DNA of 34,430 nucleotides from Dehalococcoidales bacterium (GTDB lineage: Bacteria > Chloroflexota > Dehalococcoidia > Dehalococcoidales > GCA-2688105). Below, piece after piece: positions 1-34,430 of the stretch. The stretch spans positions 1-34,430 of the forward strand of contig DAOWJS010000028.1 in assembly GCA_030640255.1 (NCBI GenBank), read 5' to 3'. How positions within the stretch are numbered: position 1 is the first letter of the stretch; each line of letters begins with the position of its first letter. The position numbers and the translations under genes were made by a program. The notes under the pieces were generated by a model. The model was not told the DNA's origin and did no database searches. It was given only the letters and a program-made list of their open reading frames with translations.

Positions 1-499
1 CGGCGGTTCCATCCTCAGTAACCGTAATGAGCTTTATTTTAGGCGGTAAAAGGAGGGTGGGGTAAAGCTGGGAGGCAGTGGAGGCGCCTATGAGTAGGGT
101 TACTGAGCATGCTTGGTTCAGCGCTTCCTGGGATAGAATGCATAATGGCGCAATACCAATGCCACCAGCTACCAGTAACAGGTTGTGAGCGTCAGGGTAA
201 ATAGAAAAGCCGTTACCTAGCGGTCCCAGCAGGTCTATTTTATTACCGACTTGGCGTTGAGATAGCCAGCGTGTGCCTTTGCCGACTACCGTGAAGAGGA
301 GAGCTAGTTTATTTTGGTTGGATAGCTGGTGGATACTCAGCGGGCGGCGCAGGAGGCATTCAGAGCCTTCGCCGCAGCGTACCATAACAAATTGTCCCGG
401 ACCTGCTGTTGAGGCTATCGGGGGGGATTCCAGCCAGATAAGATAAACCCCGGGCATAACTTCACTAGTAGAAATAATGGGAGCCACAGCTTGCTTCAA
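1..499 (-). CDS. pyrK: dihydroorotate dehydrogenase electron-transfer subunit PyrK (first ~166 codons; the 3' end runs off the window)
   Basis: Absent from the ORF track because it has no stop in the window. Manual minus-strand translation from TTG 499 (which overlaps the carB stop as TTGA) gives [89 protein letters not shown]. These are PyrK-type FAD/NAD-binding motifs. The position just after carB fits a pyr operon. Confidence 0.75.
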
Positions 500-3400
500 G
501 CTGGCTCCTTTCCCCGGTAGTCGGGCAGGGGTTGAGCGCTATAAATTTGGCTTCCGTTGGCAAGTGCCTCTACCGCAGCTCGAGCCGTATCCAGGGAGGT
601 AAAGCAGGAAACACGCCTCTCGGCAGCCGACCGACGGATTTGGAAACCATCTCTTAGCGGGACACGATCTCCGGTAACGGTATTGACGACGCCGTTTACT
701 GTTCCATCATTAATGATGTCAATAACATTGGGATGCCCCTCGCTCAATTTTTTGCTAATCATTTTTACCGGGAGTCCCGCCGCCTCAATCATAGCTGCTG
801 TGCCTTCGGTGGCATAGAGTTTGTAGCCTATTGAGGCGAACCTTCTGATTATAGGTAGCGCTTCGGGCTTATCTCGGTCAGCAATACTGAAAAGTATGGC
901 ACCTTGAGGCAGTAGCATTAGTCCCGCAGCTAGAAGTGCCTTGGCTAAGGCAGCATCAAAGGTGTAATCAATCCCCATTACCTCTCCGGTGGACTTCATT
1001 TCCGGACCAAGGTAGGTATCAACGCCAAGTAGTTTTGACATAGAGAAAACCGGGGCTTTAATGGCTACCAGTTCTTGCTTGGGCCACAGTCCGGTGTGGT
1101 AGCCCTGCTCCTTGAGGCTTTTACCCAGCATAACCTTGGTGGCCACTTTTACCATAGGTATACCGGTAACCTTGGAGAGAAAGGGGACGGTGCGGCTGGC
1201 CCTGGGGTTAACCTCTAATACATAGACCGAAGGCTCAGAACCGGGAGGTACTGATTCTGGATGAGGCATAATGACGAACTGGATGTTCATCAAGCCTTTA
1301 ATTTTGAGTGCCAGTCCCATCCTGATAGTATAGTCAACAATAGTTTCTACCTCTGGCTCGGTTAGATTTATCCCGGGATAGACGGCCATAGAGTCTCCAC
1401 TGTGGACTCCTGCCCGTTCAATATGCTCCATTATCCCGGGAATGAGAACACTCTCCCCGTCACCTATGGCGTCAACCTCTACCTCTTTTCCTTGCAGGTA
1501 TTTGTCAATAAGCACCGGGTGCTTGGTATCCAGTTCTATGGCTAGCTTCATATAGCGGACTAGCTCGCCGGCATTGTGAACTATTTCCATAGCTCTGCCG
1601 CCGAGGACATAGCTGGGGCGAACCAATACTGGATAACCGATAAGCTGAGCTACCTTGAGGGCTTCATCTACCGAGGTTACCCCGGCTCCCGGTGGTTGAG
1701 GAATGCCCAGCTCGTTGAGGAAGTTCTCAAATCGGCGCCTGTCCTCAGCCAGGTCAATAGCCTCAGCGCTGGAGCCGAGGAGAGGCATCCCGCTGCGAAA
1801 TAGGGGCTCAGCCAGGTTTATCGCCGTCTGACCTCCAAATTGGACTATAGACGGCGAGGGGGCATTGTCCGGTTGCCCGCTTTCATTTTCCAGGATGTCA
1901 CGCAGGCTTTCCTCATCCAGGGGTTCAAAGTAGAGGCGGTCACTGGTATCAAAATCGGTGGACACCGTTTCCGGGTTGGAGTTGACCATTATACTCTTGA
2001 AGCCAGACTCCTGCAGTGCCCAGGAAGAATGAACGCTACAGTAGTCAAATTCAATACCCTGCCCAATGCGGATAGGTCCGCTACCGATGACTATCGCCTT
2101 GTTTCCTTCAAGAGGCTCAGCCTCATTCTCCTGGTCGTAGGTGCTGTAGAAGTAAGGGGTGCCGGCGTCAAACTCAGCAGCACAGGTATCCACCATCTTG
2201 TAAACGGGACGGATTTGCCACTTGTGCCGCAACTCCCTTACCTGCTCGGTGAGTCTATCAGCCAGGGTTCCAATCTGCTCGTCAGAGAAGCCGAGCCGTT
2301 TTGCCCGCCGTAGAAGCTCTGGGGTCAGCGGCTTAGACAGGAGCCTCTTTTCCATATTAACAATGTTCTGGAGCTTATCCATAAACCACAGGTCAATCTT
2401 GGTGTGGTTGGATAGCTCTTGGGCAGTGAGCCCTCTTCTCAGGGCGGCCATTAGCGCCCATAATCTCAGGTCGTTAGGTTCCAGAAGGTAGGCATTGATA
2501 TCTGTTCCCATCTCCCAGGTGCGGTCTTCCCACAGTAGCGACCGGTTGCTAAACTCAAGGGAGCGAATCGCCTTCTGCAGAGCGGCTTCAAAACAGCGGT
2601 CAATAGCCATTACCTCGCCGGTGGCTTTCATCTGGGTGCCGATAACCCGGTCACCGGAGGCAAACTTATCAAACGGCCAGCGAGGAATCTTGACCACCAG
2701 GTAGTCCAGTGCTGGCTCGAAGGCAGCCATGGTTTTCCCGGTTATCTGGTTGGGGATTTCATCCAGCCTTTTGCCGACGGCTATCTTCGCCGCCACGCGG
2801 GCAATGGGATACCCGGTAGCCTTACTGGCTAGGGCGGAGCTTCGGCTGACCCTGGGGTTTACTTCAATCACATAATAATCATTGCTGTTAGGGTCGAGGG
2901 CGAACTGGATATTACAGCCGCCTTCAACTCCCAGGGCACGAATAATCTTGAGGCTGGCTGTCCGCAACATCTGGTGCTCTTTATTAGTCAGAGTCTGGCT
3001 GGGAGCCACCACGATGCTGTCGCCGGTATGAACCCCCATCGGGTCAATATTCTCCATATTGCAAACGGTGATGCAGTTATCGGCCCCGTCGCGCATTATC
3101 TCATACTCAATCTCTTTCCAGCCAATTACCGATTCTTCCAGCAGTATCTGGTGAATGGGACTGGCTGCCAATCCTACGGTTGCCGCATGGTCCAGCTCCT
3201 CCCAGGTATTGGCTACCCCGCCCCCAGTCCCCCCCAGGGTGTAAGCGGGGCGGATTATCAGGGGCAGACCTAAGTCCTTGGCTACCTTGGCGGCTTCTTT
3301 TAAGCTGGTTACGGTGGCGCTCTTCGGCACCGGCTCGCCGATATTGATTAGCATCTGCTTGAATAACTCGCGGTCTTCCGCCATTCTTATGGTTTGTATC

Positions 3401-3750
3401 GGTGTTCCCAGGCTTTTCATATTATATTTGTCTAAAACGCCGGCATCGGCTAAGTCCACCGCTAGATTAAGCCCGGTCTGACCACCGAGGGTGGGCAGTA
3501 GCCCATCGGGACGCTCCCGCTCAATAATGCGGGCGACCATTTCCACGGTGAGCGGCTCAATATAGATAATGTCGGCGATACCCTCATCGGTCATAATGGT
3601 TGCCGGGTTGGAGTTGACCAGCACCGAGGTTACCCCCTCCTCCCGCATCGCCTTGCACGCCTGGGTGCCGGCGTAGTCAAACTCCGCCGCCTGCCCGATA
3701 ACAATCGGCCCCGACCCAATAATTAATACTTTAGATGGTTTCTTGGTCAA
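496..3750 (-). CDS. carB: carbamoyl-phosphate synthase large subunit
   Basis: 1084-aa ORF with duplicated ATP-grasp halves ([21 protein letters not shown] and [19 protein letters not shown]) and an MGS-like C-terminal domain. TTG start at 3750 is preceded by AAGGAG 8 nt upstream. Lies downstream of carA. Confidence 0.97.
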
Positions 3751-4400
3751 GATGTGTGCTCCTTATAAAAGAAATGCGACCAGATGAGAATATCTAATAA
3801 GCGAAGAAGGGAAACGTCATACATATATTCATATTTAGTTGAAATAATCTGCTGTATCTTAGTTAATTCATCTTTGTTTGCATCTATATCTTTTTTTAGT
3901 TCGGAAATACACTTGATAGCCCAATCAGACTCGCTAGTCCATTTCTGGTCTATTATGATGGCTTTGCAGTAATCTATTTCCAATATACTATCAAGAATTG
4001 GTATTACATTTGGTAATTTCTTGTGCAGTATTTTTGTCTTTCTAGCAAGACTCAAATATTTTGTGTCGAATGCTTGTATTAATTCACCAATTTTACCCCA
4101 CGGTATCTTTTCAAAATCGTCAGAGATTTTTGTGTTGTAAGGAATTTTAGAGAGACAGGAGTTTATCTTATTTATTTTTTCAAGGAGCGGTTTAATTACA
4201 AGTGATTCATCATAATAAGGAATTCTAGCACCAAGACTATTACTGGCATCTATAGCCATAAGTATTTGTGCCTTGTTTAAGAAGCTGTTTGTAGGTAGTC
4301 TCATACTGTCATAATATCGGGCTCCGCTTTCCCTGTTCCAGTAATATTCAATTTTCTCAATAGGATTTGAAATCTGGATGTTATTTCTTAGTTTAATCAT
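3747..4400 (-). CDS. hypothetical protein, AT-rich orphan gene (possibly DUF6308-like)
   Basis: 217-aa ORF with a strong SD (AAGGAGGTGA) 5 nt upstream of ATG 4400. Its stop overlaps the carB TTG start (TTGA). By eye it is about one-third G+C, against about half in the flanks. The motifs [17 protein letters not shown] and [11 protein letters not shown] recall my memory of the DUF6308 family; this is not verified. Confidence 0.7.
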
Positions 4401-4420
4401 TACTTCACCTCCTTACCTTC

Positions 4421-4900
4421 ATCTTGTTCTACCTCACCCCCTTTGTCCCCCTCTCCTTCAAAGGAGAGGGGGAGGTTGGGTGTGGAGAGGGGCTTCGCCC
4501 CTCTCAGACTCCCCGTATTAAGTTCTGCCTCACTCGGACTCCCCTTAATCATATCTAGATGTTTCGTCCCTCTCAGGCTCTCCCCACATTCAAGCTTGGG
4601 AGGATTATCCTCTCGGACTCCCCGTATTTTGTTCCGTACCTTTAGGTTCTCCTAAATACTAAGGGTTCAACCCTCTCGGACTCCCCTTATTCAATTTTGT
4701 CTATCTCCCTCCACTCAGGTGGGTTATAGAGAGGTTCAACCTCCCTTTTTAACCATCTCCTTACCCATCAGGAGAGTTTTAGAGAGGCGAAGCCTCTCTT
4801 TTTACATCTTCCCCTTCCCCTTACCCAATCCCCAAGGGGAAGGGGATAAAGGGGATGGGGTTACCACTAAACAGGGGCGAAGCCCCCTAAAACTCCCTGT
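4421..4900. repeat. intergenic hairpin-repeat cluster A (cap, P1, P2, five CTCGGACTCCCC-tailed units, P3 and GGGGATGGGGTTACC)
   Basis: Cap (reverse complement) 4427-4443. P1 palindrome 4447-4472 (CCCCCTCTCCTT..AAGGAGAGGGGG). P2 4485-4505 (GAGAGGGGC-TTC-GCCCCTCTC). Tails end at 4514, 4544, 4585, 4623 and 4686. Hairpins at 4600-4612, 4662-4674, 4731-4743, 4781-4799 and 4874-4886. P3 arms at 4811-4822 and 4834-4845. Track ORFs in this stretch are low-complexity artefacts. Confidence 0.85.
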
Positions 4901-4902
4901 AT

Positions 4903-6000
4903 TCATTTCCCTCCCCTCACCATCTCCAGAAACTTTTCAAAGAGGTAGGTATTGTCCAGGGGGCCGGGGGAGGCTTCGGAGTGGTACTGGATGGAGAAGA
5001 TGGGTAGCTCCTTGTGACGCAAGCCTTCCACCGTACCGTCATTCAGGTTGATATGGCTTACCTCTAGACCATCTTTCAAGGTATCGGGGTCAACGGCGTA
5101 GCCGTGGTTCTGAGCGGTGATATGGATTCGCCCATCACTCAGGTCGCGGACGGGGTGGTTACCGCCGCGATGACCAAACTTCAGCTTGAAGGTCTTGGCA
5201 CCGAATACCCTGCCCAGAATAAGGTGTCCCATACAGATGCCCATTATTGGCTTTTTACCGACAAGTTTCTTAATCGTATCTACTATGTAATCCAGCACTT
5301 CGGGGTTACCCGGACCCGGGGAGAGGAGAATACCGTCGGGCTTCAGGTTCAAGATTTCATCGGCAGTCATGGTGCAGGGCACCGCAGTTACCCGGCAGCC
5401 GTGACCACACATCATGCGCAGTATGCTGTATTTCAAGCCGCAGTCCAGGACGACTATTTTACATGGCGGTGAGGCTGCCTGGCCCGGTTCTGGTTCCCAT
5501 TGATAGGGGGCGTTGGTGGTAACCTGCTTGACGAAATCGGTGGAGCCATAGCCGGGTACTTTCAGCAGTTGCTCCATAGCCTGCTGGGGAGTTTTATCGC
5601 TGGTAATAATGCCCATCATTACCCCGGCCGAGCGGAGTTTGCGGGTGATAGCCCGGGTATCCACGCCACTTATTCCCGGTATGCCATTTTCGACTAGGTA
5701 TTCATGGAGGGTGCCGGTGCTCAGGTAGTGGTTGGGTTGGTAGCACTCCTCCCTGACCACAAAGCCTCTAACCTGGACTTTGTCCGACTCAAAATCCTGC
5801 TCATTTATGCCGTAATTGCCGATAAGGGGGTAGGTGGGAACCACAATCTGTCCGGCGTAGGAGGGGTCGGTTAGCGTTTCCTGATACCCGAACATACTGG
5901 TGTTGAAAACCACCTCACCACAGGCATCAGCCTCAGTCCCAAAGGCATAACCTTCATAAACTGAGCCATCGGCTAAGACTAGTATTGCTTTTTTAGTCAT
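4903..6000 (-). CDS. carA: carbamoyl-phosphate synthase small (glutamine amidotransferase) subunit
   Basis: 365-aa ORF. The N-terminal CPSase small-chain domain begins AILVLADGSVYEGYAFG. Class I GATase motifs are present (PIMGICMGHLIL, then HRGGNHPV and NHGYAV). Confidence 0.97.
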   Translation of the reverse strand: MTKKAILVLADGSVYEGYAFGTEADACGEVVFNTSMFGYQETLTDPSYAGQIVVPTYPLIGNYGINEQDFESDKVQVRGFVVREECYQPNHYLSTGTLHEYLVENGIPGISGVDTRAITRKLRSAGVMMGIITSDKTPQQAMEQLLKVPGYGSTDFVKQVTTNAPYQWEPEPGQAASPPCKIVVLDCGLKYSILRMMCGHGCRVTAVPCTMTADEILNLKPDGILLSPGPGNPEVLDYIVDTIKKLVGKKPIMGICMGHLILGRVFGAKTFKLKFGHRGGNHPVRDLSDGRIHITAQNHGYAVDPDTLKDGLEVSHINLNDGTVEGLRHKELPIFSIQYHSEASPGPLDNTYLFEKFLEMVRGGK

Positions 6001-6007
6001 ATTAGGC

Positions 6008-6333
6008 TTTATCTACCTCACCCCCTTAGGTTTTTATTAGGTAACCCTATCCCCTTTAGTCACTTGATTTGGTGACCCTCCCCCTTTTGTCCCCCTCCCT
6101 TGTTAAGGGAGGGGGAAATTGGTTGTGTGAGAGGGGCGGTGCCCCTCTCTGACTCCCCTTCGAGCTTCCCCGTTAACGGGGGAAGATTTTCTCTGAAGAG
6201 GGGCTTTGCCCCTCTTAAACCCCCCTTCACTATTTTCTTCTTCAAAGGAGAGGGGAGGTATGGGTTTCGGGGGAGCTTCGCCCCTCCAAGCTTCCCCTCA
6301 GAAAATAAATTCCTTATAGAGGCTTTGCCTCTC
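6008..6333. repeat. intergenic hairpin-repeat cluster B (same family and same order as cluster A)
   Basis: Cap (rc) 6008-6028. GGTAACCCTATCCCCTTTAG 6040-6059. P1 6091-6115. P2 6129-6149 with tail TGACTCCCC 6150-6158. Further GC hairpins at 6165-6185, 6196-6216, 6269-6287 (degenerate) and 6318-6332. The stretch 6091-6158 aligns almost base for base with 4447-4514. Confidence 0.85.
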
Positions 6334-6335
6334 CT

Positions 6336-7669
6336 TTAATATTTCCCCTTCGCCTCAACTTTAATTGAGTCATCCTTATAAACTAGCTTTCCCCGGGCTA
6401 TGGTTGCCATTACCATCCCTTTAAGCACTGAGCCAGCCCAAGGGGTATTCTTGCCCTTTGAGGCAAAGGTCTTGGTATCTACCACCCATTCCCTCCCAGG
6501 GTCAAAGATGGTAATATCGGCTGAAGCACCAATAGCTAGTGTGCCCAGTTTTTCATATTTATCACCAATAATCTTTGATGGTTCATAAGTGAGCTTGGCG
6601 ATGAGGGTAGTCAGAGTTAGCTGTCCATCGTGCACTAAACTCATCAGGCTGCCCAAGGCGGTCTCAAATCCACTGATGCCAAAGGGGGCCAGGGCAAACT
6701 CACACCGTTTATCGGCCTCAGTGTGAGGGGCGTGGTCGGTAGCAATAATGTCAATTACATTCTCTTTGAGCCCTTGAATTAATGCTTGGACGTCTCTTCC
6801 GGTTCTTAGCGGTGGATTTACCTTAGCGTTGGTATCATAGCCTATTACCCTATCCTCGGTGAGGGTCAGGTGGTGTGGGGTGACCTCGGCAGTAACCCGG
6901 ATGCCTTTTTCTTTGGCACGACGAATAAGCTCAACCGAGCCTTCAGTGGTAACATGGGCAATGTGTAGCCGACCTCCGGTGAGTTGAGCCAGAGCCAGGT
7001 CACGGGCAACTATAATATCTTCAGCGGCATTAGGTATGCCACGAAGCCCTAATCTGGCTGAGGTTACGCCCTCATTCATCACTCCGCCCTCGGTGAGGGC
7101 AGTATCCTCACAGTGGTCAGTAATCGGCAGGTCCAGGTCGCGGCTACAGTCCAGTGCCTGGCGCATAAGGCGTGAATTCAGAGCTGGTTCACCATCATCA
7201 CTAAAGGCAATCACCCCGGCTGAAGCCAGTTCGTCTAGTTCAGCTAGCTCCGCTCCCTTTCTTTCTTTAGAAATACAGCCTATAGGCAGAACGCGAACCA
7301 CGCCTTCGGTGGCTGCCGTTGATTTGACATAATTTATGGCAGCTTGATTGTCCAGGGGTGGGTTGGTATTAGCCATACAGCAGATAGTGGTAAAGCCGCC
7401 TCTGGCTGCGGCTTGAGTGCCGGTGGCAATGGTTTCCTTCTCTTCAAACCCCGGCTGCCTCAGGTGACAGTGAAGGTCAACAAACCCGGGGCAGACTATC
7501 AGTCCCTGGGCATTAAGGACTTCATACTCGGGGTGGGGTGGGGTTATTTCCCCTCTGCCCAGCCATGAGATTTTGCCGTTGCTGATGAGCAAACTACCGA
7601 TTTCATCGAGCCCCTGGCTGGGGTCGATTATGCGACCGCCATGGATAAGCAAGGAAACTGCTTTGATAT

Positions 7670-7673
<4 letters not shown>
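6336..7673 (-). CDS. pyrC: dihydroorotase
   Basis: 445-aa ORF with the amidohydrolase metal motif DLHCHLRQPG and the later ATDHAPH. Its start overlaps the pyrB stop as ATGA. Confidence 0.95.
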
Positions 7674-9765
<2,092 letters not shown>

Positions 9766-9794
9766 TATCCTCGCTTTTTAATTCCTAAACAATA

Positions 9795-9823
9795 ATTATA
9801 CCACTTTAATCTGATTATGGCAA
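9795..9823 (-). promoter_or_regulatory. candidate sigma70-type promoter of the pyr operon
   Basis: The minus strand reads TTGCCA (9818-9823), a 17-nt spacer, then TATAAT (9795-9800). It lies upstream of the PyrR-binding leader. Confidence 0.55.
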
Positions 9824-9880
9824 CATTTTCAAGGCGGGTTATTTATCCAAGGTAGTTAAACAATCTTTCGCGAAGTTCCC

Positions 9881-9909
9881 TTTACCAATGAGATATTAGG
9901 GGTTATAAT
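9881..9909 (+). promoter_or_regulatory. candidate divergent promoter for the 9955 gene
   Basis: TTTACC (9881-9886), a 17-nt spacer, then TATAAT (9904-9909). The RBS GGAGGTG lies at 9944-9950, before TTG 9955. Confidence 0.45.
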
Positions 9910-9954
9910 AAACCGGTATGTTCAGATTTTCCAAACTGTAGCCGGAGGTGTAGC

Positions 9955-10977
9955 TTGGTTGCCTTATATGTAACTTCTGTGGAGAAGGCGGTGGGTAAGA
10001 CTGCGGTTGGTGCTGGTCTGGGTAAATATTTACTGGATAATGGTAAAAAAGTAGGTTTCTTAAAACCGCTCATCGCTGCTACGGCGAGTCTATCACCAGA
10101 AGGTGTTGACAGCGATGCGGTATTTATGAAGCATATTTTGGCTTTGGAGGAGCCGGTGGACGCTCTTTGTCCGGTTATTAGCGATAAGGATAATCTGACC
10201 AGTAGTATTAAGGAAGCCTATGCCAGGGTTTCTCAGGGTAAAGATGTAGTTATTATTGAGGGTATGGGTAAGCCGAGCCCGGCTTATTTCAAGGTAGTAG
10301 AAGCCCTGGATGCCAGGGTGATTATTGTGGAAGGCTATTCTGATAGGTTGCCTACGGCAAGGCTTATTACTAGCGGTGAGGAATGGGGGGAATATTTACT
10401 GGGGGCAGTAGTGAATAAGGTGCCCAGAAGTCAATTAGAACATGTTTCTGGTGAGGTGTCTAAGGCAGGGGTAAGTATTTTAGGGGTGTTTCCTGAAGAT
10501 AGAGCCCTATTTACGCTAACCGTGGGTGAACTGGCTGAGCATATTCATGGAGAAATATTGAACTCGGCTGAGAAATCAGGCGAACTGGTGGAAAACATTA
10601 TGCTTGGCGCCATGACCGTTGACCCGGGTCCCGAATACTTTGGTCGCCAAGCTGATAAGGCGGTAATAGTCAGGGGTGAACGCCCTGATATGCAACTGGC
10701 AGCTCTGGAAACCTCAACCAGGTGTCTGGTTATCACTGGCGATACGGCACCAATCCCGACTGTCCTCTATAACGCCGAAAGTACGAAGGTTCCCATTATT
10801 TTAACCAAGGGGAATGTTGTGGACACGGTGGCGGATATTGAGGATGCCCTGGGCAAGGTGAGATTTAACCAGGAGAGTAAGTTACCCAGGCTTAGTGAAA
10901 TTATGGTGCAGTACTTCAACTTTCAGGCGGTATATCAAGGGCTGGGCTTAGCTAATCAGAGGAGGCCAATTCACTAG
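9955..10977 (+). CDS. Pta N-terminal-like protein (P-loop AAA_26/DTBS-like domain plus DRTGG domain)
   Basis: 340-aa ORF. The N-terminus VTSVEKAVGKTAVGAGLG resembles the dethiobiotin-synthetase-like P-loop. The C-terminal CLVITGDTAPIPTVL...VPIILT resembles the DRTGG domain found N-terminal in phosphotransacetylases. Confidence 0.75.
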   Translation: MVALYVTSVEKAVGKTAVGAGLGKYLLDNGKKVGFLKPLIAATASLSPEGVDSDAVFMKHILALEEPVDALCPVISDKDNLTSSIKEAYARVSQGKDVVIIEGMGKPSPAYFKVVEALDARVIIVEGYSDRLPTARLITSGEEWGEYLLGAVVNKVPRSQLEHVSGEVSKAGVSILGVFPEDRALFTLTVGELAEHIHGEILNSAEKSGELVENIMLGAMTVDPGPEYFGRQADKAVIVRGERPDMQLAALETSTRCLVITGDTAPIPTVLYNAESTKVPIILTKGNVVDTVADIEDALGKVRFNQESKLPRLSEIMVQYFNFQAVYQGLGLANQRRPIH

Positions 10978-11024
10978 TGACAAAGGGGCTCATAACTAAC
11001 CCCTCTACATCTATCATAGCGAGG

Positions 11025-12203
11025 CTACTTGAGGTATTGACTCAACCAGGCAAATATTTCGTCTAACCCCCCGTTGTGTCCTGACAAACCATGGTCGTCA
11101 CCGGGATAGGTAATCAGCTTATAGACCTTACCGTATTTGTCAAGCTCCTTTGCCAGCTTTCTGGGCTGTTCTACCGAAACTCTCCAGTCGGCCTCCCCAT
11201 GCTGAATGAGGAGGGGGACATTGATTTTGTCTGCCCAATAAGTGGCAGAACGCGCCTCATATTTATCTGGTACTTGGCTAGGGCTACCGCCGATTAGTGG
11301 AGTGTATACTCCACTCACCATATCTGGTCGTTCTTCGGCGCCCATAAATAGGTCGGCAAGACCGCCAACAGTGCAAGCTGCCTTTATATCATTTGTTCCC
11401 CTGAGAGTCTGCTCCTTAAGGGTAATGTAGGTCATCATGCCACCACGGGAAAAGCCAACCATGCCAATCCTATCGGTGTCTACATTGGGCATACTTTTTA
11501 GGAGCGGGATAAGGTTAAGAACATCGTTGACATCGACTCCACCAAATTCTTCGCGACCTTCACCGCCTCCGTTGCCTCTATATTGAGAACCAATAGCTAC
11601 ATAGCCATTTTGTGCATAAGGGATGAGAGAGGACGACTGTAGCAGGCCAAATTCACGATTGCCGCCTCGATTCCAAATAATAGCTGGATATGTTCCAGGT
11701 GCTTTTGGCTGAGCCAGGTACCCCTTTACTTTTAGGCCATCGCTCATATAGGTTATATCATGGATTTCAATTTCATCATCACTATAGACCAGCTCCTGTT
11801 CCACGATGGTACCGGAGGGCAACGTTACTGTGAGGATCGCACTTAATTCTGCAATCTCGACTTTGTAAATACCGGCAACATCCTTAATAAAAGTAAAGGT
11901 CACCGTTTTTGACACTCCTGGTGCTAGTGTAACCTCTTTAGTCTCTACGGTGGTTCCATCTACAGTTAGTATCACTGCATGGGTGCCTTCACTACCACCA
12001 GTATTTTCCACTACCGCGGTGATGCTAGCTATTTCACCAGCAATGACTTCCGGCGGCTTAATATCCAGAGATATTACCTCAAACTCCGCTACCGGTGCTG
12101 GACTTGGAGTTGGTGTCGGTGCTGGTGCTGCACAGGCACCGACTCCAATAAGGGTGAGCAAAACTAGGGCCGGGGCTACATACCTAAGAAAAAAGTTTTT
12201 CAT
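11025..12203 (-). CDS. secreted or lipoprotein alpha/beta hydrolase (S9 peptidase / dienelactone hydrolase-like) with an N-terminal CARDB-like beta-sandwich
   Basis: Signal peptide with LIGVGAC and a Pro/Thr linker. The beta-sandwich segment reads ASITAVVENTGGSEGTHAVILTVDG. The hydrolase motifs are GFSRGG (nucleophile elbow), HGEADWRV and GDDHGL. Confidence 0.85.
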   Translation of the reverse strand: MKNFFLRYVAPALVLLTLIGVGACAAPAPTPTPSPAPVAEFEVISLDIKPPEVIAGEIASITAVVENTGGSEGTHAVILTVDGTTVETKEVTLAPGVSKTVTFTFIKDVAGIYKVEIAELSAILTVTLPSGTIVEQELVYSDDEIEIHDITYMSDGLKVKGYLAQPKAPGTYPAIIWNRGGNREFGLLQSSSLIPYAQNGYVAIGSQYRGNGGGEGREEFGGVDVNDVLNLIPLLKSMPNVDTDRIGMVGFSRGGMMTYITLKEQTLRGTNDIKAACTVGGLADLFMGAEERPDMVSGVYTPLIGGSPSQVPDKYEARSATYWADKINVPLLIQHGEADWRVSVEQPRKLAKELDKYGKVYKLITYPGDDHGLSGHNGGLDEIFAWLSQYLK

Positions 12204-12315
12204 CTTTTGCTACCTCCGTTGCTACTCTGATAATAATCTATAGTAGACACGAGGATAGTCTCTGTCAAGGGATACGGCTTGGTTACTGCTCTCCGAGTCG
12301 AGAAATTCGGTCTCT

Positions 12316-12343
12316 TTGAACTCTCTGCGCTAGCTGTTATAAT
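12316..12343 (+). promoter_or_regulatory. candidate promoter of pcrA/uvrD (near-leaderless)
   Basis: TTGAAC (12316-12321), a 16-nt spacer, then TATAAT (12338-12343). Only 9 nt with no SD lie before ATG 12353. Confidence 0.5.
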
Positions 12344-12352
12344 GAGTTATCA

Positions 12353-14527
12353 ATGGATATTCTGGCTGAGCTTAATCCGGCGCAGAGGGAAGCCGTAGAG
12401 GCAATCGGTGGTCCGGTGCTAATTCTAGCCGGCCCGGGCAGTGGTAAAACCAGGGTTATTGCCCATCGGGTGGCTTACCTGGTCAAGGTTTGCCGGGTTA
12501 GCCCTCGCCGAATTATGGCGGTTACCTTCACCAATAAAGCCGCCCGGGAAATGGAGACAAGGCTTCACCGGCTGGTCAGCGGCTCGGTAAGAGATTTAAC
12601 CCTGGGCACCTTTCACGCCATTTGCGCCCGTATCCTGCGCCGGGAGGGCAAGGCGATAGGTATTGACCCCCGGTTTGTCATCTATGACGAAGAGGACCAG
12701 CTCAGCCTGCTCAAGCGCAGTATTCAGGAAGCAGGGCTTGACCCCAAGCAGTATGCCCCTCGGGCGATACGGTCAGCTATTACCTCAGCTAAGAGTCGCT
12801 TGTTAACCCCTCAAGACTATCTTGAGAGTAGCCGTAGCTATTTTGAGGAGGTAGCGGGGAGGGTCTATGAACGCTACCAGCAGCTGCTAACGGCAAGCAG
12901 TGCCCTTGATTTTGACGACCTGTTAATGAAAGCGGTGCAGCTATTTAAGCAAAGCCCCGAGATTTTGTCTCGGTATCAAGAAAGATACCTCCATCTCCTG
13001 GTAGACGAGTTTCAGGACACCAACCTGACCCAATATGAGCTAGTAAAGCAACTGGCGGGCAAGTATCGCAATATCTGTGTGGTTGGCGACCCCGACCAGT
13101 CAATCTACTCGTGGCGGTTTGCCGATTTGCGTAATATCCTTAACTTTGAGAAGGATTACCCTGAGGCTAAATTGGTGTTGCTGGAGCAGAACTATCGCTC
13201 GACCAAGCTGATTCTGGAAACGGCATCCTACATCATCTCCGCCAATCAGCAGCGCAAACCCAAGGAACTGTGGACAGATAATGAGCCGGGTGAGCTAACT
13301 ACGGTGGTGGAGACCTATACCGAGCAGGAAGAAGCCCAGTTTGTGGTTAGTGAGGTAGAGCGCCTGGTAGGTCGGGGGGAGGTTAATCGTGGCGACTGTG
13401 CGGTAATGTATCGCACCAATGCCCAGTCCCGAGCTCTGGAGGAGGCTTTTGTTCGCTATGGGGTGCCCTATAAGCTGGTGGCGGGCACCCGCTTCTATGA
13501 GAGGCGAGAGATTAAGGATATTATTGCCTATCTCCGGCTTATCCAGAACTCTTATGATTCGGTTAGCCTGCTGAGGATAATCAATGTCCCCCAGCGTGGC
13601 ATCGGGCAGCGTAGTCTGAGCCAGCTATCTAACCGGGCAAGGTCGGCGGGTGTCCCCGAGTATAGGGCGTTACAGCTTATCGCTGAGCCAACCGATAAAC
13701 CGTCGCCTCCCTTTAGCTCTCGTATCAGTCGGGCAATGGCTGGCTTTGTAAACTTGATGGAGGGGCTTATTGCCCGCAGTCGGGAGCTAAACCTGGTTGA
13801 TTTACTGGACTTGGTTATTGAAAGCTCTGGCTATAAGGAATATATACTGGGTGGACTGGATGGAGAGGAGCGCTGGGAGAATATCCTTGAGCTGCGCACT
13901 GTAGCCGGGCAGTATCGTGATTTGACGCCGCGGGATGGTTTAGCCGCCTTTCTGGAAGGGGTAACCCTGGTATCCGATGTTGATGGGCTTGATGAAAGTG
14001 TGGATGCGGTAACCCTGATTACCCTGCATCAGGCTAAGGGTCTGGAGTTCCCGGTAGTGTTCATTGTTGGTATGGAAGACGGTATCCTGCCCCATTTTAA
14101 GTCGTTTGACGACCCAGGGCAGATGGAGGAGGAGCGGCGGTTGTGCTATGTCGGGGTAACCCGAGCCAAGCAGAGGGTGTATCTAATCCGTGCCTTCCGC
14201 CGCAGCCTGATGGGAAGCAGCACCGTAAATAGACCCTCCCGCTTCTTAAGCGATATTCCGTCGCATTTGATAACCGGGGGTGCTTTGTGGGAGGGGGAAG
14301 ATAGCCTGGCGGCTACGGCGATGTACTCCTGGAATAGGGCTTCTGCCCCCAGCTTGGCAGTTACGGAGTTAAAGGCGGGCGACCACATCCGCCATGCTGA
14401 GTTCGGCGACGGGGTGGTGGTGAGCTGCCAGCCGGTAAAGGATGATGAGGAGGTAGTGATTGCTTTCGCCGGCGTCGGAGTAAAAAGGCTCCTTCTCAGC
14501 TATGCCAATCTGGAGAAGGTGGAGTAA
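12353..14527 (+). CDS. pcrA: ATP-dependent DNA helicase PcrA/UvrD
   Basis: 724-aa ORF with SF1 helicase motifs: AGPGSGKT, TFTNKAAREM, LLVDEFQDTN, VGDPDQSIYSWR, YRS, TLHQAKGLEF and YVGVTRA. Confidence 0.95.
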   Translation: MDILAELNPAQREAVEAIGGPVLILAGPGSGKTRVIAHRVAYLVKVCRVSPRRIMAVTFTNKAAREMETRLHRLVSGSVRDLTLGTFHAICARILRREGKAIGIDPRFVIYDEEDQLSLLKRSIQEAGLDPKQYAPRAIRSAITSAKSRLLTPQDYLESSRSYFEEVAGRVYERYQQLLTASSALDFDDLLMKAVQLFKQSPEILSRYQERYLHLLVDEFQDTNLTQYELVKQLAGKYRNICVVGDPDQSIYSWRFADLRNILNFEKDYPEAKLVLLEQNYRSTKLILETASYIISANQQRKPKELWTDNEPGELTTVVETYTEQEEAQFVVSEVERLVGRGEVNRGDCAVMYRTNAQSRALEEAFVRYGVPYKLVAGTRFYERREIKDIIAYLRLIQNSYDSVSLLRIINVPQRGIGQRSLSQLSNRARSAGVPEYRALQLIAEPTDKPSPPFSSRISRAMAGFVNLMEGLIARSRELNLVDLLDLVIESSGYKEYILGGLDGEERWENILELRTVAGQYRDLTPRDGLAAFLEGVTLVSDVDGLDESVDAVTLITLHQAKGLEFPVVFIVGMEDGILPHFKSFDDPGQMEEERRLCYVGVTRAKQRVYLIRAFRRSLMGSSTVNRPSRFLSDIPSHLITGGALWEGEDSLAATAMYSWNRASAPSLAVTELKAGDHIRHAEFGDGVVVSCQPVKDDEEVVIAFAGVGVKRLLLSYANLEKVE

Positions 14528-14538
14528 TCAAGGGTAGA

Positions 14539-14623
14539 TTGAAGGGGCGAAGCCCCTTCAAAACCCATCCTTCCCCCTCTCCTTTGAAGGAGAGGGGGAT
14601 AAAGGGGGTGAGGTAGATAAAAC
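14539..14623 (+). repeat. hairpin-repeat unit C (P2 - P1 - cap)
   Basis: TTGAAGGGGC-GAA-GCCCCTTCAA at 14539-14561. CCCCCTCTCCTT-TG-AAGGAGAGGGGG at 14573-14598. ATAAAGGGGGTGAGGTAGATAAAAC at 14599-14623. It is collinear with 19641-19727 and with the reverse complement of 4427-4514. Confidence 0.85.
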
Positions 14624-14638
14624 ATTCCTCAATAACTA

Positions 14639-14667
14639 TTGACATTTTACACGGAAGCGTGTATAAT
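14639..14667 (+). promoter_or_regulatory. consensus sigma70-type promoter of mutL (near-leaderless)
   Basis: Perfect TTGACA (14639-14644), a 17-nt spacer, then TATAAT (14662-14667). ATG 14676 follows after 8 nt with no SD. Confidence 0.65.
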
Positions 14668-14675
14668 TAACTATT

Positions 14676-16388
14676 ATGCCTATCAGAGTTTTAGACCCCA
14701 AGGTAGTATCCCGGATTGCCGCCGGGGAGGTGGTGGAGCGGCCGGCCTCGGTGGTGAAGGAGCTGGTGGAGAACTCGCTGGATGCCGGCTCATCCCAGAT
14801 TTCCATTGAGGTCAGGGGTGGTGGGGTAAGCTTAATTAGGGTGATGGATAACGGGGTGGGCATTCCCCCGGGGGAGGTAGAGCTTGCCTTTGCCCGTTAT
14901 GCTACCAGCAAGGTAGGCAGCTTAGAGGATTTGGAGTCTATTTCCAGCCTCGGCTTTCGGGGGGAGGCGTTACCCAGTATCGCCACCGTGGCTGAGGTAG
15001 ACATGGTTACCTGTGCTGCCGGCGAGACGGCAGGCACTTACCTTAGCCTTAAGGACGGCGTTGCCGTTGGTCGGGGAAGCCGGGGACGCTCCCCGGGGAC
15101 GACGATTACGGTGCGGGGTCTATTCCGCAAGCTGCCGGCAAGGTTAAAGTTCCTTAAGTCGCCAGCTACGGAAAATAGCCATATTGCCCAGGTGATAAGT
15201 CAGTATGCCCTTGCCTTCCCCGAGGTCAAATTTACCTTGTTTATTGAGGGCAGGATGGCGCTAACCACGGCAGGTAGTGGTCGGCTAATAGATAGTGTGA
15301 CTCAAGTTCATGGCTTAGAGGTAGCCCAGAATATGCTGGAGATTAAGAATAGGGGGTGGCAGGGCGGGGCAGCAATGGCATCACCCCTGGTAACCGGTAT
15401 GGTAGGCTCGCCGGCAATAAGCCGTTCCCATCGGGGTTACCTCAGCCTCTTTGTCAATCGCCGCTGGATAAACAGCCGACTGGTGGCTCGGGCAGTGGAG
15501 GAGGCTTATCACGGGCTTTTGATGCTGGGGAAACATCCGGTGGCTATCATCAATATTTCACTACCTCCTGAGGAGGTGGATATTAATATTCACCCCACCA
15601 AAATAGAGGTGAAGTTCAGTAACGAGCACATAGTTTTTACCGCTGTCCAGAGGGCAGTCCGACAGGTTTTAATTGAACTGGTGCCGGTGCCTAAGATTGA
15701 GGAGGTAGCTACCACCTATACCTCACCATCACCGCCACGACAAGTATCGTGGCTCTCAGCCGTAGGTGGTGATAGCCTTACTGGTGCGGCGCCGGTAGCT
15801 TCTCAGACACCTACCGTTTCACTGCCGGCACTACGAATACTGGGTCAGCTCTTGAGTAGCTATATTATAGCCGAGGGTCCCGATGGGTTGTATCTTATCG
15901 ACCAGCATGCCGCCCATGAGCGCGTCCTTTTTGAAAAGATAAAATTGCAGCGGTCACGGCAAGAGGTAGAAGTTCAAGGGCTACTTGAACCGGTAACCTT
16001 TGAGGTTAATCCCCAGCAGGAGGAAGTTCTAAAATCACACTATGAAAATCTAGCCGAATTCGGTTTCACCATTGAGCCTTTTGGTGATAGAACCTATCTC
16101 GTCAGGGCGGTGCCAGTTCTGCTTTATGACCAAGATTGGGTGGGAATGCTGAGGGAGTTACTGGATTCCTTATCTGGGGAGGATAAGGATGACTGGGGGG
16201 AAAAGGTAGCTATCTCCATCGCCTGCCACAGTGCGGTAAGGGCTGGGCAGACATTAACTAATGACGAAATGCGCCAACTTATACGGCAACTGGAGCAGGT
16301 AGCCCTTCCCCATACCTGTCCCCATGGCCGACCAACCATGGTTCGTCTCAGCTCGGGACAGCTGAAAAAGGAGTTTGGTAGAAGCTAA
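14676..16388 (+). CDS. mutL: DNA mismatch repair protein MutL
   Basis: 570-aa ORF. The GHKL ATPase N-terminus reads IAAGEVVERPASVVKELVENSLDAG and DNGVGI. The C-terminal dimerisation/endonuclease region includes DQHAAHERVLFE. Confidence 0.95.
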   Translation: MPIRVLDPKVVSRIAAGEVVERPASVVKELVENSLDAGSSQISIEVRGGGVSLIRVMDNGVGIPPGEVELAFARYATSKVGSLEDLESISSLGFRGEALPSIATVAEVDMVTCAAGETAGTYLSLKDGVAVGRGSRGRSPGTTITVRGLFRKLPARLKFLKSPATENSHIAQVISQYALAFPEVKFTLFIEGRMALTTAGSGRLIDSVTQVHGLEVAQNMLEIKNRGWQGGAAMASPLVTGMVGSPAISRSHRGYLSLFVNRRWINSRLVARAVEEAYHGLLMLGKHPVAIINISLPPEEVDINIHPTKIEVKFSNEHIVFTAVQRAVRQVLIELVPVPKIEEVATTYTSPSPPRQVSWLSAVGGDSLTGAAPVASQTPTVSLPALRILGQLLSSYIIAEGPDGLYLIDQHAAHERVLFEKIKLQRSRQEVEVQGLLEPVTFEVNPQQEEVLKSHYENLAEFGFTIEPFGDRTYLVRAVPVLLYDQDWVGMLRELLDSLSGEDKDDWGEKVAISIACHSAVRAGQTLTNDEMRQLIRQLEQVALPHTCPHGRPTMVRLSSGQLKKEFGRS

Positions 16389-16389
16389 T

Positions 16390-16932
16390 TTATTCAGTAG
16401 GGCTAACTAGTTGCTCGTGTAAGGGGTAGTTAGCCCCCAGCCCCCATTGGCTTGGCGGCCAGATTGATAACCAGACTTTACCAATTATGTTTTGGCGGGG
16501 TACTGTCCAGCCGTTGTGGGAATCATTACTATTATTGCGATTATCGCCAAGGACAAAGTAGTTGTTGTCGGGAATCTCTCTCCGGGGTAGGGTATAAGCG
16601 GGAGGGTCTTTAATATAGGGTTCGTCCAGTGGTGAGTCATTAACATATACTACCCCCGTTTTCACCTCTACCGTGTCGCCGGGCAAGGCAATGATACGCT
16701 TGATATAGTCGGCTTGATGGCTGCCGACGGGGCGGAATACAATCACGTCACCCCTTTCCGGTCCGTGGAAGTGATAAACGGTTTTGATTATTAATAGTCG
16801 TTGTTCCTCCTCAAAGTTAGGCTCCATACTAGAGCCGACTACGATAAAAGTCTGGAACGTGATTTGTAACAGAATGAAGATTACGATAGTCAGGGCGATG
16901 GTACCTAAAATCTCACGGAAAAAGGTTCTCAT
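16390..16932 (-). CDS. lepB: signal peptidase I
   Basis: 180-aa ORF with an N-terminal TM helix and the motifs GSSMEPN, GDVIVF, YIKRIIALPGDTV and VLGDNRNNSNDS. Confidence 0.93.
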   Translation of the reverse strand: MRTFFREILGTIALTIVIFILLQITFQTFIVVGSSMEPNFEEEQRLLIIKTVYHFHGPERGDVIVFRPVGSHQADYIKRIIALPGDTVEVKTGVVYVNDSPLDEPYIKDPPAYTLPRREIPDNNYFVLGDNRNNSNDSHNGWTVPRQNIIGKVWLSIWPPSQWGLGANYPLHEQLVSPTE

Positions 16933-17355
16933 TTATCAAAGCTACTTTCTTTCTAGGCTTGGCATCAAATTATAACCTATCTGGCTCTATTCTTCCAGTT
17001 TGGCTTTCTGATTGGCGTAAGCATTTTATATAGAAGATTTGCAGGATTAAATGTAGTAATATGTATGTGCTAACTGAAGCGTCGTTTTTCCGTTATAATA
17101 GTAGAGTGTACTGGAGGCTTTACCTTTTCGGAAAGTTCAAAGGGGTATCCGAGGATTGATTAATGTGTTGTTTTGTGTTAAAATTATTCCCAATTTTGTT
17201 ATCGTGTTAGAAGAAGGCAAGCTTAGAAAGAGAACCAGGAAGGTAAAGTGAGACAGATGCTCTTTGTATTATTTAGAAAGGCAGGTGATGTGATGGAGTA
17301 GGTAGTTAGGCATAGGACTGATGGGAGATACTCGTAAAAAAGGCAGGAGGTAACT

Positions 17356-17697
17356 ATGCGCAGGATATTTAAGGTATTAGGAGTGATGGCTATTATTCCT
17401 TTATTATGCGTGGCAATAGTAGCCTGTGTCCCTACTATCCCTCTAACTCTGGAGGTAACTTCACCCACTGAGGGAGCAGAGCTTACCGTGACTCCGGTAA
17501 CGGTAGGGGGTAGTGTGTCTGATGTTGAGGCCGAGGTGACAATCAATGAGGTGGCAGTAACTGTGGCTGAGGATGGTATATTCTCTGGCGAGGTTGAGCT
17601 TACTGAAGGCGAAAACACTATTACAGTTGTCGCCACACTGGGTGAGGAAATAGTAACCCAGACAGTAACTGTTACCTATGCCCTGCCGGCTGAATAG
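17356..17697 (+). CDS. small lipoprotein with a bacterial Ig-like fold
   Basis: 113-aa ORF. The RBS GGAGGT lies 5 nt upstream. The signal peptide has the lipobox IVAC. The rest is a Thr/Val/Glu-rich beta-strand pattern. A strong terminator follows the gene. Confidence 0.7.
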   Translation: MRRIFKVLGVMAIIPLLCVAIVACVPTIPLTLEVTSPTEGAELTVTPVTVGGSVSDVEAEVTINEVAVTVAEDGIFSGEVELTEGENTITVVATLGEEIVTQTVTVTYALPAE

Positions 17698-17718
17698 CCA
17701 TAGCGCTGAGTAGCCATT

Positions 17719-17775
17719 AAATAGGGCAGGTATTTTGGAGGTTTAATTATCCTAATACCTGCCCTATTTTTATTA
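17719..17775 (+). terminator. rho-independent terminator
   Basis: A 16-bp perfect stem, AAATAGGGCAGGTATT (17719-17734) pairing with AATACCTGCCCTATTT (17754-17769), runs straight into the T-rich stretch TTTTTATT. Confidence 0.75.
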
Positions 17776-17852
17776 TCCCCGATGGTTAAAGAATAATTTA
17801 CCAATGCTATAGTAGCCTGTAATTTATCTCTTGGTGGTTTTATCTACTTATG

Positions 17853-17882
17853 TTGCACTTTTTTGGAAGGAGATGCTAGAAT
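17853..17882 (+). promoter_or_regulatory. candidate promoter of the rib operon (near-leaderless)
   Basis: TTGCAC (17853-17858), an 18-nt spacer, then TAGAAT (17877-17882). Nine nt lie before ATG 17892 with no SD. No FMN riboswitch core is present. Confidence 0.4.
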
Positions 17883-17891
17883 GGCAACGGT

Positions 17892-18983
17892 ATGGACTAT
17901 ATGGAGCCGGCGCTTTCCTTAGCTAAATTAGCCCTAGGGCAGGTTAGCCCTAATCCGGCGGTAGGGGCGGTAGTGGTTAAGAATGAGGTAGTGGTGGGGC
18001 AGGGCTATACCCAACCGCCAGGCTCACCGCATGCTGAGGTATTAGCCTTGAAGCAGGCCGGGGAAAAAGCCCGCGGGGGCGTGATGTATGTTACTTTGGA
18101 GCCGTGCTGTCACTATGGTCGCACTCCGCCCTGTAGTCAAGCCATCATTGTTGCTGGCATCGCTGAGGTTCATTTGGCTATGCTTGACCCGAATCCCCTG
18201 GTTTCCGGGCGAGGGAAAGATGAGATGGAGAGGGAAGGCGTTAAGATATATGTGGGCGAGCATGAGGCGGAAGCCAGAGAGATTAACGAGGCCTATGCTA
18301 AGTTCATTACTACCGGTATGCCCCTGGTTACGGCAAAGTTTGCCGTATCTCTGGACGGGAAGATTGCCACTAAGAGCGGTGATTCTAAGTGGATTAGTGG
18401 TGAGGAGGCAAGGAAGTATGTTCATAACCTGCGTTATACCTCGGATGCGGTTATGGCGGGAGTGAATACGGTGCTTATTGATGACCCTCGTCTTACCTCT
18501 AGGTGTAGTGGTAAAGGGGGAACCGCCAGAAAGCAACCGCTCAGGGTAATTGTGGATGGTAAAGGTCGCACGCCATTGACGGCTAGGGTGTTTAGTGAGC
18601 CAGGTAAGACGCTGGTGGCACTGGGCAGGCTGGCAACCCCGGAGGAGAGAGCAGCTTTTGCTCAGGTTGGTGCTGAGCTATTAGAATTGCCCTCAGCCGG
18701 CAGGCTGGTTGATTTGGAAAGGTTGCTAAAGGCATTAGGTGAGCGGGGAATTACCAGTGTGTTGGTGGAGGGGGGTGGGATTCTTCTCGGTTCCCTGTTT
18801 GACCTTGGGTTGGTAGATAAGGCTATCGCTTTTATTGCCCCTATCATCATCGGCGGCAGGGAAGCCAAAACAGCGGTTGGTGGTAACGGGGTTAATAAAG
18901 TGGTAGACTCATTTAGATTAAAGCGGGTTAGACTTGAGAAGTTTGGTGAAGACTTGATGGTCAGCGGGTATGTTAAGGGGTGA
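17892..18983 (+). CDS. ribD: bifunctional diaminohydroxyphosphoribosylaminopyrimidine deaminase / 5-amino-6-(5-phosphoribosylamino)uracil reductase
   Basis: 363-aa ORF. The deaminase zinc motifs are HAEVLAL and LEPCCHYGRTPPC. The C-terminal RibD reductase domain is present. Confidence 0.95.
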   Translation: MDYMEPALSLAKLALGQVSPNPAVGAVVVKNEVVVGQGYTQPPGSPHAEVLALKQAGEKARGGVMYVTLEPCCHYGRTPPCSQAIIVAGIAEVHLAMLDPNPLVSGRGKDEMEREGVKIYVGEHEAEAREINEAYAKFITTGMPLVTAKFAVSLDGKIATKSGDSKWISGEEARKYVHNLRYTSDAVMAGVNTVLIDDPRLTSRCSGKGGTARKQPLRVIVDGKGRTPLTARVFSEPGKTLVALGRLATPEERAAFAQVGAELLELPSAGRLVDLERLLKALGERGITSVLVEGGGILLGSLFDLGLVDKAIAFIAPIIIGGREAKTAVGGNGVNKVVDSFRLKRVRLEKFGEDLMVSGYVKG

Positions 18984-19615
18984 GAATGTTTACCGGTATT
19001 GTAGAAGAGGTGGGTAGAGTTACTTCGGCACCACCCGGCAAGCTGGTTATTACTGCTAACCGGGTTCTCAAGGGGATGGAGTTGGGGGGAAGTATAGCCG
19101 TTAACGGGGTGTGCCTGACCGTAACCAATTTTAATACTAATTCGTTTTCTGTTGACATAATGCCGGAAACATTAGAGCGGACTAACCTTGGTCTATTAAG
19201 GATAGGGGACGGGGTTAATCTGGAGCGACCCCTATCTCTGGGGGGGGAGTTAGGTGGACATTTAGTTCAGGGTCATATAGATGATACCGGAAGGGTAACC
19301 TCTATTATACCCGATGGTGAGGCAGCGCTCATCAGGTTTGAAGCTCCTCCTGAAGTGATGCGTTATATAGTGGAGAAGGGTTTTATTGCTGTTGATGGGG
19401 TTAGCCTGACCGTGGTGGTTAAAGATACCAGTACATTTCAGGTTTCAGTTGTTGACTATACTCGGGAACATACTACTTTGGGTAATCGGCAGGTAGGCGA
19501 CCTGGTTAATCTGGAGGTAGATATCATTGCCAAATATGTGGAACAACTTAGCTCGGCTTATCACACGGGGATAACGGTTGATTTTTTGCAGGAGCACGGC
19601 TTTTTAGTAAGTTAA
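18980..19615 (+). CDS. ribE: riboflavin synthase alpha chain
   Basis: MFTGIVEE... with the duplicated lumazine-binding repeats (GGSIAVNGVCLTV and FIAVDGVSLTV). The true start is probably ATG 18986, 2 nt after the ribD stop. Confidence 0.95.
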   Translation: MRMFTGIVEEVGRVTSAPPGKLVITANRVLKGMELGGSIAVNGVCLTVTNFNTNSFSVDIMPETLERTNLGLLRIGDGVNLERPLSLGGELGGHLVQGHIDDTGRVTSIIPDGEAALIRFEAPPEVMRYIVEKGFIAVDGVSLTVVVKDTSTFQVSVVDYTREHTTLGNRQVGDLVNLEVDIIAKYVEQLSSAYHTGITVDFLQEHGFLVS

Positions 19616-19640
19616 TTAGTGAGGTCATTTATCAGGGAAG

Positions 19641-19727
19641 TTTGAAGGGGTGAAACCCCTTCAAAACCTATACGTCCCTTCTCCCTTGAAGAAGAGGGGA
19701 AGTAAGGAGGTGAGGTTGATAAATAAA
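19641..19727 (+). repeat. hairpin-repeat unit D (P2 - degenerate P1 - cap)
   Basis: TTTGAAGGGGT-GAA-ACCCCTTCAAA at 19641-19665. A degenerate P1 at 19676-19702. TAAGGAGGTGAGGTTGATAAATAAA at 19703-19727. The architecture matches unit C. Confidence 0.8.
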
Positions 19728-19743
19728 CCCTTAATTTATAGAA

Positions 19744-20244
19744 ATGTGCGAAACTAACATCGAACTATTTAAGGAGGTTCTAGTGAAGAGAACTTTTTTG
19801 ATAGGTATGGTATTAATTCTGATGCTCTTCCTGTTGCCTTCCTGCGCTGCTGGAGTATCTCAGGAAGAGTATGACAGGGTAACTAGCGACCTTGCTGTAG
19901 CTCAGACCCAAATTCAATCATTGGAAGGTGATTTGACCGAAGCAGAAGCACAAATTCAGTCCTTACAGACCGACAAAGAGGTCTCAGAGGAAAAGCGTGC
20001 GGAAGCATTGGCTTATGCCGAGTTCGTCGATGTGCTTCTGTGGCCAGCTTGGAAGAAAGCTGGGATTACTCCCCGCTTCGCATTTGAAGATGAGGTTGAC
20101 TGGCTGGTAGAGCTAAAGAACAGAGCCAGTGACCTAGGAGATACAAAATTAAGTAACTATATTAAGGGATTGGATGAAGCCGCCACATTAGTTGCTCTAT
20201 ATGATTATTGCCTTGGAAGGATAGTAGAGAAAACCCTAAAGTGA
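19744..20244 (+). CDS. hypothetical coiled-coil lipoprotein or secreted protein
   Basis: The likely true start is GTG 19783, which has AAGGAGG 6 nt upstream. The signal peptide ends LLPSC. There is a short coiled-coil repeat (AQTQIQSLEGDL / AEAQIQSLQTD). The gene is inserted between ribE and ribBA. Confidence 0.65.
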   Translation: MCETNIELFKEVLVKRTFLIGMVLILMLFLLPSCAAGVSQEEYDRVTSDLAVAQTQIQSLEGDLTEAEAQIQSLQTDKEVSEEKRAEALAYAEFVDVLLWPAWKKAGITPRFAFEDEVDWLVELKNRASDLGDTKLSNYIKGLDEAATLVALYDYCLGRIVEKTLK

Positions 20245-20293
20245 ACGGATTATCAATTGGGTTTCGCCCATCCCTAAATTCATTCTGTTTTCC

Positions 20294-21526
20294 ATGGAGG
20301 GAGGAATAAGCATGGGGCTGTCAACCATTCCTGAGGCTATTGAGGACTTAAAGGCAGGCAAGTTTGTTATTATAGTTGATGATGAGGATAGAGAGAACGA
20401 AGGTGACTTGGCACTAGCTGCCGAGAAGGTTACCCCTGAGGCTATTAACTTCATGACACTGAAGGCCAGGGGACTAGTGTGCTTGCCTATAATCGGCAAG
20501 CGATTAGACGAACTGGTGATTCCTTTAATGGTGCCGGATAATTCCACCAAGTTTTGCACCGCCTTTACCGTCTCTGTTGAAGCTAAACACGGGGTAAGCA
20601 CCGGTATTTCGGCAGCGGATAGAGCCCACACCATAAAAACGGTAATTGACCCGGCTACTAGAGCCGAGGATTTAGTTCGACCCGGGCATGTGTTTCCGCT
20701 ACGAGCCAGGGAGGGTGGTGTCTTGGTGCGGGCGGGACATACCGAGGCGGTAGTTGATTTAGCCAAGCTGGCTGGTCTCTATCCTGCCGGCGTTATCTGT
20801 GAGGTTATGAATGAGGATGGCTCTATGGCACGGCTACCTCAGCTTGGAGTAATGGCCGAGAAGTATGGGATTAAGATTATAAGTGTGACCGACCTCATTG
20901 CTTATCGCTGCCGCCATGAGAAGCTGGTGCACCAGGTGGCTAAGGCTAAGTTACCAACCAAATACGGTCGGTTTACGGCTCTTGCCTATAAAAGTGATAT
21001 AGACCCTGATGAACAATTAGCCTTAGTAATGGGTGATGTATCCGCTGAGGAGCCGGTGTTAGTCCGAGTCCACAGTGAATGTGTTACCGGTGATGTATTT
21101 GGTAGCCTTCGCTGTGATTGTGGTGAGCAGATTGCTCTAGCCATGCAAGCCATTGCTGATGAAGGGCGAGGTGTTTTCCTGTATATGAGACAGGAGGGAC
21201 GAGGTATTGGTTTTCATAATAAGATTCGTGCCTATGCTCTTCAAGACCAGGGATTGGACACCGTGGAGGCTAATCTGCGCTTAGGATTTGCTCCTGACCT
21301 GCGGGATTATGGTATAGGTGCTCAAATCCTGGCTGATCTGGGTTTACACGAGATTCGATTGCTCACCAACAATCCGAAAAAGGTGATAGGTTTGGAAGGT
21401 TACGGGCTGAAGGTGGTGGAGACGATACCCATAATCACCACTCCTACCCCGTATAACCGTGACTACTTGGAGGCAAAACAAGAAAAATTAGGTCATCTTT
21501 TAGAAATAAAAAAGGTTACTGAATAG
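20294..21526 (+). CDS. ribBA: bifunctional 3,4-dihydroxy-2-butanone-4-phosphate synthase / GTP cyclohydrolase II
   Basis: The DHBP synthase motif is VDDEDRENEGDL. The GCH-II motif is HSECVTGDVFGSLRCDCG. The likely true start is ATG 20312 (MGLSTIPEAI), downstream of GGAGGGAGG. Confidence 0.95.
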   Translation: MEGGISMGLSTIPEAIEDLKAGKFVIIVDDEDRENEGDLALAAEKVTPEAINFMTLKARGLVCLPIIGKRLDELVIPLMVPDNSTKFCTAFTVSVEAKHGVSTGISAADRAHTIKTVIDPATRAEDLVRPGHVFPLRAREGGVLVRAGHTEAVVDLAKLAGLYPAGVICEVMNEDGSMARLPQLGVMAEKYGIKIISVTDLIAYRCRHEKLVHQVAKAKLPTKYGRFTALAYKSDIDPDEQLALVMGDVSAEEPVLVRVHSECVTGDVFGSLRCDCGEQIALAMQAIADEGRGVFLYMRQEGRGIGFHNKIRAYALQDQGLDTVEANLRLGFAPDLRDYGIGAQILADLGLHEIRLLTNNPKKVIGLEGYGLKVVETIPIITTPTPYNRDYLEAKQEKLGHLLEIKKVTE

Positions 21527-21558
21527 TTAGGGTAAATATAAAAAGGTAGGAGGAAGTA

Positions 21559-22026
21559 ATGAACAAGCCATTTGAAGGTATGCTACTGGGAAAGGGGCTG
21601 AAGTTTGGGCTGGTTATTTCTCGTTTTAACGAGTTTATTACCAAAAAGTTACTTGAAGGGACACAGGATGCTTTGCTCCGTCACGGTGTTAACCAGAATG
21701 ATATAGAAATCGCCTGGGTACCAGGCTCATTTGAAATTCCACTGATAGCCAAGAAATTAGCTCAGACTAATCGGTTCGACGCCGTTATCTGCCTTGGAGC
21801 GGTAATTCGCGGCGCCACACCTCACTTTGAATACATTGCCGCTGAGGTCACTAAGGGTATTGCTAAGGTGGGTTTGGATACCGGACTGCCAGTTATTTAT
21901 GGCGTAATCACTGCTGATATCCTGGAACAAGCTATTGAGCGGGCAGGAACTAAGGAAGGAAATGAAGGCTTTAAGGCTGCGGTGAAGGCTATTGAAATGG
22001 CTAACCTAATTAAGGGTATAAGCTAA
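21559..22026 (+). CDS. ribH: 6,7-dimethyl-8-ribityllumazine synthase
   Basis: 155-aa ORF with an upstream RBS AGGAGG. Typical RibH segments are present ([23 protein letters not shown]). Confidence 0.95.
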
Positions 22027-22112
22027 TTATTAGATATGAGAATAATTCCCAGCCGAGAGTAGTCATAAGCAGCTTGGCGGCTTAAATTTTAGGGAATTTC
22101 TGGATATTTTCT

Positions 22113-22367
22113 TCAGTCAATAACCTTATAGACGGTATCTCCTCTTCTTACCCGGTCGCTGACTTTGATACCAACATTATCCCCGGTTTTAGCCTCTTTA
22201 ACGTCTACATTATTAATCTGCATTGAGTCAACAGTGAGTTCCATATCGGTGGTGTGACCTTTAATATGGATTTTATCCCCCAGTTTTATCGTCCCTGTTA
22301 GCTCAATACCGGCTACCACCGGTCGGGCAAAGAAGTCGTTGACCTTTCCGATTACCTCCTCAGGCAT
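22113..22367 (-). CDS. stand-alone EF-Tu domain-2-like beta-barrel protein (translation elongation factor-like protein)
   Basis: 84-aa ORF with the RBS AAAGGAGG. The pattern GDKIHIKGHTTDMELTVDSMQINNVDVKEAKTGDNVGIKV...GDTVY resembles domain 2 of translational GTPases. Confidence 0.7.
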   Translation of the reverse strand: MPEEVIGKVNDFFARPVVAGIELTGTIKLGDKIHIKGHTTDMELTVDSMQINNVDVKEAKTGDNVGIKVSDRVRRGDTVYKVID

Positions 22368-22466
22368 TTGGGTACCTCCTTTACCTTTAATTGGGGTAAG
22401 GTTTTTCGGTTGTCCTTACGTTAGTATACGTCAACTAGTCTAAGTAAATCAATATTTAGAGGTCGT

Positions 22467-22894
22467 TTAGCAACCTATCCCCCTGACCCCCTTCCCTTAA
22501 TAAAAGATTGTTAAACAACCCCTCACCCTTTATCCCTCTCCCCTTATGAAGGGGAGAGGGAAGAGAAATTCTCAAAGGGGCTTCGCCCCTTTTAATCCCC
22601 TTTGCTAAAAACTCTTAATAAGAGGGGGAGTGTAGGTAAGAGAGGGGCTTCGCCCCTCTCTAAAATCTCTTCTTTGAAATATATAGGAAGTCTAAGCGGG
22701 GCTAACGCCCCTCTGTTTTACTCCTTCCCCCTCTCCTTTAAAGGAGGGTCAAAGGGAGGCGAAGCCTCCCTTATATAAGCTCCCCTTCCCCTTATCAAGG
22801 GGAAGGGGATAAAGTCCTTGCCTGCTTTGGCAAGGATAAAGGGGATAGGGTTACCTAATAGAAATCTAAGGGGGTGAGGTTAATAAACAATCTC
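22467..22894. repeat. intergenic hairpin-repeat cluster E (mosaic of all module types, with cap-like modules facing outward at both ends)
   Basis: Left end: rc-type modules at 22467-22491 and 22505-22535. P3 at 22534-22560. P2 copies at 22574-22592, 22639-22661, 22698-22711 and 22752-22772. Degenerate P1 at 22727-22748. P3 at 22782-22808. Inserted hairpin at 22815-22836. GATAAAGGGGATAGGGTTACC at 22835-22855. Cap at 22866-22894. Confidence 0.85.
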
Positions 22895-22906
22895 AATATT
22901 TGACCT

Positions 22907-22935
22907 TTGACATACCATTACCTGTCACCTATAAT
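22907..22935 (+). promoter_or_regulatory. consensus sigma70-type promoter abutting the cluster E cap
   Basis: Perfect TTGACA (22907-22912), a 17-nt spacer, then TATAAT (22930-22935). A second TATAAT lies at 22945-22950. The RBS GGAGGGTGA lies at 22957-22965, before TTG 22969. Confidence 0.6.
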
Positions 22936-22968
22936 TAATCCAATTATAATCGCCTGGAGGGTGAAGTC

Positions 22969-23199
22969 TTGGCTCAGGAAAACGAACCTAATGTGGTCGG
23001 TCAGGAACCAACGCTGGATATTGAACAGATTAAAAGGCATTTGGACATGTTAGACCAGCGTTTAGATAACATCGACTCGGTGGTTACCGCTGTTGTTGAA
23101 CGAGTAATGAAACAACCTATTGCTCTTAATGTAACCTGTCCCTACTGTGGTAAGAACATAGAGATTGCTATTATAGGTAGTCATAAGCCAACAAGATAG
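22969..23199 (+). CDS. small hypothetical protein with a C-terminal CxxC
   Basis: 76-aa ORF with a TTG start, a good RBS and a promoter upstream. It has a helical N-terminal part and the motif CPYCGKNIEI near the C-terminus. I recognise no family. Confidence 0.5.
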   Translation: MAQENEPNVVGQEPTLDIEQIKRHLDMLDQRLDNIDSVVTAVVERVMKQPIALNVTCPYCGKNIEIAIIGSHKPTR

Positions 23200-23336
23200 T
23201 GGGTATATGAAACTTAGGGGTTAGGTAAGTATCTGTTTAGTTCCTCACCTAGTTAGATAGGGGGGTGACTGGAATGTAAATTTTCACTTCGTCTAAGAAT
23301 TTAAATAAGAGTTTGGAAGGATAGAGGGGAATAAAT

Positions 23337-23996
23337 TTGGAGATAGTTACAACAATCAATCGAGCCAAATATGATGCCTTTAAATGGCGATACGAACTTA
23401 GCATACCGAGGAAATTAGTTTTGGCATTGGGTGTGGCTTGTCTCGTCGGGCTTATGGCTCAAGTTAGATTTTATCTTCCGTGGAGCCCGGTGCCAATAAC
23501 TGGTCAAACCTTTGCTGCGCTCCTTGCTGGCGTGCTTCTCGGCCGGTGGTGGGGAGGCACAAGTCTGGCTATCTATGCCGGGCTCGGTGCTGCGGGACTT
23601 CCCTGGTTTGCTAGCTTGAACAGCGGCCTGGGTTACCTTGCCGGTCCCACCGGGGGATATATTATCGGCTTCATCTTAGCCGCTTTGTTTTTGGGTTATT
23701 TTACTGATAAGTATATTAGGTCAAGAAGCTTTTTTAGCATGCTTGGGCTTATGCTCTTTGCCAATTTTATCCTGATTCATATACCTGGTCTGATACAACT
23801 GCACTTCTGGCTAAGCCTGGTTAAAGGGGAAGCTGTCGCCCTCTCCCAGCTCCTAATGATGGGGACCATTCCTTTCATAGCTGGTGATGTAACCAAGGCT
23901 ATTGCCGCAGCAGCAATAACCCGGGGAGTAGCTCCTAAACAAGCCTACAATGGAGAAGTGGACAAAGATAAATGGGTGAATTGGCGCATCCCTTAA
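23337..23996 (+). CDS. bioY: biotin transporter BioY (ECF S component)
   Basis: 219-aa polytopic membrane protein with BioY signatures: PVPITGQTFAALLAGVLLG, GPTGGYIIGF and PFIAGDVTKA. Confidence 0.85.
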   Translation: MEIVTTINRAKYDAFKWRYELSIPRKLVLALGVACLVGLMAQVRFYLPWSPVPITGQTFAALLAGVLLGRWWGGTSLAIYAGLGAAGLPWFASLNSGLGYLAGPTGGYIIGFILAALFLGYFTDKYIRSRSFFSMLGLMLFANFILIHIPGLIQLHFWLSLVKGEAVALSQLLMMGTIPFIAGDVTKAIAAAAITRGVAPKQAYNGEVDKDKWVNWRIP

Positions 23997-24111
23997 TGAT
24001 TCGCGTCCATCATCTTCTATTGATAATAGACGGAAAACTGGAAAAGGGGCTGCTAAACTTATAGCTTGAACCATATTAAGTGGGTTGACGAGCAATATCA
24101 GGTTTAGCGGC

Positions 24112-24140
24112 TTGACTACAAGAAAGACACCTAGTAGAAT
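24112..24140 (+). promoter_or_regulatory. candidate promoter of tRNA-Val
   Basis: TTGACT (24112-24117), a 17-nt spacer, then TAGAAT (24135-24140). It ends 12 nt upstream of the tRNA 5' end. Confidence 0.5.
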
Positions 24141-24152
24141 TATGGTATTGGT

Positions 24153-24229
24153 GGGCGGTTAGCTCAGTTGGTTAGAGCGCTGCGTTGACATCGCAGAGGT
24201 CACTGGTTCAAATCCAGTATCGCCCACCA
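24153..24229 (+). tRNA. tRNA-Val(GAC): tRNA-Val (anticodon GAC), CCA encoded
   Basis: Cloverleaf read by eye. The acceptor stem is GGGCGGT/ATCGCCC. The D-arm is AGCTCAGTTGGTTAGAGC. The anticodon stem CTGCG/CGCAG encloses the loop TTGACAT. The T-arm is GGTTCAAATCC. The discriminator is A and CCA follows. Confidence 0.95.
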
Positions 24230-24522
24230 CTTGCAAAAGTGTAGCAGAAGTTAGCTTGGGAGATAATGTTAAGATTTAGACTGCCATTCATTTGTGATAC
24301 ATGCGGTGGGAGGCTAAGTCCTAACGACAGTGAGGAGTTTTAGTCTCCTAATGTCTTGATTGAAGCTGAACTCTCACGCAGGCGCGCTCTCCTAAAAGCT
24401 AGTATTGCCGAGGCGATTGGGCGCTTTTTCACTGACTTTAGAGAGGATGAATACTGGGTGTCTGAGAAAGAACTCCACCAAGTAATGGTAGAGGATTTAT
24501 CGGGTTCAGGCATACCGATGGA

Positions 24523-24741
24523 GTGGGTATAATGAAGTTTGCTATTACTCTTGAGCAAGACGAGGACGGATATATCGTAGCCAGTTGTCCTGCGCTTCCT
24601 GGATGTCACTCCCAAGGGAGAACCAGAGAGGAAGCCATTGTCAACATCACAGAAGCTATCCGTGGTTATATAGCTAGTATGCGTAAGCATGGGGAACCGA
24701 TCCCTGTAACCGATGTAGAACAAGTGGAGGTAGCTGTCTAG
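24523..24741 (+). CDS. hicB: HicB-family antitoxin (UPF0150 / RNase H-like fold)
   Basis: MKFAITLEQDEDGYIVASCPALPGCHSQGRTREEAIVNITEAIRGYI is a typical HicB N-terminal domain. The likely true start is ATG 24532. The stop overlaps the GTG of hicA. Confidence 0.85.
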   Translation: MGIMKFAITLEQDEDGYIVASCPALPGCHSQGRTREEAIVNITEAIRGYIASMRKHGEPIPVTDVEQVEVAV

Positions 24742-24965
24742 TGACTCGCCTCCCGCTAATATCGGGAGACGACTTCGTTAAAGCGGTGCACAAGATTGGC
24801 TATGTTTGGGACCATACCGAAGGTAGCCATATGATCTTGCTACACCCTTTGGGGTGAAGATTGTCAGTGCCTAGACATAAAGAGCTGGGGCGAGGCTTAT
24901 TGAGGTCTCTAATTAGGGATGCCGGGCTGAGCAGGGAGGAATTCGTCAGATTACTGCATGAGTAA
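24741..24965 (+). pseudogene. hicA: hicA toxin gene interrupted by an in-frame TGA (codon 39)
   Basis: Manual translation gives VTRLPLISGDDFVKAVHKIGYVWDHTEGSHMILLHPLG*RLSVPRHKELGRGLLRSLIRDAGLSREEFVRLLHE. The stop TGA is at 24855-24857, in the same frame on both sides. The sequence is HicA-like across its full length. Confidence 0.75.
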
Positions 24966-24997
24966 TTTGAATCCGAGGCTAAAAGTTCTGTCTATCG

Positions 24998-25011
24998 TCC
25001 AGTATCGCCCA
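24998..25011 (+). repeat. 14-bp direct repeat of the tRNA-Val 3' end (putative distal att site)
   Basis: It matches 24213-24226 exactly. Just upstream, TTTGAATCC at 24967-24975 weakly echoes the T-loop sequence TTCAAATCC. Confidence 0.6.
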
Positions 25012-25157
25012 TTATTTCGTTTGCGGGGAAAGTGGCACGGCGTTCCTCTGCGCTTATCCTTTCTCTGACTTGCCCTTTTCGTTTCCCAGCGGTTGCGATT
25101 CTTATTTTGCCTATGGTATTCTCTTATTCCAACGGGCTTATAACTAGACGCTGAGGT

Positions 25158-25997
25158 GTGCCATTGAGAATTAAGATAGGGAACGGGCTTTTGCCACTGA
25201 ACCTGCTGGTTATTCTGCTGATAGTATTGATTATCGTTTCGCCGTCCAGTATTTTGCGTATTGTTCTCGGACTTCCGTTGGTGCTTTTCTTCTCCGGTTA
25301 TACGCTCGGGCTAGTGCTTTTCCCTAAGCAGGAGGGGATAGATAGCATTGAGAGGGTAGCCCTCAGTTTCGGGGTGAGCCTTGCTGTGGTGCCGCTTATC
25401 GGGCTGATTCTCAATTATACCCCGTGGGGGATAACGCTGGAGTCTATGCTGTATTCCATTGCCTCTTTCATATTTGTTGTGTCCATCGTTGCTTGGGTGA
25501 GAAGAAAGAGATTGTCGGAGGGGGAAAGGTTTGACATCGAACTTAGATTTAGCCTGCCGGGTTGGGGTGGGAGCACGTGGGACAAGGTATTATCGGTAGT
25601 AATGGTTGTCGTCATACTGGGGGCGCTGGGAACTCTAGGTTATGCCATAGCTGCCCCCAGGGTGGAGAGGTTCACCGAGTTTTATATTCTGGGAATAGAA
25701 GGGAAGGTTGGAGACTACCCTGAAGAGCTGGTGGTTGGGGAAGAAGGGAAGGCGAACGTGGGCATTGTCAACCGTGAGCATGTGACAATGAGCTATCGGG
25801 TAGAGGTAATGGTAAATGGAGTGAAAAACACCGATATGGGTCCGGTGGTACTTAGCCATGAAGAGGAGTGGGAAGGGGAGGTGAGCTTCGTGCTTGGGAC
25901 GGTGGGTGAGAAGCAAAAGGTGGAGTTTTTATTGTATAAACAGGGACAGACCGAGGTTTGCCAATCACTTCTCCTGTGGGTTGATGTAACAGAGTAA
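25158..25997 (+). CDS. DUF1616-like membrane protein
   Basis: 279-aa ORF with four or five TM helices. The C-terminal soluble part (FTEFYILGIEGKVGDYPEEL...VGIVNREHVTMSYRVEV) resembles, from memory, the mostly archaeal DUF1616 family. The start may be TTG 25164, which has better spacing from the GAGGTG SD. Confidence 0.7.
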   Translation: MPLRIKIGNGLLPLNLLVILLIVLIIVSPSSILRIVLGLPLVLFFSGYTLGLVLFPKQEGIDSIERVALSFGVSLAVVPLIGLILNYTPWGITLESMLYSIASFIFVVSIVAWVRRKRLSEGERFDIELRFSLPGWGGSTWDKVLSVVMVVVILGALGTLGYAIAAPRVERFTEFYILGIEGKVGDYPEELVVGEEGKANVGIVNREHVTMSYRVEVMVNGVKNTDMGPVVLSHEEEWEGEVSFVLGTVGEKQKVEFLLYKQGQTEVCQSLLLWVDVTE

Positions 25998-26094
25998 ATT
26001 TGGGCATATTATACCTAGGTTGATGAAATGGGGTATTGTCAAGCACCGCTATTCTATGACATAATGGTAACCAAGATAACCTGGTGGTGATGAG

Positions 26095-26334
26095 ATGGGA
26101 TTTTGGCCGACGAGAAGCAAAGACAAGCTTTATAAACAGTGGTCAGAGTATAGCGGTCTCCCTCTTGAGGCTATCCCTAAAAAGGAGGCGGCTCCTAAAA
26201 GGGAGGTAGCTAAAGAGACACCGGTGAGGGAAGGGGGAGGTGGACAACGCCTTTTTATCCTGTATATATTGCTTGGGGTAGCTATTCTAATGTTGTGTGC
26301 CGGGGTAATTATTCTCCTTATGCAAGTCAGCTGA
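26095..26334 (+). CDS. small tail-anchored membrane protein, hypothetical
   Basis: 79-aa ORF. The RBS GGTGGTGA lies 4 nt upstream. A possible promoter is TTGTCA (26036), 18-nt spacer, CATAAT (26060). There is a single C-terminal TM helix. Confidence 0.5.
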   Translation: MGFWPTRSKDKLYKQWSEYSGLPLEAIPKKEAAPKREVAKETPVREGGGGQRLFILYILLGVAILMLCAGVIILLMQVS

Positions 26335-26404
26335 ATATCATGTCCAGGGCTGACAAATTAGCTCCATCTTATTCCCAGACATTTACCAACTGACTGAGCC
26401 TACG

Positions 26405-29400
26405 TCATACTAATATACCCTCAATCTCAGCCATGATTTCTTCACTGGTGAAGTGCTTGCCAGTATTAGCCCCACTGGGGCAAGCGGCCACACAGACTCC
26501 GCAGCCCTTACACAGAGCTTCATTAACCCAACACACCTTTTTCTCCTCGTCAAAGGAGATAGCCCGGTAGGGGCACAGACTCTCACAGACTCTGCAACCG
26601 GAGCAAAGCTCTTCATTGATATGAGCGATGGCAGCTTCAATCTCTATGGTGCCGGCGCTAATCATGGCTAGAACTCGGGCAGCGGCTGCCGACGCCTGAG
26701 CCACCGTGGCCGGAATATCCTTAGGCGACTGGCAGCAACCGGCAACGAAGATACCGTCAGTCATTGTTGCCACCGGGTCAAGCTTGGGGTGTCTCTCTAG
26801 GAAGAAGCCATCGGCGCTTCGGCTCAAGGAGAACAGCCGGGCAACTTCCTCTACATCCGCTCTTGGTTCAAGACCTGTGCTCAGTATCACCATATCCACC
26901 GGGACTTGGCGCTGGATATTGGCTAAAGTATCTTCAACCTGGACAATCAGTTTACCATCCTGCGGAATAATATCGCTGGGACGACCCCGAATAAAGTTAG
27001 TTCCTTCATCCAGAACTCGGTTATAAAACTCCTCGTAAGCCTTGCCCGCTGCCCTGAGGTCAATATAGAATTCATAGACTTTAGCTCCGGGAACATGCTC
27101 TCTTATCAAGTGGCTGAATTTCATGGAGTACATACAGCACACTTGGGAGCAATATTCGTGATAATTCTTGTCACGGCTGCCTACACAGTGGATAATGCCC
27201 ACTGTCTTCGGCTCTGAGCCGTCCTTCAATAGCACATGACCGTCGGTAGGTCCTGAGGCGTTAATGAGCCGCTCAAACTCAAGACTGGTAACAACGTTAT
27301 CCAGGCGTCCATAGCCATACTGGTAAATTGGAGTGGGGTCAAAACTGTCGTAACCAGTGGCTATGATTATGTTACCAACATCTACCTCGACAATCTCCTC
27401 CTCCATCTGGAAATTAATTGCCTCCGCTTGGCAGGCCTTAATGCATTCCATGCACTCTGAGCACACACCACAGTTCAAACAGCGTTTGGCTTCTTCAATA
27501 GCCGTTTTTTCGTCAAAGCCTAGCTCAACCTCGGCAAAACCGTGGCGTTTCTCTGGTTCAAGCATTGGCATGGCTGCCCTTGCCTTTATCTCCACCCCCT
27601 CCTTTGATACCTCTTTTACCCTTTCCAAGGGGGCTGGTCTTCCCTCTTTTAGGTCTCCCCCGCTAAGGTAGAGGTCGATGGAGATAGCGGCTTCCTTTCC
27701 GGTCGCCACCGAGGCAATAACATCAGACGGACCAGAAACCACATCACCGCCAGCAAAAACACCTTCAATATTGGTTTGCAAGGTAGCCGGGTCAACGGAG
27801 AGGGTTCCCCAGCTGGTATATTCAAGCTCCTTGGGCAGCATTGTCTTATCCACCGCTTGACCAATGGCAATGATTACCGTATCAACATCCATATTGAATT
27901 CCGAGCCTTTAATTGGTATCGGACGTCGGCGACCACTGGCATCAGGTTCACCTAGCTCCATCCGGATACATTGGATACCGGTTACTCGGTCATCTTGGGT
28001 CAGGACTTTAACCGGTGCCATCAGGATATTGAGCTTAATTCCTTCCTGCTCGGCTTCATCAATCTCGCTCTTCTCGGCTGGCATTTCGGCTCGGGAACGG
28101 CGGTAGACAAGCGAGACCTCTTTGGCTCCCAGGCGGTGGGCTACTTTGGCGGCATCTATGGCGGCATTGCCACCACCGATAACTGCCACTCGGTCACCAA
28201 GGTCAACCGTTCTCCCTGAACTTACCCGCTTCAGGAAGTTGAGGGCGTGGATTACTCCCTTGGCGTCTTCATTGGGAATACCCATCTTCTGGCTTATCCC
28301 GGCGCCGGTACCGAGGAATATCGCTTTATAGCCTTGATTGAAGATATCCTCCAGGTCTTTCACCGGGGTATTTGTTTTTATCTCTACTCCAAGCTCTTCT
28401 ATATAGCTGATTTCATTATCCAATATCTTCTTGGGTAACCGGTGTTCCGGGATACCATAGCGTAATAGACCACCGGCTTGGGGGGCGGCTTCAAATACAG
28501 TAACCGGGTATCCCTGTCTAACCAGGTCGTAGGCACAAGCCAAGCCTGCCGGTCCGGAGCCGATAATGGCTACATTGTCTTTCTTTGTCTTTTCCACGGG
28601 AGTCGCCTTTTCTCTGCCTACTCTCATCTCGTAGTCAGCCATGAAGCGTTTTAGAGAGCGAATGGATACCGGCTCATCAACCTTGCCTCTTTCACACTCT
28701 TTCTCGCAGGGATGTACGCAAACCCGCCCACAGACCCCGGCAAAGGGCATAGTTCGCCTCAGTACTTCAAGCGCTTCCTTGAACTTGCCCCGGGAGATAA
28801 GGGCTATATAGCCTTGGGCATTGACCCCAGCAGGACAGGCAACCCGACATGGTGGATAGCCTCGTTTATCAATAACGAACTTATTGGGGACAGCCTGAGG
28901 GAAAGGTCTATATATCGCCTTCCTCTGGCTTAATTTGAGGTCATACTCATTAGGCACTTCAACGGGACACGCCTGTTCACACTCGGCGCAACCGGTGCAT
29001 TTGTCAACATCTATATATCTGGGCTTCTTTCTGATTTTAACCGTGAAGTTGCCGATATAGCCGGCAACCTCCTCTATTTCACTATAGCTCATTAGCTCAA
29101 TATAGGGATGTGACCCTACCTGGCTCATCTTTGGAGTAAGAATACAAGCCGAGCAATCCAGAGTGGGGAAGGTCTTATCTAGCTGGCTCATATGCCCGCC
29201 AATGCTGGGCTCCCTTTCCACCAGATAGACGGTGTGTTTAGAATCGGCAATCTCCAGAGCCGCCTGAATGCCAGCAATGCCCCCTCCTAATACCAAGGTG
29301 TTGGGGTTGATGGAAACCTCTCTGCTCTCCAAGGGTTCTTGATAGTAAACACGCCTTACCGCAGCGCTTACCAACGCCTTGGCTTTCTCGGTAGCTTGGT

Positions 29401-29740
29401 CGTGGTCTTCGGTTACCCAGGAGCAGTGCTCGCGAATATTAGCCATCTCAAAGAGGTAGCGATTCAGCCCCGCGCTCTCACAGACTCGTCGGAAGGTTAA
29501 CTCATGCATTCGCGGGGAGCAGGAAGCCACCACCACCCGGTTGAGCCCCAGATTCTTAATATCCTCTCTAATAATATCCTGTCCTGGGTCAGAACACGTG
29601 TACTTGTTATGGCGGGCCACTACTACAGAAGGCAATCCTTGAGCAAATTCAGTAACTGCTTCTACATCGACCGTCCCGGCGATATTACTGCCACAGTGAC
29701 AAATATAGACTCCAATTCTCCTCTCATTTGCATTAGCCAT
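26405..29740 (-). CDS. hdrA: HdrA-like flavoprotein with an inserted GltD/NfnB-like NAD(P)H oxidoreductase module (HdrL-type)
   Basis: 1111-aa ORF. The HdrA N-terminal Cys domain reads VYICHCGSNIAG. The FAD motif is LGGGIAGIQAA. The inserted ferredoxin domain is split: CTGCAECEQACP at residues ~248-259 and CLNCGVCSECMECIKAC at ~754-770. Between them lies a GltD-like module (residues ~295-750) with AIIGSGPAGLACA and VAVIGGGNAAIDAA. A 2x[4Fe-4S] domain closes the C-terminus. Confidence 0.9.
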   Translation of the reverse strand: MANANERRIGVYICHCGSNIAGTVDVEAVTEFAQGLPSVVVARHNKYTCSDPGQDIIREDIKNLGLNRVVVASCSPRMHELTFRRVCESAGLNRYLFEMANIREHCSWVTEDHDQATEKAKALVSAAVRRVYYQEPLESREVSINPNTLVLGGGIAGIQAALEIADSKHTVYLVEREPSIGGHMSQLDKTFPTLDCSACILTPKMSQVGSHPYIELMSYSEIEEVAGYIGNFTVKIRKKPRYIDVDKCTGCAECEQACPVEVPNEYDLKLSQRKAIYRPFPQAVPNKFVIDKRGYPPCRVACPAGVNAQGYIALISRGKFKEALEVLRRTMPFAGVCGRVCVHPCEKECERGKVDEPVSIRSLKRFMADYEMRVGREKATPVEKTKKDNVAIIGSGPAGLACAYDLVRQGYPVTVFEAAPQAGGLLRYGIPEHRLPKKILDNEISYIEELGVEIKTNTPVKDLEDIFNQGYKAIFLGTGAGISQKMGIPNEDAKGVIHALNFLKRVSSGRTVDLGDRVAVIGGGNAAIDAAKVAHRLGAKEVSLVYRRSRAEMPAEKSEIDEAEQEGIKLNILMAPVKVLTQDDRVTGIQCIRMELGEPDASGRRRPIPIKGSEFNMDVDTVIIAIGQAVDKTMLPKELEYTSWGTLSVDPATLQTNIEGVFAGGDVVSGPSDVIASVATGKEAAISIDLYLSGGDLKEGRPAPLERVKEVSKEGVEIKARAAMPMLEPEKRHGFAEVELGFDEKTAIEEAKRCLNCGVCSECMECIKACQAEAINFQMEEEIVEVDVGNIIIATGYDSFDPTPIYQYGYGRLDNVVTSLEFERLINASGPTDGHVLLKDGSEPKTVGIIHCVGSRDKNYHEYCSQVCCMYSMKFSHLIREHVPGAKVYEFYIDLRAAGKAYEEFYNRVLDEGTNFIRGRPSDIIPQDGKLIVQVEDTLANIQRQVPVDMVILSTGLEPRADVEEVARLFSLSRSADGFFLERHPKLDPVATMTDGIFVAGCCQSPKDIPATVAQASAAAARVLAMISAGTIEIEAAIAHINEELCSGCRVCESLCPYRAISFDEEKKVCWVNEALCKGCGVCVAACPSGANTGKHFTSEEIMAEIEGILV

Positions 29741-29743
29741 ATG

Positions 29744-30709
29744 TCACTCCCTCCCTTTGAGTAAAGCCTTGGTTCTTAGACTGCTTTCACGCTCTATCGC
29801 TGATTTGCTTGTAGCTGGTGCCCGTTCAGCTGATTTAGATGTAAATCGTGCCAGAACCCTTTCGGTGGATATAATGTTCTTATCCAAAGCCAATGCTTTG
29901 GGCTCGACCCCTAGCGCCAAGCCTAACAATTGGGTAAAGAACAGAATAGGCAGGTTATATCTAGTTCCAAATTTCCTACTTGCCATAGCCTGGTAAGCAT
30001 CAAGGTTAGTCTGACACAGGGGACAGACAGTAACCATACACTTGGCACCACCACTGGCAGCACTTTCAAGCAATTTATGAATTAAACCCAGCGCTATATC
30101 CACTTCAGGTATGACCAGGGAACTCCCACAACAACGGTCTTTTAAGGGGAAGGGGGTGGACTCTGCTCCCAGGCTCACGATAAATTCATCTAGCGACTGC
30201 GGGTTATACTTATTATCGAATCCAGGCTCGGGACGAACTAGTTGACAGCCGTAGTAAGCAGCTACTTTCAACTCACTAAGGGGGTTAACCACCTTAGACT
30301 CAATGACCTTAAGCCCGATATCATTGTAGATGACCTCAAATAGGTGCCGCACTCTGACTGTTCCCTTATACTCTAAGCCGACACTGGTCAAGCAATCATT
30401 TACCTTATCCCTTAGGTCAGGGTATTGCCTGAGTTGAGAATTAGCTCTATTTAACGAGGTATAGCAAGCGCTGCATGGCGTCACCAAGTCTAGTCCTGTC
30501 TTCTCAGCCAGAGCCAGGTTACGAGTTGCCACGGCGACTGAGGCAAGCTCATCGGTTGAGCTGTAGGGTGTTGTCCCACAGCAGTTCCAGTCTTCCAGTT
30601 CAACTAGCTCCATCTCCAGGGGACCACAGATAGCCTGTGTCGACAGACCGTAGGCTACTGCTGTTCCTTCAGATGAAGAGCAGCCGGGAAAGTAGGAGTA
30701 ATACTTCAT
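29744..30709 (-). CDS. hdrB: heterodisulfide reductase subunit B-like protein (two CCG domains)
   Basis: 321-aa ORF with two Cys-rich CCG motifs: NCCGTT...PCSACY and CCGSSL...CPLCQ. Confidence 0.9.
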   Translation of the reverse strand: MKYYSYFPGCSSSEGTAVAYGLSTQAICGPLEMELVELEDWNCCGTTPYSSTDELASVAVATRNLALAEKTGLDLVTPCSACYTSLNRANSQLRQYPDLRDKVNDCLTSVGLEYKGTVRVRHLFEVIYNDIGLKVIESKVVNPLSELKVAAYYGCQLVRPEPGFDNKYNPQSLDEFIVSLGAESTPFPLKDRCCGSSLVIPEVDIALGLIHKLLESAASGGAKCMVTVCPLCQTNLDAYQAMASRKFGTRYNLPILFFTQLLGLALGVEPKALALDKNIISTERVLARFTSKSAERAPATSKSAIERESSLRTKALLKGRE

Positions 30710-31320
30710 TTAACACCTCCTAAAGCCTTGGCTCTCTCCACAATGGTTTTAATTTGCTCAGCTCCTTTTATCCTTGTCGGCTTAATAGTCATGCGTCGGT
30801 GTAACATCAGGTTTAATGCCAGTGGAAGCATCTTAACCAGAGAAAATGGATTTGTCTTTCCGGTCAATACTGTCGTTAGATAATACTTCATCATCATTCC
30901 CAGCTCATGGACACGTCCGTTACTCTTTATAGAGTCAATGAAAGCCCGGTACATAGTGGCGGTCGTCGTTCTCTTGGTGGTTAGCCCATAGTAGGTGGAT
31001 AAGCGTTCCAGGGCGTGCATAAGCTCGGTTATCTTAACCTCCTTGGGGCAGCGTACAGTGCAAAGATAGCAAGAGGCACAAACCCACATAGTATTGCTCT
31101 TCAAGACATCGTAGCGTCTCCCGGCATGGATCAAAGCAATTGTTCTTCGGGGTGAATTGTCCATTTGAGCCACATTAGGACACGATGCTGAACACATACC
31201 ACATTGGATGCACCACCGCACACTCTCACCACCTGGAATAGAACAGACCTCCTCAAGAAACTCTTCGCCCTCGGTTGTCATTACCAATACATCGCTAGTT
31301 TTGCTGGCTACAGAGTTCAT
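30706..31320 (-). CDS. hdrC: heterodisulfide reductase subunit C-like protein (2x[4Fe-4S])
   Basis: 204-aa ORF with CIQCGMCSASCP and CASCYLCTVRCP. Its stop overlaps the hdrB start. Confidence 0.9.
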   Translation of the reverse strand: MNSVASKTSDVLVMTTEGEEFLEEVCSIPGGESVRWCIQCGMCSASCPNVAQMDNSPRRTIALIHAGRRYDVLKSNTMWVCASCYLCTVRCPKEVKITELMHALERLSTYYGLTTKRTTTATMYRAFIDSIKSNGRVHELGMMMKYYLTTVLTGKTNPFSLVKMLPLALNLMLHRRMTIKPTRIKGAEQIKTIVERAKALGGVK

Positions 31321-31637
31321 AATTAAACCCCTCTTGATTTAATTTTGCCTATTGTGCTTCTTATGCGGTAGGATTATATAGGTGGTGATGAATGAAACAA
31401 TGGCTACCGCGCCCAGCCTGACAGCTGTTAACCATACTTACTGGCGGCTGTTTTTTGAACCGGTAGGAAACCATAAACCATTAGGCGTAATTTTCTATTC
31501 GTGGCATTTTAGCATATTGCTCAATTGCTTGGCAAAGTTTTGGGGCAACCCAATATCTGGATTATTGATGGGGCGGTGATTTTGATATACGATTTATCTA
31601 TCATTGGTCATAGAGGAGATAGAAGGGAGACAAACCA

Positions 31638-32279
31638 ATGAAGCTTACCATTGTATATGACAATGAAACCAGGACGAAGGGGCTAAAGGCGGGGTGGGGC
31701 TTTTCATCTCTGATAGAAACAGAAAATGTGCCACCAATCCTGTTTGATACCGGAGCTGACAGTGCCACATTGTTACATAATATGAAGGAGTTGGGAATTG
31801 ACCCGAGACGCATAGGGATAATCGTAATTTCGCACGCTCACGGCGACCATACTGGAGGTCTTGATGGTGTGTTGCAGATAAATAAGGAGGCCGAGGTCTA
31901 TGTTCCAACATCCTTTGGGGAGACTATCCCGGGCAGAAAAGTAACCGTAGTTACCGATTCCCTCCAGATTGCTGAAGGTGTTTTCTCTACTGGTGAGCTT
32001 GGAGGTATGGAGCAGTCTTTAGCTCTCAAAACGAGCCGGGGGATTCTTATCGTAGTAGGATGCTCCCATCCCGGACTTGGGGAAATTATAGACGCGGCTT
32101 CAAGATTTGGAAAGGTTTACGGGGTTGTCGGTGGTTTCCACGCCTTCCGTGATTTTGAGAGATTAAATGACCTATCCCTGATAGGTCCTTGCCACTGCAC
32201 ACTATATAAGACAGAAATAAGGCGCCTGTTTCCCAAACAATGCATAGAGTGCGGGGTAGGAATGATTCTGGAGCAATAA
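31638..32279 (+). CDS. MBL-fold metallo-hydrolase (COG1237-like)
   Basis: 213-aa ORF containing ILFDTG and the metal motif HAHGDHTGG. The N-terminus KLTIVYDNE...GWGFS is typical of the short MBL family. Confidence 0.85.
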   Translation: MKLTIVYDNETRTKGLKAGWGFSSLIETENVPPILFDTGADSATLLHNMKELGIDPRRIGIIVISHAHGDHTGGLDGVLQINKEAEVYVPTSFGETIPGRKVTVVTDSLQIAEGVFSTGELGGMEQSLALKTSRGILIVVGCSHPGLGEIIDAASRFGKVYGVVGGFHAFRDFERLNDLSLIGPCHCTLYKTEIRRLFPKQCIECGVGMILEQ

Positions 32280-32393
32280 CGGAGTCTGCCTTGCCACGGC
32301 TATGGCTCCAGAGTTATTATGTGAGAGGAAAATATATATCCCTTGGGATAAGGGTTAGGTTTCGCTTATCCCCATATTGATGTTGGCAAAGTA

Positions 32394-32969
32394 ATGTATA
32401 AAAGCTACCGAGGCTTCAATTTAACCCCCGTGTGGGTATTGATAACTATAAACTTTCTGCTATTTATAGCTACGCTCATAGATTATAGGCTTATCTTCCT
32501 TCTTGGATTACAGCCGGCTGCCTTTCACGATATGCCATGGACTATAGTTACCAACCTTTTTATCCATGCTGGTATCGGGCATATTATCGCCAACATGATA
32601 ACCCTCTATTTCTTCGGGAGCTTTCTGTCTAGATTGATTGGAGGGAGAAGCTTTCTCATCGTTTACTTTTTGGGGGGGATACTGGGAAATATCTGTTACC
32701 TGCTTCTGCCTCCTTCGCCCCTAGCTATAGCTGTCGGTGCCTCAGGAGCCATCTTTGCTCTGGGAGGAACGCTGGCGGTAATGGTGCCCAGGTTGAGGGT
32801 CTTTGTATTTCCCATCCCAGCCCCTCTTCCCCTCTGGGTAGCGGTCATCGGCGGTTTCTTCATAATCTCCTTTCTCCCCCAAGTAGCCTGGCAGGCTCAC
32901 CTTGGCGGTCTGGTTTTTGGCCTTATAGCCGGCTTATTCTTCAGACAGAGGCAACACCGTTCCTTTTAG
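32394..32969 (+). CDS. rhomboid family intramembrane serine protease
   Basis: 191-aa ORF with about six TM helices. It has FIHAGIGHIIANM, the catalytic-Ser motif GASGAIFALGG, and the catalytic His in AHLGGLVFG. Confidence 0.88.
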   Translation: MYKSYRGFNLTPVWVLITINFLLFIATLIDYRLIFLLGLQPAAFHDMPWTIVTNLFIHAGIGHIIANMITLYFFGSFLSRLIGGRSFLIVYFLGGILGNICYLLLPPSPLAIAVGASGAIFALGGTLAVMVPRLRVFVFPIPAPLPLWVAVIGGFFIISFLPQVAWQAHLGGLVFGLIAGLFFRQRQHRSF

Positions 32970-32986
32970 AGAAGCGCTCGGTGGTA

Positions 32987-34126
32987 TCATCTGGTAAACC
33001 AGATAAATAGGCCGGCTCCTACCAGCGACATACTGGCGCCAAAGTAAAATACTGAGTTAATATTTGCCACATCGGCTAATACCCCGCTCAGCAGTGGTCC
33101 TATAGCCATGCCTATGCTGAATGCCATATTAAACATGGCCATGGTTGAGCCCATGCCAAACCTTTTGCCCTCCTCTATGGCTAGGGCTGAGGCGGCGGGC
33201 AAAGCAACGGCTCCCCCAAGGCTACCGAGAGCGCATATCCCTAATAGTTGCCAGAAGTTGCTTCCCAGGGGAATCAGAGCCAGGAAGGCGAGGTTGGTAA
33301 GGCCGCCAATGACTATCAGAGTTCTTCTATTGAACCTGTCGGCAATATGACCACCGTAAAGCTGAAATAGTGACATCAGCAAGATATTAACTGCCAGCAG
33401 CACCCCGATGAGAGTTGGACTTAAGCCAATATATATGCCGGCGAAGATAGGCAGGAAGGTGGCGAAAATCCCCCTGCCCAGAGATGAAGCCAGCCGGAAA
33501 CTAAAGAGACCCTTTATCATGCCACTGGTGCACATTTCGCTAAAGGATGGATGAAGGCTGGCTGCCATTTTCCTCTGTCTAGCTTCGGGAAGGAAAAGAG
33601 CCACTACTAAAAATGCCAGCAGATTAAGGCCACCCATAGTGGAGAAGGCAACATTCATCCCAAAGTGGTCAGTTAGGATTCCACCTATCAAAGGACCGAA
33701 GCCAAAACCAGCGAAAAAGGCAGCATTGAAGTAGCCCATCCAGGTTCCCTCTTCACCCTCGGGAGAGATGTCACCAACATAAGCCTGGGCAATGGGTATA
33801 ATCATACCGGCGGTAGCCCCGTTAATTAAGCGGACTAAGGTTAGCTGGGAGACACTATCTGCCCATATATAGCCTAGTGAAATAATTGAGTAGCTAAACA
33901 GCCCAATGCTGAGAAGCAGCTTTCGTCCCCAGCGGTCGGAGAGCCAGCCGGTAATAGGCATAAATATAGTTCGAGAAATAGAGAAGCCGGCAAAGATTAT
34001 ACCTATCCAGATTCCAGTGGCTCCCAGGTTCTCGGCGTAAAGAGGCAACAGTGGAGCGACTATCCCAACCCCTAGCATAGACGAGAAAATGGATAGAGCC
34101 AGGATAGGGAAGACCTTTTTTATCAT
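32987..34126 (-). CDS. MFS transporter
   Basis: 379-aa ORF with about twelve TM helices and MFS motif A (GWLSDRWGRKLLL). Confidence 0.9.
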   Translation of the reverse strand: MIKKVFPILALSIFSSMLGVGIVAPLLPLYAENLGATGIWIGIIFAGFSISRTIFMPITGWLSDRWGRKLLLSIGLFSYSIISLGYIWADSVSQLTLVRLINGATAGMIIPIAQAYVGDISPEGEEGTWMGYFNAAFFAGFGFGPLIGGILTDHFGMNVAFSTMGGLNLLAFLVVALFLPEARQRKMAASLHPSFSEMCTSGMIKGLFSFRLASSLGRGIFATFLPIFAGIYIGLSPTLIGVLLAVNILLMSLFQLYGGHIADRFNRRTLIVIGGLTNLAFLALIPLGSNFWQLLGICALGSLGGAVALPAASALAIEEGKRFGMGSTMAMFNMAFSIGMAIGPLLSGVLADVANINSVFYFGASMSLVGAGLFIWFTR

Positions 34127-34141
34127 ACGAATATCTGAAGT

Positions 34142-34171
34142 ATTATAGTGCCTTGAGGCTCATCTTGGCAA
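34142..34171 (-). promoter_or_regulatory. candidate promoter of the MFS gene (short leader), abutting cluster F
   Basis: The minus strand reads TTGCCA (34166-34171), an 18-nt spacer, then TATAAT (34142-34147). Fifteen nt with no SD lie before ATG 34126. The repeat end GGGTTAAACAATCTC lies 5 nt upstream of the -35 box. Confidence 0.5.
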
Positions 34172-34176
34172 TCTAA

Positions 34177-34390
34177 GAGATTGTTTAACCCTATCCCCTG
34201 TATCCCCTTCCCCTTATCAAGGGGAAGGGGAGATAATTTCTTTAGAGGGGCTACGCCCCTCTAAAACTCTCCCATTATTGCTCCAGAGTAAGGAGAGTTA
34301 AAGAGAGGCTTCGCCTCTCTTATATAACTAATTCCCCTTCCCCTTATCAAGGGGGAAGGGGATAAAGGGGATGGGGTTACCAAATAAAAA
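34177..34390. repeat. intergenic hairpin-repeat cluster F (two P3-bearing units with imperfect inverted ends)
   Basis: Left end GAGATTGTTTAACCCTATCCCCTGTAT at 34177-34203. P3 at 34204-34230. P2 at 34242-34264. AGAGAGGC-TTC-GCCTCTCT at 34302-34320. P3 at 34334-34361. ATAAAGGGGATGGGGTTACC at 34362-34381. Confidence 0.85.
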
Positions 34391-34430
34391 TGAGAGAAAT
34401 AGAAGCTAGCGCCATTACTCAAGTTGTATC

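Follow-up and report, generated by a model that had tools for sequence, protein, structure and literature searches.

The locus raises the question of why an AT-rich gene lies between carA and carB, the genes of the small and large subunits of carbamoyl-phosphate synthase, and what its product may do. The features needed to answer it are listed below, with positions in the window (the whole stretch of DNA analysed, 34,430 nucleotides).

The cargo gene and the surrounding pyr operon

496..3750, minus strand: carB, carbamoyl-phosphate synthase large subunit, 1084 aa, TTG start (ORF call)
3747..3764, minus strand: carB leader, formed by the last codons of the cargo gene (sequence read)
3747..4400, minus strand: DUF6308 cargo gene, 217 aa (ORF call, Pfam PF19827, dN/dS, AlphaFold2)
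4414-4405, minus strand: Shine-Dalgarno (SD) sequence of the cargo gene, AAGGAGGTGA, inside the exchangeable segment (sequence read)
3742..4426: exchangeable cassette, comprising the ORF and its SD (no blastn homology to the closest relative)
4401..4902: spacer from carA to the cargo gene, 502 bp, with a hairpin repeat cluster
4903..6000, minus strand: carA, small subunit, 365 aa
6336-7673, minus strand: pyrC
7670-9091, minus strand: pyrB fused to a PyrI C-terminal domain
9078-9668, minus strand: pyrR-like phosphoribosyltransferase gene
9667..9762, minus strand: putative PyrR-binding leader (Rfam RF00515)
9703-9675, minus strand: terminator-like hairpin in the pyrR leader (terminator scan)
9823-9795, minus strand: promoter-like site upstream of pyrR (promoter scan)

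The sequence-only reading of this DNA had pointed to a 217-aa ORF of low G+C wedged between carA and carB, and the GC content by gene agrees with this (0.327 in the cargo gene, with a GC3 of 0.32, vs 0.533 in carA, 0.534 in carB and 0.514 in pyrC), the cargo gene being the GC minimum of the 34-kb window. The gene has its own SD, as had been noticed, which lies 4 nt before the ATG (4400-4398). Its 3′ end reads TAT AAG GAG CAC ACA TCT TGA, where AAGGAG (3764-3759), followed after 8 nt by the TTG start (3750-3748), makes up the carB leader, while the stop codon TGA (3749-3747) overlaps this start as TTGA. The earlier description of last codons spanning the carB SD and of a stop on the carB start is therefore accurate; the terminal KEHTS does span the carB SD, but it is part of a carB leader common to loci with other cargos. 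An AGGAG-N7-9-start leader precedes carB also where the cargo is TIR, AbiJ or another gene. The stop/start overlap together with an SD within the upstream ORF is the sequence geometry of a translationally coupled gene, so the layout proposed for coupling to carB is present, and it recurs with every other cargo type found at the carA-carB slot.

The operon is conventional in content. The equivalent genes of carB contain Pfam CPSase domains, and the carB protein is 83-95% identical to those of relatives, while the first gene of the operon carries a Pribosyltran domain. The pyrR leader matches the full-length RF00515 model with 49.2 bits (E 1e-4), which is 4.8 below the gathering score of 54, and on these sequence features the operon is probably under PyrR control. 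Between carA and carB the terminator scan gave no minus-strand terminator, and the promoter scan for a cargo-specific promoter gave just a 9/12 promoter-like match, which is at chance level. The spacer contains four copies of the repeat GGGGAGTCYGAGAGG (0.01 expected) and its repeat cluster ends in the cap AAGGGGGTGAGGTAGA (4428-4443), which faces the cargo gene as had been described. A called 50-aa ORF (4400-4552) consists of this repeat sequence, and the repeats belong to a gene-facing family that is also present before carA and one other gene. In relatives the carA-side spacer holds DUF559, GIY-YIG, HicAB or small ORFs.

The carA-carB junction in relatives

Presence or absence of cargo, which the sequence-only reading had proposed to survey, was scored at 56 related carA-carB junctions, all of them loci from metagenome assemblies. 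The slot is variable, with 24 junctions empty and 32 occupied. The statement that carA and carB are normally adjacent holds as well, the gap in the 24 empty ones not exceeding about 250 bp and being mostly 0-10 bp. The occupying cargos lie on the same strand, are low in GC (0.33-0.45) and mutually unrelated, and nearly all of them end between -9 and +33 nt from the KVLIIGSG motif of carB. They comprise a CAP12/Pycsar-type TIR gene equivalent to PDC-S35 (six loci), AbiJ_NTD4 (PDC-S32), SLFN_AlbA_2 (Schlafen-AlbA_2; PDC-S50, three loci), the Hypoth_Ymh HEPN gene (Aga_HEPN), and further PDC-S18, PDC-S64, HicAB, VapB, DUF559 and GIY-YIG genes. The PDC families are themselves candidate defence families.

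A defence or toxin-antitoxin family recognised by PADLOC or Pfam (PDC-S35, S32, S18, S50, S64, Aga_HEPN or HicAB) occurs in 15 of the 32 occupied loci, a raw count within the slot alone. At least six cargo families have no annotation, the unannotated cargos measuring 338/285, 201, 374, 292, 313 and 307 aa, and occupants that do not resemble defence genes are found too, such as lipoprotein-like ORFs, PEP carboxylase and transmembrane proteins. Gene content is polymorphic between close relatives with conserved flanks, as expected of a hotspot; two loci (L034 and L037) with flanks 98-99% identical contain different cargos. With 32 of 56 junctions holding unrelated, low-GC, same-strand genes that include defence types, the carA-carB junction functions as a hotspot for defence genes within an operon that is probably under PyrR control. 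Nothing specific to such a hotspot at carA/carB came up in a literature search.

Exchange and inheritance of the DUF6308 gene

The closest relative, L112, has a carA protein 94% identical to that of the window and flanks of about 91% DNA identity over 6 kb and 3.6 kb, and it carries an AbiJ_NTD4/PDC-S32 gene (E 9e-50) where the window has DUF6308. The blastn blocks shared with L112 cover 4781-10946 (91.4%), 4427-4628 (95.1%) and 146-3741 (91.0%) and delimit the exchangeable cassette, whose 3′ boundary abuts the carB leader without a repeat. Three further lineages also have DUF6308 at this junction, and the carB proteins of all four are 79-88% identical; the other 52 of the 56 junctions have other genes or nothing in its place. 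The four junction copies have a GC of 0.33-0.36 against 0.50-0.60 in their flanks, and encode proteins of the same length that are 42-85% identical.

Simple vertical inheritance was considered and agrees with the identity ranks over the four loci. However, the ratio of DUF6308 dN to that of carA rises from 0.9 against L001 (0.088 for DUF6308, 0.095 for carA) to 3.3 against L009 (0.475 and 0.143), and the lack of DUF6308 in L112 contradicts it as well. An integron cassette was likewise rejected, as there is no integrase within 10 kb and no 3′ attC-like site. Sliding identity against L112 and L001 gave no sign of an imported recombination tract around the cassette; the only deviation, a dip or rise that is small and not significant, falls within the initial 150-300 nt of carB. 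The DUF6308 gene is very probably a horizontally exchanged accessory cargo in a variable slot. The swap within nearly identical flanks supports horizontal acquisition more strongly than had been proposed, and the copies are not a conserved, vertically inherited part of the operon with normal composition. The conserved flanks (carA with the repeat cap, and carB with its leader) would probably serve as homology arms for such swaps.

The cargo gene is under purifying selection, its dN/dS of 0.11 (against L001, dS 0.79) being similar to those of carA and carB and not near 1. A spurious ORF in an AT-rich spacer, which the low GC and the lack of a named function would allow, is refuted by this value and by an above-threshold Pfam match; the confident AlphaFold model and the same-length homologues also speak against it, and its probability is negligible.

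The DUF6308 gene may otherwise be a selfish or addictive element without host benefit, possibly spreading in a homing-like manner with DUF559 or GIY-YIG endonuclease genes, which directly follow carA in seven loci (L001, L002, L034, L035, L037, L049 and L118). Wedged upstream of an essential coupled gene, it would be hard to delete, since clean loss is costly when its stop overlaps the carB start; toxin-antitoxin genes (HicAB and VapB) occupy the same slot, and DUF6308 is found inside other essential operons as well. However, the window copy is accompanied by repeats only, with no endonuclease or partner gene, no nuclease or toxin motif is recognisable in DUF6308, and the absence of a detectable imported tract around the cassette also weighs against it. 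That the neighbouring DUF559 genes spread recently was rejected, as they have diverged about as much as their flanks. This explanation is regarded as improbable.

The DUF6308 family and its genomic contexts

The protein matches Pfam PF19827 (DUF6308) at residues 69-209 (E 9.3e-13, 48.9 bits vs a cut-off of 27.3), confirming the resemblance proposed in the sequence-only reading. It contains the family signature TKILHKK(R/L)PxxIPILDS and the C-terminal motif RxLDILIW, and all 150 collected relatives match the same model. The label of orphan gene does not hold, as clustering at 50% identity gives 444 clusters for the family; among 1.84 billion clusters, it is nevertheless rare and patchy. The members at carA-carB form a low-GC branch within Chloroflexota, whereas the named members found in this analysis are located on Rhodococcus (Actinomycetota) plasmids. 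A contig scan with the pattern TKILHKKR, which cannot find the TKILHKKL of the window protein itself, gave DUF6308 matches that are all distant (at most 33% identical).

The neighbourhoods of homologues, another check suggested at the outset, link the family to both defence and housekeeping genes. DUF6308 genes are located two genes downstream of a DruE helicase (E 4e-185), two genes downstream of PDC-M54A (E 7e-153) and near CBASS genes on a Rhodococcus plasmid, and in another context DUF6308 is fused to a ResIII helicase and a Type I S domain. The order sdhA-sdhB-DUF6308-sucC-sucD occurs in two Binataceae MAGs (Binatus), and other members adjoin or are fused with MoaC or lie near nadE and thiC. 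No family of the PADLOC-DB v2 HMMs matched the proteins P0001, P0005, P0008, P0016 and P0025, searches of NCBIfam and PHROGs with the DUF6308 protein gave no match, and no DUF6308 was found in INPHARED phage records or IMG/VR viral contigs. A full-text literature search for 'DUF6308' found no paper.

These contexts bear on the idea that DUF6308 has a lineage-specific function in pyrimidine or arginine metabolism, perhaps regulating carbamoyl-phosphate synthase or acting as its accessory subunit. In four lineages it has the same place and orientation and the same coupling layout with carB, which would fit such a function, but the closest relative and most junctions lack the gene, family members are mostly found outside pyr operons, and the predicted fold points to DNA; a metabolic role is accordingly very improbable.

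Predicted fold and conserved residues

Structure prediction with AlphaFold2 and a Foldseek search, as the sequence-only reading had suggested, gave confident models, with a pLDDT of 94.6 and a pTM of 0.90 for the window protein (model 1) and a pLDDT of 91.2 for an independent member of 26% identity (P0026; model 2). Against the PDB, seven of the best 25 matches of model 1 are HhH glycosylases, with the top TM scores (TM 0.22-0.33, E at least 1.7), while the best 36 matches of model 2 are all HhH glycosylases (E 0.18-1.1, probability up to 0.54, TM at most 0.33), among them MutY, EndoIII, Ogg2 (probability 0.54), OGG1, MagIII and AlkA. This predominance of HhH glycosylases is striking, but taken singly none of the matches of either model reaches significance (best E 0.18). 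A Foldseek search of the viral BFVD library gave noise, as did PDB sequence searches with a single protein (phmmer) or the profile (hmmsearch), where no glycosylase appeared, and hhalign of the family profile with E. coli endonuclease III (Nth) gave a probability of 0.06. Weak Pfam matches among the 150 members include OGG-like PF21790 in three (best E 0.0011) and HHH in two (best E 0.0023).

The conserved core comprises a hairpin-helix with Lys123, a Pro-rich loop and the invariant Asp137, together with Arg200, Asp203 and Trp207. P134 and D137 are invariant in 150 of 150 members, K123 is nearly so, and P130 is invariant or nearly so. In model 1, D137 directly precedes helix 138-149, and a Gly/Pro-rich loop followed by a conserved catalytic aspartate where the next helix begins is the layout of HhH-GPD proteins. 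The hairpin of the window protein is LSLARKTK and does not contain the canonical GxG of the helix-hairpin-helix motif hxxhxGhGxxxA, while many relatives have a hairpin of the type GVGLAKATK. As modelled, the DUF6308 protein is predicted to be all-alpha, and its fold may resemble the two-domain all-alpha fold of HhH-superfamily DNA glycosylases.

Such a fold would also suit an accessory DNA-repair or genome-maintenance protein of glycosylase-like type that has no part in immunity and hitch-hikes on strongly expressed housekeeping operons. The strong purifying selection on the cargo gene, the housekeeping neighbours in other phyla (sdhB/sucC in Binataceae, the MoaC fusion, nadE and thiC) and the missing PADLOC match are in line with this, as are the glycosylase matches. 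It is considered unlikely, since bona fide defence-type genes replace DUF6308 in near-identical backgrounds, the family is rare and patchy, the GC of the cargo is persistently foreign, and DUF6308 has DruE, PDC-M54A and CBASS neighbours and an RM-like fusion.

Proposed role of the DUF6308 gene

The best reading overall, and one that is modestly favoured, is that of a stand-alone DNA-targeting defence effector in an exchangeable operon slot. In a Dehalococcoidia lineage, the DUF6308 gene would be a single-gene cargo placed downstream of carA and ahead of the carB ribosome-binding site; read-through from the pyrR-pyrBI-pyrC-carA-carB operon would transcribe it, and translation would start from its own SD. 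As the cargo stop lies on the carB start, carB translation would in turn be coupled to that of the cargo. Judged from the sequence, co-transcription and translational coupling with carA/carB are expected, and the cargo gene may depend on this essential operon or modulate its expression, as had been proposed. The protein may recognise and excise an unusual (phage-modified) base, as Dag and Brig1 do. A role of DUF6308 in defence is somewhat better supported than its absence, while the glycosylase-like mechanism is put forward tentatively and may well prove wrong.

A more far-reaching reading, offered as speculation with a low chance of being right, takes the slot to be a nucleotide-pool-sensing expression platform, DUF6308 a new family of antiviral HhH glycosylases, and the unannotated cargos new defence genes. 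Promoterless and placed behind a PyrR attenuator, the cargos would be expressed more strongly once phage replication depletes UMP/UTP, which would provide a built-in infection signal for TIR, HEPN, Schlafen-like, AbiJ and DUF6308 effectors, and cassettes whose stop is fused to the essential carB start would be hard to lose.

To our knowledge, there is almost no experimental phage biology in Dehalococcoidia. The locus provides a first functional lead for the uncharacterised DUF6308, in the form of a HhH-glycosylase-like core, defence neighbours and a position in a defence slot. It also reveals a compact, precisely bounded hotspot in an essential Dehalococcoidia operon, where single-gene effectors are swapped between near-identical strains, and which may serve as a natural discovery filter for defence genes. 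It further raises the idea that metabolic operons may give defence genes both regulation, through a pyrimidine-responsive attenuator, and retention, through the carB start.

Comparison with known systems

With housekeeping HhH-GPD glycosylases, the DUF6308 protein shares the lysine-containing hairpin-helix, the Pro-rich loop and the aspartate at the N-terminus of the next helix. It differs from EndoIII, MutY, Ogg1, Ogg2, MagIII and AlkA in that the TM scores are only 0.2-0.33 (E at least 0.18), and the window protein has no Fe-S motif, an extra N-terminal beta-hairpin and a degenerate GxG hairpin.

Dag1-17 are divergent HhH glycosylases encoded by single-gene antiphage cassettes of Vibrio integrons; their substrates are 7-deazaguanines, and in Dag1 the residues K118, D184 and W188 are essential, while D132A weakens the protein (bioRxiv 10.1101/2025.10.29.685425). 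The spacings of 14 and 4 between the Dag1 active-site residues K118 and D132 and between D184 and W188 equal those of K123/D137 and D203/W207 in DUF6308, a comparison by residue numbering only. Both are encoded by single-gene cassettes within a variable array of co-oriented genes in which defence genes abound, and both have a HhH-glycosylase-like fold, predicted in the case of DUF6308, that sequence searches miss; the DUF6308 slot differs in having no integron integrase or attC and in belonging to another host phylum. Brig1 is an antiphage DNA glycosylase of the UDG superfamily (PMC11078745). The proposed logic of one protein excising a phage-specific modified base would be the same, but Brig1 belongs to the UDG and not the HhH superfamily, and no sequence or structural relation to DUF6308 was found.

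Core-genome defence hotspots of E. coli and P. aeruginosa and sedentary chromosomal integrons combine conserved flanks with variable, defence-rich cargo. The carA-carB slot shares with known hotspots the conserved core flanks and a low-GC, defence-enriched cargo that differs between close strains. Unlike them, it is marked by no integrase, tRNA or attC-like site, it lies inside an essential biosynthetic operon, and its cargos are mostly single, promoterless and co-oriented genes fused to the start region of the essential gene that follows.

The DUF6308 gene in the pyr operon

The operon comprises, in order, a pyrR-like gene, pyrB fused to a PyrI domain, pyrC, carA, the DUF6308 ORF and carB, and the closest named carA proteins (81–83% identical) belong to Dehalococcoidia or Dehalococcoidales MAGs of the Chloroflexota. 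Its relevant features are:

9823–9795, minus: promoter-like site (11/12 match) upstream of the pyrR-like gene
9703–9675, minus: terminator-like hairpin upstream of the pyrR-like gene
9667–9762, minus: full-length match to the PyrR-binding RNA (49.2 bits, E 1e-4)
4903–6000, minus: carA, upstream of the ORF
4414–4405, minus: strong SD of the ORF itself, AAGGAGGTGA
3747–4400, minus: DUF6308 ORF (217 aa), between carA and carB
496–3750, minus: carB, downstream of the ORF

The RNA match lies 4.8 bits below the Rfam gathering score of 54, and the region 9667–9762 is probably a PyrR-binding attenuator. A promoter and terminator scan of the carA–ORF–carB stretch returned no minus-strand terminator and no convincing promoter in between. 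The promoter-like site, the hairpin and the PyrR RNA match, together with this lack of separating signals, suggest that carA, the ORF and carB are co-transcribed and under PyrR control. Aspartate carbamoyltransferase and the PyrI C-terminal (regulatory zinc) domain form one 473-aa protein here (7670–9091, minus), while the PyrB of some relatives (e.g. locus L009) has 324 aa and lacks the PyrI C-terminal domain.

The sequence-only reading had described an AT-rich 217-aa ORF with its own strong SD and a tail built from the carB ribosome-binding region, and each of these features was recovered. The ORF has the lowest GC anywhere in the window (0.327, with GC3 of 0.32, against 0.51–0.53 in carA, carB and pyrC, i.e. 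about one-third against about half). Two more stretches, at 16800–17399 (0.385) and 22800–23399 (0.397), dip below the background GC of about 0.50. The final codons of the ORF are TAT AAG GAG CAC ACA TCT TGA, in which AAGGAG (3764–3759) stands 8 nt before the carB TTG start (3750–3748). Start and stop overlap in the sequence TTGA, and the two genes would be translationally coupled. The likeness to DUF6308 proposed in the sequence-only reading was confirmed: the protein matches PF19827 at E 9.3e-13, which exceeds the curated threshold. The DUF6308 ORF is a real gene under selection: instead of a dN/dS near 1, as expected without selection, comparison with the copy of locus L001 (85% identical) gave 0.11 (dN 0.088, dS 0.79), nearly equal to the values of carA (0.09), carB (0.08) and pyrC (0.10).

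Repeats around the junction

The 502-bp spacer downstream of carA is a hairpin-repeat cluster, whose terminal motif AAGGGGGTGAGGTAGA faces the ORF as previously noticed. Exact copies of this 16-mer, each at the end of a hairpin-repeat element, are located at:

4428–4443, minus: upstream of the DUF6308 gene
6012–6027, minus: upstream of carA
14602–14617, plus: upstream of the ORF at 14676

These copies lie 12–60 nt upstream of the gene starts. The motif is also present in loci L001, L009, L037 and L112, and precedes cargos in relatives; the element looks like a lineage-wide, gene-facing repeat with an SD-like sequence. The public annotation calls a 50-aa ORF (4400–4552, minus) with a stop codon that overlaps the ATG of DUF6308. 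This ORF is made entirely of repeat sequence (..LRGAKPL..EGEGDKGGEV..) and probably not a genuine gene; the false N-terminal extensions of proteins P0002 and P0007 stem from the same repeat. The pyrC–carA spacer (6001–6335) holds a second cluster of these repeats, at the place where an 86-aa ORF is called in L112.

Cargo genes at the carA–carB junction

A carA-alignment scan of metagenomes and two extra look-ups gave 56 distinct junctions with both genes visible. In 24 of them, carA and carB are no more than about 250 bp apart, mostly 0–10 bp; the other 32 have a gap of 0.5–4 kb, usually of low GC. The carB-adjacent gene is on the operon strand in all occupied loci examined, and in nearly all occupied loci the cargo ends at −9 to +33 nt from the conserved carB motif KVLIIGSG, so the carB start can only overlap the cargo or adjoin it directly. 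A leader of the form AGGAG-N7–9-start precedes carB regardless of the cargo (AAGGAGCATAAATCTTGACC is common to one DUF6308 locus and one TIR locus), thus the KEHTS tail of DUF6308 is read-through carB-leader sequence. Cargo identities were assigned by local clustering, Pfam and PADLOC.

Cargo found between carA and carB
CAP12/Pycsar-type TIR family (PDC-S35), six loci
AbiJ_NTD4 (PDC-S32)
PDC-S18, with a weakly Shedu-like N-terminus
Schlafen AlbA_2/PDC-S50, three loci
Hypoth_Ymh HEPN (Aga_HEPN/PD-Lambda-3_B)
PDC-S64
HicA/HicB and VapB
DUF559 and GIY-YIG small endonucleases, directly after carA
Several unannotated proteins
A few not defence-like: lipoprotein-like ORFs, PEP carboxylase, small membrane proteins

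A recognised defence or toxin–antitoxin family is present in 15 of the 32 occupied loci and DUF6308 in four; on these counts, the junction of this Dehalococcoidia group appears to behave as a single-gene defence hotspot. Five further cargos gave no significant match in Pfam or PADLOC (L034 6641–7657, L072 5363–6220, L035 1657–2262, L118 5177–6055 and L122 4988–5929), and two others gave none beyond a marginal PD-T7-5 match (L062 6098–7222) and a weak Mrr_cat match (L043 7585–8508). Because of their location in the slot, these seven are candidate new defence genes. The small GIY-YIG or DUF559 (Vsr-like) genes of L001 (5193–5480), L002 (1073–1426), L034, L035, L037, L049 and L118 lie directly after carA in most cases; in L049 a lipoprotein-like ORF comes in between. 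They are combined with differing downstream cargos, and may act as homing-type elements or drive the exchange of cassettes.

Exchange of the DUF6308 gene

Three other lineages, L001, L002 and L009, have close homologues (42–85% identity) at this junction, each with a different small gene before DUF6308 (GIY-YIG, DUF559 or a 53-aa ORF). The horizontal acquisition proposed in the sequence-only reading is supported by the closest relative found, L112 (GCA_964499445.1; carA 94% and carB 95% identical at the protein level, dS about 0.25), which contains a 294-aa AbiJ_NTD4 protein (PADLOC PDC-S32, E 9e-50) in place of DUF6308. The two DNAs are about 91% identical over 6 kb upstream and 3.6 kb downstream and 95% across the repeat cap, and the sole homology gap, window 3742–4426, corresponds to the ORF and its SD. 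Likewise, the cargos of L034 and L037 differ although their flanks are 98–99% identical. The divergence of DUF6308 from L001 is on par with that of neighbouring genes, its dN against L009 and L002 is 3–4 times that of carA, and all four junction copies keep a GC of 0.33–0.36 with flank GC3 of up to 0.8. Simple descent at the slot does not fit the dN relative to carA, the GC or the L112 swap; the divergence pattern, the GC and the swap fit old alleles exchanged or kept as polymorphism. An imported tract in the cassette flanks could not be shown. The evidence thus supports the DUF6308 gene as horizontally exchanged cargo embedded in an essential operon.

The DUF6308 family in other genomes

An exhaustive profile search of 1.84 billion representatives found 444 clusters at E of at most 1e-3. 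The family was not found in phage records or IMG/VR contigs, has no PHROG or PADLOC match, and is mentioned in none of the papers covered by a full-text search. Its neighbourhoods include defence-type or mobile-element settings, among them DruE, PDC-M54A and CBASS genes, as well as housekeeping contexts. DUF6308 lies two genes downstream of PDC-M54A (E 7e-153), is convergent with an MZB/Hrq1-type helicase gene, is fused to a ResIII helicase and a Type I specificity domain, and occurs in an integrase-bearing soil element. In L031 (326–6984), a 156-aa ORF separates a DruE-type helicase gene (E 4e-185 to DruE1) from the downstream DUF6308 gene, whose 327-aa product has a C-terminal extension containing Cys; no further Druantia gene was called from rpsI to the contig end, and the locus may be a Druantia-like variant using DUF6308. 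On Rhodococcus plasmids, DUF6308 stands behind a hypothetical gene of ~118 aa, once near CBASS genes and recombinases. It overlaps this gene in L115 (5414–6423) and lies 14 nt downstream of it in L116 (5390–6393), which suggests a two-gene module in Actinomycetota. Among the housekeeping contexts, DUF6308 adjoins or is fused to MoaC, and in Candidatus Binatus (L022, 3464–8696) it is packed tightly inside sdhA-sdhB-DUF6308-sucC-sucD, a second case of the family within an operon of core metabolism. In L025, a Binataceae MAG, unannotated ORFs of similar size follow the same order.

Predicted fold and comparison with antiphage glycosylases

The AlphaFold2 model of the window protein is confident (pLDDT 94.6, pTM 0.90) and shows eleven helices and, at the N-terminus, a short beta-hairpin. 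All 150 members compared share P134 and D137; Y30, D31, K123, L125, H126, K128, R129, P130, L132 and R200 are nearly invariant, and the 28 closest members all have W207. The core G-h-[AG]-x-x-TKILHKKRPxLIPILDS consists of a hairpin, a Lys-bearing helix, a Pro-rich loop and an Asp directly before the next helix, the same layout as in HhH-GPD glycosylases. Foldseek against PDB gave no significant match, but the weak matches form a consistent pattern: HhH glycosylases account for 7 of the top 25 for the window model, with the best TM scores (0.22–0.33), and for all 36 top matches (E 0.18–1.1) of a second, independently modelled member of 26% identity (pLDDT 91.2), including EndoIII, MutY, Ogg2 (prob 0.54), OGG1, MagIII and AlkA. 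A few members also have weak Pfam matches to an OGG-like family and to HHH, whereas none of the sequence-level tests (PDB searches; profile against E. coli EndoIII) succeeded. A relationship to HhH glycosylases is likely but unproven. We infer the defence role and the enzymatic mechanism, and regard DUF6308, with its glycosylase-like core, as a candidate for a new family of DNA-targeting defence proteins.

A parallel from a 2025 preprint is Dag1–17, very divergent HhH glycosylases forming single-gene antiphage cassettes in Vibrio integrons, which cut 7-deazaguanine-modified phage DNA; Dag1 requires K118, D184 and W188, and is weakened by D132A (bioRxiv 10.1101/2025.10.29.685425). The spacings within the Dag1 pairs K118/D132 and D184/W188 (14 and 4) equal those of K123/D137 and D203/W207 in DUF6308, a lead matched by residue numbering only. 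Brig1 follows the same defence logic in a different fold (PMC11078745).

Follow-up and report, generated by a model that had tools for sequence, protein, structure and literature searches.

REPs stabilise mRNA 3' ends inside operons, and the BOX elements of Streptococcus pneumoniae, organized as boxA-boxB(n)-boxC, are co-transcribed with their neighbors and can affect their expression. In N. gonorrhoeae, carA and carB are reportedly separated by a kb-sized, strain-variable and repeat-rich spacer. Here we describe a repeat-filled spacer next to carA in a member of the Dehalococcoidales, bacteria with small compact genomes that abound in marine and subsurface sediments and have hardly been cultured. 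The window, by which we mean the whole stretch of DNA analyzed, comprises 34,430 nt of the Dehalococcoidales contig DAOWJS010000028.1 (assembly GCA_030640255.1). Its spacer at 4401-4902 is probably a mosaic cluster of previously undescribed short modular interspersed repeats, similar in style to BIME and BOX elements, that are abundant in uncultured Dehalococcoidales; no prior description of these repeats was found in the literature searched. The original prediction, made from the sequence alone, had recognized a repeat array at 4421-4900, however the repeats fill the entire spacer.

Modules of the spacer next to carA

One unit of the family is about 95 nt long and consists, in its own 5' to 3' direction, of a head, the hairpin H1, a second hairpin of invariant sequence (H2 or P) and, at the end, a tail rich in G (T or S). 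The head is GGRGAGTY and H1 is AAGAGRGGC-GAA-GCCYCTCTT, while H2 is TTCCCCTTCCCCTT-ATCA-AAGGGGAAGGGGA and P is CTCCCCCTCTCCTT-TGAA-GGAGAGGGGGA; the tails are TAAAGGGGATRGGGTTACC for T and the Shine-Dalgarno-like TAAAGGGGGTGAGGTAGA for S. On the operon strand the spacer holds one complete unit, four solo heads in decay and another solo H1; in antisense it has one complete and one degenerate unit. The closest relative, L109, is represented by a 64.8-kb contig and its carA is 94% identical. Read in the direction of the operon, the features are:

4903 to 6000, minus strand: carA, left flank of the slot (Pfam CPSase_sm_chain and GATase)
4866 to 4902, minus strand: U0, a solo H1 module directly after the carA stop, with head CAGGGAGTT and a GGGGGC-TTC-GCCCC stem
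4769 to 4865, plus strand: H1-H2-T unit, complete and antisense to the operon (R2 covariance model 89.4 bits, E 1e-21; nhmmer 76 bits)
4781 to 4799, 4810 to 4846 and 4848 to 4865, plus strand: H1, H2 and T tail AAAGGGGATGGGGTTACC of this antisense unit
4715 to 4751, plus strand: degenerate second antisense H1, a 78% direct repeat of 4768-4804 that folds no better than shuffles
4659 to 4690, minus strand: U1, solo head GGGGAGTCCGAGAGGGTTGAACCCTTAG, hairpin decayed (z -0.9)
4598 to 4627, minus strand: U2, solo head GGGGAGTCCGAGAGGATAATCCTCCC with a 5-bp stem (z -1.7), common to L109
4560 to 4589, minus strand: U3, solo head GGGGAGAGCCTGAGAGGGACGAAACA, hairpin lost (z +1.5), common to L109
4520 to 4548, minus strand: U4, solo head GGGGAGTCCGAGTGAGGCAGAACTT, hairpin lost (z +1.0), common to L109
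4428 to 4523, minus strand: U5, complete H1-P-S unit, sense to the operon (covariance model R1 104.3 bits, E 3e-26)
4514 (head end), 4485 to 4505 (H1), 4446 to 4473 (P hairpin) and 4428 to 4445 (S tail AAAGGGGGTGAGGTAGA), minus strand: parts of U5
4401 to 4427, minus strand: DUF6308 leader, which carries a separate Shine-Dalgarno AAGGAGGTGA (core 4408-4412, 7 nt upstream of the ATG at 4400)
3747 to 4400, minus strand: AT-rich inserted gene of the DUF6308 family (32.7% GC; Pfam PF19827, E 9e-13)
496 to 3750, minus strand: carB, right flank of the slot (Pfam CPSase_L domains)

The motif CTC(A/G)G(A/G)CTC(T)CCCC had been reported in five copies ending at 4514, 4544, 4585, 4623 and 4686, and all five were recovered there, far above chance and identical in a second assembly. 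Searched as CTCRGRCTCCCC with at most one mismatch, it has 6 matches in the window, while shuffled windows contain 0.74 on average and 3 at most, and none of 100 reaches 6:

4503 to 4514, 4533 to 4544, 4572 to 4583, 4612 to 4623 and 4675 to 4686: CTCRGRCTCCCC matches in the carA-side spacer
6147 to 6158: CTCRGRCTCCCC match in the pyrC-carA spacer

The match at 4572-4583 corresponds to the longer variant reaching 4585. The motif had been read as the tail of a hairpin, which proved wrong. On the coding (minus) strand it is the head GGGGAGTCYGAGAGG and stands 5' of the hairpin, a placement in agreement with the family consensus GGRGAGTY-N-AAGAGRGGC.

Folding of the spacer largely bore out the hairpins that had been proposed. 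The one at 4485-4505 has a perfect 9-bp stem and a 3-nt loop (-22.2 kcal/mol, z -3.7), and both the 'P1/P2' hairpin at 4446-4473 (-26 kcal/mol, z -2.3) and the 'P3' hairpin with GGGGATGGGGTTACC at 4805-4865 (-33.4 kcal/mol, z -2.15) are real. The stem at 4781-4799 comprises 8 bp (-13.2 kcal/mol, z -2.4). Four further stems at 4600-4612, 4662-4674, 4731-4743 and 4874-4886 are present with 5-6 bp, however they fold no better than shuffles (z -1.7, -0.9, +0.35 and -0.5, respectively); the last of these z values belongs to U0, which has a 6-bp stem of -10 kcal/mol. At the motif copies ending at 4544 and 4585 the hairpin is gone (z +1.0 and +1.5). With z values from -3.7 to +1.5, the description of the hairpins as being in different states of decay was accurate. 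The whole spacer RNA beats shuffles on the minus strand (z -4.8), and its plus strand also folds better than shuffles (z -7.5). The copies are irregular, and Tandem Repeats Finder reports only a 6-nt CTTCCC run at 4808-4826. In the public assembly a 50-aa ORF is called across the array.

Comparison with relatives shows how the array has grown. U0 is kept in L109, L021, L150 and L115, and the same four genomes have an orthologous copy of the antisense unit 4769-4865 and, in the same place, a counterpart of U5, the best R1 match of the window. In several relatives the antisense unit is conserved right after the carA stop. L109 has the four proximal heads U2-U5 plus P and S of the window at 95% identity, U1 has no aligned counterpart there and a different unit occupies that position, and L021 and L115 carry a single head with P and S at the carA-side position. 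The four to five heads of the window and L109 share the same peculiar GAGTCCGAG/GAGCCTGAG variants. Since L109 shares four heads and the more distant relatives have one, the heads were amplified locally. Four of the five solo heads/H1 modules arose by local amplification and then decayed. The decayed heads are probably relics without a function, and with four of five heads lacking a hairpin, most of the array may do nothing. Repeated local duplication and decay, as originally proposed, therefore describes the head module, which was amplified locally and decayed in most copies. The module itself is not a local invention, because it belongs to a lineage-wide interspersed family.

A repeat family of Dehalococcoidales

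The modules are not confined to the carA-side spacer; five further intergenic regions of the window contain them as well. Covariance models R1 and R2 place all their strong matches in six intergenic regions. These hold about 10 full units, and 9 of the 10 are directed at a co-oriented gene start. Outside the spacer the units are:

6001 to 6335, minus strand: sister cluster in the pyrC-carA spacer, with units at 6071-6167 and ~6162-6306, T tail at 6040-6058 and S tail at 6015-6031, then the carA ATG
14522 to 14618, plus strand: H1-P-S unit between a uvrD-like gene and mutL (R1 101.8 bits), followed by a consensus promoter TTGACA-17-TATAAT
19625 to 19720, plus strand: H1-P-S unit in the rib operon, between ribE and an extra ORF (R1 79.1 bits)
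22470 to 22890: cluster in a divergent intergenic region, with units at 22514-22611 (minus) and 22734-22818 (plus) and additional solo hairpins
34167 to 34381: two full H1-H2-T units back to back (R2 89.5 and 102.5 bits), each directed at the start of its own flanking gene

Beyond the window, the pattern AAAGGGGATRGGGTTACC matches more than 107 stretches in species-representative genomes, nearly all of them Dehalococcoidales/Dehalococcoidia MAGs, and the flanks of these matches align as one conserved unit. A strict whole-unit regular expression found only 21 copies and was therefore replaced by profile searches. In 1.24 Mb of Dehalococcoidales DNA nhmmer detects 372 non-overlapping units, 12 of them in the window, and the density of the family is roughly one unit per 3-4 kb. 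At independent loci, 227 of 233 units (97%) lie outside ORFs. No Rfam family fits the spacer, and thus the identity with a known structured RNA that the original prediction had considered was not found. tRNA is the sole Rfam 15 family that reaches its gathering threshold, both in the window and across 135 kb of unit-rich loci of relatives, and the best matches below threshold are Poribacteria-1 (26.8 bits, threshold 74.2) and GA-cis (21.1 bits, threshold 34.7). MicroRNA and snoRNA matches at permissive Rfam thresholds were rejected as generic hairpin matches.

It seems possible that the units are selfish or neutral repeat DNA, spread as miniature non-autonomous elements or by gene conversion, with the spacer as a junkyard at an insertion-tolerant site; we regard this reading as unlikely. 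Unit presence varies freely among close relatives, and the pyrC-carA spacer of 68 relatives ranges from -13 nt (overlapping genes) to 345 nt and holds 0 to 4 units. Most heads in the array are decayed, and units accumulate at the same permissive sites. The structural record, however, speaks against neutrality. The H1 stem is maintained through compensatory changes: both-side changes are found in 6 of 8 pairs (47 cells), 98.8% of cells are paired, none of 500 shuffles matches this and slid controls are far lower. H2 and P are without covariation and nearly invariant across many species-level MAGs. The T core is nearly invariant as well, in part by construction because half of the loci were found via the T tail itself. 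One-sided changes in H2 and P are U-G in 35 cells and C-A in 8, an excess that fits pairing, or transcription, of the sense strand. One and the same unit is retained at orthologous sites of several species. Moreover, with a crude longest-ORF gene call, units point in the same direction as the downstream gene in 162 cases and in the opposite direction in 46 (p 2e-16), while the ratio for the upstream gene is 109:83 (p 0.07). Under the neutral reading this bias would merely reflect the removal of harmful insertions.

The variable carA-carB slot

That carA and carB are normally adjacent, as had been taken for granted, is not the baseline of this clade. All 52 complete junctions compared contain an insert (52/52), with carA-carB gaps of 518-1909 bp, a GC content of 0.34-0.45 and varying ORFs. 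These ORFs fall into many unrelated clusters, and Pfam identifies CAP12/Pycsar TIR, AbiJ_NTD4, SLFN/AlbA_2, DUF559, GIY-YIG and DUF6308 among them. The gene in the window, previously called an orphan, encodes the DUF6308 protein and its stop overlaps the TTG start of carB. An ortholog, 84.6% identical by tblastn, occupies the same slot in one other relative, L138, and the protein has no match in PADLOC, NCBIfam or PDB sequences. The homology between the window and L109 ends right after GGTGAGGTAGA, hence immediately after S, and returns at carB. The cluster is located at the upstream edge of a clade-wide variable slot, in which the gene after S is exchanged and the repeats and carB stay. Many cassette ORFs begin 3-10 nt after S. 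The 27-nt leader 4401-4427, which includes the 5-codon mini-ORF ATG AAG GTA AGG AGG TGA, may derive from a duplication of the carA 3' end and have degenerated since; the alignment is weak in the window and clearer in relatives, 9 of 52 having clear duplicates after S. In L138 this leader is missing and the ATG follows directly after S.

These observations allow a broader proposal. The units might act as portable homology and expression adaptors that turn essential-operon junctions (carA/carB, perhaps ribE/ribBA) into integrase-free slots. Promoterless, often defense-like genes (TIR, AbiJ, Schlafen-like, DUF6308) would there be captured, expressed from a housekeeping promoter and exchanged among strains; the P-S tail would provide both the recurrent left breakpoint and the ribosome-binding region. 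We put this forward as a speculation that is quite unlikely to hold. An actual recombination function is improbable. Here, the (H1-)P-S unit would be a recombination site or portable homology for cassette exchange, similar to integron attC/attI or to homology-driven replacement. It would account for the homology break after S and the carA-3'-end duplicates, for the P-S in front of each cassette in the two-cassette loci of L123, L125, L174 and L021, and for L138, whose DUF6308 cassette has the same 32-nt P-S stretch in front of it (100% identity) although the context further upstream differs. A second pair of unit and extra ORF in the rib operon would also fit. However, units also precede core genes (mutL, carA) and are found by the hundreds in ordinary intergenic DNA, no repeat is present on the carB side of the slot, the window has no integrase or transposase, attC core sites are absent, and ordinary homologous recombination through carA and carB could account for the exchange.

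Transcription and possible roles of the RNA

No terminator-like site is present on the coding (minus) strand between 3500 and 6500, and the spacer would therefore be co-transcribed with the pyr operon. Judged from the sequence, a single transcript from carA to carB is plausible. A role of H1 as intrinsic terminator on the coding strand was rejected, as there is no T-run. The search for a sigma-70 promoter inside the array yielded a single weak match (9/12; 4576-4548, minus strand), and shuffles contain more sites than the region does. If the repeats act at the RNA level, the intact hairpins could serve as punctuation between cistrons, contributing to stability, processing or insulation. The S tail, in turn, might provide the ribosome-binding region for whichever gene lies downstream, and the spacing agrees with this in many relatives. 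In the window, S lies about 30 nt from the DUF6308 start, and the better, closer Shine-Dalgarno between them means that S is not the operative ribosome-binding site here. The two tails preceding carA (S and T) stand 13-15 nt away from its ATG, more than a typical Shine-Dalgarno allows. A consensus promoter follows about 10% of tails; such units are located 5' of the transcription start of the target gene and not in its 5' UTR.

It is very unlikely that the spacer encodes one or more independent sRNA genes, such as the antisense unit 4769-4865 (+) acting as antisense or trans-acting sRNA. Terminator-like sites exist on the plus strand (4731-4743, 4781-4799 and others), and at 4781-4799 H1 is followed by TTTTT. 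The antisense unit is kept at its exact place in several relatives, and the plus strand of the spacer folds strongly, as described above. However, this T-run follows the first module of the unit and not its end, no promoter-like site is found upstream on the plus strand, the family points with the downstream genes so that the antisense copy represents the minority orientation, and Rfam yields no match at threshold.

That the five heads (AGUCCGAGAGG) act as mimics of the PyrR binding-loop core, supplying extra PyrR sites or decoys in the pyr operon, is extremely improbable. The genuine PyrR site is located in the leader of the operon (minus strand, 9667-9762; RF00515 49.2 bits, gathering score 54 bits), and its core AGUCCCGAGAGGCU differs from the heads by one extra C. 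The head variant AGTC-N-GAGAGG is also common in the pyr-operon spacers of relatives and rare elsewhere, however this enrichment is explained by shared descent of orthologous copies. The heads simply follow the family consensus AGTY-NN-AGAGRG, which occurs beside unrelated genes too. RF00515 has no match in 4400-4720 (321-nt query; E up to 10) or in 4350-6400 (E up to 5). The GAGAGG of the heads pairs downstream to form H1, so the upper stem of PyrR sites (AGUC/GGCU) cannot form. With the covariance model finding no match and the fold being incompatible, heads as PyrR sites were rejected. They share with the PyrR binding site (RF00515) the linear core AGUCC(C)GAGAGG and the operon, but not the fold.

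Discussion

We show here that the carA-side spacer of the window is filled with modules that recur in uncultured Dehalococcoidales. Purely local tandem duplication of a unique module, or an assembly artefact, is almost certainly wrong: the spacer has irregular direct repeats and head number differs among relatives, however the modules occur in hundreds of loci of other genomes besides the five other intergenic regions of the window, and the spacer is 95% conserved in a third assembly and exactly the same in a second public one, L001 (99.785% identical to the window, 32 SNPs outside the spacer, no gaps), which leaves no sign of the collapse or chimera that had been considered.

We therefore return to the reading of the spacer as a mosaic cluster of interspersed repeats. 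A structured repeat whose orientation is locked to that of the downstream gene would amount to a major, so far unannotated feature of Dehalococcoidales genomes. Such repeats mislead gene callers, as illustrated by the 50-aa ORF, they probably fragment assemblies, with many matches at contig ends, and they may shape operon expression. The variable slot may matter more than the repeats themselves: each relative examined has a different low-GC gene between carA and carB, and several of these have abortive-infection or TIR-type domains. If the slot genes are defense genes expressed from a core operon, they would constitute a natural catalog of defense candidates from an uncultured phylum, and carA/carB would be an example of a variable slot without an integrase.

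The units may spread by a trans-acting transposase, by gene conversion or by recombination. No mobilizing enzyme is encoded among the 26 ORFs of the window, and among 849 ORFs clustered from 700 kb around units only housekeeping orthologs recur. Specifically, a RAYT (Y1 transposase) is absent from the 26 window ORFs, and the clusters recurring near units (700 kb, incomplete genomes) are housekeeping. Filled and empty pyrC-carA junctions both exist, with flanks too diverged to call a target-site duplication. Terminal inverted repeats were not found, because GGRGAGT... at one end of the unit is not complementary to ...GGGTTACC or ...GGTGAGGTAGA at the other. The inverted repeats detected in the window lie between separate units. 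Membership in the attC, MITE or REP classes was rejected because defining features (core sites, terminal inverted repeats and the GTAG or CGTC tag, respectively) are lacking. Conservation and orientation of the units could equally serve the propagation of the element itself and not a host function.

Among known repeat classes, REP/BIME elements resemble the family as short, extragenic, imperfect palindromes of high copy number that form mosaics with other motifs. REP superfamilies are defined by a GTAG or CGTC tag at the palindrome (PMC3733652). This tag is absent at the foot of the H1 stem, which is flanked by GGRGAGTY-N on the 5' side and by T/A-rich sequence on the 3' side. Furthermore, the Dehalococcoidales family does not form REPIN-type inverted doublets as a rule, no RAYT is seen, and its orientation follows the downstream gene. 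BOX elements share with it short modular intergenic hairpin repeats, a variable copy number of one module and hundreds of copies per small genome, a likeness of architecture only. One to five heads stand before one P-S at the same locus in different relatives. BOX elements belong to another phylum and are unrelated in sequence as far as can be judged, whereas here it is the first module (head and H1) that is amplified, irregularly and with truncation, and the unit closes with a G-rich tail resembling a Shine-Dalgarno and follows the downstream gene in its orientation. Correia elements (CREE) of Neisseria are likewise small co-transcribed repeats able to supply expression signals and RNA processing sites, however they possess terminal inverted repeats and a TA target duplication, whereas single Dehalococcoidales units have no such inverted repeats and no duplication could be called for them.

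At the level of the locus, the slot has protein-coding cargo, in contrast to the carA-carB spacer of Neisseria, which is not known to encode proteins. It is also reminiscent of integron cassettes and integrase-free hot spots, in which promoterless, unrelated and often defense-like ORFs are lined up in one orientation behind an upstream promoter with a structured repeat between them. The T tail GTTACCT does not fit GTTRRRY (R' core; R'' = RYYYAAC), H2 and P are perfect palindromes without extrahelical bases, and no integrase is present in the window. Unlike an integron, the Dehalococcoidales slot has no IntI and no R''/R' core sites, its repeat is located 5' of each ORF and occurs at ordinary junctions of core genes as well, and the slot itself is placed inside an essential biosynthetic operon.

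A repeat-rich spacer within the pyrimidine operon

We show here that the spacer between carA and its downstream gene consists of interspersed, structured and orientation-biased repeats, locally amplified at the upstream edge of a variable gene slot. The contig is metagenomic, and its carA sequence was matched exactly on scaffold_1272 of ENA ERZ23498683. The spacer precedes a DUF6308 gene with a GC content of 0.33, compared to about 0.52 in neighbouring genes.

The pyrimidine operon and its repeat spacer
9078-9668, minus, pyrR
7670-9091, minus, pyrB fused to the PyrI C-terminal domain
6336-7673, minus, pyrC
4903-6000, minus, carA
4401-4902, minus, repeat spacer between carA and the DUF6308 gene
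3747-4400, minus, AT-rich DUF6308 gene, 217 aa (Pfam, E 9e-13)
496-3750, minus, carB

The pyrB product joins aspartate carbamoyltransferase to a C-terminal PyrI_C domain (regulatory chain, metal-binding), a catalytic-regulatory fusion. At two related loci, L128 and L130, ATAATAAAAAGGCAATC is aligned with the carA ATG and no in-frame ATG, GTG or TTG lies nearby; a non-standard start codon, a start located elsewhere or a problem in sequencing could explain this.

Five copies of the 12-mer CTCRGRCTCCCC lie in 4503-4686 and a sixth in the next spacer, at 6147; shuffled sequences average 0.74 copies, and six were seen in none of 100 shuffles. Four structures are more stable than shuffles, namely the hairpins at 4485-4505 (9 bp), 4781-4799 (8 bp) and 4446-4473 (12 bp) and the hairpin with GGGGATGGGGTTACC block at 4805-4865. 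The motif copies and main hairpins of the original prediction are therefore real; its smaller stems are present, yet fold at chance level, and two heads have none. The entire spacer folds strongly on both strands (z -4.8 for the minus-strand RNA, as had been proposed for checking, and -7.5), as expected of palindromic repeats. Assembly collapse or chimerism is contradicted by a second public assembly, in which the spacer is identical despite 32 SNPs across 14.9 kb, and by the related locus L109 (carA 94% identical), which carries the same four proximal heads and terminal unit at 95% identity.

The modules belong to a dispersed family

The pattern had been read as local duplication of one module, but the module recurs at five further intergenic sites in the window (6001-6335, 14528-14620, 19630-19720, 22470-22890 and 34170-34385), and a scan for the pattern AAAGGGGATRGGGTTACC, with one genome per species, returned more than 107 stretches, nearly all from Dehalococcoidales or Dehalococcoidia MAGs. 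The remainder comprised a few fortuitous hits to coding sequence in unrelated bacteria, and two contigs labelled Deltaproteobacteria (L025, L070), which carry genuine units of the H1-H2-T form and are either mis-binned Dehalococcoidales contigs or a transfer of the element. Flanks of the matches align as one conserved unit, ordered as head GGRGAGTY, hairpin H1, A/T-rich linker, hairpin H2 and tail T; a sister form has hairpin P and tail S in place of H2-T. Covariance models of the two forms, R1 (H1-P-S) and R2 (H1-H2-T), cross-hit, hence both are versions of one architecture. Since the reverse complement of CTCGGACTCCCC, described before as a hairpin tail, reads as the head followed by the first H1 bases, the motif belongs to the minus strand and is a head preceding H1.

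Repeat modules of the spacer
4902-4866, minus-strand sense, U0, solo H1, first after the carA stop
4865-4769, antisense to the operon, complete H1-H2-T unit
4751-4715, antisense, second H1, degenerate
4690-4659, minus-strand sense, U1, solo head
4627-4598, minus-strand sense, U2, solo head
4589-4560, minus-strand sense, U3, solo head
4548-4520, minus-strand sense, U4, solo head
4523-4428, minus-strand sense, U5, complete H1-P-S unit (R1 104 bits, top window match)
4427-4401, minus, 27-nt leader; its own Shine-Dalgarno lies 7 nt from the DUF6308 ATG

Head starts are spaced irregularly (63, 38, 41 and 30 nt), and TRF consequently found no regular tandem array in the spacer. The public assembly annotates a 50-aa gene over the U4-U5 heads and P-S (4400-4552 minus; L001:11449-11601); the only similar sequences are the same repeats translated at other loci, which makes an artefact of gene calling the most likely explanation.

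In H1, six of eight pairs are altered on both sides (47 cells), with compensatory changes that retain the hairpin; at one position, for example, 40 sequences have G-C and 27 have A-U. None of 500 shuffles matches the observed values and slid controls collapse. H2 and P are almost invariant and do not covary, which points to a sequence-specific constraint and is silent on pairing. Their rare one-sided changes favour U-G (35 cells) over C-A (8) on the unit's own strand; this would fit pairing or transcription of that strand, but is only suggestive as the sequences are related. The sense strand of H2 plus T (for example 4834-4865 and 34350-34381) reads GGGG-AA-GGGG-ATAAA-GGGG-AT(A/G)-GGG(G), which is a canonical G-quadruplex motif of four G-tracts that would compete with the H2 hairpin formed using the upstream CCCCTTCCCC arm, making a hairpin/G4 switch possible.

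Heads strikingly resemble the PyrR loop core. A PyrR binding site/attenuator occupies the pyr leader at 9667-9762 minus (RF00515, 49.2 bits, E 6e-6, gathering score 54) with core AGUCCCGAGAGGCU, and CCUUUAAGCUAGUCC(A/G)GAGAGGCUGGCAAGG is conserved in relatives. As PyrR sites, the heads were rejected: the covariance model has no match in the array and the fold is incompatible.

Profile searches yielded 372 non-overlapping units in 1.24 Mb (one per ~3-4 kb), 12 of them in the window. The 107 loci unconnected with the pyr operon contain 233 units, 227 of which are located outside ORFs. By crude gene calls (longest ORFs), units are oriented like the downstream gene (162:46, p 2e-16) and not like the upstream gene (109:83), and tails scored alone give the same picture. 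Nine of ten full window units point at a co-oriented gene start, the exception being the spacer's antisense unit. Some units abut start codons and others lie just 5' of consensus promoters; matches to a strict promoter pattern come after roughly 10% of tails, against 0.4% of background windows. Perfect TTGACA-17-TATAAT promoters directly follow tails at about 14652-14680 and 22907-22935. At several genes (starts 12353, 14676, 34126) the ATG is preceded at about 7 nt by a TATAAT box, which suggests leaderless mRNAs.

A variable gene slot between carA and carB

The two genes had been taken as normally adjacent. Across 80 metagenomic loci (L109-L188) whose carA shows 79-94% identity, and the additional locus L021, each of the 52 complete junctions separates them by 518-1909 bp (GC 0.34-0.45). 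The gap holds one to four sense-strand ORFs from many unrelated clusters, with different low-GC ORFs in every relative (e.g. L116:2211-3290, L109:7579-8487, L143:6513-7406). Pfam identified CAP12/Pycsar-type TIR, AbiJ_NTD4 (with weak Abi_C), Schlafen/AlbA_2, DUF559 and GIY-YIG, and no domain in the other slot ORFs; the TIR, AbiJ_NTD4 and Schlafen/AlbA_2 domains are of defence type. Cassette stops abut or overlap the carB Shine-Dalgarno and start, and the carB side is free of repeats. The junction resembles a slot for variable genes within a core biosynthetic operon, with no integrase nearby.

In the suggested comparison of junctions, the window shares its repeats and carB with L109 but has a different gene between S and carB. 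DUF6308 recurs in L138 only, behind the same 32-nt P-S stretch, upstream of which lies a GIY-YIG mini-element and not a head array. Many cassette ORFs begin 3-10 nt 3' of S, which could serve as their ribosome-binding site. In 9 of 52 junctions the carA 3' end is copied after S, a trace left by insertion or recombination where the gene ends.

Genes for 95-aa GIY-YIG nucleases lie just after the carA stop (L138:2970-3365, L121, L125, L128, L130, L156, L165, L172), bounded by inverted repeats TGTCATTGCGAGG...CTCGCAATGACA whose gene-less copies occur at many other loci; they resemble a distinct family of small mobile elements. In 11 relatives this position is taken by DUF559 (Vsr-like) genes. One family of slot proteins (L021:5442-6383; L116:2211-3290) shares a ~105-aa N-terminal domain with varying C-terminal parts (TIR-like or membrane). 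The join in L021, GEGDKGGEVEKM, is the in-frame translation of the P right arm plus S, and the L116 linker is similar but diverged; the repeats may have mediated gene fusion or domain shuffling. The riboflavin operon (ribD, ribE, ribBA, ribH) is a second housekeeping operon with a unit and an inserted gene: between ribE and ribBA (19625-20244), an H1-P-S unit is followed by an extra ORF of 166 aa that contains a lipobox (LPSC) and matches nothing in Pfam.

Repeated local duplication and decay, as originally predicted, does describe the heads. In L021 and L115 (carA 84-86% identical) the antisense unit is accompanied by just one head+P+S; L109 carries U2-U5 and, upstream of them, another complete unit that differs, and U1-U5 occur in the window. 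Heads were thus amplified locally in the window/L109 lineage and then decayed, the module itself being imported from the genome-wide family. The pyrC-carA junction is graded: at one extreme the genes overlap, at the other they lie 345 nt apart, and up to four units stand between them, indicating that units come and go there.

Possible roles and relation to known elements

No terminator-like site was found on the minus strand of the spacer region, from which we infer that the spacer is transcribed with the pyr operon. Intact hairpins may then act as RNA punctuation, S-type tails would give downstream inserts a translation start region, and decayed heads would be relics. Weak points are that S is not the operative Shine-Dalgarno of the DUF6308 gene, that some units lie upstream of promoters, and that no mobilising enzyme was found among window ORFs or ORF clusters recurring near units. 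The most interesting alternative, that units are recombination sites or portable homology for cassette exchange, has some support in the homology breakpoints at S and in P-S preceding each cassette, although ordinary core genes are also preceded by units. It is also quite possible that the family is purely selfish or neutral.

No Rfam family fits the repeats, in the window or in the repeat-rich loci of relatives, which argues against a known RNA leader, and we found no published description of them. The units lack the defining GTAG/CGTC tag of REPs, the terminal inverted repeats of MITEs, and the core sites of attC with their integrase. In its working, the family may be likened to BOX, BIME and Correia-type repeats; it is a new repeat family of an already known kind of element, and the array is ordinary for it. 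Most worth pursuing is the variable gene slot that the clade shares within its pyr operon. The carA-carB spacer of Neisseria gonorrhoeae is also large, variable and repeat-rich.

What the first reader, a model, noticed from the sequence alone, without database searches (positions are those of the whole stretch)
14539..14623. Type copy of a conserved ~85-nt three-module repeat unit (P2 hairpin, P1 hairpin, GGGGGTGAGGT cap) with four collinear copies in this window
The copy at 14539-14623 reads TTGAAGGGGC-GAA-GCCCCTTCAA / AACCCATCCTT / CCCCCTCTCCTT-TG-AAGGAGAGGGGG / ATAAA / GGGGGTGAGGTAGATAAA. The reverse complement of 4427-4514 reads GGGGAGTCT GAGAGGGGC-GAA-GCCCCTCTC / CACACCCAACCT / CCCCCTCTCCTTTGAAGGAGAGGGGG / ACAAA / GGGGGTGAGGTAGAA. 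The same order and spacing recur at 19641-19727 and, reverse-complemented, at 6071-6158 with its cap at 6008-6028. The 26-nt P1 palindrome is identical between 14573-14598 and rc(4447-4472). The copies lie in unrelated loci (pyr operon twice, pcrA/mutL spacer, rib operon). They overlap no credible CDS. They are not tRNA-like, have no CRISPR periodicity and lack the U tract of intrinsic terminators. I cannot assign them to a named repeat family (they are REP/BIME-like in style only).
Basis: seen in the sequence. Interest (0 to 1): 0.75.

Follow-up and report, generated by a model that had tools for sequence, protein, structure and literature searches.

The report
Mobile hairpin repeat of Dehalococcoidales genomes
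The flagged 85-base repeat is one copy of a small, non-coding "jumping" DNA element (a MITE) that litters the spaces between genes in a whole order of uncultured Dehalococcoidales bacteria; this is a new family of a well-known kind of element.

Summary
The P2 hairpin / P1 hairpin / GGGGGTGAGGT-cap unit sits at all four stated places and cannot be chance. It is also under-counted: a covariance model finds 8 full-length units plus fragments, in six hairpin arrays covering about 5% of the window.

The window comes from a Dehalococcoidales MAG. The same unit, with a nearly unchanged consensus, occurs in more than 40 Dehalococcoidales/Dehalococcoidia species genomes and in one phage contig.

The unit is the core of a miniature inverted-repeat transposable element:
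- The cap is part of a terminal inverted repeat (GAGATTGTTTATCAA ... TTGATAAACAATCTC).
- Complete copies are flanked by 8-9 bp target-site duplications.
- Close relatives have clean empty sites at the pcrA-mutL spacer and between two divergent promoters, and lack the unit-containing insertion in the rib operon.
- One element is nested inside another within the window.

No matching transposase was found in the 1.16 Mb I could examine. No Rfam family and no paper describes the repeat.

Side effects on hosts are visible. Insertions land just upstream of promoters. The cap mimics a Shine-Dalgarno sequence and lies at Shine-Dalgarno distance from the start codon of some genes, and it supplies a -35-like hexamer upstream of uvrB-like genes.

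Verdict: a real, new member of a known kind, of moderate interest.

The parts
14528..14630 (+). Type copy: a ~103-nt insertion between the pcrA stop codon and the mutL promoter. P2 hairpin 14539-14561, P1 hairpin 14573-14598, cap 14602-14621, degenerate right end 14615-14630. The left inverted repeat is truncated (starts TCAAGGG).
   Evidence: Sequence. Covariance-model hit of 101.9 bits. Absent from the closest relatives L115/L116/L117/L118, where TAA is followed by 3 nt and then TTGACA. DNA fold z-score -6.1.
14639..14667 (+). mutL promoter (TTGACA-17-TATAAT, 12/12) lying 17 nt downstream of the cap. It pre-dates the insertion. It carries a conserved TACACG-N4-CGTGTA palindrome between its hexamers.
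4401..4902 (-). 502-nt hairpin array between carA and a DUF6308 ORF. It is bounded by outward-facing units 4417-4511 (-, cap 4424-4443) and 4774-4875 (+). Between them lie decayed GGGGAGTCYGAGAGG half-units.
   Evidence: (92.0 and 62.5 bits).
6001..6335 (-). 335-nt array between pyrC and carA. It holds unit 6061-6155 (-), a weaker unit 6198-6294 (-), and cap 6008-6027 ending 7 nt before the carA ATG. Extra GGGGATAGGGTTACC-type modules sit between P1 and the cap.
   Evidence: Orthologous arrays of different length occur in L116/L086, L064 and L122.
19617..19730 (+). Unit with both short inverted repeats (GAGGTCATTTATCA 19621-19634; TGATAAATAAACC 19717-19729) and cap 19704-19723. It forms the left part of a ~690-nt insertion (19617-20306), which also carries a 166-aa ORF, at the ribE/ribBA junction.
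   Evidence: (78.6 bits). The site is empty in L115, L131 and L122. L127 and L098 have a 30-nt mini-element at the same TTAATT site.
22459..22894 (.). 436-nt composite element with outward-facing ends (GAGGTCGTTTAGCAACC ... GGTTAATAAACAATCTC). It is inserted between two back-to-back divergent -35 boxes.
   Evidence: L127 and L098 have the uninterrupted site.
22451..22458 (.). Left copy of the target-site duplication, AATATTTA. The right copy, AATATTTG, is at 22895-22902.
   Evidence: The empty sites in L127 and L098 hold a single copy.
22505..22614 (-). 110-nt unit nested in the loop of a hairpin of the outer element. It is flanked by TTAATAAA (22497-22504) and TTAATAAG (22615-22622).
   Evidence: sequence. 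(79.1 bits, 22504-22599 on the - strand). The left junction (to the L115 contig end) is also present in L115. Fold.
22907..22935 (+). Promoter (12/12) starting 12 nt after the element end. The divergent partner promoter lies at 22452-22423 (-), and its -35 box overlaps the left target duplication.
34177..34391 (.). ~215-nt palindromic element made of units 34174-34269 (-) and 34295-34391 (+). It lies upstream of the MFS transporter gene promoter. Its right end is atypical.
   Evidence: I4: 59-nt arms; 78.3 and 81.8 bits.

Best explanation

Architecture. A complete short element is about 110 nt. It reads: left inverted repeat GAGATTGTTTATCA, then AGGGAAG, the P2 hairpin, a 10-12 nt spacer, the P1 hairpin, AT(A/T), and the cap AAGGGGGTGAGGT. 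The cap runs into the right inverted repeat TGATAAACAATCTC. Longer forms are palindromic (cap-P1-P2-P1-cap, about 155 nt) or are nested and rearranged arrays of 200-500 nt.

Mobilisation. I infer that a transposase supplied in trans, which I did not find, makes staggered cuts at AT-rich 8-9 bp targets. These targets are often the region just upstream of a -35 box or next to a start codon. The cuts leave target-site duplications.

What is shown: inverted-repeat ends, duplications, empty orthologous sites, nesting, order-wide distribution, and presence in a phage contig.

What is inferred: the transposase class, and the reading that the hairpins are maintained at the DNA level.

Secondary effects on the host. 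The cap is an almost perfect Shine-Dalgarno mimic (AAGGRGGTGA plus a 10-nt tail). It lies at Shine-Dalgarno distance where an ATG follows directly. Its TTGATA/TAGATA hexamer can act as a -35 box. About a sixth of P2 hairpins carry a T tail like an intrinsic terminator.
For: 1. Repeat family. The cap occurs in more than 113 stretches, almost all from Dehalococcoidales/Dehalococcoidia MAGs. Unit architecture is conserved across species. The model finds 199 hits at E <= 1e-6 in 677 kb of these loci, 8 full-length units over 60 bits in the window, and 16 strong hits in 340 kb of mutL-anchored loci.

2. Terminal inverted repeats. These show in the alignments and end listings. In the 19617 copy the ends pair with each other when folded.

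3. Target-site duplications: L129 AATATTTA 8/8; window AATATTTA/AATATTTG; L067 TAGAAAT; L081 TATGGTCAA 9/9; L080 TATTCCTCG 9/9. Five of 21 end pairs match at 75% or better in register. Shuffled pairings give a mean of 0.54 and a maximum of 4 in 1000.

4. Filled versus empty orthologous sites. The pcrA-mutL spacer is empty in four relatives with 89-94% MutL identity. The divergent-promoter site is empty in L127 and L098, each holding one copy of the target. Two further pairs are L060/L058 and L126/L156 versus L120. The rib junction is empty in L115, L131 and L122.

5. A nested insertion with its own 8-bp duplication lies inside the window.

6. P2 stems covary: 5 of 7 pairs show double changes. 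G-U and A-C pairs are about equally common, which suggests a double-strand (DNA) palindrome rather than an RNA on one strand.

7. Nothing in Rfam reaches threshold, and no paper describes the family.
Against: No autonomous element or transposase with matching ends was found in 1.16 Mb of related loci.

Many copies, including the type copy, lack a clean duplication or a full left repeat.

Apparent duplication lengths range from 6 to 9 bp.

The internal P1 hairpin and the cap are conserved across a whole order. In one orthologous comparison they are far more conserved than synonymous sites: 97.5% against 84-85%. A purely selfish, neutrally decaying MITE does not predict this. A second comparison showed no such excess: 94.8% against 90-93%.

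In tandem gene pairs the cap points to the downstream gene in 43 cases and away in 13. That hints at selection or a strand-specific mechanism.
Confidence: 0.8

Rival explanations
1. A REP/BIME-type or 'TIR-repeat' family mobilised as single-stranded hairpins by an IS200/IS605-like tyrosine (HUH) transposase (RAYT or TIRYT). This is what the first reader suspected.
For: The arrays consist of GC-rich palindromes in alternating orientation and look like BIMEs. Hairpin stems are kept by compensatory change. The cap contains GGGGTGAG. That fits the GGGGWSAS motif reported for inverted repeats flanking TIRYT genes (PMC3733652). The orientation bias in tandem gene pairs could reflect a strand-specific single-strand mechanism.
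Against: Real 8-9 bp target-site duplications, verified against empty sites, are not made by HUH Y1 transposases (established knowledge of IS200/IS605). The hairpins carry no GTAG or CGTC tag; GTAG in the cap is variable (TAG, TTG or TTA). phmmer with IS200 TnpA found nothing among 4124 ORFs from the loci. ORFs flanked by caps are housekeeping or accessory genes, none obviously a transposase. The GGGGWSAS match is an 8-mer and could be chance.
Confidence: 0.07
2. Primarily a host cis-acting element (terminator/insulator, mRNA stabiliser, ribosome-binding or protein-binding module) kept by selection. On this reading, mobility is incidental or occurs through recombination.
For: The consensus is nearly unchanged across more than 40 species. 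The carA-upstream units are 97.5% identical between lineages whose third codon positions are 84-85% identical. 81 of 105 caps face a downstream gene start, at a median of 65 nt. The -35 boxes cluster 13-20 nt after the cap. The cap lies at Shine-Dalgarno distance from the start codon of a purE-like gene in L060, of genes in L010, L016 and L026, and of a phage gene. It supplies a -35-like hexamer upstream of uvrB-like genes. 13 of 75 P2 hairpins have a T tail.
Against: Close relatives do well without the element at the same promoters, and the mutL promoter pre-dates the insertion. G-U and A-C pairs are equally frequent, so there is no strand-specific RNA signal. T-tailed P2 hairpins are not enriched behind co-oriented genes: 9/44 against 4/31. 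In-window copies have no U tract in the sense direction. A second orthologous comparison shows no excess conservation. Array content at one site differs freely between lineages.
Confidence: 0.1

Closest known systems
Bacterial MITEs with structured interiors, such as Correia/NEMIS (Neisseria), ERIC/IRU (Enterobacteria), RUP (S. pneumoniae) and Nezha (cyanobacteria)
   Same: Small (about 100-450 nt) and non-coding. Terminal inverted repeats and target-site duplications. Intergenic, multi-copy, and present or absent between relatives. Able to fold into strong hairpins. Ends can contribute promoter or ribosome-binding signals to neighbouring genes (list and properties as summarised in PMC3733652; the rest from my own knowledge).
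   Different: No sequence similarity was tested or expected. The 8-9 bp duplications differ from the TA of Correia elements. The interior is built from two or more very G/C-rich perfect hairpins (GCGAAGC-type loops) and is highly modular and nested. The family is spread over a whole order with an almost fixed consensus rather than one genus. The cognate insertion sequence is unknown.
BOX elements of Streptococcus pneumoniae (modular boxA-boxB-boxC)
   Same: Modular repeats with a variable number of internal modules. Located upstream of genes, and reported to influence expression (my own knowledge).
   Different: BOX elements lack clear terminal inverted repeats and target duplications. Here both are present.
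REP/BIME and REPIN-RAYT systems; TIR repeats of TIRYT genes (Di Nocera et al. 2013, PMC3733652)
   Same: Clusters of extragenic palindromes in alternating orientation. Stems are kept by compensatory change. The cap contains a GGGGWSAS-type motif.
   Different: There is no GTAG or CGTC tag on the hairpins. Target-site duplications are present. No RAYT or TIRYT gene was found. The units are longer and have defined inverted-repeat ends.
Insertion sequences that create hybrid promoters (for example the IS6 family, 8-bp duplications; PMC7986276)
   Same: 8-bp duplications. The element end carries a -35-like hexamer (TTGATA) that pairs with a flanking -10 box upstream of uvrB-like genes. From memory, the TIR core TTGTT..AA loosely resembles IS26 and IS903 ends.
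   Different: The element has no transposase gene. tblastn with Tnp26 found nothing in the loci. The TIR resemblance is recalled from memory and is weak.

Membership tests
[quoted passage not shown] | Short (under about 500 bp) with no coding capacity | tested here: met
   Units are 95-115 nt and composites 150-440 nt. They lie between ORFs.
[quoted passage not shown] | Terminal inverted repeats | tested here: met
   GAGATTGTTTATCAA / TTGATAAACAATCTC, extending to about 27 nt imperfect when both ends are cap-type. The type copy itself has a truncated left end.
[quoted passage not shown] | Target-site duplication flanking the element | tested here: met
   8-9 bp duplications in several copies; 5 of 21 against 0.54 expected. 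Confirmed against empty sites and in a nested copy. Many copies are unclear or degraded.
[quoted passage not shown] | Multi-copy, dispersed, and present or absent between related genomes | tested here: met
   copies; empty sites.
[quoted passage not shown] | An autonomous insertion sequence with matching ends that supplies the transposase | tested here: inconclusive
   None found in 1.16 Mb of loci.
REP/BIME (RAYT-mobilised) | 20-40 nt palindrome tagged at one end by GTAG (or CGTC) | tested here: not met
   P1 and P2 have no such tag. GTAG occurs only in some caps and varies with TTGA and TTAA. Definition taken from PMC3733652.
REP/BIME (RAYT-mobilised) | Insertion without target duplication; associated RAYT gene flanked by the repeats | tested here: not met
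   Duplications are present. There is no IS200-like hit. However, distant RAYTs could escape phmmer, and whole genomes were not searched.
Intrinsic (Rho-independent) terminator | GC-rich hairpin followed directly by a U tract on the transcribed strand | tested here: not met
   In-window units have no T tract in the sense direction; T tracts appear only on the antisense strand of the pyr arrays. Across loci, 13 of 75 P2 hairpins have a T tail.
Any curated Rfam RNA family | Score at or above the family's gathering threshold | tested here: not met
   Only a tRNA passes in the window. The best sub-threshold hit in the arrays is 26.8 bits against a gathering score of 74.2.
CRISPR array | Identical direct repeats at regular spacing, separated by unique spacers | tested here: not met
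   The repeat families show irregular spacing and mixed orientation.

The most novel reading that the evidence does not exclude
The family may be more than junk. It could be an order-wide, partly domesticated 'portable expression module'. One end carries a ready-made ribosome-binding site (AAGGRGGTGA plus a 10-nt spacer) and a -35-like hexamer. Its hairpins would insulate neighbouring transcription units. It would be kept by selection, since it is conserved well above the synonymous rate at carA. Phages would carry it between species, since two units sit between structural genes of a phage contig, and one has its cap at Shine-Dalgarno distance from a phage gene.
Probability: 0.2. Interest if true: 0.6.

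Novelty: new member of a known kind. Interest (0 to 1): 0.4.

Why it matters
Dehalococcoidales are abundant, mostly uncultured subsurface and sediment bacteria with small genomes. A repeat that fills about 5% of this window has three practical and biological consequences.

1. Assembly and binning. The repeat breaks metagenome assemblies: the sister scaffold has an N-gap exactly at one copy. It can also confuse gene callers, because the cap contains GTG and Shine-Dalgarno-like strings.

2. Population marker. Insertion polymorphism offers a ready marker for strain-level population genetics.

3. Gene expression. Insertions land within about 20 nt of -35 boxes or next to start codons. They can split divergent promoters by more than 400 bp. 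The family is therefore a likely source of regulatory variation in organisms that cannot yet be manipulated genetically.

Identifying its transposase would define an active mobile system for this lineage.

Tried and rejected
- Rfam at gathering score and at a permissive E-value: no family matched.
- Literature searches on Dehalococcoid/Chloroflexi combined with REP, MITE or palindrome: nothing specific.
- Using the ENA sister scaffold L001 as an empty site for the rib copy: it has an N-gap there.
- Searching for an autonomous element. I looked for pairs of long or short inverted repeats 600-4000 nt apart. These yielded only ordinary genes, such as a transglutaminase-like ORF and regulators.
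- tblastn with IS26 Tnp26 and phmmer with IS200 TnpA (both sequences recalled from memory) against all loci: no hits.
- Listing ORFs flanked by caps on both sides: only housekeeping or accessory genes.
- Terminator hypothesis: T-tailed P2 hairpins are a minority and are not enriched behind co-oriented genes.
- RNA-structure hypothesis: G-U and A-C pairs are equally frequent.
- General test of excess conservation across orthologous pairs: only 3 usable pairs, because BLAST alignments break at elements. Two detailed comparisons gave conflicting answers.
- A viral-contig scan intended to find an insertion sequence: it returned one phage contig carrying units and no transposase.
- Integron attC and CRISPR readings: rejected on sequence layout alone.

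Full report
**1. The observation**

In the type copy, P2 (TTGAAGGGGC-GAA-GCCCCTTCAA) is at 14539-14561. P1 (CCCCCTCTCCTT-TG-AAGGAGAGGGGG) is at 14573-14598. The cap AAGGGGGTGAGGTAGATAAA is at 14602-14621. The 26-nt P1 palindrome is identical to the reverse complement of 4447-4472.

Chance is excluded. The degenerate cap pattern hits 5 times against 0.00 expected, and the P2 core hits 14 times against 1.19 expected. The units fold as single strands with z-scores of -4.9 to -6.1. All copies lie between ORFs.

**2. Context**

The window carries the following genes:
- a pyr operon (pyrR, a pyrB-pyrI fusion, pyrC, carA, a DUF6308 ORF, carB);
- pcrA and mutL;
- a rib operon;
- a tRNA and other genes.

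An ENA metagenome scaffold is 99.8% identical and has an N-gap exactly at one repeat.

The hairpins are far more extensive than four units. There are six arrays: 4401-4902, 6001-6335, 14528-14630, 19617-19730, 22459-22894 and 34177-34391. Together they total about 1.7 kb, or 5% of the window. A covariance model built from 48 units finds 8 full-length units above 60 bits plus many fragments. Arrays in divergent intergenic regions are bounded by outward-facing caps.

**3. Distribution**

Nearly all came from Dehalococcoidales or Dehalococcoidia MAGs. Upstream of the cap, the P2-spacer-P1 architecture recurs with an almost fixed consensus. The model gives 199 hits at E <= 1e-6 in 677 kb of these loci. 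It gives 16 strong hits in 340 kb of loci chosen only because they encode MutL.

P2 stems covary, with 5 of 7 pairs showing double changes. P1 is nearly invariant, although my regular expression selected for it. G-U and A-C pairs are about equally frequent, so no single RNA strand appears to be under selection.

**4. What the unit is**

*Inverted-repeat ends.* Beyond the flagged span the copies share ends that are inverted repeats of each other: GAGATTGTTTATCAA on the left and TTGATAAACAATCTC on the right. The right repeat is the tail of the cap. When both ends are cap-type, the imperfect inverted repeat extends to about 27 nt. A common form is a 150-160 nt palindrome, cap-P1-P2-P1-cap.

*Target-site duplications.* Complete copies are flanked by direct repeats of 8-9 bp:
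- AATATTTA in L129 (8/8);
- AATATTTA/AATATTTG in the window (22451-22458 and 22895-22902);
- TAGAAAT in L067;
- TATGGTCAA in L081 (9/9);
- TATTCCTCG in L080 (9/9).

In-register matches are ten-fold above shuffled pairings: 5 of 21 against a mean of 0.54 and a maximum of 4 in 1000.

*Empty sites.* Orthologous empty sites show that these are true duplications.
- L127 and L098 hold a single AATATTTG (AATACTTA in L098) in the 12-nt gap between two back-to-back -35 boxes. The window has a 436-nt element there and L129 a 227-nt one.
- The pcrA-mutL spacer of the four closest relatives (89-94% MutL identity) is TAA, 3 nt, then TTGACA. The window has the 103-nt type copy at that position.
- The ribE/ribBA junction is empty in L115, L131 and L122. 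L127 and L098 hold a 30-nt mini-element. The window holds a unit plus a 166-aa ORF.

*Nesting.* Inside the window, a 110-nt unit (22505-22614) sits in the loop of a hairpin belonging to the larger element. It is flanked by TTAATAAA and TTAATAAG.

These features define a MITE.

**5. What I could not show**

I found no transposase. There are no inverted-repeat pairs 0.6-4 kb apart enclosing a transposase. There is no IS26-like or IS200-like protein among the loci. The ORFs bracketed by caps show no transposase.

The transposase class (DDE, staggered cut) is therefore inferred from the duplications alone. The type copy has a truncated left end and no clean duplication, showing at most AATAA/AGTAA.

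**6. Relation to genes**

*Orientation.* Of 105 caps with a scorable neighbour, 81 face the start of a co-oriented downstream ORF, at a median distance of 65 nt. The other 24 abut the end of an opposite-strand ORF. Divergent regions are uninformative by construction, since there a cap always faces a gene start. In tandem gene pairs the split is 43 to 13.

*Promoters.* Promoter-like sites follow 49 of 119 caps, and their -35 boxes cluster 13-20 nt after the cap end. The two 12/12 consensus promoters in the window (14639-14667 and 22907-22935) are examples. The mutL promoter exists unchanged in relatives without the element, so the element landed next to it rather than creating it.

*Cap as Shine-Dalgarno mimic.* The first 10 nt of the cap (AAGGRGGTGA) match the canonical Shine-Dalgarno sequence, apart from one G-U wobble in most copies. 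An ATG follows within 0-10 nt of the cap end in several cases, which puts the cap at the position of a ribosome-binding site. These cases are L010, L016, L026, a purE-like gene in L060 (whose empty-site relative L058 has AAGGAAGG instead) and a phage gene in L167.

*Cap as -35 box.* Upstream of uvrB-like genes in L033, L071 and L078, the cap hexamer TAGATA lies 17 nt upstream of TATACT.

*Terminators.* Only 13 of 75 P2 hairpins have a T tail, and these are not enriched behind co-oriented genes. In the pyr arrays, terminator-like hairpins appear only on the antisense strand.

**7. Selection or selfishness**

The carA-upstream units are 97.5% identical (154/158) between the window and L116, whereas third codon positions of carA and pyrC are 84-85% identical. 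This indicates constraint or homogenisation by gene conversion.

The element at 22459-22554 compared with L115 is 94.8% identical, against 90-93% at third positions. That is not a clear excess.

At the carA site, different lineages carry different module combinations. I therefore treat host function as a secondary, partial overlay.

**8. Comparison with known families**

The closest known kinds are structured bacterial MITEs (Correia/NEMIS, ERIC, RUP, Nezha) and the modular BOX elements.

REP/BIME-RAYT systems share the look of palindrome clusters. They fail on two tested defining features: the hairpins lack a GTAG or CGTC tag, and target duplications are present. The criteria come from PMC3733652.

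That paper also reports a GGGGWSAS motif in inverted repeats flanking RAYT-like TIRYT genes. The cap's GGGGTGAG fits this motif. I regard the match as a lead that the duplications argue against.

Nothing in Rfam or in the searchable literature describes this family.

**9. Phage link**

An IMG/VR contig encoding a major head protein (phrog_212) and a virion structural protein carries two units between its genes (97 and 47 bits). One of them has its cap 7 nt before a start codon. Phage carriage is a possible route for the order-wide spread. This is an inference.

**10. Verdict**

The repeat is real, much more abundant than reported, and best explained as a new MITE family of Dehalococcoidales (confidence 0.8). 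It is a new member of a known kind and of moderate interest. The open points are the missing transposase, the polarity of the cap towards genes, and the unusually strong conservation at some sites.

Noticed in passing
window 14639-14675, and the orthologous mutL loci L115-L165: The mutL promoter TTGACA-17-TATAAT contains a 16-nt palindrome, TACACG-N4-CGTGTA, between its -35 and -10 boxes. The palindrome is conserved in most of the ~45 orthologous loci listed (roughly 35; lost in several divergent ones), across 64-97% MutL identity. The ATG lies only 7-12 nt after the -10 box, so the transcript is leaderless or nearly so. This looks like an operator for an unknown repressor of mismatch repair.
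   Followed up: partly
window 3747-4400 (-); L086 6736-7644: A 217-aa DUF6308 ORF sits between carA and carB inside the pyr operon, preceded by the 502-nt hairpin array. In the 91%-identical relative L086/L116, the same slot holds an unrelated 302-aa ORF on the other strand. This is a variable accessory-gene slot inside a housekeeping operon.
   Followed up: partly
window 19744-20244 (real start probably the GTG at 19784): A 166-aa ORF with a signal-peptide or lipoprotein-like N-terminus and no Pfam or NCBIfam match lies between ribE and ribBA, together with the repeat unit. Every relative examined lacks this ORF.
   Followed up: partly
L020 3152-3263, L057 446-614, L122 about 900-1010: A second repeat family shares the same terminal motif (GAGGYTGTTTAG...CTAAACGGTCTC) but has a different interior: a long GTCATTGCGAGGAGCG...CGCTCGCAATGAC palindrome. 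This suggests that one transposase serves several non-autonomous families.
   Followed up: no
L167 (IMG/VR UViG_3300032731_001537) 2168-2254 and 3374-3467: Two units lie between structural genes of a phage contig (major head protein, virion structural protein). The cap of the first ends 7 nt before the ATG of the next gene.
   Followed up: partly
window 7670-9091 (-): PyrB is 473 aa. It is an aspartate carbamoyltransferase catalytic chain fused to a PyrI_C metal-binding domain of the regulatory chain.
   Followed up: no
window 14587-14613 and other units: The 3' arm of P1 and the cap together form a near-homopurine mirror repeat, GGAGAGGGGG-ATAAA-GGGGGTGAGG. This is the sequence type that can form intramolecular triplex (H-DNA). 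The related module GGGGAAGGGGATAAAGGGGATGGGG (for example 34352-34377) is a canonical four-run G-quadruplex motif.
   Followed up: no
window 17319-17679 versus L001 12800-13160: The 99.8%-identical sister scaffold carries an extra ~410-470 nt tandem duplication inside the Glucodextran_B-like secreted-protein ORF upstream of ribD. In L115 the same interval holds a 360-nt hairpin array instead.
   Followed up: no
window about 24530-24900: A small HicB-like antitoxin ORF (MKFAITLEQDEDGYIVASCPALPGCHSQG...) is followed by a short HicA-like ORF, downstream of the tRNA at 24153-24226. I read this from the sequence only and did not test it.
   Followed up: no

What the first reader, a model, noticed from the sequence alone, without database searches (positions are those of the whole stretch)
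22862..22935. The cap end of every repeat cluster faces a gene start, often directly abutting a consensus promoter
Cluster E: cap 22866-22894, then TTGACC(22900)/TTGACA(22907)-17-TATAAT(22930), then ORF 22969. Cluster C: cap 14599-14623, then TTGACA(14639)-17-TATAAT, then mutL. Cluster F, minus strand: GGGTTAAACAATCTC, 5 nt, TTGCCA-18-TATAAT, then the MFS gene. Cluster A: rc cap 4427-4443, AAGGAGG, ATG 4400. Cluster B: rc cap 6008-6028, then the carA ATG 8 nt later. Cluster D: cap 19703-19727 (which itself contains TTGATA), then the lipoprotein gene. The left end of E (rc of 22505-22535) faces the divergent gene at 22367. The tail AACAATCTC is shared by the E and F ends and sits 5 nt from a -35-like hexamer in both. 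A consistent outward orientation across seven ends is unlikely to be chance. It suggests either that the elements carry or create outward promoters (a portable hairpin-plus-promoter insulator cassette), or that they target promoter-proximal DNA.
Basis: partly seen in the sequence, partly recalled or inferred. Interest (0 to 1): 0.7.

Follow-up and report, generated by a model that had tools for sequence, protein, structure and literature searches.

The report
Mobile hairpin repeats beside native promoters
The "caps" are the inverted-repeat ends of small mobile hairpin repeats that fill the DNA between genes in Dehalococcoidales bacteria, and in the two cases tested the strong promoters next to them belong to the host genes, so the pattern is mostly ordinary.

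Summary
The motifs and coordinates are real. There are five exact caps (0.07 expected by chance), and the window's only two perfect sigma-70 matches lie just downstream of caps. The interpretation mostly fails.

- **What the cap is.** It is the 27-28 nt terminal inverted repeat of a MITE/REPIN-like repeat family (hairpin 1, hairpin 2, cap). The family is found in dozens of Dehalococcoidales MAGs. Where two or more units share a spacer, caps point outward in 20 of 23 spacers.
- **Promoters are native.** Relatives with 89-94% identical proteins have empty sites at clusters C and E, with the same promoters intact. The mutL promoter is conserved in most of the 45 relatives examined, whatever lies upstream. 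The distance from cap to -35 varies. Twenty-five of 68 caps sit less than 35 nt from an ORF start.
- **Orientation bias is modest.** About 60-78% of caps face a start in tandem contexts, depending on how copies are defined. Caps also abut the stop codons of bona fide genes. One such case lies in the window itself: unit 4770-4862 faces the carA stop.
- **Why promoters are nearby.** Flanks are A/T-rich, so insertion probably favours short A/T-rich sites near stop codons and upstream of -35 boxes.

One unexplained extra: the cap G-tract mirrors the purine arm of hairpin 2.

The parts
22458..22486 (-). Outer left terminal inverted repeat of cluster E (type iii cap, reverse-complemented): AGAGGTCGTTTAGCAACCTATCCCCCTGA
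   Evidence: One search gives the sequence. One search shows that native DNA shared with relatives L170-L173 ends at AATATTT (22451-22457). The same left-end sequence occurs in L084 and L168.
22487..22503 (+). Left arm (CCCCCTTCCC) and loop (TTAATAA, 22497-22503) of the outer element's hairpin 2. The loop is the first copy of the duplicated target.
   Evidence: The matching right arm GAGGGGG follows at 22622-22628, after the nested insert.
22504..22614 (-). Nested element inserted into the hairpin loop.
   Evidence: nhmmer unit hit 22600-22505(-), E = 4e-15. It is flanked by TTAATAA at 22497-22503 and 22615-22621. The same nested insert is present in L168, a relative whose 76-aa protein is 95% identical.
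22615..22865 (+). Second TTAATAA copy, followed by an internal mosaic of partial units. This includes a small hairpin insert (22815-22841) in the ATAAAG linker.
   Evidence: Partial unit hits at 22684-22756(+) and 22746-22814(+). Sequence. The closer relative L168 has about 250 nt less here.
22866..22894 (+). Right terminal inverted repeat of cluster E: type (i) cap plus tail, CTAAGGGGGTGAGGTTAATAAACAATCTC
   Evidence: Exact cap match. Solo-cap profile hit at 22866-22894. It is 92% complementary to 6008-6058 (I2).
22895..22935 (+). Native host DNA: AATATTTGACC, then the promoter TTGACA (22907-22912), 17 nt, TATAAT (22930-22935), serving the 76-aa gene (TTG start at 22969).
   Evidence: 12/12 promoter match. 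The same sequence is conserved in relatives that lack the cluster (L170-L173) and in L174.
14528..14630 (+). Cluster C: one 103-nt unit (hairpin 1, hairpin 2, cap 14602-14621) flanked by AGTAA (14523-14527, which includes the pcrA/uvrD stop codon) and AATAA (14631-14635).
   Evidence: nhmmer E = 6e-26. RNA fold -55.3 kcal/mol, z = -5.0, giving two hairpins. The unit is absent from L116-L119, which read GGTGGAATAA-CTA/CCC-TTGACA.
14639..14667 (+). Native mutL promoter TTGACAttttACACGgaagCGTGTATAAT. The ATG at 14676 lies 8 nt after the -10 box.
   Evidence: 12/12 match. It is conserved in most of the 45 relatives examined, with or without repeats and with different upstream genes.
19635..19729 (+). 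Cluster D: one unit (cap 19704-19723) upstream of a 166-aa lipoprotein-like ORF (19744-20244).
   Evidence: nhmmer E = 4e-17. The ORF contains LLPSC after a hydrophobic stretch. Both the unit and the ORF are absent between ribE and ribBA in L170 and L172.
4423..4515 (-). Cluster A, left unit. The cap at 4424-4443 faces the start of the DUF6308 gene (ATG at 4400).
   Evidence: nhmmer E = 5e-23. Pfam assignment. Sequence.
4770..4862 (+). Cluster A, right unit. Its type (ii) cap (GGGGATGGGGTTACC) faces the STOP codon of carA (4903). This is the exception inside the window.
   Evidence: nhmmer E = 7.6e-15. Sequence.
6005..6159 (-). Cluster B, proximal part: a unit (6159-6078) followed by a type (ii) cap and a type (i) cap (6008-6027). 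The carA ATG at 6000 lies 7 nt beyond.
   Evidence: The architecture is conserved in L104. Different modules occupy the same spacer in L068 and L080.
34177..34273 (-). Cluster F, left unit. Its cap and tail (rc GGGGATAGGGTTAAACAATCTC) end 5 nt from the TTGCCA of the MFS gene promoter (34171-34142).
   Evidence: nhmmer E = 3e-15. 11/12 promoter match. MFS_1 assignment.
34291..34387 (+). Cluster F, right unit, forming an inverted pair with the left unit. The cap points right, towards an ATG at 34390 that runs off the window end.
   Evidence: nhmmer E = 5e-16. Inverted repeat I3. Sequence.

Best explanation
The repeat clusters are copies of a non-autonomous, hairpin-rich interspersed repeat family specific to Dehalococcoidales. 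It resembles a MITE or a REPIN/BIME.

**Anatomy.** The basic unit is about 100 nt: hairpin 1 (GAGAGGGGCGAAGCCCCTCTC-type), hairpin 2 (CCCCCTCTCC / GGAGAGGGGG-type), a short linker, and the G-rich cap plus tail. Complete elements carry a cap at both ends in inverted orientation. The cap is therefore the terminal inverted repeat.

**How clusters form.** New copies insert into the loops and linkers of resident copies. Clusters grow from the inside, and the caps stay at the outside, pointing outward.

**Where they insert (inferred).** Insertion favours short A/T-rich sites. In these roughly 50% GC genomes such sites are concentrated at TAA stop codons and just upstream of -35 boxes. Only insertions that spare the promoter survive. 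Element ends therefore abut native promoters and start codons.

**The promoters** next to clusters C and E are the host genes' own and pre-date the insertions. F was not tested.

**Residual orientation bias (inferred).** About 2:1 of type (i) caps lie on the sense strand, facing the downstream gene. This is most likely selection on read-through RNA. The sense orientation exposes a Shine-Dalgarno-like AAGGGGGUGA. The antisense orientation would expose an anti-SD-like C-rich strand that could sequester real ribosome-binding sites.

**Shown:** anatomy, mobility, native promoters at C and E, size of the bias. **Inferred:** target preference, cause of the bias, identity of the mobilising enzyme.
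For: **Family and anatomy**
They are overwhelmingly Dehalococcoidales/Dehalococcoidia MAGs from many assemblies.
- The contexts share hairpin 2, the cap and the CAATCTC tail. The consensus unit comes from 45 copies.
- The unit folds into two strong hairpins.

**Cap is a terminal inverted repeat**
- Left ends GAGATTGTTTAGCAACCTATCCCCCTGA match the reverse complement of right ends GAGATTGTTTATTAACCTCACCCCCTTA.
- Complete 153-172 nt elements occur in L027, L052, L054, L097 and L112.
- Where two or more units share a spacer, the arrangement is caps-outward in 20 of 23 spacers and never caps-inward (P = 7e-10 against 0.25).

**Mobility**
- The cluster C site is filled in the window but empty in four relatives with 89-94% identical MutL. 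ARTAA/TAA is duplicated at the junction.
- Cluster E is absent from L170-L173 (76-aa protein 92-93% identical) and simpler in L168 (95%). A nested insert is flanked by TTAATAA.
- Cluster D plus its ORF is absent from L170 and L172.
- The pyrC-carA spacer holds different module sets in four species.

**Native promoters:**

**No promoter in the element:**

**A/T-rich flanks:**

**Orientation, tandem contexts (faces start : faces stop)**
- Exact caps, first ORF-based count: 31:9.
- Type (i) caps outside the window: 28:9.
- Profile-defined units with an exact cap: 24:12.
- Profile-defined units without an exact cap, which were not used to select the loci: 28:19.
- Profile-defined units in all contexts: 99/147 face a start, against about 0.56 expected (P = 0.006).

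**Caps abut stop codons of real genes:** M16 peptidase, a LysA-like decarboxylase, ValRS, EamA, DUF350 and TyrRS.
Against: - No transposase or RAYT gene was found, so the mobilising enzyme is unknown. Only two ORFs lying between inverted caps were tested, and both are ordinary genes.
- Target-site duplication shows at only two informative junctions. A bulk test on 56 single units was not significant (19 against 16.4 +/- 3.2). A DDE-type mechanism is therefore not established.
- Gene calls in the loci are crude: the longest non-overlapping ORFs of at least 100 aa.
- The loci were selected by exact type (i) caps. The least biased subsample (28:19) is not significant on its own.
- The F promoter was not compared with relatives.
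- The proposed cause of the orientation bias is untested.
Confidence: 0.75

Rival explanations
1. Portable promoter or insulator cassette. The element carries or completes an outward-firing sigma-70 promoter, as Correia elements do in Neisseria, and this drives the downstream gene.
For: - The cap contains TTGATA/TAGATA, a 4-5/6 match to the -35 consensus.
- In L038, L088 and L096 a TATACT -10 lies exactly 17 nt after TAGATA, and in two of them an ATG follows 6 nt later.
- Both 12/12 promoters in the window lie within 20 nt of a cap.
- Correia and several other MITEs do carry promoters (PMC10969869).
Against: - The promoters of mutL and of the 76-aa gene are conserved at empty sites and behind unrelated upstream DNA.
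- The -35 lies at variable distance (8-45 nt) in non-homologous sequence.
- 25 of 68 caps have no room for a promoter.
- Promoter frequency is 30% against 22% in controls (P = 0.30).
- Only 5 of 95 caps have a -10 at 16-18 nt from the cap hexamer, no more than at other spacings.
Confidence: 0.05
2. The cap is an exapted RNA signal: a Shine-Dalgarno mimic. It would act as a ribosome standby or initiation site for a closely following gene, or as a 30S-binding mRNA stabiliser like the STAB-SD of Bacillus cry genes (the STAB-SD comparison is from my own knowledge). That function would maintain the sense orientation.
For: - AAGGGGGTGA pairs with the conserved 16S 3' end ...UCACCUCCUU, using one G-U pair (established knowledge of the anti-SD sequence).
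- In four species the carA ATG lies 0-10 nt after a cap, and no other SD is visible, even though the internal modules differ.
- Several ORFs start 0-5 nt after the cap: L019, L068, L012 and L030.
- purD in L074 and L076 appears to begin inside the cap.
- Type (i) caps, the most SD-like, show the bias. Types ii and iii do not.
Against: - Most caps lie more than 20 nt from the start, or are separated from it by a promoter.
- Many downstream genes have their own SD, for example the ATG at 4400.
- In the profile-based count about a third of cap ends face stop codons (49 of 147); in the exact-cap count it is about a quarter (19 of 78). Pfam confirms the genes involved in several cases.
- Spacing at carA in three species is 15-18 nt from the GGTGA core, which is long for an SD.
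Confidence: 0.2
3. Single-strand (HUH/Y1) transposition, as in IS200/IS605 derivatives or REP/RAYT. Subterminal hairpins would be recognised on one DNA strand during replication. The orientation bias would then follow from the bias of genes towards the leading strand.
For: - The elements are dominated by subterminal hairpins.
- New copies land in hairpin loops and linkers.
- Inverted pairs resemble REPINs.
- The bulk test for target-site duplication was negative.
Against: - The ends are clear 27-28 nt inverted repeats.
- Sequence is duplicated at both informative junctions: 7/7 TTAATAA, and ARTAA.
- Within the window the caps flip strand together with local gene blocks (A and B minus; C and D plus). 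GC skew follows gene strand rather than showing a single replication switch.
- No Y1 gene was seen, but hardly any was looked for.
Confidence: 0.15

Closest known systems
Bacterial MITEs (non-autonomous derivatives of insertion sequences), e.g. those reviewed in PMC10969869
   Same: - Size of 75-170 nt with no coding capacity.
- 27-28 nt terminal inverted repeats.
- Many copies, located between genes.
- Presence/absence differences between close relatives.
- Nested insertions, with duplicated flanking sequence at two junctions.
   Different: - No parent insertion sequence or transposase has been identified.
- Target-site duplication is not demonstrable in bulk.
- Many copies are single-ended units carrying one cap.
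- The interior is unusually rich in short G/C hairpins, and the cap mirrors a hairpin arm.
REP / BIME / REPIN elements of Proteobacteria (mobilised by RAYT Y1 transposases)
   Same: - Short GC-rich palindromic units.
- Strictly extragenic.
- Combined into mosaic clusters.
- Frequent inverted pairs.
- Sit between co-transcribed genes and directly after stop codons.
   Different: - Different sequence and a different phylum.
- Extended non-palindromic terminal repeats (the caps).
- Duplicated flanks at informative junctions.
- No RAYT association has been shown.
Correia repeat-enclosed elements (CREE) of Neisseria
   Same: - Size of 100-150 nt with 26-nt-class inverted repeats.
- Located just upstream of genes.
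   Different: - Here the promoters are native and the element supplies none.
- Flanks are A/T-rich 5-7-mers rather than a strict TA.
- No sequence relationship.
ERIC/IRU elements of enterobacteria
   Same: Transcribed intergenic repeats for which orientation relative to the mRNA matters. Insertion at the 3' end of Yersinia genes affects transcript levels through an RNase E site in the terminal repeat (PMC10969869).
   Different: No RNA-level effect has been measured here. The sequences are unrelated.

Membership tests
MITE | Terminal inverted repeats | tested here: met
   Left ends match the reverse complement of right ends at about 22/28 positions. Complete 153-172 nt elements occur in five loci. 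Caps point outward in 20 of 23 multi-unit spacers.
MITE | Target-site duplication | tested here: inconclusive
   ARTAA/TAA flanks cluster C when compared with the empty site. TTAATAA flanks the nested insert in E. The bulk 5-mer test on 56 units gave 19 against 16.4 +/- 3.2 in controls.
MITE | Small, non-coding, multi-copy, and polymorphic between relatives | tested here: met
Empty and filled sites are seen at C, D and E.
MITE | A cognate autonomous insertion sequence or transposase with the same ends | not testable with these tools
The two ORFs between inverted caps are a transglutaminase-like protein and a PAS protein.
REP/BIME/REPIN | Short imperfect palindromes, extragenic, forming mosaic clusters and inverted pairs | tested here: met
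   Only 4 of 139 oriented units fall inside ORFs.
REP/BIME/REPIN | Association with a RAYT (Y1 transposase) gene flanked by the repeats | not testable with these tools
   No whole genome was available, and none was seen in the fetched loci that were examined.
Correia-type promoter-bearing MITE | -35 and/or -10 elements inside the repeat that fire outward | tested here: not met
   Promoters are conserved at empty sites. Spacing is variable and there is no enrichment.
Intrinsic terminator | GC-rich hairpin directly followed by a U-tract | tested here: not met
   Units C and D have CAAAACC after hairpin 1 and a G-rich cap after hairpin 2. The terminator scan flags only some cluster hairpins: 4781-4799, 6090-6116, 22698-22711 and 34203-34231. 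The family consensus has only TTTT followed by AAAA.
Known RNA families (Rfam 15) | Match at or above the gathering score | tested here: not met
   The only hit in the window is a tRNA at 24153-24226.

The most novel reading that the evidence does not exclude
The cap may not be an arbitrary transposon end.

- In every subfamily its G-tract is the mirror image of the purine arm of hairpin 2. The pairs are GGAGAGGGGG/GGGGGTGAGG, GGGGAGAGGG/GGGTGAGGGG, GGGAGGGGG/GGGGGAGGG and GGGAAGGGGG/GGGGGATAGG.
- The order pyrimidine arm, purine arm, G/T/A third strand is what an intramolecular purine-motif (R*R-Y) triple helix or H-DNA would need.
- If that fold forms on single-stranded DNA or under supercoiling, these elements would be mobile triplex-forming modules placed next to promoters and start codons.
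- The sense-strand bias, together with the SD-like sequence, could then reflect a real effect on transcription or translation.
Probability: 0.15. Interest if true: 0.6.

Novelty: new member of a known kind. Interest (0 to 1): 0.3.

Why it matters
- **Genome biology.** The result documents an apparently undescribed, widespread repeat family in Dehalococcoidales. Two literature searches and Rfam gave nothing. The family is active enough to differ between relatives whose proteins are about 90-95% identical. It sits inside core operons (pyr, rib) and next to DNA-repair gene promoters.
- **Annotation.** Cap-proximal GTG codons and SD-like sequences can mislead start-codon calling, and the hairpins can be mistaken for terminators.
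- **The original claim.** Its value is mainly negative. A striking local pattern of perfect promoters beside repeat ends is explained by native promoters plus transposon architecture, not by a new regulatory cassette.

Tried and rejected
- **L001 as a relative.** It came from the MutL look-up and is essentially the same strain (99.8% identical). It has a run of Ns where cluster D lies, so it gave no information on polymorphism.
- **Promoter inside the element.** Rejected.
- **Cap hexamer as a general -35.** Rejected. Only uvrB-type loci fit.
- **Bulk search for target-site duplication.** Not significant.
- **Regex pairing of ends to read duplications off flanks.** Inconsistent apart from L054 and L114.
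- **Autonomous element between inverted caps.** Only ordinary genes were found.
- **Hairpin 1 as a general intrinsic terminator.** Not supported by the window copies.
- **Other mutL loci as empty/filled pairs (L164/L126, L147/L138, L153/L159).** Only the promoter aligns, so the junctions cannot be defined.
- **Literature searches for Dehalococcoidia repeats.** Nothing relevant.
- **The F (MFS) promoter.** Not compared with relatives, to spare a large database search.
Full report
**1. Is the observation there?**

Yes, as far as the listed motifs go.
- The 20-nt cap AAGGRGGTGAGGTWRAWMAA has five exact copies: 4424-4443(-), 6008-6027(-), 14602-14621(+), 19704-19723(+) and 22868-22887(+). Shuffles give 0.07 expected.
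- The only two 12/12 sigma-70 matches in the 34-kb window are TTGACA-17-TATAAT at 14639-14667 and at 22907-22935. Each lies within about 20 nt of a cap.
- TTGCCA-18-TATAAT at 34171-34142(-) scores 11/12 and lies 5 nt from the cluster F tail.
  - Cluster B lies between the pyrC-like gene and carA.
  - Cluster A lies between carA and a DUF6308 gene that overlaps the carB start.
  - Cluster C lies between pcrA/uvrD and mutL.
  - Cluster D lies between ribE and a 166-aa lipoprotein-like ORF.
  - Cluster E lies between a divergent 84-aa gene and a 76-aa gene followed by BioY.
  - Cluster F lies upstream of an MFS gene.

**2.

- A profile built from 45 copies found elsewhere detects eight near-full units in the window.
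- One of them, 4770-4862(+), carries a variant cap (GGGGATGGGGTTACC). That cap points at the stop codon of carA at 4903.
- Clusters E and F are inverted pairs with caps at both ends.
- The window therefore has nine outward cap ends.
  - Four lie in divergent spacers, where facing a start is automatic. This counts F right, which depends on the unverifiable short ORF at 34390.
  - Five lie between co-directional genes, and four of those face a start (one-sided P = 0.19).
- The window alone proves nothing about orientation.

**3. What the thing is**

Almost all are from Dehalococcoidales/Dehalococcoidia MAGs of many assemblies.
- The contexts show a conserved unit:
  - hairpin 1, (A)AGAGGGGCGAAGCCCCTCT(T);
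  - a spacer;
  - hairpin 2, TCCCCCTCTCC-loop-GGAGAGGGGGA;
  - a linker (ATAAA or TCA);
  - the cap, plus a frequent CAATCTC tail.
- Three subfamilies differ in hairpin 2 and cap:
  - (i) GGGGGTGAGGTWRATAAACAATCTC;
  - (ii) GGGGATAGGGTTACC;
  - (iii) GGGGGATAGGTTGCTAAACAATCTC.
- As RNA, unit C folds into two strong hairpins (-55.3 kcal/mol, z = -5.0).
- Complete 153-172 nt elements have a type (iii) cap reverse-complemented at the left and a type (i) cap at the right. The two ends match as inverted repeats at about 22/28 positions.
- In spacers with two or more units the arrangement is caps-outward in 20 of 23 and never caps-inward (P = 7e-10).
- The cap is therefore the terminal inverted repeat of a MITE/REPIN-like element.
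- Rfam has no matching family. Two literature searches found no description.

**4. Mobility**

*Cluster C*
- Four metagenomic relatives have MutL 89-94% identical to the window's (L116-L119).
- They read ...GGTGGAATAA-CTA/CCC-TTGACA.
- The window reads ...GGTGGAGTAA[103-nt unit]AATAA-CTA-TTGACA. This is a clean insertion with ARTAA (or TAA) duplicated.

*Cluster E*
- Relatives L170-L173 have a 76-aa protein 92-93% identical to the window's. Their spacer is 172 nt, against 601 nt in the window, and they have no cluster.
- L168 (95% identical) has only the outer minimal element plus one nested insert.
- The window has that nested insert (22504-22614, flanked by TTAATAA on both sides) plus about 250 nt of further insertions.
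- Clusters therefore grow by nested insertion, which keeps the original caps at the outside.

*Other clusters*
- Cluster D and its ORF are absent from the rib operon of L170 and L172.
- The pyrC-carA spacer holds repeats in four species, but with different modules.

*Flanks*
- Flanks just outside the tail are 69-77% A+T at positions +1 to +5 and decay to about 50% by +10. This suggests an A/T-rich target of about 5-7 bp.
- A bulk test for duplicated 5-mers was not significant. The transposition chemistry stays open.

**5. Are the promoters part of the element?**

No.
- The mutL promoter TTGACAttttACACGaaaCCGTGTATAAT is conserved in most of the 45 relatives examined. This holds whether or not a repeat is present, and whatever gene lies upstream.
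- The promoter of the 76-aa gene (CTTTGACATAC...CCTGTC.CCTATAATTA) is intact in the cluster-free relatives and in L174.
- Across the family, 25 of 68 start-facing caps are less than 35 nt from the ORF start.
- Of 37 caps with room for a promoter, 11 have a >=10/12 match, against 45/205 repeat-free upstream spacers (odds ratio 1.5, P = 0.30). The -35 starts 8-45 nt from the end of the 20-nt cap.
- The cap's own TTGATA/TAGATA has a suitably spaced -10 in only 5 of 95 copies.

**6. Is there an orientation bias?**

Yes, but it is modest, and it is not a rule.

| Set of copies, tandem contexts | Faces start : faces stop | P |
|---|---|---|
| Exact caps with a hairpin upstream | 31:9 | 0.0007 |
| Type (i) caps outside the window | 28:9 | 0.003 |
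| Type (ii) caps | 4:8 | n.s. |
| Type (iii) caps | 4:8 | n.s. |
| Profile-defined units with an exact cap | 24:12 | 0.065 |
| Profile-defined units without an exact cap (not used to select loci) | 28:19 | 0.24 |

- Over all contexts, 99 of 147 profile-defined cap ends face a start. About 56% is expected from spacer lengths (P = 0.006).
- Caps also sit 5-11 nt from the stop codons of genes that Pfam confirms: M16 peptidase, a LysA-like decarboxylase, ValRS, EamA, DUF350 and TyrRS.
- Independent elements upstream of the mutL promoter in L147, L153 and L164 all point at it, as the window's does. This fits the bias, but the sample is small.

**7. Mechanism**

*Shown*
- These are mobile, non-coding repeats with inverted-repeat ends.
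- They nest inside one another.
- The adjacent promoters at C and E are native.

*Inferred*
- Insertion prefers short A/T-rich sites. These are concentrated at TAA stop codons and in the A/T-rich stretch upstream of -35 boxes. Selection removes copies that break promoters. Ends therefore abut promoters and start codons.
- The sense-strand excess of type (i) caps is best explained by selection on co-transcribed RNA. The sense orientation exposes AAGGGGGUGA, a near-perfect Shine-Dalgarno sequence. The antisense orientation exposes its C-rich complement.
- In a minority of sites the cap may have been co-opted as a ribosome-binding region. carA is the example: its ATG lies 0-10 nt after a cap in four species.

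*Rivals.* A replication-strand (HUH-type) mechanism and a promoter cassette are both less well supported. See the rival explanations.

**8. Comparison with known systems**

- In behaviour the elements are closest to bacterial MITEs, and to REP/BIME/REPIN clusters. They are not related in sequence to any named family.
Its defining feature, promoters inside the repeat, was tested here and not met.

**9. Verdict**

- The family is a new member of a known kind. Interest is low to moderate.
- The one odd feature is the mirror symmetry between the cap and the purine arm of hairpin 2. It holds in 101 of 124 asymmetric copies and in all four or five distinct classes. It would fit an intramolecular purine-motif triplex, but this is untested.

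Noticed in passing
window 14576-14611; also 22533-22559 with 22517-22530, and 6090-6116 with 6065-6080; loci L002-L115: The cap G-tract is a mirror repeat (not a direct or inverted repeat) of the purine arm of hairpin 2, and the two co-vary between subfamilies. The pairs are GGAGAGGGGG/GGGGGTGAGG, GGGGAGAGGG/GGGTGAGGGG, GGGAGGGGG/GGGGGAGGG and GGGAAGGGGG/GGGGGATAGG. The mirror alignment beats the direct alignment in 101 of 124 asymmetric copies. This arrangement could form a Y-R-R intramolecular triplex. Type (ii) also has four G-runs, enough for a G-quadruplex.
   Followed up: partly
window 14639-14678; L116-L166: The mutL promoter carries a palindrome, TACACG-N4-CGTGTA, between the -35 and -10 boxes. 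The ATG lies only about 8 nt after the -10, so the mRNA looks leaderless. The whole arrangement is conserved in most of the 45 relatives examined, with MutL mostly 64-94% identical. It is probably an operator for an unidentified repressor.
   Followed up: no
window 19616-20300: Cluster D and the 166-aa lipoprotein-like ORF (LLPSC lipobox) together form an insertion of about 650 nt between ribE and ribBA. Relatives L170 and L172 have only 31-45 nt there. The repeat and the gene may have arrived together.
   Followed up: partly
window 3747-4902; L068 5047-5450: A DUF6308 gene sits between carA and carB behind the 500-nt cluster A, and its stop overlaps the carB start. In L068 the ORF that follows carA and its repeats begins MDKNKAIELL, unlike the window's [10 protein letters not shown], so it may be a different gene. 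The carA-carB spacer may be a hot spot for gene insertion.
   Followed up: no
window 6336-6345; L104, L068, L080: In all four species the stop codon of the pyrC-like gene is the TAA inside the left end (GAGAGTTAAAGAGRGGC) of a hairpin-1 module. The repeat therefore supplies or overlaps the end of the coding sequence.
   Followed up: partly
L074 2889-2925; L076 4600-4640: purD appears to begin (I/M)KILVVGGGGREH at an ATA codon inside the cap (GGTAG-ATA-AAA), and no ATG/GTG/TTG is in frame. In L074 the cap stands alone without any hairpin.
   Followed up: no
L038 (rc 5829), L088 (rc 7363), L096 1798: The cap hexamer TAGATA lies exactly 17 nt from a TATACT -10 box. In L038 and L088 the uvrB-like ATG follows 6 nt later. 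This may be a genuine case of a cap recruited as a -35 box, echoing the Correia-uvrB promoter of Neisseria.
   Followed up: partly
L176, L177, L179, L181, L182, L183 (IMG/VR contigs): Six of the eight viral-contig matches to the cap pattern are full units with hairpins. The family therefore also occurs on predicted Dehalococcoidia phage or prophage contigs.
   Followed up: partly
window 22969-23199: The 76-aa ORF downstream of cluster E is a real, highly conserved small protein with a CPYC motif. It has 1593 homologues at E <= 1e-5 and no Pfam family. In relatives it is followed by an SSF transporter gene rather than BioY.
   Followed up: no
window 22451-22457 and 22895-22901; L170 and L172 about 2400-2440: The 'empty' cluster E sites in relatives have two AATATTT copies separated by 9 nt (TCTGTGAGG or TCTAGAGAG). 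In the window, single AATATTT copies flank the whole cluster. This could be an excision footprint or the relic of an older element.
   Followed up: no
window 22809-22841: A 21-nt hairpin (TCCTTGCCTGCTTTGGCAAGG) sits in the hairpin 2-cap linker, with ATAAAG repeated on both sides. In other loci a different hairpin (CGGGTTCCCAGGAAAATC..GATTTTTCTGGGTGCTT) occupies the same linker position. The linker seems to be a preferred insertion point.
   Followed up: no
window 17319-17679 versus L001 12699-13166: A near-identical strain (99.8% identical) differs by about 411 nt of tandem repeat inside a Glucodextran_B/cadherin-like gene.
   Followed up: no

Follow-up and report, generated by a model that had tools for sequence, protein, structure and literature searches.

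The window, by which we mean the whole 34,430-nt stretch of Dehalococcoidales DNA analysed here, carries pyrimidine genes (carB, carA, pyrC and a pyrB-pyrI fusion) and the genes uvrD and mutL. It also holds a riboflavin operon (ribD, ribE, ribBA and ribH), a BioY transporter gene and tRNA-Val. Accessory genes lie among them: a DUF6308 gene between carA and carB, and an ORF at 19744-20244 between ribE and ribBA. Coding DNA of the window is 72-83% identical to that of Dehalococcoidales MAG contigs. Six intergenic clusters with common modules together occupy ~4.9% of its length (Table 1). Clusters A, B, E and F are mosaics, with units in alternating orientation and intervening motifs, and cluster D has a lead side bearing a weaker inverted terminal motif, GAGGTCATTTATCAGGG. 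Here we analyse cluster E, which is situated in the 601-nt intergenic region between divergent genes for an 84-aa and a 76-aa protein. Both of its edges are covered by independent assemblies at 99.5-99.9% identity, and same-population short-read assemblies break within it, at positions 22499, 22503, 22572, 22641 and 22869. The only ORFs across it are spurious (39 and 58 aa), leaving no credible coding capacity. Its folding potential far exceeds that of shuffled sequences, with z = -9.5 as DNA and z = -10.3 as RNA.

A sequence-only reading of this DNA had described a 430-nt mosaic at 22467-22894 with outward-facing caps at both ends, and the sequences that it quoted all lie where it placed them. 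The right end of the block holds, and the true left start is 22459, which gives 436 nt. The caps do face outward, with the left arm on the minus strand and the right arm on the plus strand. Its hairpin inventory (two P3, four P2-type and one degenerate P1) was also correct, except that a further hairpin had been missed (Table 1). The same reading paired 22505-22535, which is AGATTGTTAAACAACCCCTCACCCTTTATCC, with 22866-22894, whose reverse complement is GAGATTGTTTATTAACCTCACCCCCTTAG, as an imperfect terminal inverted repeat. It then interleaved a second pair, 22467-22491 and the reverse complement of 22834-22858, which have the core CCTATCCCC in common. We found that the best end-to-end inverted alignment joins 22459-22484 (GAGGTCGTTTAGCAACCTATCCCCCT) to the reverse complement of 22869-22894 (GAGATTGTTTATTAACCTCACCCCCT), with 20 of 26 positions identical. 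This alignment exceeds chance over 2000 shuffles (p ~0.009), but it is no better than matches of cluster E to the other clusters of the window (46/462 windows), because the same modules recur in those clusters. The end similarity is real, only modestly significant taken alone, and draws its weight from recurrence elsewhere. One could read these end statistics as chance similarity in G/C-tract-rich low-complexity DNA, or as an assembly artefact. That explanation is refuted by the recurrence of these modules, in unchanged order, in many genomes where the flanks are unrelated, and by the allelic series at the orthologous site described below. The independent assemblies that span both edges also speak against it, and we give it next to no probability.

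Table 1 Genes, promoters, repeat elements and hairpins in and around cluster E, with the repeat clusters of the window.
Feature	Positions	Strand	Basis or remark
84-aa gene, EF-Tu domain-2 fold	22113-22367	-	
Promoter-like TTGATT-18-TATACT of the 84-aa gene	22423-22452	-	9/12; outside cluster
AATATTT direct repeat flanking cluster E	22451-22457, 22895-22901	.	Exact flank repeat; both copies in empty alleles
Cluster E, 436-nt composite of MITE-like elements, outward-facing terminal motifs at both bounds	22459-22894	.	Conservation stop at GAG/CTC in ~60 termini; empty and filled orthologous alleles
E1 left half, subfamily 4	22459-22503	-	Aligns with uninterrupted copies L071, L093, L008, L011 and orthologous allele L130
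E1 terminus GAGGTCGTTTA	22459-22469		
E1 cap D GCAACCTATCCCCCTGA	22470-22486		
E1 H1 5' arm CCCCCTTCCC	22487-22496		
E1 loop TTAATAA	22497-22503		
E2, complete 111-nt subfamily-3 element nested in the H1 loop of E1	22504-22614	-	Terminus AAGATTGTTAA, cap C, hairpins 22533-22561 and 22576-22590, inner end with reverse complement GAGTTTTTAGCAA
E1 right half	22615-22670	-	Alignments to uninterrupted copies and orthologous alleles; second TTAATAA, H1 3'-arm remnant GAGGGGG, spacer AGTGTAGGTAAG, H2 22641-22659, CTAAAATCTC
E3, extra partial unit	22685-22748	+	Lead AGGAAGTCTAAG, H2 22698-22711, degenerate hairpin 22726-22748
E4, right arm, subfamily 1 long form	22742-22894	+	Near-invariant over 8 loci, at least 5 species; lead GGAGGGTCAAAG
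E4 H2	22753-22771		
E4 H1	22781-22809		
E4 cap B	22842-22858		
E4 cap A AAGGGGGTGAGGT	22868-22880		
E4 terminus TAAACAATCTC	22884-22894		
27-nt insertion splitting the H1-cap B junction	22815-22841	+	Hairpin CCTTGCC-TGCTTT-GGCAAGG and duplicated GATAAAG
Two 13-bp perfect hairpins	22533-22561, 22781-22809		
Four GGGGC/GCCCC-type hairpins	22576-22590, 22643-22657, 22698-22711, 22753-22771		
Degenerate hairpin	22726-22748		
Further hairpin	22816-22835		Absent from the sequence-only reading
Sigma-70 type promoter TTGACA-17-TATAAT of the 76-aa gene at 22969	22907-22935	+	12/12 consensus; outside cluster
76-aa gene	22969-23199	+	
Repeat clusters of the window	4428-4910, 6008-6340, 14531-14621, 19634-19723, 22459-22894 (cluster E), 34170-34391		

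The modules of cluster E recur across Dehalococcoidia. Scanning one genome per species, we found the exact 22-mer GGATAAAGGGGATRGGGTTACC in more than 104 contigs from at least 45 species-level MAGs, and among the matches listed almost all carriers are labelled Dehalococcoidales, Dehalococcoidia or Dehalococcoidaceae. Repeat-rich segments in the carrier loci are most often 80-100 nt long, with a tail reaching ~340 nt, and cluster E stands at the large end. A single architecture is common to 76 aligned canonical copies, whose basic unit measures 85-120 nt; units of 81-175 nt occur in the family. Each unit runs from a lead (GGGGAGTCTAAG and variants) through the GC hairpin H2 (AGAGGGGC-GAA-GCCCCTCT, mostly GGGGC-GAA-GCCCC), an A/T spacer of ~12 nt, hairpin H1 and a purine-rich cap resembling the H1 3' arm to a terminus. 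Long copies add TAATAAAAATCT, a second cap (AAGGGGGTGAGGT) and the end TAAACAATCTC. H1 and cap types co-vary, giving four subfamilies: the H1 arm CCCCTTCCCC goes with the cap GGGGATAGGGTTACC in subfamily 1, CCCCCTCTCC with GGGGGTGAGGTAGATAAA in subfamily 2, CCCTCTCCCC with GGGTGAGGGGTTGTT in subfamily 3 and CCCCCTTCCC with TCAGGGGGATAGGTTGCTAAA in subfamily 4. The consensus fold has 18 pairs, 10 of which show compensatory changes; stems are conserved and loops variable. At ~60 element ends in other genomes, the terminal motif GAGATTGTTTA stands with a C-rich cap. Conservation breaks off exactly at GAG, and the sequence before it is unrelated and mostly A/T-rich. In full-length copies the motif (reverse complement GAGATTGTTTA) closes both ends, in inverted orientation. 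On their lead side, single elements have it in a weaker inverted version, such as GAGGTGTTTAATTAAGGGTAG in L068; both inverted termini are visible in the single elements L068 and L136.

With these copies as a guide, cluster E can be parsed into the elements E1 to E4 (Table 1). E2 interrupts E1 within the loop of its H1 hairpin. Four intact copies in other genomes lack it, as do the orthologous alleles, and it is 91% identical to a free-standing copy (L097, 2022-2111). TTAATAA flanks it on both sides (22497-22503 and 22615-22621) and likewise flanks the insert in L054. The region 22504-22535 is the terminus of this nested element and not an outer end of the cluster. The sequences that had been paired are indeed the most similar ones, yet copies without the nested insert (L071, L011 and L130) pair differently; these copies show that 22459-22491 and 22866-22894 form the outer end pair of cluster E. 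The supposed interleaving arose because the wrong ends were paired, cap B (22842-22858) being a regular internal part of full-length right arms. As for the apparent long terminal inverted repeat, it is there because the left- and right-arm elements lie lead-to-lead with their caps outward. The extra unit E3 occurs at the same place in L063 (86% identity) and L011 and is missing from L071 and L012; the 3' arm of its degenerate hairpin runs on into the E4 lead. Right arms like E4 are near-invariant as far as ...AATCTC, beyond which the flanks diverge (8 loci, at least 5 species). The 27-nt insertion in E4 is private to the window, as it is missing from all 7 other aligned right arms, and copies of GATAAAG lie at 22808-22814 and 22835-22841.

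The arrangement seen in cluster E is common in the family. Among neighbouring elements no more than 450 nt apart (105 loci), caps point outward in 19 pairs and inward in 1, and a further 21 pairs are in tandem; lead-to-lead with caps outward is a strongly preferred arrangement. Blocks of 220-440 nt bounded by a cap-D end and a cap-A end, the same terminal pair as in cluster E, were found in L071, L008, L015, L103 and L012, with L071 (261 nt) as the minimal form. The composite itself recurs in L012, L019, L036 and L054, four contigs that belong to one MAG and differ in their flanks, L012 adjoining a tRNA. All four have the nested insert at the identical position, some with secondary deletions. 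Since the composite order recurs at these non-orthologous loci, it spreads between loci. It may do so by transposition of the whole or by gene conversion between copies with common outer arms, and the data fit either. The earlier statement that the cluster is not a single element therefore agrees with its origin, but not necessarily with its spread.

Comparing the same intergenic region in relatives, as the sequence-only reading had proposed, showed that the site is mostly empty and that its filled alleles form a series at one point. We collected 80 metagenome loci with an ortholog of the 84-aa protein (80-89% identity), 67 of which keep the divergent 76-aa gene. The intergenic region is at most 215 nt long in 48 of these 67 loci (median ~171 nt) and expanded in the other 19; where the cluster E region is empty, as it usually is, it measures ~170 nt. 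A search of the JGI metagenomes gave no exact match to the reconstructed empty site, which is uninformative. The promoter boxes of both genes are invariant over the orthologous loci, including AAATCAA and GTATAC for the 84-aa gene. They lie in the 91 and 74 nt of intergenic region left outside cluster E, which therefore does not fill the whole divergent promoter region, as had been supposed. All family elements at this site occupy a single point, a ~25-nt A/T-rich stretch separating the two -35 boxes; nowhere else in the 170-nt region would an insertion spare the core promoters.

The orthologous site presents a graded set of alleles. It is empty in L114, L117, L110 and many others, and holds a solo right terminus in L122, an 81-nt palindromic mini-element in L136, 165-175 nt in L121, L134, L150, L161 and L130, ~250 nt in L158 and 436 nt in the window. 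Because most orthologous sites are empty with the same promoters kept, cluster E is an occupied and enlarged allele of a site that neither promoter needs. The 175-nt allele L130 matches the window in its junctions and left arm (GAGGTCGTTTAGCAACC...), and has an intact H1 and a simpler right part. The window copy differs from it in having the nested 111-nt element, the extra central module, a different right arm and the private 27-nt insertion. Since L130 combines the same junctions and left arm with a simpler interior, the interior of cluster E was altered after the first occupation of the site, in place or by recombination. We therefore reject the arrival of cluster E in one piece as a single MITE. 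The nested insert, the extra module, the private insertion and the allelic series all bear out the earlier proposal of repeated insertion or recombination among modules. The series (empty, solo end, 81, 175, 250 and 436 nt) constitutes a clear, unusually informative record of mosaic growth inside fixed termini.

Filled and empty locus pairs also speak to how the elements move. L068 holds a 106-nt single element with inverted termini AGAGTGTTTATC and GGGAGGTGTTTAAT, flanked by an 8/8 duplication, TCTCCTTG, relative to the empty orthologous locus L095. The nested E2 has a 7/7 TTAATAA duplication and L084 an 11-bp flank repeat. Exact 7-mer flank repeats with a terminus-like inner end numbered 4, against 0-1 in shifted controls. 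Most outward-facing terminal pairs have no clear duplication, and the search for target-site duplications suggested earlier gave no demonstrable one for cluster E itself. The AATATTT repeat at its flanks already stands in two copies, 9 nt apart, in the empty alleles closest to the window (L114, L117 and L113), and therefore cannot be counted as a duplication from cluster E insertion; it is either native or a footprint of loss. Terminus-like remnants stand at several 'empty' sites (L072, L032, L051/L085 and L122), so some presence/absence differences may be losses rather than gains. A Pfam search of the window revealed no transposase, and within 0.7 Mb of loci no autonomous partner with matching ends was found between distant outward-facing termini. 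Such termini enclose ordinary genes, for example those for TilS, a CNNM-type protein and an AlaRS fragment. A TA duplication of the IS630 type was rejected as well, as it fits L071 only.

Taken together, we think it likely that cluster E represents one insertion site occupied by a non-autonomous, MITE-like family specific to Dehalococcoidia, in which the growth observed at the orthologous site would be combined with transposition in trans and reshuffling. The elements target A/T-rich intergenic sequence, in this case the spacer that separates the -35 boxes of back-to-back promoters. A DNA transposase would move them in trans via their terminal inverted repeats and leave duplications of 7-8 bp. 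Exchange among dispersed copies, by recombination or gene conversion, would then reshuffle the interior, which would account both for the same composite at unrelated loci and for differing interiors within fixed orthologous termini. The family, documented here in at least 45 species of uncultured Dehalococcoidia, is previously undescribed: the literature we searched contains no mention of these repeat sequences, nor of MITE or REP elements in Dehalococcoidia, and Rfam has no family that matches cluster E at threshold. At ~5% of the window, and with assembly breaks in cluster E, it bears directly on the fragmentation of Dehalococcoidia MAGs.

Orientation and conservation raise the possibility of a function. 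Between co-directional genes, 44 copies are sense and 9 antisense, and the cap side points towards a gene start in 99 cases and towards a gene end in 33. Cap A (AAGGGGGTGAGGT) is one mismatch away from AAGGAGGTGA, and in at least 8 loci it precedes the ATG of a long ORF by 7-9 nt; otherwise, distances from cap to start codon are spread over 1-350 nt. Orthologous copies are 87-99% identical between species, compared with 73-83% for neighbouring coding DNA, and the core sequence of the units is near-invariant over many species. An orientation bias together with above-coding conservation is more than a purely selfish element needs. Orientation, cap position and conservation fit selection on orientation or function, and also concerted evolution between copies.

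These patterns could reflect domesticated cis-acting punctuation, in which units are selected as a hairpin for the upstream gene and a ribosome-binding site or 5' leader for the downstream gene, and clusters like E are by-products of turnover. The bias towards sense copies and gene starts, the placement of cap A before start codons and the near-invariant core are what such a module would lead one to expect. The scatter of the remaining cap-to-start distances is not, nor is the free variation of copy content between lineages; most orthologous cluster E sites, moreover, are empty with promoters kept, and we consider this explanation quite improbable. An RNA-level role of cluster E itself is unlikely because both promoters fire away from it, leaving the block outside either mRNA. 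A bolder proposal would make the family a clade-wide intergenic 'punctuation' module kept by selection in the streamlined genomes of Dehalococcoidia. The cap would act as Shine-Dalgarno sequence or 5' leader, the hairpins would give the upstream transcript protection or a terminator, the H1 3' arm and cap would alternatively form a G-quadruplex (GGGGAAGGGGATAAAGGGGATAGGG), and inter-copy recombination would move small accessory genes into conserved operons, with the DUF6308 gene and the ORF at 19744-20244 as the two examples in the window. We offer it as a speculation that is unlikely to be right. The G-quadruplex motif fits only subfamilies 1 and 3, with one instance in cluster E (minus strand, 22519-22543), and was rejected as a general family feature. 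We continue to favour a MITE-like family, and its orientation bias, RBS-like cap and above-coding conservation make it a candidate for studying the domestication of mobile repeats in small genomes.

The repeats could also be host-associated elements of the REP/BIME type, that is, extragenic palindromes that owe their spread to recombination or to a RAYT-like single-strand transposase, and their retention to stabilisation of upstream mRNA, transcription termination or the binding of nucleoid or topology proteins. On that view, cluster E would be a mosaic of the BIME kind. GC-rich hairpins with conserved stems and variable loops, mosaic clusters of alternating orientation and an orientation biased relative to transcription all suit such repeats, as does the persistence of copies at orthologous sites across species with conservation above that of coding DNA. 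The H2 loop GCGAAGC, known as an unusually stable DNA mini-hairpin, suits them too. However, the family has terminal inverted repeats, and its clean cases show duplications of 7-8 bp; REPs have neither. No GTAG-type 5' tetranucleotide beside the hairpins is invariant among the aligned canonical copies, whose leads vary (GGGGAGTCTAAG, GGGTAGATTGA and GGAGAGTCAAAG); no RAYT gene was seen within the window, and cluster E lies in neither mRNA. On balance, a REP/BIME origin seems unlikely to us. The earlier description of cluster E as a MITE-like or BIME-like mosaic, built by repeated insertion or recombination, is largely supported.

We compared cluster E with several further systems. The Rfam GA-cis RNA (RF02987) gave a sub-threshold full-length match at 22739-22819 (26.7 bits against a gathering score of 34.7, E = 0.0005-0.002), driven by the GGAGG...GGGGCGAAGCCCC hairpin. 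Membership was rejected on this score, and none of 18 other loci with canonical copies matched GA-cis RNA at threshold. A CRISPR array was rejected since the repeats differ in type, orientation and spacing, and the match to CRISPR-DR35 (19 bits) is at chance level. An integron attC site or cassette was likewise rejected, as the units stand between housekeeping genes throughout the window and form no cassette array.

Prokaryotic MITEs, such as Correia/NEMIS (Neisseria), Chunjie (Geobacter) and QMITE (Coxiella), provided the defining features for comparison (PMC10969869). The family is like them in being under 500 bp, non-coding and multi-copy, with terminal inverted repeats and A/T-rich intergenic targets, and also in its direct repeats at younger copies, many partial copies, strong folding and orthologous presence or absence (PMC10969869). 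Target-site duplications, a MITE trait, are seen in some copies only (L068, the nested E2 and L084). The family differs from MITEs in that its true inverted repeat measures only ~11-14 nt, the longer similarity of the caps being modular. It also has four subfamilies with co-varying hairpin and cap, common lead-to-lead dimers and nesting in hairpin loops, and a marked orientation bias relative to genes. Exact 22-mers common to at least 45 species are unusually wide for a MITE family, and the parent insertion sequence was not found among 0.7 Mb of loci. Like the BIME/REP repeats of Escherichia coli and relatives, the family forms mosaics of intergenic GC-rich palindromes in alternating orientation, with short conserved motifs between them, often after genes. 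In contrast to those repeats, its units are longer (two hairpins and a cap) and have inverted termini and duplications, and they come without the conserved REP 5' tetranucleotide or a RAYT gene in the window. BOX elements of Streptococcus pneumoniae are intergenic, have strong secondary structure and are modular, in the form boxA-boxB(n)-boxC. The family resembles them in having a variable number of internal modules between fixed end modules; nesting in hairpin loops and a preference for inverted dimers are not known from BOX elements. Measured against these systems, the family is a previously undescribed member of a well-known class of elements rather than a new type of system.

Assemblies of the Dehalococcoidia clade are fragmented by this repeat family. 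Five short-read metagenome contigs from the window's population (L001-L005; 99.5-99.9% identity) all terminate inside cluster E, at window positions 22499-22869. One of them, L004, begins with a 64-nt duplicate of window 22651-22714, apparently a misjoin within the repeat. Tandem copies occur in L011, a contig from another assembly, where a ~100-nt unit that joins a gene 3' end to the initial portion of an element (GAGTTCGTTTATCAAGGGTAGTTTGAAGGGGCAAAGCCCC) is present three times. This repetition may reflect genuine duplication or else faulty assembly, and the orthologous locus L071 carries no tandem copies of the unit.

Several orthologous sites that appear 'empty' hold short sequences resembling the element terminus (loci L072, at 3659-3663, L051/L085, L032 and L122). 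At one such site, the terminus-like GAGATTGTTTTAGCC lies directly 3' of the TilS stop codon, and further examples are GGTCGTTGCCAAG, AAGGGGAAGAGGTTGATAAACAAG and GGTTGATAAGTAATCTC. Such sequences may have been left behind by elements since lost, or may reflect a target preference for terminus-like sequence. Two repeat families besides the one studied here were also seen (L128, L140 and L163, at the orthologous intergenic site; L018, L044, L098 and L118). A G/C-tract family of the CCCACCCTCCCACCCTACAGG type holds the orthologous inter-promoter site in some lineages, and a palindromic repeat (GAGATTGCTTCGG...CGCAATGAC) adjoins elements of the studied family.

Between ribE and ribBA, the cluster D repeat and its neighbouring ORF are polymorphic for presence and absence. 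In L003, from a population 99.5% identical to the window, ribE leads directly to ribBA, ~30 nt away; in the related locus L042 the gap is 55 nt. Contig L002 carries the repeat fused to an ORF shorter than that of the window, and a homolog of the complete repeat and ORF unit occurs in another genome (L103).

The purine-rich module cap A (GGGGGTGAGGT) would act as a Shine-Dalgarno sequence for long ORFs, since it lies 7-9 nt 5' of their ATG in at least eight loci. Within the window, the carA start is 14 nt from cap A. Directly 3' of the cluster C repeat we read a perfect TTGACA-17-TATAAT promoter from the sequence; the mutL ATG follows only ~8 nt past its -10 box, a spacing that suggests a leaderless mutL transcript. 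Two further coding features were noted. The aspartate carbamoyltransferase ORF, apparently a pyrB-pyrI fusion, combines catalytic OTCace domains with a PyrI C-terminal metal-binding domain. A HicB-like antitoxin and HicA toxin pair, with ORFs shorter than 80 aa, was called on the near-identical contig L004.

Features of the window and of compared loci
Feature	Location	Context
Cluster D and ORF polymorphism	window 19615-20278	repeat 19634-19723; ORF 19744-20244
Homolog of cluster D and ORF unit	L103 674-1354
Tandem ~100-nt unit	L011 6980-7281
carA start and cap A	window 6000-6027
Cap A then ATG	L020, L068, L081, L083, L095, L099, L064	named loci
TTGACA-17-TATAAT promoter	window 14640-14678	3' of cluster C repeat
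Fused pyrB-pyrI (apparent)	window 7670-9091
HicB-like/HicA pair as called	L004 1937-2370
Putative HicB-like/HicA pair	window ~24533-24966	between tRNA-Val and DUF1616 gene; position mapped from L004
DUF6308 gene in carA-carB pair, with clusters A and B	window 3747-4910, 6008-6340

A DUF6308 gene interrupts the carA-carB pair of the window, and clusters A and B adjoin the carA, carB and DUF6308 genes. Two compared loci, L020 and L081, retain cluster A's outer elements in their orthologous regions, but the genes at that position differ. The repeats may mark entry sites for small accessory genes into conserved operons.
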